A DNA stretch of 64,000 nucleotides from Pseudogymnoascus verrucosus. Lineage: Eukaryota. The stretch is from the NCBI GenBank assembly GCA_001662655.1, contig KV460213.1; one strand, 5' to 3'. The position numbers were made by a program, and so were the translations under genes. Below, piece by piece: positions 1 to 64,000 of the stretch (positions are counted from its first letter, which is position 1; the number at the start of each line of letters is the position of its first letter). A model generated the notes under the pieces. The model was not told the origin of the DNA and ran no database searches. It saw only the letters and a list, made by a program, of their open reading frames with translations.

Positions 1-843
1 TGAGTCGAATCTCTCCGGATCACCCATAGTTCGATCGAATTGATCGCTATATCTGATACTTCCAAAGCTTCCACGTGACAATCGACCACCAGCTTGCTCA
101 CTGACTGCCCTTCGTGGAAGCTCAACAGACCGCATCGTCATATTATCATCGTCGAGCAACGCATCGGAATGTGGCGGCAGTAAAAGGCTATCATCCTCGT
201 CGTCTCCAATGGCCATCGAAAGCCTTGGTCTCGTCGGCGCTGGCTCATCATCCACATCATTCAACCTCGTGAACGGCAACCTCGGCCCCTCAGCTTCTTG
301 CATTTCAGGTAACGCAGCGACTGGAATTGTGCCCGGAGCCAGCCTCTTACTCAGTTGCCTCAATAAATCACGGGGTGTCTCTCGCTTCTGAAGCCCACTT
401 CTCCTCCTATCCTTGCCCGGCGTGAGGGCGGCCGCTCGCCGCATCTCAATCTCCCGTGCAGCAGCGCGGCCATGGGGAGTAGCAGCCGTTGGTCGCCGCG
501 TAGAGCCAGGTCCGTACCCTCCAGGTGTTATGTTCTGCGCCCCCGGTGTGCGACGCGCCGTTCTATGGGTGGATGGAGGGCCGGCGCTTGAAGCACGACG
601 AATTGGAGTTGTTGGTCTTGGTATGATATTGGACAGCTGCCGCAGCGTAGTGTAGGGTGTTTCTTTTGGCTTTGCAGCTTCGGCATCTTCGGTGAGTGAG
701 TTTCGGGGCGTGATTCGTGGTTGTCGTACTTGTGAAGGTGATTGTTCGGGGGCAGCCAAGTTGAGCGAGTCGGTGGTTGAGGGCGGATGAATTGCAGATG
801 CGCCCACGCCGCTTTTGCGAGCGCTTTTCCTCCTTGCCGACAT
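1..843 (-). CDS. Kinetochore CENP-T-like protein, N-terminal part (runs off the window start)
   Basis: Manual translation from ATG at 843: MSARRKSARKSG...PTAATPHGRAAAREIEMRRAAALTPGKDRRRSGLQKRETPRDLLRQLSKRLAP. The TP-rich N-terminus and RETPRDxLRxLS motif resemble fungal CENP-T. The histone fold would lie outside the window. Confidence 0.55.
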   Translation of the reverse strand, partial: MSARRKSARKSGVGASAIHPPSTTDSLNLAAPEQSPSQVRQPRITPRNSLTEDAEAAKPKETPYTTLRQLSNIIPRPTTPIRRASSAGPPSTHRTARRTPGAQNITPGGYGPGSTRRPTAATPHGRAAAREIEMRRAAALTPGKDRRRSGLQKRETPRDLLRQLSKRLAPGTIPVAALPEMQEAEGPRLPFTRLNDVDDEPAPTRPRLSMAIGDDEDDSLLLPPHSDALLDDDNMTMRSVELPRRAVSEQAGGRLSRGSFGSIRYSDQFDRTMGDPERFDS

Positions 844-1159
844 TTTGGATGGCTATTCTGGAAGTCAATGCACAGAGGTCGATGTGATATTCGTTTTGCG
901 CGTCAGCGTCGGCATGATCGAATTGACGTCGCGTTTGTCAACAAGACCCTGGATAAGGCCATGCCGCGCTAAGATAAGATAAGATAATGTGCCAGAGCTA
1001 TTTTGAAGGCGGTGAGCCAATAAATTATTCTGCTATTTCCAACCTTGCGCCAAATATCGAACTTGTACAGTTTTCAATTAATTCTTCGTCGGAACGCATT
1101 TAAATCCAGTTGTCTATACTAGAGTTACCGGGTACTTGACCTCCCAACTTTCATAAAAG

Positions 1160-2046
1160 ATGTCGGACAACGAGTTGCAAGAACCTCTTCTCGAGGGACC
1201 AATCTCCAGCCCCGAGCCTGAAAATGCCAGCAGCCCGCAAAAAAAGCGTAAGAGAGACGCCGAGGTCGAGGCAAAGGACAAGAAGCAAGCAAAGAAGCCC
1301 AAGACCAAGAAGCAAAAGGAGCAATTTGAGGAAGACTATCTCGATATAGAGGCTGGCATCAACAAGAGGTTCGCGGAGATGGACAGCCAGTTGTTGGCCG
1401 ATTATGTGGACCAGAGAACTACGCAGTTTGAGTCTGATCTCAGCGCCATTGAGTTGGAGGATAGGCATATTTCTGGTACATACAGCATCTTGTCGTGTCT
1501 GGTTGGGATTTAAGGCTAACGTATTTAACAGCGACTTCCATAAGAGATACCACCTCGTGGAATAAACCCCGCACACTTGATAACCTACCTGGATTCCTCG
1601 AGAGCGTTTGCTCGAACCCAACGAGGCTATGGGGAGCATCGAAGAAGAATGGAGCACCACACACTATTATCGTCGCTGGCGCAGGTCAGCGCGCTGCTGA
1701 TCTTGCGAGGGTCGTCAGGAAGCTACAGTCCAAGGATGCCGAAGTAGCCAAGCTCTTCGCGAAGCACATCAAGCTCCAAGATGCGGTCAAGTTTCTGAAG
1801 AGCAAGCGGACGGGGATGGCGGTTGGGACGCCAAAGCGTTTGGAAGATCTGATGGATGACGGCGCGTTGCAGATCGACAGGCTGGAGAGGATTATTGTCG
1901 ATGCGTCGCATATCGATGTGAAGAAGAGGGGGTTGTTGGAGATGAAGGAGACGCAGGTGCCTCTTACTCATTGGTTGAACAGGGCGGAGTTTAAGGAGAG
2001 GTATACTACGACGGGAAAGGATAAGATAGATCTTATCTTTTACTAG
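1160..2046 (+). CDS. CMS1: Cms1-family 90S pre-ribosome factor (degenerate helicase-like)
   Basis: ORFs 1160-1513 and 1495-2046 are joined by intron 1476-1531 (GTACAT...GCTAAC...CAG). Motifs KLFAKHIKL, VGTPKRL and IIVDASHIDVKKR. Confidence 0.85.
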
Positions 2047-2228
2047 GAGGGTTCTCGGGCATCCATGGGCTTATAGCGATTTATATGTTGTCGAGCGTTT
2101 GATGTTGAGTTTACAAACTATGAGCTGAGAATAATGAAAACTCTGTGGTTCGCAGATCGCCGTATTGGCTTTTCCCACGTCATGTCTAGGTGTTGTCTGT
2201 AGTTAAAATATTGCCAATTTATATTTGA

Positions 2229-2417
2229 TGGTCGCTCTTTCCTTCGGAAGCTGGTCGTCCCTTCCCTTATAAATGTAAGCCCCTAGGAAGGAAGGAACGT
2301 TCCTTCCCTCTGGAGTCGGTCGCTCTTTCTCTATTTAATGAATCGTTCTTTCCCTCTAGAGCTGGTTGCTCTTTCCCTATTTAAATATTTTAAGGGTCGT
2401 TCCTTCTCTATTTAAAT
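2229..2417. repeat. Degenerate tandem repeat (~45-bp unit CGTTCYTTCCCTCTRGAGYYGGTYGCTCTTTCYCTATTTAA) with an 18-bp palindrome
   Basis: Near-copies start around 2298 and 2345, with partial copies near 2229 and 2395. Perfect palindrome GGAAGGAACGTTCCTTCC at 2290-2307. AT-rich flank. Confidence 0.65.
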
Positions 2418-2788
2418 GATTGTAATATATTTGATAATAATATAAAGCACGAATATATGTATGGCGAGTTTAATAACACATAAATTAAACAAAAACCCAA
2501 GATATTAGCATCAAAATAAATATAAGCAATAGATACACCAAATTCACATTTATCCCTATGAAATTAATAAATTATGTGCTCTATATCTTCATTTATGTTC
2601 CCCCCACGTTCGTAGTCCATCCCAATCCCCACGTCTCAGGAACCCCGGATCATCAATCCCCCGCTTATCCAAAAACTTCATCCCTCCCGATAAGCACCCC
2701 CAAAAAAAGTGTCTGTGTCTGCGCAGGAACCTCACTTCCCCAAACCCCCTCCCCAATTCCCCCCGCCACTCAATCAACACAAACAGCA

Positions 2789-3880
2789 ATGGCGCCCATA
2801 AAAAAATCCGCCGGCCCCCGCTCCGAGCGCAAAGCCGCAAAGCGCAAAGCCCAAGACGCCATCCCCGATGTGCCAGAGGACTACAACAACGAGGGCGCCG
2901 AGGAAGTAGCAGCGCCCAAGAAGCGTAAGCGTGATGATGACGAGGAAGGCGGTGAGGACACCGAGGAGAGTGGTATCAAGAAGGTGAGGAAGGAGAAGAA
3001 GGAGAAGAAGGAGAAGGAGGAGGGGAAGAAGGAGAAGAAAGAGAAGAAGCCCAAGAAGGATGCCGAGGGAGGGGATGAGGATACGATGATGGAAGACGCC
3101 GCACCGAAGGAACCAAAGGAGCCAAAGGAAGATGTCCCAAAGAAGAGCAAAAAAGAGCGTAAAGCCGAGCGCAAAGCCCAACAAGCCGCCGAAGCAATCG
3201 CCAACGCGAAAGCCAACCGCGCTGCCGAAGAAGCAGCCGCAGCCTCCAAACCCACCGTCGCCTCTGACGGAACCGAGGCCAGCAAGCCCGCCGCAGCTGC
3301 AGCAGCTGGAGGAAAAACTCCCAAAGCCGAGAAAGCGCCTAAGCTCGATAAGGACGGGAATCCGATTAAGAAGAAGAATAACCGTAATCGCGAGAAGAAA
3401 CGGCTTGCGGCTGCGACGGCTATAGCGGCTGGTGAGAAGGCGCCAGCTAGGTTTATTGTGTTTGTTGGCAACCTCCCCTTCACCGCCACGGTGGAATCCA
3501 TAACTGCGCATTTCGCTGCCGTGCATCCCATCTCCGTGCGCAACCTCACCCAAAAAGACGACCCCACCAAGTCAAAGGGCTGCGCATTCGTCGAATTCGA
3601 GGGGTACGATCACATGAAGACGTGCCTAAAGACTTATCACCACAGCGAGTTTGACGATGGGAAGGGAGGAGGGGGAAGGAAGATTAATGTTGAGCTCACC
3701 GCGGGGGGTGGGGGTAATACGAAGGTCAGGAAGGGGAAGATTGCAGAGAAGAATGAGAAGTTGATGGAGCAGAGGACGAGGAGGATTGGGGAGGAGGAGA
3801 AGCAGAAGTTGGTTAAGAGGGGGGTGCCGGAGGAGGATCAGAGTGGGATTCATCCGAGTCGGAGGGCGAGGGTTGCGTAA
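2789..3880 (+). CDS. NOP6: Nucleolar RRM protein, Nop6-like
   Basis: K/E-rich N-terminus, RRM (RFIVFVGNLPF...KGCAFVEF), RKINVELTAGGGG and C-terminal GIHPSR. Probable start MAPIKK at 2789. Confidence 0.8.
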   Translation: MAPIKKSAGPRSERKAAKRKAQDAIPDVPEDYNNEGAEEVAAPKKRKRDDDEEGGEDTEESGIKKVRKEKKEKKEKEEGKKEKKEKKPKKDAEGGDEDTMMEDAAPKEPKEPKEDVPKKSKKERKAERKAQQAAEAIANAKANRAAEEAAAASKPTVASDGTEASKPAAAAAAGGKTPKAEKAPKLDKDGNPIKKKNNRNREKKRLAAATAIAAGEKAPARFIVFVGNLPFTATVESITAHFAAVHPISVRNLTQKDDPTKSKGCAFVEFEGYDHMKTCLKTYHHSEFDDGKGGGGRKINVELTAGGGGNTKVRKGKIAEKNEKLMEQRTRRIGEEEKQKLVKRGVPEEDQSGIHPSRRARVA

Positions 3881-4671
3881 ATCGGGGAAGGGGGTGTATG
3901 AATTGCGTCGTAGTAGTTTTGAGTTTGATTGTGGGAATGGTAATTTCACAGCGTTAACAAGCGGAGACTCCGTATTTGCAGAATTATTCATCGTGGTGTC
4001 AAAATGTGAAAAACCGTGCATGTCAGATCTTAATAACTCCTCTTTGCATTCATTCATCAGTAAAATCCCCAGCTATCTACGCAAACTAGGGTGATATCGG
4101 CCTAGTAATCATGTCCCATGCAATTATCACTTCCCCCCGCGTCGTCCCAACGTCCACTCTAGCGATTCGCAAAAGCACATCCATCCCCATTCTTTCCCGA
4201 TGAAAAAAACTGACCGCATATGTCGCCCAGTGAGAAAATCTACCACAGACTGCGACACAGCCCCTGCTGAACTCGCGACTGCAACTGCATGCGATGCGAC
4301 GATGACATGCAACGAGTCCTCATGAAAACGCGTTAAACAACTTCGCATCAAACTGGATATCCGCGCCCCTTCTCCCCCACAACACCCCTTTTCTCTTTGT
4401 TCGCAGTATCGACAAAAGAGATAAATTCCAGGCAAGACGAATTAGCAAAAAATAAAACCCCGGTATCTGCACCGATTTTTTTGCCGCATGAAAAGGCACA
4501 GTATGCTGGAGAGGAAATATAAGAGAAGAGGCTCAGGCTCGACAAATCTGTTCCATGTGGAATCCTGGGGAGATCCAGGGGGAATCTTGATGAGCCGGCG
4601 ACGAGTAGAGTGAGAAGAGGTGAGTAGACAAGTGTAGATGTTTTCTTTTTAAGGTTCTGGTATTAAGCCTT

Positions 4672-5589
4672 TCACAGGATCAAGCACTTCCTCGACTTCT
4701 TGCCTCGCTCCTGAGGACGTGGGCTCAGCACCGCACTTGTTTAAGTTAGCAACCCAATCCATCTGTCTATCTGATCCCCGGGGTGGGACAAAGCAAAAAC
4801 ATACCGAATAGCCTCATCGAAGACACTCTTCAAGTTCCTCTGGGTCAGAGCCGAGCACTCCAGGTACTTGTGCGCGCGGATATCCTTCGCGACCACGAGG
4901 GCCTGGTCATATGACACGGGCTCCATGCGCTTCTGTCTGAGGCTGTCTAGAGTGGCGGGGTCCTCGCGCAGATCCAGCTTGGTGCCTACGAGGATGATTG
5001 GCACGTTGGGGGCGTGGTGCTCGATCTCAGGGAACCACTGGGGAGGGAGTGTTAGCGGGGGATTCTAGGTAAGTAGAGTGATGTGGGGGGGAGGGCGCGT
5101 ACCTTGGCCTTCACGTTGTCGAAAGAAGGAGGGCTGACGATGGAGAAGCAGATCAAGAAGACGTCGGTCTGGGGGTATGAGAGCGGTCTCAGTCTGTCGT
5201 AATCCTCCTGTCCGGCGGTATCCCAGAGGCCCAGGGAGATCGGCTTGCCATCGACCATAACACTCGCGGAGTAGTTATCAAAGCTGGGAATATGTCAGCA
5301 GCTGCAATTCGCAGAGATCGGAGTGGTGAACGTACACTGTTGGGATGTACTCTCCGGGGAAAGCATTTGTGGTGTAGGAAATCAGGAGACAAGTCTGCGG
5401 CCATGTTAGTATACAAGAAGCCAAAGTTAAGATCGGGAGGAAATACCTTGCCGACTGCACCATCACCGGTGACAACGCACTGCGGGGAATATGTCAGCTA
5501 TGTTCATGCCACCAGCAATCTTCTTGCCGTGGTTATGGGGTAGGGAGGGCTTCTCGAACCTTGAGGGATTGAGTTCCGGGTGCCGCCAT
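4672..5589 (-). CDS. RAC1: Rho-family small GTPase Rac1 (multi-exon)
   Basis: Spliced product [45 protein letters not shown]...[22 protein letters not shown]...[20 protein letters not shown] is Rac-type; ends in a CAAX box. Confidence 0.95.
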
Positions 5590-8353
5590 TTCTGATTATG
5601 ATTATGGTTGTTCGGGGAGAGTTCTGGCGAGAATGGAAGCAGGATGTTCTGCTGGTTAAAGGCGTGAAGCTAAAACTTGTGGAAGCGTCAGAGGTCTGCG
5701 GACAATGTTCGTTCCGATGCTCGTTTGGAACGTGGGAATGTCTGAGCGTACCTTGACGTGGGTTCTCTGGTGGTATTTTGACACGTCTTGTAGCCGTTTC
5801 AGGTTCTACTTTGTTACTGTGTGTGGGAGAGATCTGAGTGTATCTCCTGCTCTCAGAATATGGAAGTTAGGTAGGTTGTGTGTGTGAAGCTGGCGGAAAC
5901 AACAAAGCGTCTGGAACTGGGCGTTCTAGATGCAGTTGTTGTTGTTGGAGATCTGCAACAGGAGTTGAGAGTTGTGGTTTATGATGGATCCGAGGGGTTG
6001 GCGGGAGTCTGGAGTTAAGGTTGTCGTACTCGGCCGAGGGAGGAAGATGTAGCCTCGTCTTTGTATGGGGGACCTTTTATTCGGAAGGCTATTTCGAGTG
6101 GTTGGAGACCTCGAATTGAGTACAGTTAACGCAGACGTGTGATTTGTCGAGGTCGGCGGTTGGGACTTTCTGGCGACGAGGTGTCTTGGTTGATGAAGAT
6201 TGATTGGAGACGGCGAGATTCTCCCGAGGGCGGCCGGGACGATCTGATTTGCGGGATGGGATTCGAAGGAGCTTATGGTTTGCCGCTGATGCGATCTGGA
6301 TCAAGGGTTGGTTGGTTGTGGGGGTATGTTCTGGTAAGTTGTCGATGTTGCCCACACTGCTGGTGGTTGGAGGAGTGTTATTGTACGTTTCTATCTGGCT
6401 GGCTATCTGGGCGGTTCTCGGTGTGAGTTGAGTGGACTTGACCTTGCTTGACTTGTGGGAGTGTGCGTGTGGCTGGCATGAGGTCCCTCAAAGAGTCCCA
6501 CAACAAACCCCAAGGACGAAATGGGGCCCCTGTCTCGATTATGCTGATTGGCAAATAGGGCGACGGAGAGGGGTTTGAGCTGTGGGCACTATGAACGCTA
6601 TGAACGCTAGAGCACAGCACTATTCCGTATGAACGGACGCAGCGTCGTGCCAATGGAGGGATATTCGTCTGTGCACGGCAAAAAGGTCCCCTGGATTATC
6701 CTAAATGGAAGCTCATAAGGGTAGTGGTGGGATACGGGGGGGTGACGGTGAGTGATGGGCAGCTGGCTGAGGTATATTGAGATCAAGAGGAGTATAATAG
6801 ATCTGCAATGGTTTAATAGGTATGTATGTACGTTTATCTTGCAGCTATATCCGCATTCACGCAAGCTATCCTAATGTCGAACCAGCTTCCCCTTTTTCTC
6901 TCTCTCCCGGCGGTGTGCTGCTCAAAAGACGTTATTGCTGAACCTCAACATGCATACTCTGGTACTCTAGTATACGGCACACATCCCACACATACAATAC
7001 GGACCGCAGTATTCGTGCTATGCATGGTGTACCCGTTCTCCGTATAATAGAGTACACCAGAGCACAGAAGACACAGTACTACGCTATACCGACGGCGTAT
7101 TTTCTGGTGGACAGCTAGCAGTTCGTCACAAGAAACCAGGGGCCAAGCCGGGATGTGGGATGTGGAACGGGTCGGAGATAATAAAATGATGATGGGATGG
7201 GAAGGGAAGGGAAGACCCCGTTTCCCCTTATCCCGTGCTCTTGGTGCTGTTCCCGGTGTTGTTCCCGACTCCTTATCACTTGACACAGCATCATTGACGT
7301 ACAGTACAGCATCGCAGGTATTTACTCGAATAGGTGGGTTATGTGAGATGCAGCGCACATCACTGTTTGCAGCTTGAAATTAGCACAAGAGACTGTGCGG
7401 CAGCTCCCACTTCGTCCCATCTTTATGGTTACTGGCGTGCGTAGTTGGTTAGAAGTATATATATATGCACGGTATAACGATATATATAGATGAGATTATA
7501 ATATGTACAGCACAGCACAGAACATACGTATATACAGTAGCTGTAGCTTTTTGTGGGGGGCCAAATATACGGCGGATGGATACTGTTGTAATAATGTGGA
7601 CAACGCTGGCTGGGCTGGAATGCACGTATCTTTATATAGATGGGATGAAATATAACACATCGCACGCATTGTAGACAGCGACAACTATGATGCAAGGAAG
7701 CTTCTTCTGACCTGTATCGCAAACAATGAGACCAATAGATGTAATATATCACCAGAATGCAAATTCATCCTGAACCTGTATACACTCCTCCCTTTTTTTC
7801 TTTTTCTTTTTTGACTCCATTCCAATGATCCTTCGCTCGTCATAACCTGCTAGCTAGTACTCTCGGCCATGCTAAATTCAGGGTCAGCCCATACCAACCT
7901 AAAGAATGTTCCCCCCATGTCTGCGCCACACTTCCATGTGGTACTTACGCACCACCTCAACGCTCAACCCACAGCTTCCTTCGCTGTCAGAGTGAGCCCT
8001 TCAATTTACTTCCATTCCTTCAGCTCCTCGTCACCAATTCCAAACCTCTGAGCATTCCTCACACGGCGTGCCGCATCCCTACCTCCACCTCGCCGACCAA
8101 GGCCACTCGTTGACTCGCTGGAGGACCAAGGCGCATAACATAAACCGCGATCACGTCCTGCGTAATATCCCGACGTGTACCGCGTTACAAGATCTTGATA
8201 CATTTTCGGGATCAGCCTGATCCCCTCCGATTCAAAACCTCTCAAAAGAACCAAACCCTCAGTTGCATGGGAATCCGAAAAAAACAAACAAAACAGACTC
8301 CCTAAAATCACTTGAGCTTCTTCGCGCTCAACCTCAGCAGCCCATTGCCCACC

Positions 8354-10908
8354 ATGGAGAACCCACCACCCAGAGACACCGACCAGCAGTTCTCAGAGAC
8401 CCAGACCACGACTTCCCAGCGCCCTGAAAGCAGTGGGAGGATGTCCTCGAGCACTGGCGCACCTGCCGAGCTTGCGGCGGCGCCCAGCGGCAACGCGCCG
8501 GCTTCTGCGGCACCAGCACCAGCTGGCGGACTATACACGGAGCAAGTGCAAAACGTGGTCAATTCAGAGGTGAGTAACCCGCGCGCATGGTATGGGAACA
8601 CCCCCCCAACTGACTTGCATTGATAGATTGGAGTCCAAGTTCTGTTGAACAGGCTCAAGCAGAGCGTTGCTTCAGCAAAGGTAAAGTTGCGCCGAGTCCG
8701 ACAAACCAGTTCAATGAAGCTAACTCGCTCTCTCTATAGGAATTCGCCCTGTTCCTGCAAAAGAGGTCTAAGCTGGAAGAAGACCATTCGGTTGGGCTGC
8801 GCAAGATATCCAAGATTACACACGACAACCTCCGACGACCAGAGCACCGTCAAAACTCCTTCATCGCCTCTTACGATGAGGTAACCCGGATACAAGACCG
8901 CATGGCAGAAAACGGAGCGCAGTTTGCGGCCTCACTTCACCAGATGCACGAGGATATGCTTGAGATGGCAGCAAACATTGAACGGGGCCGAAAACATTGG
9001 AAGACCACGGGCCTATCAGCAGAGCAGCGCCTGGTTGACGCCGAGACGGCTATGCGGAAGGCGAAGGCTAAATATGATACCCTGGCAGAAGATTATGATC
9101 GTGCGCGAACTGGAGATCGCGCATCGACCAAGAAGTTTGGACTGAAGGGACCCAAATCTGCTGCCCAGCACGAGGAGGACCTGCTTCGCAAAACCCAAGC
9201 TGCTGACACGGAATATGCTTCTAAGGTCCAGACTGCTCAGTCCGTCCGCCACGAGCATCTGACTAAGGGGAGACCGGAGGCCGTGAAGGGCCTTCAGGAT
9301 CTGATTAATGAGTGCGACTCCGCGTTAGTATTGCAGATGCAGAAATTTGGTAAGCTCTATAGGAATTTGGTTGCATGAGGATATACTGACATCAAGCAGC
9401 CGCATTCAACGAGAAGCTACTCCTCCACAACGGCATGAGCGTTAGTCCCCTGAAAGACCAAGCGGGCGAGGGTGGGAAGACAACACGCAGTTTGCGCGAG
9501 GCTATCCTGGATATTAACAATGAAGGCGACTTGAACTATTTCATCGCAAGTCACTCGTCTCAAGTCCCTCCTCGACCAGCTGAGATCAAGTACGAGCGTC
9601 ATCCCGTGAGTACCCCCGCAAATCCACACCATCAACAACCATACTGATATTCGCAACACAGGTCATGGCACCATCTGCTCCCCCAGCCGCAGCAGCAGCA
9701 CGCAGACAATCCGAAATCCCCCAAGGTTTCAACAGCTTCGCCTCCCGTCAAGGCACCACTGGCCCCGCCGCCGCCAGCACTCCGACCCAGCAATCCCCAA
9801 TGGGCGCAGGAGGCCCCGGCTTCAACCAAGGTGGCCCACCACCACCCGCCGCCCAGCAGCAGCAACAGCAGCAGCCGCAGCAATACCAACAACACGAGCG
9901 CAGCTTCAGCCAAGGGCGTCCGCAGTCCCGCGATAACGGACCCCCCGGTCGCATGGGCAACGGAGGACCCGCCCCCGCACCAGCCTACAGCTCCGCCGGC
10001 GGACCACCCCAGCTGCAGACCCTCCCCTTCCAGACACCAGCTCCGCAAACGCATCCACTCCAGCAAAACACGCCGACGCACCAGCAAGGGCCACCTCAGC
10101 ACTTGCAACAGCACCAGCAACAACAGTACGGGGCGCCACAACAGCAACAGCGCGGACCAGCAGCGATGGACCCAAGTAATCTCCCCCCGCTGAAACCGGT
10201 GTTCGGGATGAACCTGGAGCAGCTGTTCCAGCGCGACGGGTCGCCAATCCCGATGGTGGTGTATCAGTGTATACAGGCTGTTGATCTGTTTGGGCTGGAG
10301 GTGGAGGGGATTTATCGGGTTTCGGGGACGGCGGCGCATATTAATAAGATTAAGGCGATTTTTAACAATGGTGAGTTCCTCTTTCCCCTTTTTCCCTTTC
10401 CTGCTTTCCCACCGTCTTTCCTCCCACCCAAAACAACCGAAATAAGACAGAAGAAGACAGCAGAGGCTAACACCCCCCAGACTCATCCAAAGTCGACTTC
10501 CGCAACCCCGAAGCCTTCTTCCACGACGTCAACTCCGTCGCCGGCCTCCTAAAACAATTCTTCCGCGACCTCCCCGACCCCCTCCTCACCACCGCCCAAT
10601 ACGCCTCCTTCATCTCCGCCGCCCGCCTCGACGACGACATCGTCCGCCGCGACTCTCTCCACGCCATCATCAACGCCCTTCCCGACCCCAACTACGCTAC
10701 TCTCCGAGCAGTGACGCTGCATCTTCATAGAGTTACGGAGGCGGCTAGTGTGAATAGGATGACGAGTAGTAATTTGGCGATTGTGTGGGGGCCGACGCTG
10801 ATGGGGATGGGTGGGGTGGGGGGAGGGGCGATACAGGATGCGGGGTGGCAGGTTAGGGTTGTGCAGACGATTTTGGAGAATTGTTATCAGATTTTTGATG
10901 ATGATTGA
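8354..10908 (+). CDS. RGD1: F-BAR + RhoGAP protein, Rgd1-like (multi-exon)
   Basis: N-terminal F-BAR (VLLNRLKQSVASAKEFALFLQKR...ERGRKHWK), Q/P-rich linker, RhoGAP (PVFGMNL...GLEVEGIYRVSG...LLKQFFRDLPDPL...NRMTSSNLAIVWGPTL). An alternative start is possible at 8441. Confidence 0.88.
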
Positions 10909-11522
10909 GTGAGCGGCAGCGCAGTAGGCGAGGTGCGGGGGGTGAGGAATGAAGGGGTGGAGGGGAGATGGGGAGAAGAGGGGTGAGGGCGGAAAGAAGG
11001 GAAGAAAAAGGGTTGGGATGATGGGATGATAATTTGAAGTGGTGGTTTTTATGGTGGTTGGTTGTTACAAAGAGTGATGCTTGTGTTATTGACCTGGAGT
11101 CGGTTTCTGTACGATAGGACGAACTTGTATGTCTAGTACGATTGATTTGTCTATCGACTATATTTCCCATGATCTTTATTTACCACCACATTCTGCCTTA
11201 CCTGCCGGCACCTAGCTATCGTGTCAAAGCAAAAATTTCACTGTTGCTATCCCGTACTACTTCCAAAAAGTCCTGTTGTTTAAACTTGGCTCTACTGGCC
11301 ACATGTGTTATGTGTCATTACTACATCCTCATTCTATCGTATCGTACGTATCATATCCATCATCACCGTCGCTATGCAAATCCCGCAACAATCCCATCAC
11401 ATCCGTACATACACCACCGCCAACAACAATAACACAATATAATAAAAAAACACACACCTCCCCCACACTCCTACTTCACCACAGCTACTCAAACACACCA
11501 GTGTTCCCTCTCCCTCCCCACC

Positions 11523-14500
11523 TCACCTCCTCGCCTGAAACAAACTCAAACTCAACGCCGCATCATTCTCCCCCACCAACGGCGTCGGCTCACTCAAACA
11601 CTCCCACCTCCTCACCACGAACCCCTCCATCCTTCCGCGCTGATTAATCATCAACGTCCCCCCATTCCCACTTCCCCCACCATCCCCCCCTCCTCCGCCT
11701 GTCTCAAGCCCAAAAACATACCTCAACCCCGGATCCCCCAGCACAACTTCCTTCCCGCGCTCCGATAGGAAACGTCCACACTGCGCCCTCGCATCGTCGG
11801 GGAGTTCGTCCACCAAGAGGAGTGAGACGTCCAGGACGTGTTCAGATAGCGCGTCAGTGCCGGTATGCGCGTGTAGCGCTAACAGCAGCGCCGAGAGCGC
11901 CAGGAGGACGCGCGCGCGTACATCTGTTGCGGGCCTAGAAGACGGGAGGGTAGAAGCGTGCGTGGTTATGTATTCGAGCATCAAAGGTAACCACGTGGTA
12001 GTCTCGCTGTACGTGTCTGTGGTAGGTGGTTGCGACAGGGCGTGCGCAAGGTTATTAATCTTCTCCCCAATATCGAGGGCGGTGGTATTGCTGCCGAGGT
12101 TTTGGGTGCTATACGCCGTCGCGGAGATGACGAAGAGCATTCTCTTTGCGAGTGCTGGATCGGACGGCGGTTGAGGCGGGGCGGGGGAGTCGGAGGATGG
12201 GGGTTTGAAGGAGGGTATTGTGGAGAGGAGGGAGCGCTCGGCTCGGTCGCAGAGGTGTTGTGCGATTTGGGGGTCGAGGGTGGGGATTATTTTTGTCCAG
12301 GTTGGGTTGTTGTTTGCGAGGGCGGCGTCGACTGCTCTTTCGTAGGCTTCTAGACGTGATGTATCTGCCGCTGCTTCACTGCTTGAGCTGGGTGCCTCGG
12401 ATGCTGAGAGGGAGCGTAGTGCGAGCTGGCAGAATGGTAGTGTAAGATCTGACGCTACGCCGAAGATCACCTCTATGCGCCTTGCGACAACTAAATCTTC
12501 AGGTCCTGTGGTAGTTGTCTTGAGATCTAAAAGACCGCGAAGGATGGCGCGAAGACAAGTGATAATATGAAGGTCTTGCGACTTTGCCAGCGGTGTGACG
12601 AATTCCTCTAGAACGCAGTCGAACTCGGTAAGAACAAGTCGCTGCAAGAACCTTCGGAATGCATCTCCCTGGCATAATAAGTTTACTGTAACATCGTTGT
12701 TGTCGATCGATGGCTCGGAAATCTCTATGGCGTTGCGGGCGATCTTCAGAATGGCCAAGTGGTCCTTGAATTGGGCTTGGGTCCGTCTAATATTCAACGT
12801 ATAGGCGTCCTCGACAGACATGATGTCGCCATCGCGATAGGTGTTTAGGACTAGAGAAAGGCTTTCGAAGGCAATGCGACTTGTCATGAGCTTGTCGCTA
12901 TCATCCCGTGTCTTTTGAACGCTCGAGACAGATGCCTTCAAGACGTCTTTGAAAGAGAGGCAACCTGCACTGATCAGCGGACCAAGCACATGGCTCAGAT
13001 TAGGCCTGTCGCTTTTTAGGATCGTCTGCTCAACCCAAGGAGTGAGTAGATTGTCGAACTGCTTCGTATCAAAGGTTCGAAGGCGCTCGAGTATTGGACC
13101 ATGTTTCTGCAGTCCTGAATCGGATTTCGCCCAAGACGCTTCCATCTGATTAATAAGAACTTGGAAGAGTCGTTTTAAAGTAGGAGCATCCATTGAAGTG
13201 CCACTGGACAACAGCTTATCAACCTCATCGGAAATATCGCCATCAGATTTCTGTAGTGCTTCGGCTACATGATCCGAGACAGGAGAGCAAGCATCAACAG
13301 CGGATCTGCGAACGCAACGAGCCACATCCCGTGATAGTTGCACGTGTACGTTCGCGGCATCTGGGATGGTCCCAGATAGCGCACACAGAGAGTGAAGCAA
13401 GGCGACAGATTCAGGGCCTTGGATAGCCCCCAGGCTGAATTGGCGCGAAACAAGCGTATCGAAGAGGTCGTTGAGTGCTCCAATCGCGGAAAAAGTGAGC
13501 CGGTGCATGTTAAGCGTGTCTGCTATGGAAGCTAAAATCTGGATGCTGCTGGAGCTCGAGACGAGCTTGAGAATATCGGCAAGCATCGAAAGGTCTTCGG
13601 TGGCTTCTAGAACGGCGCGGGTGAAGTTGAAATCCGCAACAGTGACTGTTGTTGCAGTTTCGTATTCTTGATCTGCTTTCCATTCTCCCATCTCCGAGGG
13701 CGACGTCTTAGTCATACGGAGATTGATTTGCTTTCGGAGTTGCAGTCCGAGTTCTGCCTTGACAGTGCGGCTGAGGTGTGTAATGTTCTGAACAACATCT
13801 GCCGTCGTTGGAGCCTCTTCTCCAGAAGGTGTCTTGCCATATAAGTTTGGGCTGCAACGCTCAAAAGCAAGAGACATATTATTAATAGTCTCAGTTTCAT
13901 TGTCGACAGAAAATGAAGCACGATTAAGTAACGTCTTGCGAATCCTGAGTAGGTTTTCGGGAAGGTCGTGTACGGGCAACTCTGCAAGTAATCTCGTGAC
14001 GCAAGGTCCGTCTGTGGCCACATCCTGGGACCCGTGGAGGCCACCTCGAGCAATTACCCACTGAATGTACTTGGAGACGCAGAAGTGGCCAGACCTTGCC
14101 AGTTCGGAAACTAAGTGGTATACTGCGTCGCCGGATACACCGGGCCCATTGCTCCGGAAGGTCAGGTAGTTCAAGACTGATTCGTCCACATCAATCCCAT
14201 GTCGGCTCCACGTCCTCATAAGACGGGCAGCAACAAATGTCTTCATAAGACTTGGGCGAGCACAGGATGTGGCCCAATCAAAGAGAGTCTGAACCAATAG
14301 TGTTCGATCTCTCATCCCTTTCCAGCATTCTCGTGGCAGGTCCGGGGAGAATTGAACCGATAATGAGGCGTCGAGTAGGTCGATAACTCGGCGCCGTGAG
14401 TTCTGGGTTTCATCTCCACCGGAAGATCGAGACTTGAGACGAGCATTGCGACGGCTAATTGCGTCGAAAATCTGCGTCTCATCTGGTCCACCGGACGTAT

Positions 14501-16157
14501 TGCACGCTTCTAATGTATCACTGTACTTTGGCCAGTGCGATAAGGCAATAAAACTTTCGGGGTTTGTTCTGACAGTCGCGGTGAGGATGTTTCCCACCCG
14601 CTCTATCAGGGGGAGTAATAGGTCTCGATCAGGACTCTCATGCGCCTGCACTTGTGTTAGTAGGCGAACATAAATAACACGGGGTATACGTACATCTTGG
14701 AGATTCGAGCATAGCGCTGCGACCACACGCCGAGCAGATTTACGATATCGTAGTATATCGGCCCAATACACTTCGGCTATCAATAACCAAATTGGTAGCC
14801 TCGTCAAGGGAGTGCTCTCCAACGACGACAGGAGCCAATCCAGATAATGTTCTGTATCCAGTAGTTGTTCCGAATACAGATGTGCAGAAAGTCGAATACT
14901 ACCAATCGATTAGTATGAGCTGCTTAGAATAGCAGTGTGTAGACTTACGAATATAGGACTTTTGACTTCCAGTCCTTGTCCCCACCAGCTGCAACAACAC
15001 CGTCGACAAACTGCTCTACACATACAGTCCAATCTCGAATCCACTTTGACTCGCCGCCCATTGCAAGAGCCCCCGGGACTCCCTTTCTCTTTGAGGCTCT
15101 GATTTCGTTTGCCCCCACACATTTAGCAAGCCACACCGCCCTTTCAGTCGGAACATTTTTCCTCGTGCATTGTTCCAACAACACCTTATTCTTGATGCCG
15201 TGCGGTATAGTTCTGCTGAGGCGTCGTAATGGTATTAATGGATTTGCTAAATCTCGCAACCAAGTTTCCCTCTTTGTATCTGTCAAGGTGACTCGAGGAG
15301 GTGGCTTGAACGATGGCGCAGCGGTAATTTGGGAGTGCTGCCTCCTCTGTCCCAAAACATGCGCAAATAGAGACCCAAGAGTTTGTAGGCCGTTTTTCTG
15401 TCGTAGTGAGGGGTATAATTGTTGTTTGGCGGACGCCGTCTCGTTCTGGCCTGTCTGGACCTTATCGAAATAGCCTTGTCGAATTACATTATCGTTGAAG
15501 CTGTCTTCATTGTGGGTACCTGTCCAGGGGAAGTAGTCCAAATGTCCTGTCTATGTTAGTGAAGTCTACTTAAAACGGGGTGGAATACATACCATTTGAA
15601 GGGTAGCTGGGCGCGTCTGGCGGCGGCTCCAACACATATGGCTTTGGACGAGTCTCCTTCTTTGGCGAGTTCCCTCCATCATGCGCTTTCTTTTGTATAT
15701 GAGATACACCGCTCCGACCTGGCCTTGCCGGCATTGGTAATGGTAAATTCGCCGAACTCTTCTGAGGCGACCCAACCTGCTTCGGCGCATCTGATTGAGC
15801 CTCATGCCGCCTAAACGGAATCCTCTGTCTCGCCCGCTTCGGGAGAGGCATAACCGCGCCCGGCGTACCAGCCGGCGACGGCGACTCCATGCTAACTATA
15901 TTTTGTTTCTGAGCCATCAGCCCCTCCACCCTCACCATCGACCCTCCCGGCTTCGACGGCTCCAGTCGCGGGGGCGCCGTCTCGGCGCCATCGGCTATCA
16001 CTTCGACCGCACTACTGTCGCTCGCCCTCCCCGGCGACGGCTGCTGCTGGCTCTGCTGGAGATGGCTCCGCTGCTGGGCCTGCCTCTGCAACATGCCCGT
16101 GCCGCTCAGCGAGCGTTGGGGCGGGCGCGGGCCGGGCTGTGGTGGTCGGGTGCTCAT
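11523..16157 (-). CDS. MED12: Mediator kinase-module subunit Med12/Srb8
   Basis: Three exons. Med12 domain FKPPPRVTLTDTKRETWLRDLANPLIPLRRLSRTIPHGI...VPTERAVWLAKCVG, followed by a 1099-aa C-terminal ORF. Confidence 0.92.
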
Positions 16158-16833
16158 CGCGGAGGCTGTACGTGATGCGCCATGCCTGTAATTGATGCGG
16201 TTTTTGGGATCACATAAATGGCGGGGAGCGCTTTGTCGGGTGTGAAAAGTGCCGAGTGCGTGTCTTGTGTGGTGGTGGTGTAATGGGGAGATCGCAGGTT
16301 GGTTTTGGACGTGATGATTCCGAAGATGGCGGCCACGACAATAGCGTAAGGCGCAAGGGCCCCGGAAGTGTGGGGGTTTTACTACGGCTCTAGAGCGATC
16401 CCCGAGGCCTAGTCTGTTGGTGGAAGGATCAACAACTGGGAAAAGTTGTTAAATGGGTAGTGTGTTTGATGGGTTCGGAGCAATTAGAGTGGGTGATATG
16501 TTATGTTATGTGATTGTGAAGTCTTGATATTGGGCTGGGTAACAGAGTATTTAGAGAGAGGCTTCTATTCGCAATTCACACTGGGCAGTTCACAAGAGGG
16601 CGACGATTGGGCGCGGCAATAAGTTGAGCTGGGGGGCCGATGGTGCGTGGATGGGGCGGATGGGTGGATGGGATGCTGGGGAATTGACGCTAAAGTGGGT
16701 GCACAGCCGTACTTGCCGTTTGGGGCTAATATTGGTGGTTTAGTGTGGGATTATTACCATAATGGGTTAGTATTTTGTTAGTATCTTGGGTATTTTGGTA
16801 TTTCGGTAACTATCAAACAAATACAAGGTACTG

Positions 16834-16864
16834 TTATTTTACTTATTTTACTTATTTTACTTAT
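16834..16864. repeat. Microsatellite (TTATTTTAC)x3.4
   Basis: Read directly in an AT-rich intergenic region. Confidence 0.85.
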
Positions 16865-18008
16865 CTGTTGTATTTTATGAGTGAGTTACCTACTGTAAAG
16901 TGACTTGCTGTAGGGGAAAAGATGCGTGTATGGAAGGTGCAGATGGGTGGGACACACAGGTAACAGGGTGAACCACGCAGGTTCTATTCCATGCAGCACT
17001 GTCACTCACTCACCCCTTCGATGACATATTCTTTTTGTTGTTGTTTATTCTGCAGTAAGGGAGATAGTTATATACCGTAGATATATAGGGATATATTGTA
17101 TAGAAATATATGGGAATATATTACAATATCTACATATATCCGCGGACAGGCAGGTACGGAAAGTCATCCCGACTAACTACTATACTATACTGACTCGTTT
17201 ATCGCGTGCACAAACTAGACTTGTACTGACACTTCCAATATATTGATTTTAGGGCCAGTTTATGTATCAGACAGATGTGAGGCATGAGGCACGGGCACCG
17301 GACACCGGGCACGTTATTCCACGGTCGGTACGTACTTCCGCGGGAACCATCACACGTTTACTAACTCTACTATCTCTAGTACTACCTCTTTTCGGTCTAT
17401 TCCAACAAGGGTTCCCGAACAACTTTACGTGCATCGGGAGAAGCGGGTAAGACCGAGATTTCTCCCTCAACTTGGTCTGGTCTCTTGGGGTTTCGGGTGG
17501 TGTGGGTGTCTGCGTGTGTGAGATGATCGCCTGAGATTGCCTGTTCAACAACAACAAACTGCGGGTAGATAGGCCGCTTTTCGCTGTTTCGGACAATTTA
17601 ACATCCAAAACCAACAACCACGTAACGTAACCAACCAACGTATCATGAAATTGAATAGAATATATCAGCTTAGCCACTGTACAGTTTCTATGTCATGCTT
17701 GTTCCCGCTTTTGCCTTTATGTTGGTTTTATTTATTGATACACCACAGGTATGCAAAGTACGATATATGGAGAGAATACACCAGATACAGTTTGTGATTG
17801 TGTATATATAGCCTAATCGTCACCTTATCTGCTGCTGACGTGACTTGTGTGAACCCGCCCTAACCCAAACGGGCCTACCTCGTCTCCGAATCTGGGGATC
17901 ATCGGACTGCACACTTCCGCTGGGGTAATTGACACGACCAACGATTCCAGTGACGAGCTGCAACGATTTGACAATTCTCGACGCCCTTGCTCTAATACAT
18001 AATTCAAA

Positions 18009-18559
18009 ATGTCGGCCAAGAAGGATATGCGCAGGGAGGACCTGAGTGAGTGCTTTCATTCCAACAGGACACCATTGCGCTCGACTAACTCAAGCTCCAG
18101 TCATCCCCTACCAGCAGCCAGCCCCGAAGGAGGGTAGCTTGGGAGATATCGGGAGCACTCTGAGCAGCACGGTGCCAATGGCTGCCATGTTCACCAGGAA
18201 CAAGTACATTGGATGGTATGAAGACCCCGCGAAGGATCTGAGGCGGCAGCTAACCATTGGATAGGGCCTCCGTCGTCATTGCACTTCAGAATTGGCTCTC
18301 AGAGAACCCAGACACCAAGGCTGCTGCATCGCAACCAGCGTATATGGGCGTCGGAATGTCCTGTAAGTTTTACTGAAACAAGACCACTGTCTTATAACTA
18401 ACCGTGTGCCTCTCCCATCCAGTCTTGTCGCTTATCATCGTACGTATTACTCCATCCCACCTCCATAGAATCCTCACTGACAAACCACAGACCTACCTCC
18501 CAATGTTCCTCCCTCCCCCACCAACCTCAGGAGCATCAACACCCCCTCCCTCGTCGTAA
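18009..18559 (+). CDS. Small ER membrane protein, Asterix/PAT10 (UPF0139)-like, 5 exons
   Basis: Spliced product MSAKKDMRREDLIIPYQQPAP...MAAMFTRNKYIGWASVVIALQNWLSE...PAYMGVGMSxLSLIITYLPMFLPPPP. The D-x-RR motif, three hydrophobic segments and YLPxxP tail resemble Asterix. Introns are canonical. Confidence 0.7.
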
Positions 18560-20036
18560 GCCACGCGGCGGAACGACACGACGCTTGAGACGGCGGACGT
18601 ACGAGCATAATCATGTACTTTACTGCATATATATTTTACCCACCCCCTTTTTGGAGAGAGATACAGCGGGCGGATCTACCAATACAATTACCGGGCCACT
18701 GTTGGGCGTCTCTGTGATACCGCCACGGAGATAGTATGGGTTGTCTCTTGCTGGCTGCTACTGTAGGTGGAGCGGAACGGAAGTTTGTACGACAAGGAGA
18801 GAGACATTGGGGATTATTGGGCGGGCTGGAGGTGGATGGCTTGAATCGGGTTCAGTGGGCGGACATCAAAAGCTAGCTTCAGGATTATATTATGAGCATT
18901 ACTTCAGTTGACTCTTATCGCTCCCTATGCTGCTTTTTGTGGACACTCAGCTTAACGTGGGTCAGGGCAGTCACTTCAAGGCACTCACTTCCCAACCAGG
19001 CACTTCATCACGAGACACGGTTCCTCGACGTCACCAACTTCTACGATCATATTAGGGGTCCTCACATCCAGCCCTATATTTCACACCATAAAGAATCGGC
19101 CAGTCCGATCTTTCAAAGCCTAACCAGAGCCTCGTGAATCATGAAAGCTTGTATTCACACCTGCGCAGCCTCAAAAGACAAGTTACATGTACTTCTACTT
19201 GTAATGCGCTCCGTGGCGAACCTGTCATCGGGCCAGGTCCTTGTGGCAATCGCTAATCGCCTCCCATGAGTGGTTCGACGCCATTACTAAGCATCACACA
19301 TGACTACTTGTCACAGTCGTATCATTCCTTCGGGAAGATGAGGCTTGTACTCGACTTGTCCACACTGGCGGTGATTTGGGAAAGATAGCTTGCGATAAGG
19401 CGCAATTTCTACTGTATGTGCAGGGTTAGGGAGGGTTGGGGAAGTGGACTAGATTCCCGCCGAGTAGTCTCCTAACATGCTTGATGTTGCTTATTGTCTC
19501 TAATCGTTGCTCTATGTTGCTCTCGTTGCTTTTTGTTGGTCTTGTTGCTGTAGGTCTTACACCAAAATACGTACACTACATACACTAACAATACATAATG
19601 CTGTGGTACATCTCACTTCCAGCCCTTCCACCACTTTCGTAGTTGGCTTGTTGGTTGTATCAATCATTCAGCTCTCACGTGATCAATACGACTCATCCCG
19701 AAAAAGGCAGTCGCTAACCTCAACAGGGTTTAGTGGGGGCTTCTACTGAGGCACCGGTTCTTGCACAAAGCCCCGCGCCTCCTCCATCTTCCTTCAACCT
19801 GTATTACTCTTCCTTCTTCCTCTACAACACCCCACGATCGGTCCCCAACGCATTCACATTCACATTCACATACCAAACCACTCACCTCTACTCTACTTAA
19901 ACAGTTACAACAACTCTTTATCTCTTCATAAAGAAAGTCTTCGTCTCTGTGCAAAAACAACTTACATCAAAACCACACACTTGACAACCCCACCACCAAG
20001 ACACCAACCCAAGGCTACCCAGGAACACTCGAGTTT

Positions 20037-20770
20037 ATGTCAATCGAAAATCTCAAGACCTTTGGTGAGTTATACTTGCATCGATGAGTGCTTTCCATAT
20101 CACGACTCGGCCTCGAGTTGTTTTATTCCAGAAACCGCCACTCGTCGTGCAGATGTCTCTGAAAAGAATAGGGCTAACCTTCATGCAGACCCCTTCGCCG
20201 AGGCAGACGAAGACACAGGAGAGACCAAACAGTCGCAGAATTACATTCACATTCGTATTCAGCGTACGTCCCTCACCTTCCTTTCTCTTGAGCTGTTCGC
20301 CGACGCCACCGGTGGTCGCACAAGCCAAGAAAACCCCGCTGTCCGCATCATCGGGGACAATATGCTGACATCCGTTTGCCACAGAGCGCAATGGTCGTAA
20401 AACTCTGACTACAGTTCAGGGATTGCCCAAGAAGTTTGACCAGAAGAAGATCCTCAAGGTCATCAAGAAGAAGTTCGGTGAGTTGCCACTCGTTCCTCCT
20501 CGACGATTTTACCCCGCCGTGGCGTGACTTGGGACGTTGGGCTAACATTATCACTAGCTTGCAATGGCACCATTGTCACGGACAATGAGATGGGAGAGGT
20601 GATCCAGCTCCAGGGAGACCAGCGCAAGGATGTGCAGGAATTCCTCACCGACAAGAAGGAAGGGCTGGAGCTTGATGTCAAGACCATCAAGGTAAGCTTC
20701 AACTTTACCAGATTTCCCCACATATTTGCCACTCAAATACTAACATATCAAAAAGGTCCACGGTTTCTAA
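20037..20770 (+). CDS. SUI1: Translation initiation factor eIF1 (5 exons)
   Basis: MSIENLKTFDPFAEADED...YIHIRIQQRNGRKTLTTVQGLPKKFDQKKILKVIKKKFACNGTIV...IQLQGDQRK...IKVHGF. Confidence 0.97.
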
Positions 20771-21631
20771 GCCCATATATCCCAACCCCTCTCTGTCCCC
20801 TCGTTGCGAAGATCGACGACGGAAGTACCGCTAGCCCACCCCATGGTTACTTCTTGCCTGCTTCCAGACAAGTCTGGAGGCTTGATCCGTCGTTTAACGT
20901 TTGGGTTCGATTGGGAGGCGTTGGATGATACCCGTATTCTTTATTGAAAGAGAATACCCAAGAAATGGCATAACTTACTGGCTGAAAGCTTCGAGATTAG
21001 AGAGCTGAATTTGGTTTCTGATTGATTGCTTGATTGTCGACGACCTCTTTATATTACTTCTTTTGCTTTTTTGCTTCTGCAAAGATGTACCCTCACTGGA
21101 GACCATTCGGGCGAACCATTTGCGAGGTTTGAGACTGCCGCCCCCCTCGATTGATGACGAGAACCTGGTGATGGTTTGGCAATATACAATATGGTTTCAC
21201 TATTTTGACTGTGCCTGATGACTCTTGAACGTGACTGTCGCTGACTGTGGCTGTGACTGTGAATTTATTATTAATTATTCGCCACCCCCTTCCCCTCAAA
21301 ATTTCCGAAAGTCCTCTTCTCTAGCTGAGACTGTGAATGCCGTCTTCTTATTCATTCATATCCCCTCCCAACCTCTCCTCCTCAAAAACTGTCTAAGAGC
21401 CCAAACATAATGCTCCCAGAATACAAGAATTTCGCTAATCGTCCCAAAGTCGCACCCAAATCCCAAGCGTTGCTTCTCAACCATATCTTTGTCTAGTCGC
21501 ACGCAGATCACCACCACAACAACTGCAACGAATACACTGCGTATATACACCCCTCTCCTCCCCCTCCTCCCCTCCCCTCCCCCCTTTCTCCCCTCTCCCT
21601 TTCTCCCCTCACCCCCCCCCAGTACCAGGTC

Positions 21632-22874
21632 CTATAACTCCCTCCCCACCGGCCCAAGCCCCGTCCGTCTAACAACCTTCTTCCCCACCTCCCACGCCCG
21701 TCCCAATAACTGGAATATCGGCGGGACAGGCATGGTATTCACCCGCGAGAGGTGCAGTTGGATGAGCAGAAGGGCCATGCTGGCAAAGGAGGCGAGGGAG
21801 AAGATGGAGATTGTCTCGCGGGTTTCGCGGCGGATGTTGATGTGCCGTTGGGTGGTGTGGTAGGCTACTGTTAGGGTCTTGGGGGGGTTAGCTTGGGTGT
21901 TCTTGGGGGGAGGGGGGAGGGGGGAGGGGAACGGTGGTTATGGAGAGAAGGGGAGGTGGGGGAGGGTATAATCGAGACGTACGCTGGCAATGCTTATCCA
22001 AGCCGGCAACAGCTGCCGTGGGTCTTCACTCCCGCCGGAGAGATAGAGGACCCATGATGTTATGTAGGCGTTTATAGAGTTAATCGTGAGGAGGCGGACG
22101 AGGGTTGCTTGGGGGGTGTAGTGGACGAGCCTGCGGGGGGTAAAAGTTAGCTAGGAACGAGAGGCCAGGATGGGGGAGGCGGGAAGGGGGGAAGTGGAAG
22201 GGGGAAAGGGAGAGAATGGAGGGGAAGGGACGTACCAACGCGACATGAGGCAGTCCGTGAAAAAGAACGATAGGTAAGCTGATGCACCACACTGTAATCG
22301 CAAACTGTTAGCTTCCTGTCCATCCAACAAACGGTGAGCCCACGGCCTCCCGCAGTTGCATATGCAACCCGCACCAACAGCACCCATCTCCAACGTCCTT
22401 CCCCACCTCCCTCACACCACCACATATCTCTCAGGACAGGAAATCACTCACCCAAAGTAACGCCAAAAACACCTCCGTAACTCTAAACCTCCTCTCCACG
22501 CTCCAAACCCCCCCCTCTCCCTCCTCCCCTTCAACCATCACCTCCCCCACAAACGTCAACAGACATCTCAGCCCCCACCATGCTGCCGGGAGGGTACTGA
22601 GCCCGCGACAGATGAGGAGCGGGATATGCCAGTGTGTGTTCACGCCTAGGAGGACGGCGATGGAGGGGTGGAGGACTGATCGGCGGCGGGTGTCCTGACG
22701 GGGGTCCTGCCGGCTGGTGGGGGCGGTTGGTTTTTGTTTCGAGGGTTGGTGGGGGGGTTTGCTGCTGGTGGTGGTGGAGAGGGGGAGGCCGGCGGCGGCG
22801 TGGTTCGAGTAGGGGGGTGTGGGCGTGGTGGGCGGTTGAGTGATGGGCGGGGAGGGGCGCGAGGGGAAAGGCAT
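21632..22874 (-). CDS. EOS1: EOS1-family ER membrane protein (N-glycosylation/oxidative stress), 4 exons
   Basis: Spliced motifs LLWCGASAYLSFFFTDCLMSRWLVHYTPQATLVRLLTIN...LLPAWISIASTLTVAYHTTQRHINIRRE; ends GREL*. Confidence 0.8.
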
Positions 22875-23880
22875 ATGATGCGGCGCCAGAGGGTTGGGGA
22901 TTACGGCATGTGCTGCCGCATTGCAGGTTTAGGTGTTGGTGGGAGGATGGTAGGGAGGTGGTTCCAAGGTGCTGGAGGTTGGGTTGACGTTTGTGTTCTG
23001 TTGTCAGTCTGTACTAGACCGTTGACACAGTGATTTCTTTTGGGGGAGTGGCAGAATCGTGAAATGCGTTGCGTAAATTTCACAAAGGTCAGTTAAACCA
23101 TAGGATCCTGGTCATGTGTGTCAGTTGCATTTTAATTGAGCATTGGGAATTGAGAGTTAGTGAACAGATGGTTGTACACGCGCCAGACCGCACTGCGCGG
23201 CAGCCAGTCATGTTGCAGCGCGCCAGTTACATCTGTGGAGAATGCTATGTCACATCACCCTCCTAAGCGCTGGCGATTGCACCCCTGTCAACGCAAATAG
23301 AGAGCCAGATAAATTGTTACAGTAACTTTTAGTTGCCATCGGCTTGTGAAGCTGGATATGAAGCTGCTAGAGTTAGTATATTAGCTGTATTTCTTTCAGA
23401 ATCGGGGTTATATTGTTATGGCCCTTAATTAGTCTGGGTCTCATCTTCCGGCCCTCTATGGTGAGGTTCTCCTACCCGCCGGTTGGTGAACCCCCGCGTA
23501 ACCAGCCCCTCGGTATCCTTTGCTTTCGTAGGCCTTTAATTGCCAGCCACTCGACTGAACTGAACTGCGACCACCATGGATAGGTACATAAGCGAGTTGG
23601 TGTGCGGATGTTAGGCCTTCTATTAACTAACCCAACGCCCACAACTGCGACACCACCCCCTCTGCGTCTCGCGCCGGCGTTGTCCCCGCCATACATTTGA
23701 ATTCAGTTTCGTCTCTACAACTATATCCTACTTGTCTTTGCCTGCCTTTGATTTTAGCGACCTTATATGCTCTATTTAGAATATACGGCGTCATAGGCGG
23801 GTGGGTGTACTATTGTCCTTCTAAATCAGTTTAGATCTGTCTGGAGTTGAACCACTTCGAGTATTCACGAGCCAACGACA

Positions 23881-25715
23881 ATGCGGATCGCTTGTCTACA
23901 ATTTGCGCCTCAGCTTGGAGATGTCGACCAAAACCTCAATCGAGCAGATGCTGTCTTAAGCAAGGCGAACCCAAAGAATATCGACCTTCTCGTGTTGCCA
24001 GAGTTAGCGTTCTCCGGTTAGTCAACGTTCTCTTCTATATTTCAGCCTTGCGGATTGAGCCTACTTGATTATAAACTGACTGTTTATAGGCTATAACTTT
24101 AAATCATTAAAAGATATAGCCCCCTTCCTTGAACCGACAGCAGCTGGCATTAGTTCTCTATGGGCAAGGACAACAGCCTTAAAATACGACTGTGTGGTGA
24201 CTGTTGGATACCCAGAGAAGGTGGACATAACACCAAAATGGCCAGCGTAAGTTATTCGAGTGTTAGAAACCAACCGTAACAATTTGACTAACCGTCACTC
24301 ACTCAGGTCTCCAGAATACTACAGCTCTGCAATTACAGTGAACAAGGAAGGGGAAACAATCGCAAACTATAGGAAGTCGTTCCTGTATTATACAGATGAA
24401 ACATGGGCGTTAGAAGGACCTGATGGATTTTATGATGGCGTGGTTGAAGGACTTGGGAACGTCGCTATGGGGATATGTAAGTGGCCAACCAAATCATTTG
24501 AACGTGAGTTCTAAGAAGCTGTTTATGAATATATGTGCTAACTATGTTTAAACCAGGCATGGATCTGAAGTAAGTTGAGAAGTTAAGACACGTCGATTCT
24601 CCTAACACATTTACAGTCCTTATAAGTTTGAAGCACCATGGAGCGCTTGGGAATTTGCGTATCACATTTTACACCGGCAAGCTAACATTGCTATTATCGC
24701 CATGGCCTGGGTAACAAGAGAAGATGCAAGATCATACAGCAGAACCCCGAAAGAGCCGGACATGGAAACACTTGCATACTGGGTGGCGAGGCTAGAGCCC
24801 CTAATCCGGTGCGAGGACGATGGCGAGATTATTATAGTGCTAGCGAATCGCACCGGTGTCGAAGGCGATGCTGTATACGCTGGTACTAGCGCTGTTCTTG
24901 GGATTCAAAGTGGCGAGGTAAAACTATATGGTGTCCTTGGCCGTGGAGAACGTGAGCTTCTTGTGGTCGATACTTCCAATAGACCACAAGCAAAGCTTGT
25001 TAGTGATCCCTCTATTCCAGCACGCACCAGAGGGCCAGCTGGACCACTGAGTGGAGGGACCAGCATGCTTGGTGAACACCGGAACGAGTCCTGTGACTCA
25101 CGTGCGTCCAAAGGAATTCAGAGCTCCTTCGATCCACTGATAGAACCCGAGGACATTCAACCCAGCATTGACGAGATTCTTGCAGGGGGTATTTCAATGT
25201 CGCCAGTCGAACCTCTTTCCGCTCACGTTTTCTTCGGCTCCAACCCAACGAAACCAGTAGATAGGCATCCATTGAAATCGACAGCAGCAGAAAATATGCC
25301 AGATGGGTCACAAATCTTGAAGTCGAGTAAAGATGAGACCTATCAGGCCCTCAAATCCGCCGTGAACGGCATAAACCGCAAAGATAGCTCGACACCTTCT
25401 CCTGAAGCTGATCGCTTTGAACGCCCCTCAAGCCCGAAATCACGCAATGCGAGTAGAACACGACAGGCGGTGCACCAAGAGCAAGCGCTATACACGCATG
25501 ATCTTGCAGGCGTGGAACTACAGACGAAACGTGCAACCAGCAGGAATGGGATGGGAGGCGTCGAGATGACCAGAGGGCCTGTACCTGGACAGGCGCTGAA
25601 TTCTTCGAGCCATGCTATGGATATCATTTCAGGCAGTGACCATGAAGGCACAGAAAGTCTGGTCCCTCCCGTAGCATCCGAGATTGGCCTACGGCCCAAG
25701 AGTACTGGGTGGTGA
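23881..25715 (+). CDS. NTA1: Protein N-terminal Asn/Gln amidase (nitrilase superfamily)
   Basis: MRIACLQFAPQLGDV...LLVLPELAFSGYNF...NYRKSFLYYTDETWA...GICMDLNPYKFEAPW. The E-K-C triad is present. Multi-exon, with a disordered C-terminus. Confidence 0.92.
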
Positions 25716-26275
25716 TATTGGTTATTTACGACACAGCGGGACATTATTTGCATCTGATGCCAGCCTTTTGCATGCTGATCCTCTAATGATGAGTTTGGAG
25801 CATGGAGTATTAGTTTGGTACGCCAAATAGCACAATGTGGTAAGGGTTTACAGGGGCTGCATTGACATGGTTCTTGATCTCGTACGGGCTGGGGAAGGGT
25901 AACAAGGAATTTATCACTACAAGGAGAATACTTTCATTATTGATTTCCAAGCAATAGTTGCTCTAGGGGCTTTGTTTTGTGGTGGAGGTGGAACGTATGA
26001 ATAGTAGAACGAGACAGGCTTCCCTGCCTTAGGAGTCTCCCGTAGCCGTCCAGGAATCAATGATGCATCACTTCCATCCTCGCATGCTTTAACTTTTTTA
26101 TTTAATGATCTCACATATGCATGTCACGTAGCATAGTTCTGTGCCTCAAGTAACCGGGCTCTTATTCCTTTATGGTATGGCTCAGTCATTTCGTCCCATG
26201 CAATGCAAATGACCCCAGACCTACCACAGACCCCAAGCAAAACCCAAGTATAACCGAGTCGACGACGCAATGTAA

Positions 26276-26948
26276 CTAAATAAACGTCTCGTAGGCACTG
26301 GAAATAGTTAGACATTTGAAGAAACAAGTCCCAAAAGAGATTGACATACACTGGGACGACAGTTTCTGGGATGTTGTCCTTGCATGAAATCGTCCTTGCC
26401 TCACGGGGCATCGCCGGCTGCCTCTTCAAGTGGACGTGGGTGCCGTCGGCCTTTGACTTCTTCTTGAGCTCGGCGTTGGCCTTGACGCGGCGGACGAACT
26501 CTTCTCTCGAACGGGAAAGAGACACATGCTCGATGCGCAGGTTGACGCGCTTCTCGATATAACGGTGCTTGACCTTCTTGTAGATGATAACTCCGACGGC
26601 GCTCTTGGTAACGTTGTACACAACACCGGTCTTTCCGTGGTAAACCTTGTGTGGCATACTATTTGTGAGTTAGAAACAAATTCTCGCCCTGTACGGTCCC
26701 TCTGGCCCATATTGTTCCCCCGAATGCCAATGCCACTCACCCCTTTTGAACAGCACCGTTGGCCTTGATATCCACGATGTCTCCGACTTTGTATTGTCTC
26801 AAGTATGTGGACAGCTTGATCATTCCCTGGCCAGAATATTAGTATCGCATCGTTCTATATTTATCGAGCTGTTGAATCGCACCTTCTTCTTGAAGTCACG
26901 GCTGAACGCATAGCGCGTGCCAGCTCTAAGACCAGCTGGATGACCCAT
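26276..26948 (-). CDS. RPL21: 60S ribosomal protein eL21
   Basis: [23 protein letters not shown]...[17 protein letters not shown]...RIEHV...AYETFI*; three introns. Confidence 0.97.
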
Positions 26949-27209
26949 TTTGACGGCGTTACTGAAGGGGTTGTCGTGGGTTTGGTCGGAATTGTCGCTG
27001 TCGCTGGAACCGTTGGTGATGCTGTTTCTCGAATTCACAAGACTCTTTGGGTGGGCGAAAACCCTGGGTCTTAGCCCGAACGGGTTAGGGCCACTAAAAT
27101 CGCACACTCAATTAAGCGAGGATCCACCAATTTCTACGAACGTTCAACAATCCCAGAGCGAACGTGAATTGAGAAGTGTCAACCAACTTTTTCTTCGACA
27201 AACAGCAAA
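26949..27209. promoter_or_regulatory. Bidirectional RPL21/RPS9 promoter
   Basis: 261 bp between divergent ATGs, with clustered AAAACCCT (27058), TTAGCCC (27071) and GGGTTAGGG (27082) motifs. Confidence 0.7.
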
Positions 27210-27984
27210 ATGGCGCCGTAAGTTCTCTTGCTTGCCTCAATCATTCCCAGATTGCCATAAAGATCTGAAGCTGACATGGAACAATAGACGCTCGTACTCG
27301 AAGACCTACAAGGTCCCAAGGCGTCCTTTCGAGTCTGCTCGTCTGTATGTACACTCCGGCCACTGAACATGAGCGTGCTCTGTTCATGTCGTTTGTCAAT
27401 CGACTGACCCCGTTTCAGTGACTCCGAATTGAAGACCGTTGGAGAGTATGGTCTGCGCAACAAGCGCGAGGTGTGGCGCGTGCTGCTCACCCTCTCGAAG
27501 ATCCGTCGTGCTGCCCGGTACGTGCATACTACAACGATAATTATACTGGAAGCTAATTCATCGCGATAGTCAACTTTTGACCTTGGACGAGAAGGACCCA
27601 AAGCGCCTTTTCGAGGGTAACGCTCTGATTCGCCGTCTCGTTCGCGTCGGTGTCCTCGACGAGTCCCGCATGAAGCTCGATTACGTTTTGGCCCTTAAGG
27701 TCGAGGATTTCCTGGAGCGCCGTCTTCAGACTTGCGTCTACAAGCTTGGCCTTGCCAAGTCCATTCACCACGCCCGTGTTCTCATCCGCCAAAGACACAT
27801 CCGTGTTGGCAAGCAAATCGTCAACGTTCCATCTTTCGTTGTCCGCCTCGACTCCCAGAAGCACATCGATTTCGCTTTGAACTCGCCATTCGGCGGTGGC
27901 CGCCCTGGCCGTGTCCGTCGCAAGAAGGCGAAGGCTGCGGAGGAGAAGAACGGTGGAGATGATGCTGAGGAGGATGAGGAGTAA
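27210..27984 (+). CDS. RPS9: 40S ribosomal protein uS4
   Basis: [27 protein letters not shown]...[23 protein letters not shown]...[14 protein letters not shown]; three introns. Confidence 0.97.
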
Positions 27985-28546
27985 ATCAAGACTCATGTTA
28001 TATGTGGGTTTTAGCCATTGCGCGGAACTTTAGGCACTGCTCATCTGGAATCGACTGTAATATCAGTTCGAGGAGTTAGCAAAATATCCAACGAAGGCTT
28101 CATCAAAATTCCACGTTTTCCATGGTCAGCCTAAATAGCTTCTGACCTTTTATATCTCAAGTGATTTTCCATACAACGCCAGTAGACCACCTGGCGGCGT
28201 AGACCAATATGGTGGGTGACCATGATCAGCTTTATGACGGGATTGTTCTGGTGTAAACGTATAAATTCATTGCTGCATTTGCAGACCACCTACATGTTTT
28301 TGGCGGTCATATTAACATTTTTCTATTTACTAATCCCAATCACCAGCTGCTCCAACTGTTCCTGCTTCATACAACTGTGATATGGTTCACAAATAGAGCG
28401 AAACACTTATCTAATATACACTGATAAGAGCGCCTTTCAGATTGCATTTTATTCCTGGGTGGGCTTCTTAGACTCCGAACAGCTCACCATGGCACTCCTC
28501 AACGACTGACGCTAAATATATCCAGAATTACACCCCGGCATTTAAA

Positions 28547-29971
28547 TTACAAAAGCTTATCCTTGCCTAGTAGGTGAGCCATGGGGTCGTTTGGAGCTGC
28601 CCGTTTCCGCCGATACTCGTCCATATCCTCTTCTGTCACATCGCCTTTCATCTCCTCCAATGTGCGCTTCTTCGTAGCATCTTGGCTTGCTGGGTCCTTG
28701 TTGGCTGATGCTTCCGCTTCCGACTCAGCGCGTTCCGGCCGGCCGGTTATTTTCAAGGGCGCAGCTTCTCTTTCAAGAGCCCCGCCAGTACGAAGATGAT
28801 CTGCTTCGTGGAACGCCGCCTTCCCTGCTTCGCCTGTGCAGTAGCTATTCTTGACTATTGAATGACAACAAGCATAGCCCCATTTGAAATTTGACCACCA
28901 GCTACCCCATACAGCAGCATGGTTATTAATTAAAACATCTTCCGCATATTTTGATTTTGCTACTGCTTTCGGTGCCCCTTTAAGTGCGCCGGTTTCGTCG
29001 TACTCAACAAATCTTTCGGACTCGGTAACAGCAGTGTCGCGAAGGCCTTCGGGTACAGTACTTCCTGAAGCACCGTACTTCTCCTCTAGCATCTTCTTTT
29101 GAAGCAATCGCTTCTTCTCAGCCTCTTCACGCTCCTTTCTCCTATAATATTCGCCAGAGGTGGGGTTTGCTTGGAGATGCTGCTTTGTATCGCCAGCCTT
29201 TTCTTGAGACTCCCAGGCATATTTCTGTGCCTTCTCAAACTCCGCAGCGTCGCCAGATGATCTCATAAACCCTTCCTCTGCCACGAGTGCAGCGGCAGTA
29301 TCTGCTGTTGCTCCACTATCCACCATGGACCTTGTCTTAGGGTCATATTTTGCAGAGTCTAAATCGAGGTTCAGTAAATATTTTGCGGTATCCTCTCGAA
29401 TGCGCAACTGTCTCGTCGATGTGCTTTGGTGCCTTCCCATGTCGGATTCCTCCGCGTACTTTGCGCCGTCATCAGCTCCAGTTTCTCCTTCGTCTGCTGC
29501 TTCATTTGCCACGGATTTCGTCCTCAACTCTTCTAACTGGGCATATTCCTCGATAACCGTCTTATACTCCTTCGAGTCATATCCATTCCAACGATCTCGC
29601 TTTGCATCCCAACCCAGATTGACATCTTGTATAACTTCATCGGCTTGGATGTCGAGCCCTGTCCACTTTGCGCCTTTCGCCCTTGGCCGACTAAGGCACT
29701 CCTTCGTCTTATGTGTTATAGACCCGCAGTTCTCGCATGCACCCTTCCTAAACTTTGTCGCCGCAGGGCCTAGCTTTTTGCCTCTATCATACCACTTTGA
29801 CTGGTCGGATTGCGCCTTCTGTAGCCGCTGGTGTTCGAGGTAGTCGTTCTGGTCATCTTCCCCAATGTAGAATGGCTTTTTGGAGATGAAAGACGGGATA
29901 TATTCGTTGGCTTCTTTCGAAGCAGCGGATGGCGCCGGAGGCTTAAGTGGCTGAGTTCCGGCAGGTGGCAT
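28547..29971 (-). CDS. SLU7: Pre-mRNA second-step splicing factor Slu7
   Basis: 474-aa [17 protein letters not shown], zinc knuckle [44 protein letters not shown]. Confidence 0.96.
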
Positions 29972-30201
29972 TTTTAAGGAGATATGTCTGAGTCTGGGTT
30001 CAAACTGCCTCGTCGTGTATTTGTCGCCTCAAGGATCATATGGGCGTCCGACCTGGGATATAATCGGTACTTATCAGCACGTGATTTCGAGTTTCAATTG
30101 ATAAGGACGAACGCGTCGCGCCACACAAGCACATTCAATACTACAGAGCCCAGTTCAAGTATGGACTTATAACTTGATAACCTCGTTGCGAGGTTCTCGG
30201 G

Positions 30202-33200
30202 ATGGATCTGTTCAGGGTGCGACTGAACTGTATTGACCATTATCAAGCGTTCCCAACTCGATTTGACCCTCAACTCCGCCGTGATGTGGCCCCTTCTGAG
30301 ATCACCAGTGAACCAAAAGTGCCTGTCATCAGAGTCTTCGGGACTACCGAAACAGGCCAAAACGTTTGTGCCCATATACATGGCGCATTCCCATATCTCT
30401 ACATTGACTATAATGACCAGATTACATCTGATGAAGGTAAGTCCTCAGCCGCCCTGGATAAGCTAGGATAAAGTCTTATTGTGATATTAGTTGGTGCCTA
30501 CATCCACAGACTCCACCTTTCGATTGATCACGCACTTGCTGTGAGTTATCGCAGGGGCGCGTATGACCGCAGAACAAGGTTTATTGCTCGTATAACGCTG
30601 GTAAAAGGTGTTCCATTTTACGGTTATCATGTTGGATATCAGTATTACCTCAAAATCTATGCCTTAGACCCAGTGGTTATGACTCGTCTTGCCGACCTCC
30701 TCAGGCAAGGTGCTATTATGAAACGAGTGTTCCAACCCTATGAAGCGCATTTGCAATTTATCATGCAATGGATGACTGACTACAACCTATATGGTTGCGG
30801 CTATATCGACAGCCGACAGGTATACTTTAGAGGGCCAGTTCCAAAGTATGAGGAGCTAGATAAGCTATCACACCTCTGGCACGATCGTTCTATTCCTGCC
30901 GAGTTTGTGACAAGCGAAGCCAAGCTCCCGAGGGCAAGCCATTGCTCTCTCGAGGTGGATATCCTGGTCCAAGACATTCTTAATAGGCAGGAAATTTCCC
31001 AGAGACCGCTCCATCATGATTTCATTGAGCGGTCAAATCCGCTTCCACCGGATCAAAAGCTGGTCCACAGCATGTCGGAATTGTGGAGAGATGAAACCAA
31101 GCGTCGCAAAGCCAAAATGAAAGTTGCAGAACCTGGAAGCAACACATTCCCCCCTGAAGTTTTAATCTCAATGTCTGCTGGTCCCCGAAGCTCTCAGAAA
31201 GGGCGGTGGGTGCACGAGGAAGAGTACATGGAGCTGGTACATACCAGGATACAGGAAGAACGAGCCAAGAGCGATGGATGCAATATATCCTTCGACACAT
31301 ACATTAAGCCAAAGCCGGACGAGGATGATATTAATACTACTTTCCAATCTGTGGAAGACCTCTATCCCGAAAATCTTGGTCCAATTCTTGGCCTGCTGCC
31401 CGAGAAACTTCCAGTACTTCCAAAGGAAGACTTCATAGCTGGGGATATCGAAGTCGACGAGAACTGCATCTTCAACATATCCGATGATAATGAGTTCCCA
31501 TATGATTCAGATGACGGCCTCCTATGTGACATTGAACAGTCGCAGGAGAAAAAGGATAATATTATCTCACCACCCATCGTGGCGACTAGCGGTTTCAAAG
31601 CCGAGCGTACAGTTGACCACGACTCTGTGCCACTGAACAATTCGCCAAGGGTGCTCAAATCTGAGGATCTATCTTCGCCTATAGAACCGGACGATAGAGA
31701 GCATCCCATAAAGGCACGGATTTATGAGCCTAGAAGAGAGGCGACCCCTACTTCTGCTCTAGAGCTTGCTTCTTCAAACGCTACGGCTGAAGACCTGCTC
31801 CGAGATATGAAGGTGGCAACGCCACTGGGAGGAAGCAAGACAACAAGTCTTAAGCGATCAACGTCTCTCATCCCCTCTGATGAAGGGTACAACAAACGTT
31901 CTAAATTCGACTCTGCTATTGCGCCGATCCAATCGACGTCCTCAGCTGCTGAATCGCGCCCTATAGTTAACCACCAAGCACTTTCAGGGTATGATATCAT
32001 GGCAAAAAATGGAAGCTGCAATATCAGAAAATTGGGCAACATACCTTCGGAAAGAGATCAGCATAACTTACCGATGTTGCCAACTGTCAATGGCCTTTCT
32101 CATACTCTGAACCAGGGCAAAAGACTGGTGCACCGCAATGTCGACAGTGGTAAACTGGACCCCCAGCCTCTTCCAAATTCAGAGCCCATAAATCAACAAG
32201 AAATAGACACGGTGTTTAGGCGTTCACAGTACCGTTCTTCACAAGACCAAGGAGATACTTCCTTTAATGAAAACAAAAATCTGCTCGCCGTTACATCCCG
32301 TTCAATACAAACCCAACTCGAATCAGAAGCACATCGCATTGCATCCCCTAGTGAGCAACAACTTAAGCTTGTATCAAGTATAACTTGGGACTTAAGGAAC
32401 ACAAACTGGGTCGCTCAAAGTAAACCTGTCGCGGCTTTCGCCAAATCACCGCCCTTGAAAGAAACAGTCATCCCAAGCCTCCATCCACCTGTCATATATC
32501 AAGATCCTTACTATGGCAATGAGCTAGATGTACCCGAGCGACCTACAGAATGGGCAGGCAAAGAGTTTAAGCTTGAGAGTTTGACTGTCCCGTTTCTTCC
32601 AGATTTCGACAAAACAGGTAGCTCGGCTGCTAGTTTAGGGGAAAAGCCTGCAATTGTACATAACAAACTAAGTGAAAACCATGTATATGAACATCGGCAG
32701 CGACGGTGCAGACTACGAGTTTGGGAAATTGGAAGGCCACCGCCAGCATTTAACGATGTAGCGGATTGGGAACGTAGGGAGATCTTGGCGAAAGCAAAGT
32801 CAAGAGCCCTGAAGTCAAGCGGACAACCTGGCACGAAACCTGAAAACAGTTCCCACTCACAAATTGAGGGCCCGACACAGACGAATAAGCACGGGTTTCA
32901 ATATAACCAGCCACATAAAACATCAACCATGCAAAACAGTGTGCAGTATATGAGTGTAATGAGTCTCGAAGTTCATATCAATACCCGGGGAAATTTAGCC
33001 CCGAATCCACAAGAAGATGAAATACAGTGCGTGTTTTGGAATCTTCAGTTGGGTGAAGAGCATCCTGATAATCTCGGAACTGGCGGAGTTAGCCATGCAG
33101 GAATCGTTGCTGTGTCAGAGGATGGCCAAACGGCGAGGAACATAGCAAAACAAACTCCAATACAAGTTAACGAAGAGTCATCGGAGCTTGACCTCCTCGT

Positions 33201-35502
33201 TCGAATCGTCGAAATTGTAAGAACGAATGACCCGGATATTCTCACGGGCTATGAAGTTCACAATTGCTCATGGGGCTACTTGGTTGAACGAGCAAAGTTG
33301 AAGTATGAGTATGATCTCTGTGAAGAGCTTTCTCGCATGCGCACACACTCTCGTGGGTATTCCGAAAAAGACAGCGATAAATGGGGATCTAGGCATACCT
33401 CTGCGATCTCAGTGACAGGACGTCACATGATAAACATATGGCGAGCCATGCGGAATGAACTCAACCTGCTGCAATACACCATGGAGAATGTGGTATTCCA
33501 CCTGCTACATCGCCGAATTCCCCACTATGCCTGGCGAGATTTAACTATGTGGTACACCAGTGGAAAATTCGCAGACCTAGCGAAGGTCATTGAGTATTAT
33601 TTGCGTCGGGTGCAGCTTAACCTCGCAATATTGGACCAAAATGAACTTATTACAAGGACCAGTGAGCAAGCACGTTTGTTGGGCGTGGATTTTTTTTCTG
33701 TGCTTTCAAGAGGCTCGCAATTCAAGGTGGAATCTCTTATGTTCCGAATTGCTAAACCAGAAAATTTCGTATTAGTGTCTCCCAGCCGAAAACAAGTTGG
33801 TGCACAAAATGCATTGGAGTGTCTTCCACTGGTTATGGAGCCTCAGAGCGCCTTTTATACCAGCCCGTTACTGGTGCTAGACTTCCAGAGCTTGTATCCA
33901 AGTGTGATGATCGCCTACAATTATTGCTATTCGACATTCCTGGGGCGAATTGTGAACTGGCGTGGCGGGACTGGAAAAATGGGCTTCACCGAATATAAGC
34001 GACAAGATCGGTTGCTGGAGTTGTTGAAGGACTTCATCAATATCTCTCCAAATGGGATGATGTACACCAAACCCGAAATTCGAAAATCTCTGCTCGCAAA
34101 GATGCTGGGAGAAATCCTCGAGACCCGAGTCATGGTTAAGAGTGGGATGAAATTTGACGTGAACGACAAAACCACTCAAAAACTTTTAAACAATAGGCAA
34201 CTAGCGCTGAAGTTAATAGCCAACGTTACTTACGGCTACACATCGGCGTCTTTTTCAGGCCGCATGCCCTGTGTGGAAATTGCAGATAGTATTGTCCAGA
34301 CTGCACGCGAGACGCTGGAGAAGGCGATTGCCCTCGTACACTCGGTCAAGCGTTGGGGCGCAGAAGTTGTCTATGGAGATACGGATAGCATCTTCATCTA
34401 CCTCAAAGGAAGAACCAAGGACCAAGCATTTGACATTGGGAATGAGATTGCGGAAAGGGTTACAAACATGAACCCTCGACCAGTTAAGCTGAAATTTGAG
34501 AAAGTATATCTTCCCTGTGTGCTTCTGGCAAAGAAGCGATACGTCGGCTTTCAATATGAGAAAAAGGACCAACAGGAACCGAAATTCGATGCCAAAGGAA
34601 TTGAAACCGTTAGACGTGATGGCACTCCAGCTGAACAAAAAATCGAAGAGAAGGCGTTGAAGATTCTTTTCCGGTCTGCTGATCTCAGTCAAGTTAAAAG
34701 CTACTTTCAAGCACAGTGCGAGAAGATAATGACAGGCTCAGTGTCAATCCAGGATTTTTGCTTCGCGAAAGAAGTGAGACTTGGAACTTATAGCGATAAA
34801 GGGCCTCCGCCGCCTGGTGCACTTATCAGTATAAAACGCATGTTGGAAGACCACAGAGTTGAGCCCCAGCATGGTGAGCGAGTTCCATACGTAGTCATTA
34901 CTGGAGCGCCAGGCGCAAGACTAATTGATCGATGCGTCGCTCCCGAGACGTTACTACAAAGCGACCACAATGAGCTTGACTCCGAGTACTACATTTCAAA
35001 AAACTTGATTCCTCCATTGGAGCGAATATTCAGCCTTGTGGGTGCGAACGTTCGCAGTTGGTACGACGAAATGCCCAAGGTCCAACGGGTCCGGCGCGTA
35101 GATTTCGGCCCGCAACTGACCGGCCAGCCAGCGGATGTTCCATTCAATAAAAAGACATTGGAATCATACATGAAGTCGTCGTCGTGTCTCGTTTGTCGAG
35201 ACAAGCTCGAATCCAACACTGGTATCTGCCCAACATGCCTTGGAAATCGCCCATCATCTATATTGGCTTTGCAGACCAGGCTAACCGCTATGGAAAGGAA
35301 GTATCAGGAACTGGAAAGAGTCTGCCGAAGCTGCTCCAATATATCCTGGACTGATGAGGTTATTTGCGACAGCAAAGATTGCCCGGTGTTTTATTCGCGA
35401 GTGAAAGAAAAGGCGAGGCTTACGACAGAGCGGAAAGTTGCTGGGCGTCTGATGGAGAGACTGCAAGGAGATAGTGGCGGCCATGAAGACCTGGAATGGT
35501 AA
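30202..35502 (+). CDS. REV3: DNA polymerase zeta catalytic subunit
   Basis: Intron 30437-30490. B-family motifs VLDFQSLYPS, QLALKLIANVTYGY and YGDTDS; SRGSQFKVES; two C-terminal Cys clusters. Confidence 0.97.
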
Positions 35503-35982
35503 TTTGATACATACGTGCAAGGCCCTCAAGCCAAATGTGCACTCTCACAGTTTATCTTGGCATTAACAACCCCGCCAACATTCTGAGACTACAGGGCCAG
35601 TAATAATAGTACTGCGAAGTTATGCCCAGCTGATATGTAGCGCACCTTTCGAGTTAAATTATATAACTTGGGATACTTCTTGTAATTTAATCATAATACA
35701 CACAGCCTCCCCAATTTGGCGCGCGTTTAATCGTTTGAGAAGCATTTGAGACTGACGGACTAGCTCACTTAAAGCCTACCCCGCTACCCAGGTCGTTCTG
35801 AATAATGTCGCTAAACTTCATTGGTCAGCGTCGGCCGTGCACCCGCCTTGCACCCACCACCTCAACTTCAGATGACACCTTGCTGGCTGAGGAGGATCTT
35901 CCTACCCGACGTGCGTCATCGCCAACCCCACGTAACCTCTATCTGGGCTGTGCGTGTAGTCCGAGACGCCTATTGATAGACC

Positions 35983-38885
35983 ATGATGGGAGGAGTCACC
36001 TATTTCCTTCTCGTCTATCTTCTTGGTGGCCTTACCTTTCTTCCCTTCCTCGTTGTGGTCCTCATCCTACACGCTTACCTGACATTCCCCGTCCGCGAGA
36101 CCACGACAGAGGTGCCAGGAGCACCGAGAAGCAACGGCCTTTTGCGGGATGGCGACCGAGCGGATGCTATCAGATCGGCTTCCAAGAATTTGGACGAGAA
36201 GTTTCAGTCTCGCAGCTCCCAAGAGTCTGACGTAGCTGCTGGGTATTTCGCCGTTTGCCGCGAATATGTCCCTGGAGGCATTAATGGCAAACCGCCGGAG
36301 AGAACAACTCCTACGGGCTCTACAGTTGTCACTTCACCGAGCCCAAGTGTATACCAAAGTATGTACCGCAGCATATTCGACCGAAGAAAGGACACAAATC
36401 CATTGGATATCAAGGGCGCCGGGAAGCCAACCAGTAAAGGCGGAAATGTATTTTATGTTGTGTTAAGGTATGGTTATAAATTGGAACAGCAATACATTTT
36501 TTTTACGTGGACTGTAGCTAATAATTTGCTAGGCATCAACATATCCTACTCTTCGACACTGAGGAACAACTCGAAGTCCGCTATGTGCTATCCCTGGCAC
36601 ACCACGATGTCAGTATATATGGCGGAGGCGAGGAAATACCAGACGGGGAGCTTTTTATCAAGCGAAATGCCATATGCTTGACCCGTAGAGCCGACGTTGG
36701 AGAAATGACGCCCGACGGAACACCTTCGAAACCTTTTTATCTATTTACCGATAGTCTTTCTGAGAAGGAAGACTTCTATTTCGCATTACTGAAAAATATG
36801 CAAAAACGACCTGAAGATTCAAACAATGTCCCCAAGCCTCTACAGTTCGATGTCAAGCACATTATTGAATTGGTTCAACGGCTACATTCATCCGAGGAGA
36901 ATATGCAGATACGGTGGTTCAACGCTGTCCTAGGAAGAATATTCCTCGGCATTTACAAAACGCCGGATGTCGAGGCCTTTATTAGAGCCAAGATTACCAA
37001 AAAGATATCGAGAGTGAAGAAGCCTGCATTTCTGTCCAAGATTATCATTCGAAACATTGATATGGGTGAGGGGGCCCCATATATCACTAATCCGCGTTTA
37101 AAAGACCTTACCGTCGACGGCGACTGTACGATTGAAGGCGACATGCTTTACACAGGTAATTTCCGCGTTGAAATAGCCGCAACTGCAAGGATAGAACTCG
37201 GCTCAAGGTTCAAGGCCAGGGAGGTAGACTTAGTCTTGGCGGCTACCGTTCGCCGCGTTGAGGGGCACATGCTTCTTAGAATTAAGCCGCCACCAAGCAA
37301 CCGTCTTTGGATGACTTTCGAGACCGCTCCACGAATAGATATGTCTATCGAGCCAATTGTCAGCTCCAGACAAATTACCTACACTCTGATTCTCCGCCAG
37401 ATAGAGAACAGGATCAAGGAGGTCATTGCTGAGTCCATTGTTATGCCATTTTGGGACGACCTTGCGTTTTTCAATACGGATGGAAAAAAGTGGCGAGGCG
37501 GTATCTGGACAGACAGCGAACTGTCTCGGCCATCACAACCCCTTGAAACAATAATTGCCGAGGATGGAGATGTAGACGAGCTGGAGCAAATAGAAAACCA
37601 AACGTCTTCTCCGCCTCTTCCGCCGCTGGGGAAGAGCATGAGTACCCCCGCGCTGGAAACCAGCCCACATGTAGAGTCTTTTGCTCGGAAAACCGCGAAG
37701 TCGGTCTTCAACATGGGGCCTTCCAAAAAGAATGCTTCGTCTACAAGTGTCGAAACAAAGTCGTCGGTGACTTCTAATAAGCCAAAATCCATCAGGAAGC
37801 ACTCATTCGCGAGTGCTGTTGTAAGCACCGATAATACCAATATCGACGCGCTCAAGCTCGAAAGCCCTTCAGACCACAGTGCAGCGGCTTCTACCATGGC
37901 TGCTCTATCAGCAAGGTCGCCTCCACCTTCAACAACGGCCAGCCCTGTTGGGTCTCCGTCTAAGCCTTCAAGTATATTGAAAACAAAGTCTGGCAGTATG
38001 TCGTCGTTTTCCTCACGAGAAACAGATAGTGTCGAATGTGCTGGACTCGACTCCACAATTTGTGATGAATTGAGAGCAGCAGATGGAGAGAGCCTCAAAA
38101 TAAACCAGCACAAAGGCGAAGCATCATTGGCAGAAAGCCCTAGCAGCCTATCCGATAGTTCTCACGCTGAGTCTATACGCCCTTCTCGCCTAGGAATTAT
38201 CGGCCAAGACGCAAATGGTTCACTGAACGTGGTGGAGGATTCAGAAGCCGGAGCTAGTGTTAGCAGAGGATCAACCTCAAAACGGAATACTCTTAGCGCA
38301 GTCGCCAGTGCAGCTGAAAACGCTCGAAAATGGGGGTTAAACGCGCTACAAAGAAGCCGTGACCAAACAAAGCTCTCCATGGCTTCTGAACTTGGGAGTG
38401 AAACACCCGATTTGACACAGCCAATGGGTCGCGGGAAACCATTACCGCCTCCTGGCACGCCTTTACCTCCTCCAGACAGAAGGACCAAAACTGCGCCTAT
38501 CCCAGTTCCAAAACGCAGACCACTCCCTCCTCCACATATGGCCCGACAACCGTCTGAAGTCAAGGCTCGAAGGTCTGCATCTTCCAACATGTCCCATCAA
38601 GCCCCACCACTACCTAAGCGGCATTCTCGCAATGACAATGCCGTCTCACAGGAAGGTGTACTTGTCGTCGCAGCTCCAGACTCTGAGCCGGTGTCCCCAA
38701 CAGACGACTCCGCAAATACTCATATTTCTCATTGGGAAGGCGGCGACAATGATGACGAAGCCCACGGTCACTCTAGCACACCCGCAAAGGAAGGTCCTCT
38801 CTTGCCCGCAAATGTACTAGAAGATACCGAGAGCCTGCACAACCCATCCAGCAGGGATGGAAGCACCGGAATTTCTGAATGTTAG
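35983..38885 (+). CDS. NVJ2: TM + PH + SMP-domain lipid-transfer/contact-site protein, Nvj2/TEX2-like
   Basis: N-terminal TM YLLGGLTFLPFL; PH split by intron 36468-36532 (GELFIKRNAI, EKEDFYFALL); SMP (WFNAVLGRIFL...IKPPPSNRLW). The 3' end is less certain. Confidence 0.85.
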
Positions 38886-39753
38886 AAATTGTATAATCAA
38901 GTACATTTTGATCGACCTTTGGAGGGTTCCAAAGTATGCCCTGTATTGCGCCACGAAGCCTCGACCCTTTACTCCGGCGATACACTTCACTGCGATCTTA
39001 TTGTCAACCTGTGCCTGGATAAACAACTCCAACGGGATCCTCGCCACCTTTTTGCGGTGATGCTATTATTTCATACTCGTCGTCATGCCAATCAGCTTGT
39101 TTCCGCTTGACCTTGGCCACCAGGGAAACTATTGACTTTCGCAGACATTCGATCAGATATTCCCACCATCAGGCTCCTTGGCAAGTTCCATTTATATATA
39201 ACGGAGCACCACTTGCAAGTAGTCTATGTTACAGAGTCAATGAGTGAAGCTAGATGGAAAGCAATCCCCACACAGACAAAACCGACTATTCTGGTTGTGT
39301 TTATCTCCTCCGACTTCTTATCATTAAATACCTTATAGTGAGTGGTAGTAAGAGCTACTCTGGCAAGAGACGTTTGGGGGTTTCGTCAAATAAATATATA
39401 CTATAACAGTGAAATGATAATAAATCGTACTCCAGTACTAAGATAGCCCTTGGATTTTCATAAAGTCTCCTCCAAGGACCTCGTTATTGGTGGTTGTGAC
39501 ATTTTCTTGGCTTACTGCCCACTTGTACCTGGAGATTACGTGGAGAGGCGAATAATTGGCCTGCCCCACACCCCGTCATGGATACCGGAGCTTGCCGTTT
39601 GAGCCTCGCTCCTAAGTTTACGTATTGCGCGGCCTCACTCACGGAGACAGTATAAGCAAACTGCGGCAGATTATATCCCTACCTTCCATTCCTTTGTTGG
39701 TATACTGCGCTTTATTTTCTGTGCGCGGGTGTGTCCGCTGCTGCAGTTTCAAC

Positions 39754-42700
39754 ATGTCACTACAAACAGCAAGACACGTTGACAATGCGAAGTCTGTTAC
39801 CCCCAATCTTGTTGCCTTGGTAGATCTCTAACAGAGGTTTAAATCGTCCTGAAGTTAAACTAATTTAAATGCGATATAGGTCTGAGAGCGAACTGGCTAT
39901 CAATATCCGAAAAGCCACCAGCATTGAGGAATCGGCACCCAAACGAAAGCATGTGAGGAGTTGTATTGTGTATACATGGGACCACAGGAGCTCCCAGTCC
40001 TTCTGGGCTGGGATGAAGGTGTGAGTACAATATGATATCAGCCACGGGTCTACTCTGTTTTAGATGATGAGATGCCTCTGTGGCCGTCGTTGTTTCATTT
40101 GCTAATAGTGACAAACTGTAGGCAACCTATACTCGCGGACGAGATTCAGACATTCAAAGCACTCATCACAGTACACAAAGTTTTACAAGAAGGGCATCCC
40201 ATAACACTTCGGGAATCTATGGCAAATCGAAGCTGGATTGACAGCTTGAATCGCGGAATGTCTGGAGAAGGCCTCCGAGGCTATGGCCCGTTGATCAAAG
40301 AATACGTCTACTTCCTGCTTGCAAAGCTCACCTTTCACCAACAGCATCCAGAATTCAACGGCACTTTTGAGTATGAGGAGTACATCAGCTTAAAGTCAAT
40401 AAATGATCCAAATGAGGGGTATGAGACGATTACAGACCTCATGCAGCTACAGGACAAGATTGAGCAGTTCCAGAAGTTAATTTTCTCTCATTTTAAGAGC
40501 GGCGCAAACAATGAATGTCGGATTTCAGCCCTGGTACCACTGGTTCAGGAGAGCTACGGGATTTACAAGTTTGTTACAAGTATGCTTCGCGCAATGCATA
40601 CAACAACTGGTGACGATGAAGCTCTGGAGCCTCTACGGGGCCGGTACGATGCTCAGCATTATCGGTTGATTAAGTTCTACTATGAGTGCTCCAATTTGCG
40701 ATATCTCACAAGCCTAATAACAGTTCCCAAACTGCCTCAAGACCCGCCAAATCTCCTTGCCGAGGACGAAAACGCACCTAGCTTGCCACAGCGCCCAAAG
40801 CAGGAGGTGGAACGCCAACCAACACCTGTCGCTGCACCAAAAAATGAAGAGCCTGATGACATCAGTGAGTTCTGGAAGAACGAACAAAATCGCCAACAGA
40901 AGGAGTACGAGGAGCAACAGAGAGTATTGGAGGAAAGGCAGGCTCAACAGCTCTACGCACAGCAGCAGGCAGCTTTGCAAGCTCAACAAAACTTTGAAGA
41001 GCAGCAGCGCCAACTTGCCGAGCAGCAACGCCGAGAACAAGAGGCGCTGATGCAGCAACAGACACAATGGCAGACCCAAGGACGGCTGGCAGAGCTCGAA
41101 CAAGAAAATTTGAATGCGAGGGCACAGTACGAACGTGATCAGCTGATGCTGCAGCAGTATGATCAGCGCGTAAAAGCCCTCGAAAGTGAACTGCAGCAGA
41201 TCCAAGCCAGTTACGGTCAACAAATTACGAGCAAAGACGACCAAATCAAGGCATTGCAAGAACAGCTGAACACATGGCGAACAAAGTACGAAGCTTTGGC
41301 CAAACTGTACTCACAGCTGCGAACAGAGCATCTTGATCTCCTCCAGAAGTTCAAGTCCGTGCAACTCAAGGCAGCTTCAGCACAGGAAGCCATTGACAAA
41401 CGGGAGAAGCTTGAACGCGAAATCAAGACGAAGAACCTCGAGCTTGCAGATATGATACGCGAACGAGACCGTGCGCTACATGAAAAGGATCGGGCGAGCG
41501 GTGGAAACCGAGAAGAGCTTGAAAAGCTGAAACGAGAACTCCGTATGGCTCTTGACCGTGCTGATAATGCAGAGCTTAGCAAGGGTAACGAGCTCTCTTC
41601 TATGCTTTCAAAGTACAACCGTGAGATGGCCGACCTTGAAGATGCCCTCCGGAAGAAGTCGCGTGCTCTCGAGGACATGTCAACCAAATACAGGGAAGGC
41701 GATAGTGACCTCGAGCAGTTGCTTAGAGAAAAGGAAGATGAGCTGGAGATCATGAAGATGGGAATGGACCAAACTTTGATTGAACTTAATGAGCTCAAGC
41801 TATCCCAAGGAGAAACTGACCATGCTTTAGATGGTCAGATTGATGCAGTGTTACTTTCTAACATTGCGAAGATCAATGACATCATTGATTCTGTCCTTCA
41901 GAGTGGTGTCCAACGTGTAGACGACGCTCTCTATGAGCTTGACTCCTCGATGCAAGCGGGAAACCAGAATGCATCTCCGTCATACGTGCTATCACAGGTC
42001 GAGAAAGCCTCTGCGAGTGCGACTGAGTTTGCGACTTCTTTCAATAACTTTATCGCCGACGGCCCTAATAGCACACATGCGGAGATTATCCGCACCACCA
42101 ACGTCTTTGCTGGCTCTATTGCAGATGTCCTGAGCAATACCAAGGGACTCACAAGGCTGGCCACGGACGACAAGAAGGCCGACCAACTAATAAATGCAGC
42201 CAGACAATCTGCTCAATCCACAGTTAAATTCTTCCGTGGTCTCCAGAGTTTTCGTCTGGATGGGATGGACCCTATGCAGAAAACTGACGTCGTCATCAAT
42301 AATAACAACGATGTCCAGATGAACTTGCAAAAGCTGAACAAGCTTGCTGACTCATTTGCACCGAGCAGCGGGAGACTGGCTAACAATAAGGGTGACTTGG
42401 GAGATCTTGTCGACAATGAACTCACCAAGGCCGCCGATGCCATCGCCGCAGCAGCAGCACGCCTGGCCAAGCTTAAGAATAAGCCCAAGGATGGATACTC
42501 GACATACGAGCTGCGAATTCATGACTCAATTCTCGATGCCGCATTAGCAGTTACGAATGCCATCGCGCAGCTAATCAAGGCGGCCACCGCAACCCAGCAA
42601 GAGATTGTGCAAGCTGGTCGGGGATCCTCGTCTCGCACTGCCTTTTACAAGAAGAACAATCGCTGGACTGAAGGTCTTATCTCTGCTGCAAAGGCTGTGG

Positions 42701-43154
42701 CGAGCTCCACAAACACTCTGATTGAAACTGCAGACGGAGTCCTGTCCGGTCGCAATAGCCCTGAACAACTTATTGTTGCATCAAACGATGTTGCAGCCTC
42801 CACTGCGCAACTCGTAGCTGCGAGCCGAGTCAAGGCTGGATTCATGAGCAAGAGCCAAGAGACACTGGAGACAGCTAGCAAGGCAGTCGGTGCCGCGTGC
42901 AGAGCGCTTGTCAGGCAAGTACAGAGCATGATCAAGGACCGTGACCAAGACGAAGAACGAGTTGATTACGGCAAGTTGGGAGCGCACGAGTTCAAGGTCA
43001 GAGAAATGGAGCAACAGGTAAGATTCCGAAACCCGCTTTAAGAAAACGCCATGATGCTAACCGTCGATAGGTTGAGATTCTGCAACTCGAGAATAATTTG
43101 GCCTCTGCGAGACAGCGGCTGGGCGAGATGAGGAAGATCTCGTATCAAGAATGA
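39754..43154 (+). CDS. SLA2: Endocytic adaptor Sla2/End4 (ANTH, coiled coil, I/LWEQ)
   Basis: IRKATSIEESAPKRKHVRSCIVYTWDH...FYKKNNRWTEGLISAAKAVA...EMEQQVEILQLE; three introns; ends YQE*. Confidence 0.97.
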
Positions 43155-43296
43155 GAAGGCAGGTGCAGTATGGGCTGGATGAATGGGAGCAGTAGAAAGA
43201 GGACTTTGTACATGCGCAAGACGCGGTTAATGTACAGAATTATTTACAAGGCCTGGGACATGTATAGTAGCCCTATTGCCCGATGTTCTCTTGACT

Positions 43297-43401
43297 CGAC
43301 TTTCCCTTGACTTTACGTGGCTTCCCCATGACTTCCTCTCGACTTACCCTGACTTTTCTCTAACTTTCCCTGGCTTTCAGCGGCTTTCCTTCGATTTTCC
43401 C
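43297..43401. repeat. Degenerate minisatellite, ~10 units of 10-11 bp (consensus YGACTTTCCCT)
   Basis: Units: cgactttccct tgactttacg tggcttcccca tgacttcctct cgacttaccc tgacttttctc taactttccc tggctttcag cggctttcctt cgattttccc. Confidence 0.8.
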
Positions 43402-43512
43402 AGCCCCTCCCCCCTGGCAACACCTTTCCCTCAATATCCGCTTCGCAGTCAAATGTTAAGCTCAGGCGGTGAAACGGATCGCGCTATTCCTAAACAGGAA
43501 ATATTTCAAGAA

Positions 43513-44468
43513 TTACATCAGGGTCCAAACCTTCGATCGTTCCAGCATTCGCTCCACCCCTTCCCACCGTACGCCGTACTTATGCAGGACGTACCGAATC
43601 AACAGTTCAAAGTTCTGGAGTACGAAGCACTGAGTTCCGAGATGGAGCGGGACAAAGGACATGTCAGATCTTTCGATGCACGCTAGCACGATGTGACCCT
43701 TCCTTCGCATCTCTGCAGGGTCTGGCCGGGGTTGGGCCAATAGTGTATCGGGCGACAAGTCTCTTTATTGGGACAACCAACCTGCTGTGGTGTGATGCCT
43801 CATGCATTGCGGCAAAGATCTACGCGTTGCCAAGACCATAAAAGCGGCGTGTGTGTGCTGAATGGTGGTGGGGGTTTATGATGATTTCCGGTTTGGGGAG
43901 AAGGAAGCACACAGTAACAGTAAATTTGGGACCTGGCATCGGGAATAAGGAGAATATCAGAGGGGAAAGTTGTTGGTTGGTGCTGGATGGTGGTGGGAAT
44001 GGCGGGAATGGTGGATCGACGGTGGAGGGACAAGGTGCGGGAAGGAACTGACGGTGTGGTTGGGTGGAGACTGCCCCACGACTGATCCGGAAAAGTGTTG
44101 TGGGACAGGGTTGCAGCTAGATTCCTTGGCGTACTTCTTTATCTGGACGTCACTTCTCACATTGAAAACATGATGCAAGGGCACGAATAGAATCCTGATG
44201 TTTCATAGTTCGAGGTCGTCAGCTAAAACGACCAAAACATTTCTAGCACTCTGTGGCGAGCGCTTTTTAGAACGAATCCTCCAGCGCGTAGCTTTCGCTG
44301 CGTTCGATAGCTGACAGAAGTTAGCGGGGGAAGAAGTGTGGTAGTCAGCAGAACAAACGTACATGGTAGCTGGATCAGTGGGCGCGTATAGCCCAGGCTT
44401 GCCAGGTATTCAGTTGTCTCTGCTGGATTGCTGGTCAAAAGCGTTGTAGTACTCGTTGTCCATTCCAT
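43513..44468 (-). pseudogene. Cryptic spliced unit / possible decayed MAT-associated gene
   Basis: Textbook 52-nt intron 44362-44311 (GTACGT...GCTAAC...CAG) just downstream of two ATGs (44468, 44463). Downstream frames are fragmented by stops. Confidence 0.35.
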
Positions 44469-44644
44469 TTTCACGGCAGTTGTATATCTAAATCCGTTCG
44501 TCGTGCAACTGTATGCGAATAGACCTCTCTTCCCAAGTGGCCAGTTTTAATTTAATTATTGTCATTAAAACCATATCCCATATTATTCTGACAATTCATA
44601 CTCCTCTGGTCCTGGTCGAATTTGCCGTATGTGTGGCGCTCCCT

Positions 44645-46579
44645 CTATGAAGTAAACAGGTCAGAAACGATTGGCACTGCTTTGAGCTGTGACGACATAC
44701 CGTATATGAGCCACTGCCAAAAGTTCCCACGAAAAAAAAGTTCCAAAGGGAAGGCACCTAAAATTCCCGAGTGCACTACACTTTCGTTAGATTTTCTCAC
44801 AGGTTGCCATTTTGAAAGCTTACAAATTGTTTTCAGTTTTGCAGTGGGGCTGTCCCAATTTGGCCGTTGGTCTCCAATTTGAGGTACTTGGCCTGCGATA
44901 ACAGACATTTCTGCACGATTTGGCGTCTCTCCTCTTATGTAGAACGGCAATAGAAGAGTCCAAATAATTCCATCGGGGTTTGAATTTGCGTTTGACCGCT
45001 GTAAGTAGTCCGATATCCCCCTGATGATATTAGTTTGGATGGCCATGAAATAGCAAAGCAAAACCTACGCCACAATGCTAGCTCGAAGCCAGCATCGAAA
45101 TACAAGAGGAAGATACATCTTCTTGGATCCTCCAAGTATATTGGAACTTTCATTGAAAATATTGATGATCATGATAGCCCTCTTGTTAACCTTCACTAGA
45201 ACATTCTCAATCCTCCGAAGTTTGGCGGGAATACAGCCGACTGGCGTGTATGTAAACTTAATAGAATTCCATGGTGGCAGCGAAATGGTAGACTGGGAAC
45301 GAAACGGGATACGCTTGGGACGATATTTTTGTCGAGCGCCCTTTTGATATCCTGGACAAGCTTCACTGATTGTTGTTTTGAATTTTTGGATGAGATTGCC
45401 GGCCTCTTCGAACGGAACTGAGTCCAAAATATTTGGTTCAGACTCAGAATCTGTTTCGGAGCTGGCTGTCTTCGTTTCAAGAAATCTCGAGCCTTCTGTG
45501 TCTAAATTGATGGCGCTGTTTACGTCTTTGGTGCTCGTATATTTGCAATTGCCGTTTTTTTTAAGCATCGACAGGAGGCAAGTAATTGGCGTTTCTGTTT
45601 GGTGATTGTGTGACGGGCGAGATAATAGCAATTTCTTTTCATCGGCCATAGCAAAAGCTAGGTCGCTGAGGGAAATGATGAACCTGGTACTGCCGAGAAC
45701 CTTGAGATCATTGTCATTGACTGGTATAAAACCAACGTTGGGAATAATTCCATCTCCTTGACTTTCTGCAGCTCCTTTTGATTTCCATAATCCCTTTTTG
45801 GGGTTTCTCCTCAAGGTCTTTTGCTGCTGATCGAGCCCCCAGGCAATTTCATTTGTTGGTCGTGATACGAAAAAGAACATTGATGGCTTTGAAAAGTTGG
45901 ATTCAAATTGTGCCCCTTCGTTTGGTTTTGAAGAATTAGGGAGAGTGTAACCATGTGTGGACTTGTCCAAGACTATCTTGCCGGCATCCAACATGGCTTT
46001 AAGTGTGAGATTTTCGACAATGGCGCCATTTGAGTCAAAGGAAATTCCCAGACGGTGCAGATATTTGAGTGATGTGCTGATATTGTTTCCATCGCTACCC
46101 TCATTTTTTCTTGTCGATGTTAAGGGCGGTACTTTCTTCAGATGGGGATTCTTCAAGGTGACCGTTGCCCTTCCATTCCCGCGGAATTTCAGCCCAGATG
46201 AACGCCAAAAAACATCTTGAAGTGACGGACAAAAATTGCTTTCTCCAAGAGGAGCATTTATTTCATTTGCGTTAAAAGGGCCGTGTAATACCAGCTTTCG
46301 GGCCCTCAAGAGATAGGCAAGTTGACGATTTGGGACCAAATAACCGTTTGGCTTGAAACTTAAACCGATTGAGCGGCCGCGTTTAATTTTCATTCTATTT
46401 TTGAACGTTGCGTACTCGTCGTCGTCCAGCGTAGAGTTTTCTTCTTCTTCTGTTTCGCTGTCGGACTCACTTTCTTCGTTGGATGTGTCGCTATCATACC
46501 CGTCATTGTAATCATGGATCGAATCGTGATCGCTGATGTAAGGTGGAATATCGACTTGCCCAATCATCTCTCGCCCCAT
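44645..46579 (-). CDS. Orphan MAT1-2 accessory protein (hypothetical; acidic N-terminal tract); 3' structure uncertain
   Basis: 514-codon ORF 45065-46609 (first ATG 46579) plus an in-frame 138-codon continuation after a single TAG. Divergent from MAT1-2-1 inside the idiomorph. No recognisable domain. Confidence 0.7.
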
Positions 46580-46831
46580 TCTCAGTTTCTCGTTTGAGTG
46601 AGCCTTCAATCCTGTCGAAGTCTAGTTTTGTATTTCGTGAAGTTACCGTTCTGATCAGATAGTGGAAGTTGTGATGGAAGTTGGGGTGGATGTAACTATT
46701 TTTGAAAGGTTACGGCGGATTTATTCTGTGGCGTCAAATGAAATCCACTTGGGGGTTCTTTCAGATAGTCCATTTACTTGCTGCTTTTACCGACCGCTTA
46801 GTTTACCGAGTATGATGCAGGCTAATTAAAT

Positions 46832-46842
46832 AAACAAAGAAA
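46832..46842 (-). promoter_or_regulatory. TR-box-like HMG (Ste11-type) binding site TTTCTTTGTTT
   Basis: Plus strand reads AAACAAAGAAA, in the ~500-bp spacer between the divergent MAT genes. Confidence 0.5.
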
Positions 46843-47081
46843 GCGGTTATTTTGTCGCATCTCCCGCTTTACTTTTCATAAGCGCTTCGATCAACTTCAA
46901 TTCATTCACACCTCGACAACCACTCCTCCACCAACTTTTTGTCATCATCCAATCAACACACCCAACACTACCTTCTCTGTATTCATTCTACTGATTGCTA
47001 TCAAGCTGTGGCCTCAAACGACGAATACAATTGCAACTGCTATTTTCTCAGCTATAGCTTGCACCAACGGCGTCACGAGCT

Positions 47082-48140
47082 ATGTCGCTCCATACGACAG
47101 ACATGAATTTCACGCCAACCAACCTGGCCCAATCCATTTCAGCAATTCTTTCTGGTCAAATTACCGGCAACAATGTCATTGCGCACATACAGTTGTCAGG
47201 TATTTTTGATCAACTCGAACAGAATGAAAAGAATTGGCTTCTTTATGGGTTTGCGTGAGTACTTTGACTACTTCTATATGGTCGCTTTTCTGACTTCTTC
47301 ACAGCTTACTCATCAATTCATCATCTGAATTCACCGTCTTGAATGATCTTGACAGAGTTGTTTTTCATCCATTCGGTCAAGGGCCCCAGTTTGGGCAAGG
47401 CATCTTTTATTCGCCAGATACGAGTGCATCAGAGCCCACTGGCGAAACCATGGCCAAGGTTCCAAGGCCGCCAAATGCATTCATTCTTTATCGTAAAGAT
47501 CACCACCAACTTGTCAAGGATGCAAACCCTGGCATTCACAACAATGAAATCTGTGAGTAAATTTCATGTGCTTCTAATACTCATGAATTAACCATTTTTA
47601 GCTGTCATCCTTGGCCAAAAATGGAATGGAGAGTCAACTGAAGTTCGCGATCACTACCTGGCCCTCTCAAAGCAGGCCAAACGCGACCATTTGCTGCAGT
47701 ATCCAGACTATCAGTATCGTCCACGCCGCCCGGAGCAATTGAAGAGACGTATGACGAAAGAAAAGAAGCGCAAGTTGATGGCTAGATTTGTAGCCGAAGA
47801 GAATACTGCAGACGACAACCAGGGCGGCAACTTGTCAAACGGTACTTGATTAAACTCTCCTCTTACATACTCACAACTAATATTTCCAGATGCCTCTGAC
47901 CTGAAATTTCTCATTCCAAAGACGGGCTCGCCAAATGTTCTTTTTCTTGGGGCTTATAGCCCAGCAAAAATCGAGTTGGCCAAGAGCGTTGTTAACAGTG
48001 CTGCCATGGATATTGACATTGTGTCCTGGAATTCTATTACCGCCGATGTTGACTTGATGCTGAAAGATGACACTCGAGTCAAAGATGGCCGCATTCCCAC
48101 CACTGGAGTTGCACCGGGCGCTTATCTCTGGACAAGATAA
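47082..48140 (+). CDS. MAT1-2-1: Mating-type HMG-box transcription factor MAT1-2-1 (4 exons, ~303 aa)
   Basis: Introns 47255-47304, 47553-47601 and 47842-47889. HMG box KVPRPPNAFILYRKDHHQLVKDANPGIHNNEIS^VILGQKWNGE...HLLQYPDYQYRPRRPEQLKRR, with the conserved intron splitting the Ser codon. Confidence 0.9.
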
Positions 48141-49598
48141 TGCATGGAATACGCTTTGATACTCATGCATGAACGGTGTGGTCTATCACCCGCAAACGCT
48201 ACATACATTCACAACTTCACATTTATCCATTGGACACGGATATGTACCTGAAGCCCTGGATATTCGAACATCCCGAATCAATTTCAAGACAGGTTTCTCT
48301 TCAGTGCTATCCTTGAACTGGTTGCACAAGTTTGTTTCTCTTCGGGACAATAACAGCCATATCCTGATACGATGTATTGTGGACGTTATAGCAGATTTGC
48401 TTTCTTTTGTTCTCCAGGTATGGGTTTACACACGACATCGCACACGGAAAATACCACCCTTGCAGAATCAAAACTACACTTGTGTTTTTACGTCATCGAT
48501 TTCGAAAGGCCGGTGTTCACCAAATGGGTCCAAACTTGCAGTGGCCATCTCGATAAGTACGTTGTTCAAGCACTCGCATGGCATCAACAAACTATGTGAA
48601 CTATAAGCTAACCCGAGGAAGTTAGGGCACCGCATTCTATTACGATGAATTGCTAGTTTGCAACAAAGAGATGGAAGGAACTGGTTAGATGTCGAATACA
48701 GATCACGACGGGTTTCATCAGCGAGAGGATTTGCTTCGGTTTATGTAGTCCTGGGATCTCCAGTATTGCATGGAACAAAACAAATGAACCACGAATGTTC
48801 TATTTGAAGCAGAGAAAGCAATCCAGTATTTGTTGTGCTCGTTAATAATGATTGCTGCCATAACGTGCCAAAGCATAAAATGTCCCCAATGCCAATTCCT
48901 GTGATACTTTCAATCCCAGAAGAGCCGTCCTCACAGCCAAGTCATCAGGGATCACAATATGTCCAGGGCAAGTTATTGCCCGTTTCTCAACAAAGATATG
49001 TCATAATAAGGGACGATCTATTTATCATAGTCACCGGCGGAAAATTCAGCTATGGTTCCCTCATTGTAATACTCTATTGCAGCACAATGTTGGTGTGTTG
49101 CTCCGTAATATTGATAATCGGGATCTTTTGGTAGGATCTAACTACTTGAGCAATTGACAAATCCTTTCTTTGACATCAACTTTGGAGAAACTGGCATAGC
49201 TGATGCGAGTTTGATTCTCTCATTTCTGACGCGTTGCAACTTTGGCCTTCGTAAGCTATCCCGAAAAGGAAATTCCAACTTTCGAGCTTGGGGCCCGTGC
49301 GCCATCCCGAAATCCCGAAATCCCGACCCTTCCAGCTTGGGGACTGCATTCCTTGTGCTGCCAGATGATCTTTAACCACTGGAGGTCCAGGGTCTCTCAT
49401 TGCGCCGTGGAATTGCCCGCGTCTTTCTCAGCATTGTTTCTGACCACTTCTTCAAAACGTGTTGACCGTGTAGACCGTGTACGATTTCTAGATTGGAAGG
49501 CCCAAGCTTGAGCCCATAGGTTCGCAAGTTCCAATATCTTCACAGATTGACAAGCGGCCACAGTGCACAGGAAAACACCAAGATGGATATATCTCCTT

Positions 49599-51833
49599 TC
49601 ACTGCCCGGAAGTTGTGTGTTCGCTGCTCCAGATAAACGTTCCACAACGCCACTGTGTGCCCCTCTCCTTTTCACCCGAAGGGCCGAGTGGTCTGGCACA
49701 TATGTAGAACGACCGTCCGCAATTCATGCCAGGTTTCTTTGTCGACAGCATTCTGCATGGCTCGTTATGCTCGCAGCGAGGTGCTATACGCGTCCCAAGG
49801 ATCTTGGACCACGACTCTTTGGCTACAATTGGGTCGATAATATCACCCTCTTTGTCAACATCAACGAGAGTTGACAAATATTTAGCTTCCTTAGGGGTAT
49901 TGTAGCCTTCACCGGCGTTATGTGAAGAAATATCCTCTTGGGTGTCCTGATCCGGTCCCAAAGTCAACCCTTGTCTGAGGTAGGGACTGAGAGAATAGTT
50001 ACTACCAGTAGAGCTGGAAGGTTGGGTATTGACGTTGACATTGGGCTGTCCACCTGGGGTTTGTGTTTTCGGTGTGAAGAAGCCTTGCAACGTGCTTTGG
50101 GCCATTCTCTGTCGATTCTTGCTTGTTGAAGCCTTTTCACTGGCAGGTTTCGTGCGTTTCTGATCTCGTTGCAAGTGTAATTCTGCGGAGCGCTTGCTCT
50201 TAGAAATCATGGAGTTGACTTTTTTGCCAGTATTGCAACTCGATGTATCTCCTTCTTGTTCTTTTACAACTCCAGGTTGGGGAGCCGTACTAAATGAATC
50301 TCTTAAACCCACTTCTACCACTCCACAGCCATCACCTGTTGTTGGGCTTTCAGGCCTGGGTTCGCCACCAGCTGTAGCCAAACCTGTGAGGCTTTCTTCT
50401 TGGATAAGAGGAGTAGCAGGCGGCATCTTGGTAAACATGTCTCGAATATTACGCCTTCTATCAAATTCCGGTAGGAGTTTTGCGGAGGCGGGAAGTAGAT
50501 CTTTGATTGACCAGTCACGCTGGCGAAAGCCATCTTGAAACATTCCCACCGCATTCATAACGTCCCTAATATCAGTTTCTCTCCCATCAAGCTGTACCTT
50601 ATCGCTGATGACAGCATAGACTGGACAGTGGTCCGATCCCATAAGCCCTTCTTGAATATTTGACTCGGAGAACCAATCTTTGCAGTCCAGACTTGCGCAT
50701 ATATAGTCGATGCGAGATCCAAAGTTGCCTGGCCGTGCATTCTTTTTCTGGTCCCAACACGTGAACATGCCACTCCGCCGATTGTGGAATTTACGGCATA
50801 TATCTGTTAGAACAGGCCGAGCTCGACATTCATCTCTTTCGCCATAGACGTTGCCATGCTCAACCAAATGATTAAACAGCCTTCGAGCTGGTGTAGAGAA
50901 GAATTCTTCAGCAGTAACCCCTTCCTTTCGCATTCGCTCCTGAGCATTCGCCGTATCAAGCTCTTCCCGGATAACATTCAAATCCCCAGCCAGTATCACT
51001 CTCTTTCCGGCATCCACTAAATTGCGTATTCTCGCATCAAGGACATTCAGAAAGCCTAGGCGAAAATGATCTCTGGTTTCATCACGGTTGGCTGGGCAAT
51101 AGGTTCCGATCAAAACAAATGCAGGGAATTCAAGTATCAAGCAACGGCCTTCTGAGTCGAGTGTGGCTGCATCCAACGTACAATCCCCATACTGTGATAT
51201 CGTTGGATATCCACCAATTCTCTCATCGTTAGGGAGATCAAAAAAGCTTTGCGAGCTGCCAGGGGGACAAAGAATGCCAGTAATTCCTTCTTCGGCTCGG
51301 ATTGGGGAACAGACGCTTGAGCGAGTGTAGATGGCGACCCCAGAATACCCTGTGGTGGTGCATAAGTATAAATAACTATGTAAACCTCTAAAAATCGCGC
51401 GGTCACCTTTTTTATGTTTGGGGAGACTGAAATATGCGTCCCAACCAGGCACAAGAACCATGTCATCTTGAAGGTCCTTTCTCTGGATTTTTGTCTCCTG
51501 CATAATAACTATATCTGCCTCGAGGATGTCAAACATTGCCTAGTTGATAGTCACCACAGGTTAATTTCTACTCTGTTCGAGCATCAATACAGTTGAACTA
51601 ACCTGGAAGGTTTTCTTTTCTCGCCATGGCTGATATCCGAAGGGGTTCCTGGTGAGTGTGAGTAACCCCAGCTTAATCGCAGATGTAAATGGTGTAAATC
51701 CGAATTCCTTCAATGCATGGCATCAAGCATGAGGATACTGACCTTATTCCATTCACTGTGACGGAATAAGTTACTGTAAGTGTTTGTTTTGAGAGTAAAA
51801 CTTACCGTTCCAAGTCGTTATACGTAGCCCCAT
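49599..51833 (-). CDS. APN2: AP endonuclease 2 (ExoIII family + GRF zinc finger)
   Basis: MGLRITTWNVNGIRNPFGYQPW...MQETK...GYSGVAIY...GDLNV...GSRIDYI...GSDHCPV...CEHNEPC...GRSFYICARP. Includes a 13-nt microexon at 51743-51755. Confidence 0.96.
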
Positions 51834-52133
51834 GGTGAATTATCACCATATGATGTCAGGCGCACCAATGAGTTCACTGCATCGTTTCCATAGACTTATA
51901 GGAATCCAGAAATGAAGTCTCCGAAAACTTTGATGCAGGTTATCGATATATTTAGATCTTTCAACTTGGCTCAGGACTCACCAAGAGGATCATAAAACAC
52001 GTGACTGAACATACGTCGGGTGCGGCTCAATTGCCTGATGACTAATCGGTTATGACTAGCGTGAAAGCTGGTCCACCTCGTCGTTCTCCGAGGCATTGTT
52101 CATTGACTTCCAATTGCATGTCATTAAAGCACC

Positions 52134-52828
52134 ATGTTCTCTTCACGCTCCATTATCCGTGCTGCGGCACCTCTTCGCTCCCAAACAGTGCGACAAGCTA
52201 TCCAGAAGCGCCTTGCACACGCCGAGGCCAAGCTCCCAGCTGGCGTTCAGGATAACGTTTTCAACCGCGAACGTCAGGCCGTCAAGGACCATGCGGCCGC
52301 TACCTCTGGTAAGTTCTGAAAAGTGATGCCGGAAAAGGATGTGAACTTGTACTGATCTTGTTGTAATGCAGATTTGTGGCGTAAACTTTCTATCTAGTAA
52401 GTCGGCCTAAATCCACTCGCCGAGGATCGGAATCCAGAGTGTCCACAGATCATGGATAGCCGTGAGACATCAAGATAGGCGGAAGATGGTTGAGGGGGAA
52501 ATGAATAAAATAATGGAGAGCTGACCGTGCACAGTGCTGTGATCCCTTGCCTGATCATTTCCGGTGTCAACGCTTACAACCTCTGGAACGAGCATTGGGA
52601 GCACTGGGCACACAGAGAGCCACTAGAGGAGCGCCCTGAGTACCCATACCAGAACGTCCGCTCCAAGAACTACTTCTGGGGAAATGGAGACAAGACTCTT
52701 TTGTAAGAAGCCACTGCAATATCCGACTTCCAAGCTGGACCGCCACATAATTGTTTTGGGGAAGAACAGTTACTAACCGGTTTTATAGCTGGAATGACGC
52801 GGTTAACTACCACAAGCCCGCGGAATAA
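52134..52828 (+). CDS. COX13: Cytochrome c oxidase subunit VIa
   Basis: Presequence, then ERQAVKDHAAATSDLWRKLSIY...EHWEHW...EYPYQNVRSKNYFWGNGDKTLFWND; 4 exons; conserved next to APN2. Confidence 0.95.
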
Positions 52829-53123
52829 GCTCGACTCTTTTTTGTTTTTTGAAGGAGCTGAAATGGAAAAGTGACCACATCATGTGGCGATGGCTCTGGA
52901 AATAATTGCGGACAGAGAACCTGTACATTATCTTGCAGTCTACATAAACAAGTGAGCCGAGAACAGCGTCTTATATTCTATAAACTTGAACCGTTATACT
53001 GTACGTGATATTATGAGGGGAAAGTGCATATTTGTAGTAATAGCTGTTCTAGTTCTCTTTCGGCCTTTGATTTGGTCCCAGAGCTGTCATGACGGACTCC
53101 GTCTTTAATCTCTAATTTGTAAT

Positions 53124-55555
53124 TTATGCCACCATCAAGTCGTTATACAGCCCCTTCACATTCACCACAGCCTCAACTTCTCCAAGAGTGCTAAGAATCA
53201 ACGCTTTCTTCGCAATACACGCGCTCATCCTTCTCTTATCTCCCAACTTATACCATTCCCCAAAACAGCGTTCGATGCCCTCCAGGGCCAAGGTTAACAT
53301 ATCCTTGCGTTGCAAGCTCTGGGAAGTCGCCTGCCCTGCTTGCCCCATGTAGGCGTCGACTTGGAAACCCCACAACTCTGCAGATAATGCGGCATCCTCA
53401 CACTCCAGTGCACGTGGAATAACGGTGGTGAGAATCCGAGATGCGGCAGAGAACTCATACAACGAGGTGAGAACAGAAGCAATGATTCCTATGGCCTCCC
53501 ATAAAGGTGGAAGTATGTGCGCTCGCCAAGCTAAGGTTGCTGCATGAACTGCAACTGAGAAGCCTTTCTGTGGACGGCCACATTTGTTGAATAGGAGAGC
53601 TTTCATGTTGAGAAGCTTGAGGCGGAAGAGTATATCTTCTCCTTCGCGTTTAAACCCCAAAGATATCTCTTCGACACGACAAAGGGCGTTGTCATAATCG
53701 CCGCGCTGAATCATTACCTCAATATGAAGAATATTAAGCTCAAATGAAATGTCCGCGTCGCCACCTCGGCATTGGAGGAGCTGCAGTAAGAGTTGATCTG
53801 CACTATCGAGGTTTCCACCGTGCAAATCTTGCTGTACTTGCAGAATTCCACGAAATATGAGCCAATATTGGCTTGCTTTCAGTGATCGCAGAGAGTTTTG
53901 ATCTAGCTGCTCTAATTTTGCATGGGCTTCGGCATATTGGCCATTCTGACCAAGAAGGTAGGCAGAACGACAAGAAATTTTGAGAATATCATCGAATGGG
54001 GCGAGGCGGGAGTGACTATGCAGGAAGCATTCGCAATATGACCACGCAAGGTACGTGATGCCGAGGCGGCTCCACAGAGATGACTGCAGCAACATCTGGA
54101 CCCCCACGTTGCTCATCATGTTCTTATTTATAGTGAGCTGTGAACTTCTCAGGATATTTTCAAATGCGCCCGAGACGCTTTCTCCGGCAGAAAGCCCCAT
54201 CTTGGCTTCACTGAGGAGAGACGAGCTCCACAAGCTCCACATACCCGACTCTTTGGCCTTTACACGAAGAAATGTAAGGCCCTCTCTTTCTATCCCCAAC
54301 ATATTGGTCTTGTCGGCAGAGTTTATAACCGTTGGTTGTGCTTTGCCGAAGTGATACAACCAGCTCAAGCTAAAGTTTAAACAACCCATATCCTTATTCT
54401 CTCTTGCTGTGGACACTGTCTCTTGCATTGCGGCCGCTGCTTCTTGATAGCATCCAAAATCAGCTTGAAGCACAGCAAGATTTAGCAATGCATACTGATA
54501 AAACAGCCTATCTCTGTTCTGCATAGTATAGTCGAAGAATCTATGCAGGTTGTCAAAAGACGTGGGATAATCCCCCGCCCGCCACGAATCAAGAAACCTA
54601 GTGCACGTTAGAAGAGATCTTGCAGTTCTAGTCAACATCATGGATATAACCATACTTGACATAATGTGATAAGCTTGGTATCATGACATCGCCGTCGAGG
54701 ATCTCCTCAAATTGTTGTTGTAGAGTCTCTGGGACTCGGTTGCCAAATTCTTCTACCATTAGCTATGCATATGTGACCGGAGAAGGGACACTTACTCTGC
54801 ATCTGCTCGATCTGAAACTCAAGCAGTTTCTCAACGTCATTCGTGCTAACTAACCCGTCCGGCGATCGGCCATGATGCGTAAAGACGTTGGGATAGGCCA
54901 CACTGACTAATGTTTGCAACGTATCCTGGTCCCACTCTTTGTCCGCCTCTTCCAACATTGCATCGAAGCTCCAGGTTCCCGCGTTTGGGTTCCTCCTTCT
55001 CCAAGTACTTAAGGTAACCTGACGATATGCAATGAAGCTTGTCCACAGGTTCAGCGTATCTTGAAACTTCAGCCTGGTGAATTCTAATTGTGACCTTCGC
55101 ACAAAAGCCCCAAACGGACTCGCCCTCGACAGTAAGATCATGGCTTGACTCGGGGGAGGGATTCCAATATCCGTGTCCATTTGGGTATCCTCGCGGGTTT
55201 TCATGAGCAGGTGTGACCTCCGCTCAAAAAAAACGTGTAGCGCATGGAGCGAGTTGATATCCCACAACTTCATCAAGAATATGTCCCATAATGTTCGGCC
55301 TGGGAGACCAGACGCGGACGGATAGGCGCCGAGGAGTCTCTCAAAGTCCTCGATTGAAATGATAAAATTAGCACGATCCTCCCGTGTTTCGTTGTTTGAG
55401 AAATGATCACGAGGCTTTGGAAGACTTGGAGGCAGTAAATTAGAGACAATAAACGACAGTATGGGAACTGTGGATGGTATTGGAACCGCCGAATCCGTAT
55501 ACAATTCGATCAGGCATAAAAGCCCGATACTGGCAGGAGTCAAGTATCTTGCCAT
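53124..55555 (-). CDS. APC5: Anaphase-promoting complex subunit 5
   Basis: MARYLTPASIG...SPFGAFVRRSQLEF...FDNLHRFFDY...YQYALLNLAVLQADFG...ARENKD; syntenic with COX13/APN2. Confidence 0.92.
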
Positions 55556-55866
55556 CACGAAGGCTTCATGGGTAGTTTGTGAAGGGATACAGCATGACTT
55601 GGTGTGCTATCTCCAATGGACTGTGTTACGGTTAATTGTGGCCGTAGATCTCCGGATTCAGACCCATTGTTCCGTTTGAACGATCACTAAGGTGTTTCTT
55701 TGGAAGTGTGTTTGGATTAGACCTTCATCATAGTCGCGTTACCTGTTTGCATCGAAAGCAAATAAATTCACGTGGTCACGTGGTGTATATGGGCCTAGGT
55801 CTTCGTCTTCCTGGGTGATCATAGATGCTCGATATCACCCGTTCTTATTATTGTACAAGGGCTAAG

Positions 55867-56741
55867 CTACAAAGGTTTACTGCCATTCCATCTGATATTC
55901 GCGCCATGTTTGCTCTTCAATTGGCCTTCCTCTAATCCCCCATCTTCAATAGAATCGTCCATAGTGGCATTGTTTGTTGCCCATATGCTCTCAACAGAAA
56001 TGTCAAACTTTCCTGGCACTCGGTCTATTAAACCAATGCCAATCGTTCTCACCTTTTGGCGCATTAGTTCCGTTTGTGGTTCCATTACGGTTCCATGGTT
56101 GGTGCGAACGAAATCATTCCACTTAATGAGAACAGTTTCCCATTCTCCCGGTTTTCGAGCATAGACCCTGTGCTGGTGTATATCGCTCGGTACAATTGAT
56201 TCTGTTTGTAGGTTGACAAAGTACTTCCGCCCATCAGACTTTATACGCATCGCCAAGTATGTGTATGGGTCGATGTCCCAGAGGCTTTTTCCGAAGATCG
56301 TTGGTGGCCTGTCCCGAGTCCTCCAAGCAGCATAGCCGGTGCGTTGAATTTGAGGTTTGTTTGCTGGAAGATCAATTGATATGTTGCCGTGGAACCTTGC
56401 ATACCCTCGAGAGTTATTTGTTGACTTGGAACTCGAGGAGACGTCGGGTGGGTTCCAATCGAGATTGGCTTTGGTGAATCCACCCATATCAGCGTCGGAC
56501 ATAACTTTACATGCCGCGGTTTCTTCTGGGCTATCGAAAGTCTTCAAAACGTAAGGAGCCGTGGGAAGCCTAACAGCTTCACCCTTTAATGCTGCCAAGG
56601 CGAAAAAGATCAGCAAATCGGCATTGATAAGCAGGTATAGTAGTGTAAGGGACGGCCTTTCCTACCTAGTCTTGAGTATCTCTGCAGTTCATCGATGCTT
56701 CGGCCAATAAAGCCTCGGTTTAAACTTCCGGTGACCCTCAT
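55867..56741 (-). CDS. CIA30: Complex I assembly factor CIA30/NDUFAF1
   Basis: MRVTGSLNRGFIGRSIDEL...MSDADMGGFT...ARFHGNIS...RTGYAAWRT...KSDGRKYFVNLQT; one intron. Confidence 0.92.
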
Positions 56742-57166
56742 ACTGACCTTTGGGAGAGGCTGTATCTCACTGCTTTCGGTCTCGATATCAGACCTCGTCG
56801 GTCCCCAGTGACTGTGGCAGTGTAAACAAATTAATTTAAGAAAGACGCCGCTCGTATAGTATTACAAGTAACGGCATTCCATATACATTTTAGATAAAGT
56901 TTGTGGCCACTCGAACAAGACCAAAGCAATGTCTCTTGTTACTACTAGTGCCATGAAGACAAGTTGATGGTCCATCTATATTTTGAGGCTCAACATCGTC
57001 GGATAAATTATGGCCCCTCGGCACACCTTTGGTCCGTGCCCCATAGTAAACCCACCCAACTCCTAAGGATCCAACGTCACGAAACCAACAACAAAACTTG
57101 GAAGTTTATGAGATGCTGAGCAGCATCTGTTGAATTTAGAATGTATCCAGACTTTCATTTTCTTCG

Positions 57167-57194
57167 TTCAGTCTTTCAGTCTTTCAGTCTTTCA
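57167..57194. repeat. Microsatellite (TTCAGTCT)x3.5
   Basis: Read directly. Confidence 0.85.
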
Positions 57195-58426
57195 TCTGTC
57201 AGCGTTTGAATGCCGCAGCTTCTAATATTTCCTAAACTATCACCACACCTGCTCGATGACATCCTGCCTCAATCCCGGGAGCCTCAACGTTTGAAGGGAT
57301 TAAAAGGCAATTACAACGACAGGTGTAGGATAATTTCAAGGGATCACCCTTGAAGTTTTGCTTTTCGTTGGTCTATATATTCATTGGAAGGGTCTAATTT
57401 CTTGTTTTGTTTTACATACAGTGTTCCCAGTGGTCCATCCCAGGCGCAGATGGATGGAAGACTTCGTACATGTTCGAGTCTAGAGCAATCCATCGCCATC
57501 GTTATACACGTACAAAATCGTCCATTATATTTTTCAATGCAATTGTCTCCGTACAATAATATTTTCTTTTGTGGCGTGAAGCTATATTTATAGAGCCGGA
57601 GCCAAGCTTGTGCTTTTCACAGCCTCACTGCAGCTCACTACAAATGGCACGGCGTTGTCCAACAAATTGCATCATCACGACCAGATTTCCCTGTATAATT
57701 CAGGCTTAGTCTAATCTAATCCACACAGCTCTCCAAGCAACGGTTGACATCCAGTCGCGGTCACGAGAGGAAACGCGGTTACCACATGACCCCCCTTCTT
57801 CGCGCTTAAGCCCTCGTCTCGTGGTCAGGAACCGCCGGCGCAAAATTAAGCCGACTTCCAAGCAGGTACATAACCCCATTCAGCTTTTGAGTGCTCTCGC
57901 TGGGCCAATATCCTTGAATTGAGTAAAGCGCCAATTTCTCTAGCGCGGTTCAGGATCAAATAAATCACCCCCCCCTTTTTTCAAACGCTCTTCCTTCCAA
58001 CCTTCTTCACCCTGTTTACGCGTATTTTGTTCGATCCACACTCACTTTCGTTCTACTTTCCTTATTTCCCAAGACTCTCAATTTCTTTTCCTACGTTCCT
58101 TACTCCCAAAGACTTCCAATTTCCTCTCTCCCAACCTTCGTTATTTCCCCAAGACTCTCGTTTCCCTTTCTTTCTTTCCATTTGTCATATATACACTCTT
58201 TTCATCTGTCTTTGCACACAGATTCTTCAATTTCTCCAGCTCTTCAATCTCGACAAAAGGCAAGTGGTAATCTTTAGCATAGATGACAAGGGACTTTGTT
58301 GTACCTGGCATCGAAGCATGCAGCCTTCTCATGTGGCACTAGAATTCCCATTTCCACGGTTTTGCAATGCGCTAACATAGCCCATCCAGCTCTCATCGCA
58401 GTCCAATACTGTCTCCGGTCATTACA

Positions 58427-60745
58427 ATGTCCAATAAATCCAAGATCAGCGCGGCTGAAAAAGAGATCTGCTTCGGATTTATTCAGAGCCACTTGTCTCC
58501 CAAGAGCATTAACTTCAGCGAAACTGAGCTGAGCCCCGTTGCTTCGGATGAATCTCCATGCAAGAGAAAAGGTACCTTTCACAAACCATTTATACCCCTT
58601 CATTTTAGCTGTTGAGCCTCTATCTCTATTGCTTTTATATTCTCATGTTGTAGTTTAATTTTTAATTTCTCCGACCAAGGGATTTGTTAACGACCTTGCT
58701 ACAGGTAAAACTACTACTGTTGAAACGGAGTCATCCCTCTGCAGCGACAATGATAGTGTTCATACTCCGGAACAAGCGTCACCATACCTTGTCACTGATA
58801 CCGAGTAAGTATCCTCTATCAACTAACTTTCAGTTGTCGTTGACAGATTTCAAGCACTTGTTCTTTCGTACGGCCTGGCAAAGGTACAGAAGACCCCGAC
58901 CCATTCATTGCCCGTACTCCTTCCGACGAGTATGGTGGATCTCCGTCCAATCATGGTGTGCGCCGCGGTGCTTCTCGTAAGCATACGAAGAAACTTGGCT
59001 CTTGTCGTTCGACTCCGTCTGCGAGTGATAAGATCATGAAGAACTGGCGTGTCACTGCGGCTATCACTGATGATAGCTCTCCAGCTGATGGTAAGCGCGT
59101 TCGTGGCAGTCTTCATGCTTGCGTCCCGGATACTGTCATTATCGACAAGAACAATTGTCAATTGTATTATTCTCCAGACAGTTGTCTGTTTGTTGCCAAG
59201 TAAGTAGAATGCCAATGCATCAAGTTTCATAGCTTATGCGATTGTTACCAGCCTGAATAGCCAGCATGACGAGGTTGAACTTGAGGCTGCAGTTACCGAA
59301 GTCTTCCGCAAGTATGGCACAGTCTACGTCAAGATCACTCGTGATAAGAAGAATATGCCAATGGGCTTCGTTCAGTTCACGGTGAGCATTCTGCTAATAT
59401 GCAGTCTTGTAACCTCCGCTAACCTCCTACAAGAATAGTTCCGATGCTGCTCGCGCCAGGGATAAAGCTAAAGGCACAGTTATTTTCGGCCGTGGATGTC
59501 GCATTGAGTGGTCCAATGCCAACCGTGGGTTCCAAAATTCAGCTTTCAATAATCTCAGCCATTCTAACAACACATTCTAGGCAATTACCATCTTACTCGC
59601 CACGACGGTATCGACGTTACCGAAGACATGGCTCGTGCCGTCCTGGAAGAGTTTGGTGAGCTTGAGCGTATACACTTTCCAACTGAAACTGAGATTGTCA
59701 TTTTCAACCTCGGCCGTGGTCCTCTGGTCACTTTCCTCAACTACCAGAGTGGCCGAGAGGCTTTGAATGTAAGATACTGCGCGCTGATTTGCCTACTTAC
59801 CATTAACAATGTCTACAGGAGCTCCGCGATTCTGACGAGTGGAACTTCCAAGCCAAGATTAATGAGCGCAACGCTTCGCCTTTCCAGTCCGGAAAATCTG
59901 CCGTTTCCCGTAGCTGTTTCACTGGGAAAGCCAACCTCGACAGTTTTGAAGTCGACCAGCGTTCTATATTCGTCGCCAACCTTCCCGCAAATGTCACAGA
60001 GTCTCAGGTCCATGACCTCTTTGATAACATGGGTCACATCATCAACATTACCGTTAATCGTCGCCCGTCCGTTCGTGAGGGTAGGTTTAAAACATCCATT
60101 CCCAAACTTTCCCTGACTTTATTTAGGGTGTGACGTTAATGTTTTTGCATACGTGGAATTTGCGAATCCTGGTTCCGTACAGGATGCCATTGAGGCTATG
60201 GTAATATTTGTGCCCCCCTCATTCGGCACTGAGATTCTAACATTGCTCAGAATATGTATTCATACGGTGGCAGTCGCCTCAAAGTCGACCAAAAGAAGCC
60301 ACAGGACATGGTCTCATCTGCTCGTCGGAAGCCTCTTGCTCAACGTATCACACATGATGGCAGCGGTGCAACGGCGGTGACTCCATCATACTACGGGTCA
60401 CCATATCCATACATGGGATACCCGCCAACCCCTTACACGGGCAGCACCTATCCTGCATATGCTCATTATCCCTACCATATGGCACCTTACTGCTACCCTG
60501 GCAGCCCAGGCTATGCTACAACCCCAGTCTCCGACAACGGCAACGGTCACGGTCATGCCACTACTGGCCCGCCTCCGGTATTTGCCATTCCAACTCCGCA
60601 TGGACAGGTTGATTACTACGGCCAAAACCAGGTGCTTCCGTATGCTGTTCAATACGGTCCTCAGGCTCATATTTTCCAACACACAGCGACTGGCGACGGC
60701 ACAGATGCTGGCGAAGCTACCGATTCATACCAAAGTGTGCAATGA
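58427..60745 (+). CDS. RIM4: Three-RRM RNA-binding protein, Rim4-like meiotic regulator (multi-exon)
   Basis: Spliced: PDSCLFVANLNSQHDEVELEAAVTEVFRKYGTVYVKITRDKKNMPMGFVQFT...AKGTVIFGRGCRIEWSNANR...ARAVLEEFGELE...DQRSIFVANLP...FAYVEF, then a Y/P/G-rich low-complexity tail. The layout matches yeast Rim4 (SCIFVASL, RCEPAKVNR, DKKSIFVG). The start codon is tentative. Confidence 0.72.
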
Positions 60746-61778
60746 GCACGCCGCATCTTGTGTCCTGGGCATTCTACGTTGATGTGATGGATCCCGCTCA
60801 TTCATCTGATCATTTCATCCCCAAGCGACAAACATTCTCGCGCTATCGTTCTATCAACTGGCTTTTATCATGGCTTCTCCGGGCCAGTGCTGATGGATAT
60901 GTCTGCTTCAATTTTTCCGGCTCAACGCAATTCGCTTTGTTGATATATTATGCGACTCATGGGTTCGATCAGGATGTCCTGTACCAAGCGTCCTGTCTCA
61001 ACGCTCTGAGCTACTTCAGCTCTTGCAATTGGGCTTCCGTGCCTGCCCGTGGCAGCTTGCCGAGAAATATATCAGATGGCATTTCAAATTCCAACAAGCT
61101 CGTTATTGTGGAAACACTTTGTTTTCAAGGTTTATCATGCTGGTGGCATGGTTTTAATGGTAATATTGGCCTGCTCCGCCGGTTTCTGCATAATCATGGC
61201 AAATCCGACATAGGATAGGGTCCAAGTCGAAACACCCAAAAGAAAGCAATTGCTTGAGGCTATTCTAGTTAAACTGCTCGGGCTAGTTCCTGTACATAGT
61301 AGTTTACAATAATAATAAACAGCTTTCTGTAAAGTTTTGCGAATTTCCGGGCTGGAGATAATTTTTGAAAAGTGCGTCGTCTTCGATAATATAGCATAAA
61401 TAATCCTGGGCCTGCCTGTCCTCTGCACGGCTAGAGACGGCATAGCGTTGGTGCGGCACGTGTATGACAGGTAAAAGTCACTAACTCGATTAGAGGTGCA
61501 TCCAAGAGCCAAAGCTAAAGCTAAAATGGCGATACCGGACTGGTGTGTCAATTTCTATTTCTTGTACGTACTCGTACCTTTATTTATTACACCTGTACTT
61601 GGCTATTTATTGATGCCCCCACTGCCATTTTTATCTTTTTATCTTATCGTTTTCCATTCCTGTGACGCCAAATCTAAAAGAAAAACTTCAACAAACCTTC
61701 AAATCTTGAAGTCAACTCGCCGAACAGTTTCTATCGTGTATTGCTAAACCGAGACATAAAAGCTCCAAGAGTCACGCC

Positions 61779-64000
61779 ATGGGACAACCTTCCACGCAGG
61801 CATCAAATGCCCTGATCTATATCACCTATGGCTCCTTCCTGTGCGACTCTCCCATTAAATCTTTACTACCAGTCTCTCCTGAAGACGAGAAGGGTATTTC
61901 AGAACTAACTTGCCGTGCCTTCAGGATTTTTGGCTGTGCCATCGCATGGCGGCTCCGGCATCAGACGAAAGACGAGTTCCTCTCCAGCAACAGAACGCAG
62001 ACTGGTTAGATAACCTCCACACGACCCTTCCGTGTCTGGCGTCAATCCTGTCCCCCAACAGCTGAAGCGCCTCCCCCAATTGACCACCCCCCCCCCCAAT
62101 ATTAGAAAAACAGCTGCTAATATTGATTCATAGCCGGACCGTTGGCGCTTAACTTTGTCGCTTCTGGTAAGTACTTTGCGGCGCCTTTGTTTTCGATTCG
62201 GTGAACGGCGGCAGCAACTCTCGTATATATATATATACGGATTCCCAGCACGAACAAGCAACACGAATATCGCCCAAGAGAGTGAAAACTCTCCGACAGA
62301 TCCCAACTGCAAACCATGAGTTATTAAATCATAAGGTTCGTATTTGCAGAAAATACCATGTACGCCTCGAACCTTCTCCTTGGCACTCTAGAGCAGGCAT
62401 TTTGCAATTTGGCTGTGTTGGCTTTGGAGGCCGAGGAGGTGGCAGAGAGCGGGCATTGTGTGGCTTCACTACGGGCGCTGAACCTGGCAAATACTGGGAT
62501 ACACCTCTTCTCTATGTTCACGTAGGGAGAGATATCTCAGTGTTTTGCTCAGGTGAAGCTGAGATTGTACCGTGATTACTCGATCAAGTTAATGCTTGCG
62601 TGGGAAAGTGCTGCCGCCTCGAAACCCCCTTCCCCCCATTGTTGCAGACTGCTAACATTAGATTTTTTTTTTCAATTAAACAGCCCTGGGTTCCGGTATT
62701 CTGTTCTCATACCCGCAACTGGCTGCTCTTACTGGCGTGCAAGGCGTGATCGTCTATGCCGTTAGTTCAGCGGCTCCTCTTATGATATTTGCTATCCTTG
62801 GCCCGATTATTAGAAATAAATGCCCCGAAGGCTTTATTCTCACGGAATGGACAAGACAACGATATGGTGTTGCTACAGCTATGTTTCTCAGCTTTCTCAC
62901 GCTGGTCACAATGTTTCTGTACATGGTAGCAGAACTCTCTGCAATGCAGCAAATCGTCGGTGCTTTGACTGGAATGGATGGCCTGCCAGCAATCATCGTG
63001 CAAGCCGTCGTAACGACGATATATACCTGTAGGTCATCCTTGCCTGTTTCTGTTCTTTTGCTGATCGTTGTAGCTCTCGGTGGCTTCAAAATCTCATTTA
63101 TAACCGACAATATCCAAGCAGTCATGGTCTTCTTTTTGGTTGCAGTTGCTACTATCACCATCGGGGTTAAGACGAATGTGGATCGCAGCCTAGTTGATTC
63201 TTCCGGCTTACTCAATCCTACTCTTCTGGGCTGGCAACTTCTGTATATTCTTCCAGTCGCCGTCCTCACAAATGACTTCTTTCTTTCCAACTTTTGGATC
63301 CGCACTTTCGCCTCTCGAACTGATAAAGACCTCTTCATAGGGGTCTCAAGCGCCTCAGTTATAGTGCTTGTCATCCTGACGCTTGTTGGTGTAACGGGTC
63401 TGCTCGCCGTCTGGACGGGGGCATTAGCACCTGGCGAAGACGGCTCCATCGCCTTCTTCCTTCTTCTGGAAACACTACCCAGCTGGGTTGTCGGAATTGT
63501 CCTGGTCATGACTGTTACGCTTTCTACAGCAGCGTTTGACTCCTTCCAGTCAGCCATGGTTTCTAGTGCTTCGAATGATCTGTTCAGGAACAAACTCAAC
63601 ATCTGGGTTATTCGAGCTGGGATAGTGGCGCTTATATTTCCTGTCGTTGTGATTGCTCTCAAAGCGCCGTCGATCCTGCAGATATACCTGATCTCCGACC
63701 TTGTTTCTGCCTCGACCATTCCTGTATTGGTTATTGGCCTTAGCGACCGCTTCTACTGGTGGCGCGGATTTGAGGTTGTAATCGGCGGTCTTGGTGGAAT
63801 TCTGACTGTATTCATCTTTGGAACAATCTACTTCGGGAATGCCCTTGATGGCGCAAAATTGATCTTGCTTGAAGGCGGTCTATACGCCAATGATTGGAGT
63901 GCATTCGGTGCTTTTGTCGCTGCTCCTTTTGGAGGACTCCTTTGGGGCTTTGGTGCATTGGTCGTTAGACTGAGCTTTCAGTGGCTTATTGCGAAGATAA
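61779..64000 (+). CDS. Sodium:solute symporter family transporter (NCU01977/Dur31-like, probable thiamine or precursor uptake); partial at window end
   Basis: Spliced MGQPSTQASNALIYITYGSFLIFGCAIAWRLRHQTKDEFLSSNRTQTAGPLALNFVASALGSGILFSYPQLA...KCPEGFILTEWTRQRYG...SFITDNIQ...FWIRTFAS. Many TM segments; the frame appears to continue to the window end. Confidence 0.88.
62467..62610 (+). ncRNA. TPP (thiamine pyrophosphate) riboswitch aptamer in intron 3 (62167-62683) of the transporter
   Basis: P1 CACT/AGTG; P2 TACGG/CCGTG; GGGCGCT...AGCTGAGA; TTGTACC; ACTCGATCAAGTTAATGCTTGCGTGGGA (P4/P5 CAAG-TTAATG-CTTG); long extended P3 hairpin. Confidence 0.93.

Follow-up and report, generated by a model that had tools for sequence, protein, structure and literature searches.

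A probable thiamin-responsive TPP riboswitch in intron 3 of a DUR31/NCU01977-type transporter gene of Pseudogymnoascus verrucosus

The locus

The window, that is, the whole stretch of 64,000 nucleotides of contig KV460213.1 that was analysed, ends within a gene whose first exons occupy positions 61779 to 64000. All features described below lie on the plus strand. Exon 1 (61779..61840, with the ATG at 61779) yields an N-terminus that agrees with the consensus of the homologues, and is connected to exon 2 (61925..62004) by a spliced joint 61840>61925 in the contigs of run X1. Intron 1 between them (61841..61924, 84 nt, GT..AG) has depth 0 in its internal bin 61848–61921. Intron 2 (62005..62133, 129 nt, GT..AG; X1 joint, cut +1) is followed by exon 3 (62134..62166), of only 33 nt and bounded by X1 joints, which encodes the peptide ending in PLALNFVAS. 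Exon 4 (62684..63028) and intron 4 (63029..63073, 45 nt, GT..AG) are also defined by X1 joints, the latter on a contig of 1379 nt, and exon 5 (63074..64000) is truncated by the end of the window. Spliced together, the five exons give 482 amino acids without a stop.

Intron 3 (62167..62683) is the subject of this study. It has GT..AG borders, the 5' splice site S1 being GTAAGT at 62167–62172 and the 3' AG lying at 62682–62683, and its exact joint is present in an X1 spliced contig. The intron falls between codons (NFVAS / ALGSG), and the resulting protein junction agrees with the homologue consensus. A likely branch point, CTAAC at 62652..62656, can be read from the sequence 27 nt upstream of the acceptor; either CTGAC or CTAAC is found at the same place in the orthologues. 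The collection of 38 distinct complete introns comprises the window's own and 37 orthologous ones; the exon 3 peptide stands directly 5' of the donor in all 38, this peptide having served to locate the introns.

The X1 contigs contain both the spliced joint of intron 3 and unspliced intron 3 running across both splice sites. The run is guessed to be RNA; DNA or pre-mRNA may account for part of the unspliced contigs, and contig depth says little in quantitative terms. If intron 3 is kept, or if a donor downstream of S1 is used, the first in-frame stop is TGA at 62202..62204. An in-frame stop at most 150 nt from the 5' splice site is present in 38/38 distinct complete introns.

The host gene

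The best protein matches form one group of Pezizomycotina proteins called "urea transporter", 60–77% identical to the window protein; the "urea transporter" of N. crassa OR74A (P0103) shares 218 of 313 residues (70%) and has an annotated splice variant. This Neurospora protein presumably bears the locus tag NCU01977. The matches from the Saccharomycotina are 45–55% identical, so the budding-yeast Dur31 proteins are much more distant. The PF00474 profile applied to exon 4 alone gives 18.4 bits (E 0.0011), under the cut-off of 22.8, and the exon 5 piece alone gives no match; precomputed annotation assigns PF00474 to most full-length homologues. On these matches, the host gene is a predicted SSS transporter of the DUR31/NCU01977 type. 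The expectation of the earlier note that automatic annotation would call it a urea/proline symporter is borne out by its relatives, which are named "urea transporter" or "Na+/proline symporter".

In the cited part of PMC5997356, Dur31 and NCU01977 belong to "clade V", distinct from Dur3, and this is the group that the window gene shares with DUR31 of Candida parapsilosis and Ogataea polymorpha. A thiamin transporter function has been shown for C. albicans and C. parapsilosis only, where deletion leads to pyrithiamine resistance (same text). By analogy with these Candida orthologues, thiamin is the probable cargo of the window transporter.

The aptamer

A complete TPP aptamer occupies 62460..62617, within intron 3. 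It is identified by its fold, by covariance models and by counts of paired positions. The outer P1 helix is formed by 62460–62464 with 62613–62617, and P1 proper by CACT at 62467–62470 with AGTG at 62607–62610. P2 pairs 62471–62474 with 62570–62573, plus 62476 with 62567, and is followed by the long P3 hairpin (62477–62559). On the other arm, P4 joins 62579–62582 to 62601–62604, and P5 joins 62585–62588 to 62595–62598, closing the L5 loop UUAAUG (62589–62594) with UAAU (TAAT) at 62590–62593. The motifs CTGAGA (CUGAGA, 62559–62564), TACC (62568–62571), GATC (62582–62585) and GCGTGGGA (62598–62605) are read directly from the sequence. The core is the same as that of Rfam RF00059: P1 to P5, CUGAGA, ACC, the UAAU loop and GCG.

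These elements had been listed in the earlier note as lying in an intron of about 517 nt in an SSS-family gene; each named element was found where it had been placed, the intron is exactly 517 nt long, and it interrupts the coding region of a gene of the NCU01977/DUR31 group. The proposed extent, 62467..62610, covers the core; the conserved unit is wider (62460–62618) owing to the outer P1.

The three-way layout of TPP aptamers, with P1 closing the P2–P3 and P4–P5 arms, is the unaided minimum free energy fold of 62460–62620. Its energy of -64.1 kcal/mol (z -4.95) was equalled by 0/200 shuffles. The ligand-contact features of TPP aptamers, as given in the cited passage of PMC5882874, are GAGAU, UAAU, GCG and the two G's of J4/5. 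All four are intact here: GAGAU at 62561–62565, UAAU in L5, GCG at 62598–62600 (J4/5, the pyrophosphate sensor), and G62582 and G62600, the two G's of the J4/5 G-G pair, exactly 18 nt apart. The pyrimidine sensor in J3/2, CTGAGAT at 62559–62565, is invariant in 31/31 and in 48/48 aligned sequences. The element of intron 3 is a TPP aptamer; its binding of TPP is expected from the experiments in N. crassa and Candida.

Covariance models and the Rfam threshold

At the gathering score of 54.3 bits, RF00059 has no match in the whole window. The match sought in the earlier note does exist below this score, at 34.2 bits, and it spans model positions 1–105. The orthologues behave in the same way: the gathering score is reached by 0/20 of them, and the scores range from 31.4 to 49.1 bits in 16/16. 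The reason for the sub-threshold scores, both in the window and in the orthologues, is the long P3 arm; in the RF00059 alignment, P1/P2 are put inside the 80-nt P3 insert and P3a is dropped. Since the class as a whole lies under the gathering score, the failure of RF00059 to reach it is not evidence of absence.

The gathering score is a threshold set for annotation rather than a feature of the biology. The absence of a significant RF00059 hit had been suggested as grounds for refutation; applied at the gathering score, such a test would wrongly discard the aptamer.

The covariance model R1 was built from 48 orthologous introns, with the window excluded. Applied to both strands of the whole window, it produces a single match, the aptamer, at 134 bits (E 1.5e-35). 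One match in 64 kb, both strands included, by a model trained on orthologues alone, places the aptamer beyond chance. It ranks 17th of the 66 matches of model R1, in the middle of the range for the class, and all 23 modelled pairs (23/23) have standard pairing in the window.

Conservation in orthologous introns

The aptamer is present in the same intron at 64 of the 68 assessable orthologous loci. This number combines a motif count with model R1: a strict regular expression found 36/59 loci, the misses being mostly the GCGUGAGGA variant, the corrected count was 63/68, and the addition of the model gave 64/68.

When the canonical structure is imposed on the orthologues, 89.6% of cells are paired (90.7% with the window included), versus 27.7–38.4% when the partners are slid, and neither the observed pairing nor the covariation score is reached in any of 500 shuffles (0/500). 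Pairs at the base of P3 covary, for example UA:34 / CG:14. These statistics rest on the hand-placed canonical structure and the covariance model, and the anchored counting of P3 pairs is valid for about the first eight positions, beyond which indels break the register. RNAalifold applied to a plain MAFFT alignment recovers P4, P5 and the distal P3 helix and mis-pairs P1 and P2, because the lengths of P3 differ.

Could the element be a decayed relic that has lost both TPP binding and regulation? Loss does occur, the aptamer being absent at four of the assessable loci (L007, L015, L024, L043), and the sub-threshold Rfam score could be taken in the same sense. However, all the listed ligand-contact motifs are intact, the R1 score is mid-range for the class, every modelled pair is standard, and the alpha and alpha' elements described below are perfectly complementary. 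We therefore regard a relic as extremely improbable.

The earlier note had described P3 as extended. A long hairpin of 80 nt is indeed present, and its length is ordinary for the class (66–141 nt in the orthologues). Towards the far end of P3 there is a small internal loop that most Pezizomycotina orthologues keep with hardly any change; the flanking P3 helices vary freely. In the window this loop is flanked by GGAUA/CACC (62497–62506) and GGAGAGAU (62526–62536); the orthologue consensus is GGAUCCAACY ... GGAGAGAUC. The loop might be a second functional site, for instance one where a protein or splicing factor docks and tunes the switch, although we consider this unlikely. In NCU01977, shortening of P3 reduced expression by 50%, and the authors concluded, in the part of PMC3597705 cited here, that nothing critical resides there.

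Long-range pairing in intron 3

An alpha element is situated at 62191..62219. Its core, GGCGGCAGCA at 62207–62216, lies 40 nt past S1, and a helper stretch, UUUCGA, lies at 62191–62196. The partner, alpha' (62607..62624), consists of the 3' shoulder of P1 and the following bases, and was identified by complementarity and by the fold of the full intron. The core GGCGGCAGC(A) is perfectly complementary to 62609–62618 (10/10 bp); the 10-mer occurs at only these two places in the window, with 0.14 expected by chance. In the minimum free energy fold of the full intron, 62607–62618 is paired with 62207–62219 and P1 is not formed.

The core fits the RGCGGYRRY consensus published in PMC3597705. Among the 38 distinct introns, GCGGYR is present at most 120 nt from the 5' splice site in 36, and the 9-nt alpha motif in 29, the regular expression used for it being looser than RGCGGYRRY by one letter. 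The flanks of alpha and alpha' change in step, being G-C in the window and A-U in most orthologues. Judged locus by locus, the complementarity is not overwhelming. The duplex energy is reached by 15/500 shuffles of the 5' region, and a 10-bp run by 15/200 shuffles with G-U allowed, a test too permissive for per-locus significance. By analogy, the alpha–alpha' pairing is the predicted long-range OFF switch of Li & Breaker 2013 (PMC3597705, in the section concerned).

For N. crassa NCU01977, thiamin control of splicing has been demonstrated (PMC3597705), and in the cited part of Mukherjee et al. 2018 (PMC5882874) its riboswitch is of the kind called "Type II". The two cases agree in several respects. 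The host genes are orthologous, the aptamer occupies a long intron that splits the coding sequence close to the N-terminus, P3 is long, and a GC-rich alpha that fits RGCGGYRRY follows just after the first donor and complements the 3' shoulder of P1. In both, failure to splice from S1 leaves a premature stop. The riboswitch intron is the third in the window gene and the second in N. crassa, and at 517 nt it is shorter than the 650–900 nt given for Type II in the passage cited from Mukherjee et al. (PMC5882874). The alpha–alpha' distance is about 390 nt, versus about 500 nt in NCU01977, and alpha is nearer to S1 than the approximately 70 nt (316 minus 246) that follow from the figures cited from PMC3597705. 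The alternative donors of the window gene are candidates only.

Candida DUR31 is likewise under demonstrated thiamin control (PMC5997356). As in the window gene, the TPP aptamer of C. parapsilosis and O. polymorpha DUR31 is carried by a 5'-proximal intron, and in both of these yeasts, according to the same source in the part cited, thiamin represses the productive spliced isoform.

Proposed mechanism

We consider it highly probable that intron 3 of this SSS transporter gene contains a TPP riboswitch of the NCU01977/DUR31 type ("Type II"), acting as a thiamin-responsive OFF switch of splicing. At low TPP, alpha' would pair with alpha, shortly after the 5' splice site; the intervening 390 nt or so would be looped out, bringing S1 (62167) near the 3' splice site (62683), the entire 517-nt intron would be removed, and the transporter would be made. 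With TPP bound, P1 would form and hold alpha', and splicing from S1 to the acceptor would become inefficient. The intron would then be kept, or weaker internal donors would be used, and translation would terminate at the in-frame TGA (62202).

The direction of the switch in the window gene is predicted from the experiments in N. crassa and Candida. An ON-switch reading is rejected; it comes from an early report on NCU01977 and is ascribed by Li & Breaker, in the passage cited, to misannotation (PMC3597705).

The best candidate for an alternative 5' splice site in a consensus scan is GTACGC at 62360..62365; weaker candidates are seen at 62336 and 62458. The stop at 62202 stays in the transcript with any candidate donor. 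No joints from alternative donors are seen in the X1 contigs, which proves little, since contigs drop rare variants.

The N. crassa NMT1 and THI4 riboswitches, reportedly described by Cheah and colleagues in 2007, are said to be OFF switches acting via alternative splicing; they are said to reside in leader introns of biosynthesis genes, with P4–P5 masking the proximal donor. The aptamer class is the same, and the window aptamer might work on this platform ("Type I"), P4–P5 masking a nearby alternative donor without TPP, and TPP freeing this donor and diverting splicing. The candidate GT at 62458 adjoins the aptamer and forms a duplex of -14.2 kcal/mol with P4–P5. However, this value is within the background, as 23-nt windows across the intron average -10.0 (sd 3.0), with the best, -16.7, at an unrelated place; hence no P4–P5/donor pairing stands out, unlike in NMT1 and THI4. 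Moreover, the strong conserved complementarity joins alpha and the P1 shoulder, not P4–P5. Pairing of P4–P5 with the proximal S4 is mentioned as a possible minor route for NCU01977 in the cited part of PMC3597705. All in all, control of this kind is very unlikely in the window gene.

Alternatively, TPP might control plain intron retention, with one donor and one acceptor, the internal donors unused and alpha–alpha' helping at most. Such one-donor, one-acceptor retention has been reported for O. polymorpha DUR31, and obvious alternative donors are not present in all DUR31 orthologues (PMC5997356, passages concerned). The X1 contigs, with the full splice joint, the unspliced intron and no alternative joint, agree with this, as does the presence of a consensus-like internal donor, defined by a narrow pattern, in only 14/38 introns. 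On the other hand, the missing alternative joints are weak proof in contigs that drop rare variants, and the retention of alpha in 36/38 introns argues that alpha matters. Simple retention thus appears quite unlikely. The sole difference from the Type II switch would be what becomes of the unproductive RNA.

Significance

The window riboswitch is an ordinary copy of the kind tested in Neurospora and Candida. This kind, its association with the gene and its mechanism are already published, and in the cited portion of the 2018 survey (PMC5882874) the riboswitch is distributed over 138 fungi. Hence little is added for the biology, the aptamer, host gene, mechanism and distribution all being described. 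The value of the finding is for annotation. The Rfam gathering score misses the long-P3 class, and pipelines relying on this score leave such switches unmarked; intron 3 should carry a riboswitch feature, and the gene is to be annotated as a probable thiamin transporter rather than a urea or proline carrier.

The host gene and its introns

The aptamer resides in intron 3 of a five-exon gene on the (+) strand, encoding an SSS transporter of the DUR31/NCU01977 type. The exon-5 translation has 102 relatives, almost all of them fungal and headed by Pezizomycotina proteins annotated as "urea transporter" or "Na+/proline symporter" (best identity 77%). One cluster, with 72% identity to the query, contains an N. 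crassa OR74A "urea transporter" and its annotated variant, and direct comparison with the N. crassa OR74A protein P0103 yields 70% identity (218/313 residues). We infer that P0103 is the NCU01977 product. The carriers of the NCU01977 riboswitch, which in the accessible text of Li & Breaker 2013 (PMC3597705) include Fusarium, Verticillium, Paracoccidioides, Microsporum, Stagonospora and Magnaporthe, overlap with the relatives found here. When single exons were scanned, PF00474 was weak, seen on exon 4 (E 0.0011); it is carried by most full-length homologues.

The contigs of a public run matching the gene (X1) contain four GT..AG joints, corresponding to introns of 84 nt (61841-61924), 129 nt (62005-62133), 517 nt (intron 3, 62167-62683) and 45 nt (63029-63073). 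This confirms the 517-nt intron, previously inferred from the sequence alone, and fixes its exact borders. The five exons spliced from the ATG at 61779 encode 482 residues, stop-free to the window end, and the intron 3 junction, with NFVAS before it and ALGSG after it, agrees with the consensus of 22 homologues. Unspliced X1 contigs cross both the intron 3 donor (62137-62289) and acceptor (62588-62712). Their depth is 3.5-5.8, compared to 2.9 for the spliced joint, contig depth being a rough measure; the depth is 0 in the bin 61848-61921 inside intron 1. These depths are consistent with intron 3 being frequently left in the RNA, X1 being only presumed to be RNA. Three raw-read RNA runs carrying the same species label yielded no aligned reads and thus do not bear on splicing. 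The intron features a (TA)7 microsatellite at 62224-62237, between alpha (the element shortly 3' of the donor) and the aptamer. In X1 this repeat is one TA longer and 12 single bases along the gene differ, so that the run represents a related strain with a sequence different from that of the window.

Structure of the aptamer

The elements that the earlier note had described at 62467-62610 are found in the sequence exactly. P1 is formed by CACT (62467-62470) and AGTG (62607-62610), P2 by ACGG (62471-62474) and CCGT (62570-62573), and the long P3 hairpin occupies 62477-62559. CTGAGA is at 62559-62564, followed by P4 (CTCG with TGGG), P5 (CAAG with CTTG) and the loop TTAATG. The region 62460-62620, folded alone, adopts the three-way layout at -64.1 kcal/mol (z -4.95; shuffles -44.8 +/- 3.9 kcal/mol, 0/200 as good) and adds an outer P1 helix, GTGGC (62460-62464) with GCCGC (62613-62617). 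All ligand-contact features listed in the accessible part of Mukherjee et al. 2018 (PMC5882874) are present: GAGAU (62561-62565), UAAU (62590-62593), GCG (62598-62600) and the two J4/5 G's (62582 and 62600, exactly 18 nt apart).

Covariance models

The check proposed earlier, a search with Rfam RF00059, gave no match in the window at the gathering score (54.3 bits). In the permissive mode the aptamer scored 34.2 bits (E 6.5e-5 in a 651-nt search), with P1 and P2 placed within the P3 insert, which makes its low value a modelling problem. As calibration we took 80 orthologous loci from metagenome contigs. None of 20 orthologues passed the gathering score; in a second set of 20 loci, the 16 with an aptamer scored 31.4-49.1 bits, all under 54.3, and the four without it gave no TPP match. 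The score of the window is typical of its class. The RF00059 gathering score overlooks a whole class of fungal transporter riboswitches because of the long P3, and refutation at this threshold would have misled.

We then aligned 48 distinct orthologous aptamers, leaving the window out (alignment A3), wrote the canonical P1, P2, P3-base, P4 and P5 pairs onto it, and counted them. Standard pairs occupy 89.6% of cells, compared to 27.7-38.4% with the partners slid by 1-3 columns, and none of 500 shuffles reached the observed pairing or covariation score. Compensatory changes are seen at P3-base pairs (UA 34, CG 14; CG 22, GC 11, UA 8). P2, P4 and P5 hardly vary and thus say little for or against pairing. 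The covariance model built from A3 (R1) finds a single site on both strands of the 64-kb window, 62460-62617 (134 bits, E 1.5e-35), spanning the full model with no non-standard pairs flagged. Over 81 sources (the 80 loci and the window) R1 yields 66 matches, never more than one in a source and all on the strand of the gene, the window ranking 17th. With the window added, pairing in the alignment is 90.7%.

Conservation in orthologous loci

Twelve of the 80 loci were set aside, as the exon 4 start is missing or has less than 160 nt upstream. Among the 68 assessable loci, the aptamer 3' core lies within 200 nt of exon 4 in 63, and the same intron carries the aptamer in 64. The additional one is L055, a more distant orthologue (60% identity), where the aptamer (2483-2607) precedes exon 4 by about 390 nt instead of the usual 70-90 nt and has the lowest R1 score, 77 bits. 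Four loci (L007, L015, L024, L043) have an intron in the corresponding position, with no aptamer found by regular expression or R1; these could be riboswitch losses or a processed transcript form. The L043 intron is about 143 nt long, and an alpha-like GCGGCGGCAG is still seen near its donor. In L041, about 1.7 kb downstream of the match to the transporter gene, there is a tRNA match on the (-) strand (3768-3893, 50.7 bits); being 126 nt long, it is probably an intron-bearing tRNA gene.

The extended P3 pointed out in the earlier note is indeed long (80 nt), but not peculiar: it is the rule for the class, since the orthologues have 66-141 nt and a single hairpin retaining the closing pair is the predicted fold of 31 among 34 distinct P3 sequences. 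A C/U-rich tract, CCCCCUUCCCCCC (62625-62639), follows alpha' (the 3' shoulder of P1, 62607-62624) and precedes the likely branch point. Nearly all orthologues have such a tract at this place, including the subgroup lacking the distal P3 motif.

This motif is a pair of segments, 62497-62506 and 62526-62536, near-invariant in most Pezizomycotina orthologues (in A3 and in another alignment, A2), while the flanking P3 helices are free to vary. The pair has the consensus GGAUCCAACY ... GGAGAGAUC. Among 31 sequences, positions 62500, 62505 and 62532 are invariant, and conservation is 90% or higher at 62501, 62503 and 62529-62531. The predicted structure is a GAUC/GAUC helix beside a small purine-rich internal loop. 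The subgroup with the GCGUGAGGA core lacks the motif.

Predicted splicing control

As shown in the accessible text of Li & Breaker (PMC3597705), in NCU01977 without TPP a GC-rich alpha near the first donor pairs with alpha', so that the entire intron tends to be spliced out; with TPP, alpha' is held by P1, other donors are used, premature stops arise and the gene is off. In the window, the P1 shoulder has its best long-range partner in GGCGGCAGCA (62207-62216), located 40 nt beyond the donor. This element is perfectly complementary to 62609-62618 over 10 bp and agrees with the consensus RGCGGYRRY from the same text. The 10-mer occurs at these two places alone in the window (0.14 expected; two in 1 of 100 shuffles), and a second stretch, 62191-62196, can lengthen the pairing with 62619-62624. 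When the entire intron is folded, the minimum-energy structure pairs 62607-62618 with 62207-62219 and leaves P1 unformed, the predicted ligand-free state.

In 38 distinct complete introns, window included, GCGGYR is found within 120 nt of the donor in 36, and a 9-nt pattern one letter looser than the consensus in 29. The flanks of alpha co-vary with alpha': for example, AGAAGCGGCAGCA pairs with TGCTGCCGCTTCT, and GGAGCGGTGGCA with TGTTGCCGCTCC; the window has G-C where most orthologues have A-U. The duplex energy is reached by 15 of 500 shuffles and, with G-U allowed, a 10-bp run by 15 of 200. At any single locus the evidence for the pairing is not overwhelming; position and conservation carry the case.

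Retention of intron 3, or use of a donor beyond 62202, leads to a stop at TGA 62202, and the two nearest candidate donors (62171, 62201) shift the frame, with a stop soon after in exon 4. In each of the 38 introns, an in-frame stop falls within 150 nt. No joints from the candidate internal donors 62336, 62360 and 62458 are present among the X1 contigs, and a consensus-like internal donor, by a narrow pattern, is seen in 14 of 38 introns. This agrees with remarks in the accessible texts that none of the alternative sites is critical by itself in NCU01977 (PMC3597705) and that some DUR31 introns are plainly retained (PMC5997356). The NMT1 design, P4-P5 pairing with a donor, was also considered; in this intron such pairing is not above background.

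Comparison with known systems

Everything observed of the riboswitch matches the NCU01977 "Type II" class (PMC5882874) and the DUR31 riboswitches (PMC5997356), as far as the accessible texts describe them. The differences are minor: intron 3 instead of intron 2 in NCU01977, an intron of 517 nt instead of 650-900 nt (PMC5882874), and alpha 40 nt past the donor instead of about 70 nt (PMC3597705). Hence it is of an already known kind, the published NCU01977/DUR31 type; Candida Dur31 was shown to be a thiamin transporter, according to the available part of Donovan et al. 2018 (PMC5997356). Shortening of P3 in N. crassa kept regulation, and the distal part was judged dispensable in the accessible text of Li & Breaker (PMC3597705). 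What remains odd about the window's riboswitch is the conserved internal loop of distal P3.

Follow-up and report, generated by a model that had tools for sequence, protein, structure and literature searches.

The 517-nucleotide intron at positions 62167-62683 of the window (the whole 64,000-nucleotide stretch of Pseudogymnoascus verrucosus contig KV460213.1, assembly GCA_001662655.1, analysed here) raises the question of whether long-range base pairing between its 5' splice site region and a thiamine pyrophosphate (TPP) aptamer controls its splicing. The precedent is the switch of Neurospora crassa NCU01977 (Li & Breaker 2013, PMC3597705), which corresponds to the 'Type II' of Mukherjee et al. 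2018 (PMC5882874). A preliminary description of the locus had proposed three helices that, without TPP, would disrupt the aptamer and bring the donor closer to the branch site, and a sequence check recovered all eight of its motifs in place (Table 1). The intron is considered here, with a probability of about 0.85, to be a splicing switch based on a TPP riboswitch of 'Type II' (NCU01977/DUR31-type) and operating through an alpha-alpha' helix.

Table 1. Position of the intron features and flanking exons in the window
Feature	Position	Strand	Remarks
Exon 2	62134..62166	+	33 nt, ..GPLALNFVAS plus first base of a split codon
S1, first (productive) 5' splice site, GTAAGT	62167..62172	+	Joint in X1
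CGGCGCCT, 5' arm of proposed helix 1	62179..62186	+	Unsupported as functional pairing
TTTCGA, outer arm of alpha	62191..62196	+	Complement of 62619-24; 10-nt bulge (62197-62206) before alpha core
In-frame TGA	62202..62204	+	Read when the whole intron or its 5' portion remains in the mRNA
Alpha core GGCGGCAGCA	62207..62216	+	Fits RGCGGYRRY at 62207-15
(TA)n hairpin	62221..62240	+	62221-28 with 62233-40 in the minimum-free-energy (MFE) fold; lies 3' of alpha and 5' of 'beta'
'Beta' element	62242..62260	+	Pairs with aptamer P4 and P5 3' strands in the MFE fold
Putative alternative 5' splice site AG|GTTCGT	62336..62341	+	Conserved; counterpart of N. crassa S3
TPP aptamer	62460..62617	+	Rfam RF00059 match, conserved blocks, consensus fold
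Aptamer P1	62460-69 with 62608-17	+	
Aptamer P2	62471-74 with 62570-73	+	
Aptamer extended P3	62476-62559	+	84 nt
Aptamer CUGAGA	62559-64	+	
Aptamer P4	62579-81 with 62602-04	+	
Aptamer P5	62585-88 with 62595-98	+	
Alpha' TGCTGCCGCC and outer arm TCGAAA	62609..62624	+	Alpha' (62609-18) overlaps P1 3' strand by 9 nt
Probable branch site GCTAAC	62651..62656	+	28 nt 5' of acceptor; from sequence only
3' splice site AG	62682..62683	+	Joints in X1
Exon 3	62684-63028	+	Joints in X1; protein comparison

The intron has GT..AG ends and interrupts the coding sequence of a transporter gene of NCU01977/DUR31 type. Its splice junctions were read from contigs of X1, a sequencing run evidently containing cDNA: joints 62003>62133 and 62165>62683 (each cut +1) delimit exon 2, in agreement with the translation, and the productive junction 62166|62684 is seen directly, the joint at S1 skipping 517 nt between GT..AG ends at a depth of 2.9 in one contig. 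Depth in the same run is 4-8 over the riboswitch intron, so that unspliced intron is also covered, against 0 in both upstream introns. By its coding sequence the gene is the orthologue of DUR31/NCU01977, and the Dur31 protein of Candida is a thiamin transporter (PMC5997356). The best protein matches are 77% identical and are named urea transporter (PF00474), while a Pfam scan of the two exon translations on their own returned no family. Among 33 related loci, the exon 2 peptide stands directly 5' of the donor in 27, and exon 3 is 71-83% identical (best segment) in 27 loci spanning all 114 residues. The hexamer GCTAAC is the probable branch site, and a CTAAC-, CTGAC- or CTAAT-like motif is similarly placed in most aligned introns. 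Translation of 62136-62345 ends after ..GKYFAAPLFSIR, at the TGA at 62202. Further downstream, the AG|GTTCGT at 62336 is a conserved feature absent from the preliminary description; it belongs to a nearly invariant block, AGGTTCGT (alignment A1), and N. crassa S3 stands at ATAG|GTTCGT. Among the joints listed for X1, none uses an alternative donor.

The aptamer, carried by the intron in this orthologue's coding region, shows helices P1-P5, CUGAGA and the ligand-binding core at P4/P5, and all enforced helices consist of standard pairs. Rfam model RF00059 matches it with 34.2 bits (E 6.5e-5), under the gathering score of 54.3, and at that threshold gives no match in 55000-64000 or in 20 orthologous loci; the model scores the long fungal P3 unfavourably. 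RF00059 places the 5' half of the aptamer inside P3, a placement that was dropped in favour of 62460-80. This half is anchored by the N. crassa sequence and by the block CACTACGGG(C/T)GC, present in 27 of 27 aptamer-bearing introns (the variable base being C in 25 and T in L018 and L029). P2, P3, P4 and P5 all appear in the consensus fold, in which eight pairs show compensatory changes. The 3' half is identical, letter for letter over 48 nt, to the aptamer of N. crassa (all comparisons with that sequence were made by eye), for which TPP binding has been demonstrated experimentally by in-line probing (PMC3597705).

The second of the three proposed pairings, 62207-16 with 62609-18, is real, being rare in shuffled sequences, present in the MFE fold and conserved; it is the alpha-alpha' helix of Li & Breaker 2013 (PMC3597705). 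The parallel with NCU01977 already drawn in the preliminary description holds, as this pairing fits the published consensus and position: GGCGGCAGC (62207-15) conforms to RGCGGYRRY and begins 40 nt past the G of the first donor, and alpha' forms the right shoulder of P1. From the end of alpha' at 62624 to the acceptor there are 59 nt, and from 62618, the end of the 10-bp core, 65 nt; in the published set the S1-alpha and alpha'-acceptor distances are commonly under 60 nt (PMC3597705).

The alternative that this complementarity is coincidental, the riboswitch acting by proximal effects only, for example by donor masking as in NMT1, can draw on two observations of Li & Breaker (PMC3597705), namely that some response to thiamine persisted when alpha was deleted and that a P4-P5 complement lies at S4. 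It is nevertheless barely conceivable for the present intron, since the complement is rare in shuffles and is conserved over 25 introns together with its spacing. When the first 60 nt behind the donor were searched for a perfect complement of at least 10 bp, 8 of 2000 dinucleotide shuffles contained one to the aptamer zone and 5 of 2000 one to the P1 3' zone. The 10-mer itself occurs twice in the window, once per strand, against 0.14 occurrences expected. Alpha-alpha' has pair probabilities of 0.6-1.0 and a duplex energy of -20.9 kcal/mol (-24.1 with the outer extension), and the fold containing it is more stable by 11.5 kcal/mol than the aptamer-enforced one. An aptamer and the two splice sites are present in 27 introns, the window's own and 26 metagenomic ones, and in 17 of these the pairing of the alpha zone with the P1 3' zone surpasses that of 95% of shuffles.

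Moreover, an unbiased RNAalifold consensus of 25 introns contains the long-range alpha-alpha' helix as well as P2-P5. At the seven core positions standard pairing holds in 22-25 of the 25 aligned sequences, with C or U facing G and A or G facing U; at the tenth position the window and L028 have G-C, and 12 others have A-U. The core variation is almost wholly one-sided because the aptamer fixes alpha'. Alignment shuffle controls on the core were not significant for three measures (49-91 of 500), and doubly changed cells gave 11 of 500. Ten pairs are contiguous in the window, followed by the 10-nt bulge and six more. Nearly all species in the published set have 11 or more continuous pairs, a figure not stated there as a rule (PMC3597705), and at least 11 are reached by 9 of our 27 introns; one orthologue group has a contiguous core of only 7 bp. 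The complement to alpha' has been lost in L002, and the L021 intron has no aptamer.

The conserved core sequence and the few doubly compensated changes would also suit a protein-binding splicing enhancer near S1, the complementarity to P1 being then a by-product of its resemblance to the P1 5' strand, and the alpha-like GCGGTAGCA retained in L021 beside no aptamer points the same way. Against this stand the N. crassa mutants M3 and M6, in which alpha was altered and pairing restored, with wild-type splicing and expression (PMC3597705), and the limitation of alpha changes to those that preserve pairing with an invariant alpha'; such an enhancer is very improbable.

The third proposed pairing, TTTCGA with TCGAAA, is plausible as an outer extension of alpha-alpha', with modest support, but is weak by itself: the duplex alone is worth -4.0 kcal/mol, its pair probability is 0.03-0.04, and a fold made to contain it is 1.8 kcal/mol less stable. 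Outer helices of different spelling occur in other lineages. In a partner-swap test with 14 lineage representatives, chosen by hand from 26, the outer arms pair at -4.28 kcal/mol with their own partners and at -3.35 with those of others, a difference reached by 411 of 20000 permutations, while a stand-alone test, which has little power and inconsistent anchors, gave p <= 0.05 in 3 of 27. In N. crassa alpha has 17 nt, and it is plausible that the present extension corresponds to its outer portion.

The first proposed pairing fared differently. CGGCGCCT and GGGCGCTG (62473-80) do form an 8-bp complement with two G-U pairs (-13.5 kcal/mol), and a ligand-free structure built jointly by all three helices can invoke L028, in which all eight pairs are Watson-Crick, the two differences between it and the window both being G-C to G-U. 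When the spacer is compared with the 18-nt P1/P2 strand only, p is 0.044 in the window, which is marginal, and 0.012 in L028. Against the whole aptamer 5' part, however, the complement is at chance level, being matched by 1115 of 2000 shuffles; it has a pair probability of 0, and a fold made to contain it is 19.6 kcal/mol less stable. The CGGCGCCT element is found only in the window and L028, which are 90% identical, so that its retention says little, and introns starting GTTAGTAC have an AT-rich spacer without it; none is visible by eye in N. crassa. Of the aligned cells 57.9% pair, a share reached by 473 of 500 shuffles, and p <= 0.05 is obtained in 4 of 27 introns by energy and in 0 of 27 by longest helix. 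Furthermore, given the order 62179 < 62207 < 62480 < 62609, this helix crosses alpha-alpha' and the two could coexist only as a pseudoknot; the helices of the preliminary description thus do not make one nested structure. As a functional helix the first pairing finds no comparative or thermodynamic support in shuffles, alignment or folding, and the joint three-helix structure is improbable.

The anatomy of the intron, the conservation of alpha-alpha' and the productive junction are established by the present analysis, and the direction of regulation and the response to the ligand can be modelled on the N. crassa experiments, where disruptive and compensatory mutants proved the pairing (PMC3597705). 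Without TPP, alpha' (62609-18, probably to 62624) would pair with alpha (62207-16 and, across the bulge, 62191-96), looping out about 390 nt that include the putative alternative donor or donors and most of the aptamer. S1 would be placed near the branch site and acceptor, favouring the productive junction and, as proposed, transporter synthesis. With TPP bound, P1 would form and sequester alpha', and S1 would lose its advantage to downstream donors such as the conserved AG|GTTCGT or to intron retention; the in-frame TGA would then be left in the message and expression is proposed to drop. Of the mechanism first put forward, the pairing of the distal element with the P1 3' strand, the looping out of the intervening RNA and the favouring of the productive splice stand, but not the part assigned to the first pairing.

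N. crassa NCU01977 is orthologous, and its coding region is interrupted at the same codon, after ..LALNF(V/I)AS; the resemblance further covers the 48 identical nucleotides of the aptamer, an alpha that fits the consensus and an alpha' overlapping the P1 3' strand, the short S1-alpha and alpha'-acceptor distances, a conserved GTTCGT (S3 in N. crassa, here a putative alternative donor) and an in-frame stop after S1. The N. crassa intron is longer, with 684 nt (246-929) to the 517 nt found here, and its loop spans some 530 nt where the present one would span about 390. Here 10 contiguous core pairs are separated from the outer arm by a 10-nt bulge, whereas the N. crassa outer arm is nearly continuous; moreover, a (TA)n hairpin follows alpha in the present intron, in which thiamine-dependent splicing is a prediction. 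As in NMT1 and THI4 (Cheah et al. 2007, via PMC3597705 and PMC5997356), the TPP aptamer is intronic. The NMT1 intron, though, lies in the 5' UTR, and the element pairing with its aptamer masks a proximal alternative donor, while here the main partner is the P1 3' strand and the element lies beside the distal productive donor, in the coding region. The orthologous DUR31 thiamin-transporter gene of Candida parapsilosis also has a riboswitch intron, whose splicing is thiamine-regulated, but that intron has 351 bp and the authors deem a long-range interaction unlikely (Donovan et al. 2018, PMC5997356).

The mechanism is thus real but already known, here in one further species, and the current picture of eukaryotic riboswitch control is unchanged. 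The analysis adds this species and about two dozen uncultured relatives to a mechanism proven in only one organism, and the comparison locates the decay of the switch, in L002 without the alpha' complement and in L021 without the aptamer. It also shows the long-range helix accommodating a 10-nt bulge and an adjoining polymorphic hairpin: (TA)n varies in length, TA being inserted behind 62223 in X1 and the hairpin being shorter in L028.

A second complementary element, here called 'beta', is a further conserved feature that the preliminary description did not contain. It has the form CCC(A) plus CGCA-A-AGCA, 0-45 nt 3' of alpha (62242-46, 62250-52 and 62255-60 in the window), with TGCTTGCG-TGGG as partner. 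It could pair as UUCCC with 62602-06, ACG with 62599-601 and CAAGCA with 62593-98, at pair probabilities of 0.40-0.99. In NMT1 and THI4 the P4-P5 strand of the ligand-free aptamer binds an element farther upstream in the intron (Cheah et al. 2007, via PMC3597705 and PMC5997356), and 62242-60 would act alike. The accessible portions of PMC3597705, PMC5882874 and PMC5997356, and the titles and abstract openings surveyed, contain no description of it. That the ligand-free structure is larger than the published alpha-alpha' helix, with beta pairing to P4' and P5', is a tentative suggestion that we hold to be rather doubtful. If true, alpha and beta would act as one composite anti-aptamer that opens the entire aptamer 3' half, with P5', P4' and P1', and a second segment of this kind could possibly explain the residual thiamine response that Li & Breaker saw after alpha deletion. 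Nevertheless, the N. crassa deletions that apparently start just past alpha left regulation robust (PMC3597705). In energy terms the pairing exceeds 95% of shuffles in just 7 of the 27 introns, and beta is poorly retained in the GC-rich long-intron group. Beta cells pair in 81.5% of cases against 26-48% with partners slid, and the best upstream complement to the 15-nt aptamer strand falls in the beta zone in 18 of 27 introns (14 of 23 after removal of four near-duplicates), against about 22% expected. Finally, in L005 and L006, where P5 is CACG/CGTG instead of CAAG/CTTG, beta has the matching C for A.

Close to the productive first donor S1 of the N. crassa intron lies a GC-rich element, alpha, which in the absence of TPP pairs with alpha', the 3' shoulder of aptamer helix P1: this pairing strongly raises S1 use and hence expression, its effect being lost in disruptive mutants and regained in compensatory ones. 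It is kept in 16 of 18 further riboswitch-bearing species, alpha following the consensus RGCGGYRRY, with S1-alpha and alpha'-acceptor spacings commonly below 60 nt (PMC3597705). In many fungal genes of the urea-transporter family, the same 'Type II' design has been described by Mukherjee et al. 2018 (PMC5882874). The present locus is this known mechanism, correctly recognised in the preliminary description, in a further filamentous ascomycete. All the motifs named there were found in the sequence at their coordinates and, of the three long-range pairings thought to tie the donor to the aptamer, two (pairing 2 and, plausibly, pairing 3) belong to the known alpha-alpha' helix, while pairing 1 does not stand.

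Features of the riboswitch intron, its flanking exons and the outer arm in other lineages (window coordinates)
Feature	Position	Partner or occurrence	Basis or remark
Gene start	near 61780		model from X1 joints
Exon 2	62134-62166	..GPLALNFVAS + first base of split codon	33 nt; X1 joints
Riboswitch intron	62167-62683	between exons 2 and 3	GT..AG, 517 nt; X1 joints
Exon 3	62684-63028		X1 joints
Pairing 1	62179-62186	62473-62480
Pairing 2	62207-62216	62609-62618	alpha-alpha'
Pairing 3 (TTTCGA/TCGAAA)	62191-62196	62619-62624
Second element, UUCCC	62242-62246	62602-62606 (predicted)	MFE fold
Second element, ACG	62250-62252	62599-62601 (predicted)	MFE fold
Second element, CAAGCA	62255-62260	62593-62598 (predicted)	MFE fold
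Outer arm GATC/GATC		L014, L016, N. crassa
Outer arm GTCGA/TCGAC		L023, L027
Outer arm ATTAGA/TTTAAT		L019, L022
Outer arm TCAAA/TTTGA		GTTAGTAC group

The exon structure was obtained from contigs of a sequencing run, X1, matching the window. They are catalogued only as 'RNA?', and the run evidently holds cDNA, because its contigs carry four GT..AG joints (61840>61925; 62003>62133; 62165>62683, 517 skipped, cut +1; 63028>63074). On read-through of the riboswitch intron, translation meets an in-frame TGA at 62202-04. Relatives of the downstream protein, at most 77% identical, are named urea transporter and carry PF00474, and a Pfam scan of the two exon pieces alone found no family. Comparison by eye with the NCU01977 sequence in the Li & Breaker 2013 supplement (PMC3597705) identifies the gene as orthologous to this N. 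crassa gene; in Candida, the NCU01977 orthologues, DUR31, are thiamin transporters (PMC5997356).

No TPP riboswitch was reported by Rfam at its gathering score. With an E-value threshold, a match appears at 62513-62623 (34.2 bits, E 6.5e-5; cut-off 54.3), the low score being due to a P3 of 84 nt (62476-62559), and none of 20 orthologous loci reaches the gathering score. Rfam's placement of the 5' half was rejected, as it falls inside the actual P3; the 5' half really lies at 62460-62480. All 27 aptamer-bearing introns examined carry the block CACTACGGG(C/T)GC, with C in 25 and T in L018 and L029, the N. crassa aptamer having the C form. Further, from GAAGCUGAGA.. to ..GCGUG the window equals by eye, across 48 nt and with no differences, the N. 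crassa aptamer, for which TPP binding has been established by in-line probing (PMC3597705, Supplementary Figure S5 legend). RNAalifold on 25 introns pairs the 5' block with the strand following CUGAGA and recovers P2, the long P3, P4 and P5, with compensatory changes in 8 pairs of these helices; P1 is not predicted in this consensus. In L023 and L029, the L5 loop has UCAU instead of the usually conserved UAAU, and these aptamers may be weakened.

Pairing 2 is rare in shuffles, present in the minimum free energy (MFE) fold and kept across orthologues, and is the published alpha-alpha' helix of Li & Breaker. GGCGGCAGC (62207-15) matches the alpha consensus and alpha begins 40 nt past S1, while alpha' (62609-18) shares nine nucleotides with the P1 3' strand (62608-17) and, when extended, ends at 62624, 59 nt before the acceptor. 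The 10-mer has just these two sites in 64 kb (0.14 expected), and an equally long perfect complement arises in 5-8 of 2000 dinucleotide shuffles. The helix (-20.9 kcal/mol) has pair probabilities of 0.6-1.0; the aptamer-enforced fold is less stable by 11.5 kcal/mol (-171.1 vs -182.6), a gap of roughly the size that, we infer, could be offset by tertiary contacts together with ligand binding. A (TA)n microsatellite (62221-62240), located between alpha and the element that follows, forms a hairpin and is length-polymorphic, with TA inserted in X1 and 6 nt fewer in L028.

For comparison, the exon-3 peptide was searched against metagenome contigs, giving 33 related loci with best-segment identities of 70-90% (71-83% in the 27 loci covering all 114 residues). 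Exon 2 and the donor are reached in 27 of the 33, the remaining six ending too early, and the aptamer core is found in 26 of these 27, the exception being L021. The alignment of orthologous introns (A1) comprises the window and 24 loci, omitting L021, L026, which hardly differs from L024 and L025, and L033, whose sequence is that of L005. The seven conserved core pairs are standard in 22-25 of its 25 sequences, and their variation, C/U opposite G (16/9) and A/G opposite U (18/7), corresponds to the 'compatible' changes described by Li & Breaker (PMC3597705); at the tenth pair of the window's helix, the window and L028 have G-C, 12 others A-U and one G-U. Within A1, 77.5% of alpha-alpha' cells pair, against 25-60% with partners slid; shuffle controls were not significant (49-91/500; doubly changed cells 11/500), because alpha' hardly varies. 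In an alignment-free test, 17 of the 27 introns exceed 95% of shuffles in pairing between the alpha and P1 3' zones (median p 0.04), and unguided RNAalifold predicts a long-range helix of six pairs (columns 96-102 with 813-819). The longest contiguous helix measures at least 10 bp in 16/27 introns and at least 11 bp in 9/27, being just 7 bp in most introns beginning GTTAGTAC.

Two loci depart from this arrangement. At L002:1075-1498, alpha (TGCGGCAGCA) is intact and the P1 3' strand has changed to GTGAAGC, which has lost its complementarity to alpha and pairs perfectly with the P1 5' strand GCTTCAC. This lineage may have a locked or rewired switch. At L021:301-585, the orthologous gene has at the same codon an intron of just 285 nt, without TPP aptamer and with an alpha-like AATGCGGTAGCACC about 55 nt past the donor, which looks like riboswitch loss with an alpha relic.

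Pairing 3 continues alpha' directly on the 3' side, its alpha side being set off by a 10-nt bulge. By itself this helix is weak (-4.0 kcal/mol, probability 0.03-0.04, +1.8 kcal/mol if forced). An outer arm, spelled differently, exists at the same place in other lineages (by eye in N. crassa), some of them likewise bulged on the alpha side (2 nt in L027, about 6 in L012). In a partner-swap test on 14 lineage representatives, chosen by us from 26 loci, own flanks gave -4.28 vs -3.35 kcal/mol for foreign ones, which was reached in 411/20000 permutations; the window's own pair ranked no higher than 4th by row and 3rd by column. An earlier stand-alone test of the outer arm, with poor anchors, gave 3/27. 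With modest support, pairing 3 plausibly corresponds to the outer portion of the N. crassa alpha, which is 17 nt long.

The complementarity of pairing 1 is real (8 bp, two G-U, -13.5 kcal/mol). On the aptamer side it uses invariant P2/J2-3/P3 sequence, which leaves no room for covariation, and its 5' side is found only in the window and L028, whose introns are 90% identical; both differences within the pairing turn G-C into G-U. In A1, 57.9% of cells pair and 473/500 shuffles do as well. Alignment-free tests gave p <= 0.05 in 4/27 introns by energy (window 0.044, L028 0.012, L008 and L016) and in 0/27 by longest helix; against the whole aptamer 5' part, the search space from which the pairing had been drawn, 1115/2000 shuffles match it. 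ViennaRNA assigns it probability 0, forcing it costs 19.6 kcal/mol and, since it crosses alpha-alpha', the three helices cannot form one nested structure. Pairing 1 is not supported as a functional helix; it reflects chance or, at the most, a pseudoknot confined to one lineage. Within its element (62177-62186) is the word GCGGC, which resembles alpha or the P1 5' strand; directly after the L016 donor stands a near copy of that strand (GCGGCTCAC), and L018 has ATTCACG on both sides of alpha. Such words may be duplicated decoy elements.

An alternative donor and a second complementary element were missed in the preliminary description. AG/GTTCGT (GTTCGT at 62336-41) is nearly invariant (A1 columns about 331-339) amid poorly conserved intron sequence, and is a predicted donor matching S3, an alternative donor of N. 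crassa; if used, it would keep the TGA at 62202 in the mRNA. About 15-20 nt upstream of GTTCGT, a conserved ATGAG can pair with UUCGU (62316-20 with 62337-41 in the MFE fold).

The second element lies shortly 3' of alpha and is complementary to the 3' strands of P4 and P5 (P4', P5'), its MFE pairs in the window having probabilities of 0.40-0.99; in most loci it reads CCC(A)..CGCA-A-AGCA. Its cells pair in 81.5% of cases vs 26-48% when slid, and the best upstream-intron complement of the 15-nt aptamer strand falls 0-45 nt past alpha in 18/27 introns (14/23 without four near-duplicates), about 22% being expected by position. A compensatory change accompanies the CACG/CGTG form of P5 in L005 and L006: their element has C for the usual A, probably through a single evolutionary event. 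Against it, only 7/27 introns beat 95% of shuffles by energy, it is weak in GC-rich long-intron loci and N. crassa deletions that retain regulation seem to cover the corresponding stretch (PMC3597705). No description of it was found in the available parts of PMC3597705, PMC5882874 and PMC5997356. Further downstream, the stretch ATCCCAACTGCAAAC (62299-62314) looks similar to this second element (CCCA..GCAA); in L028, the P4'/P5' strand finds its best complement in the corresponding stretch (-17.6 kcal/mol).

Finally, X1 depth is 0 in bins wholly inside the two upstream introns, 4-8 across the whole riboswitch intron, 8-27 in exon-only bins and 20.8 over the conserved aptamer core, where contigs of other organisms may contribute; the productive joint 62165>62683 has a depth of 2.9. 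These values fit an often-retained riboswitch intron, contig depths being a poor measure. No joint from an alternative donor is listed among the X1 contigs. One of these tracks the window to 62624 and continues with 210 nt of related but different C-rich sequence, which probably stems from another allele in the sample, or from a close relative, and not from a splice joint.
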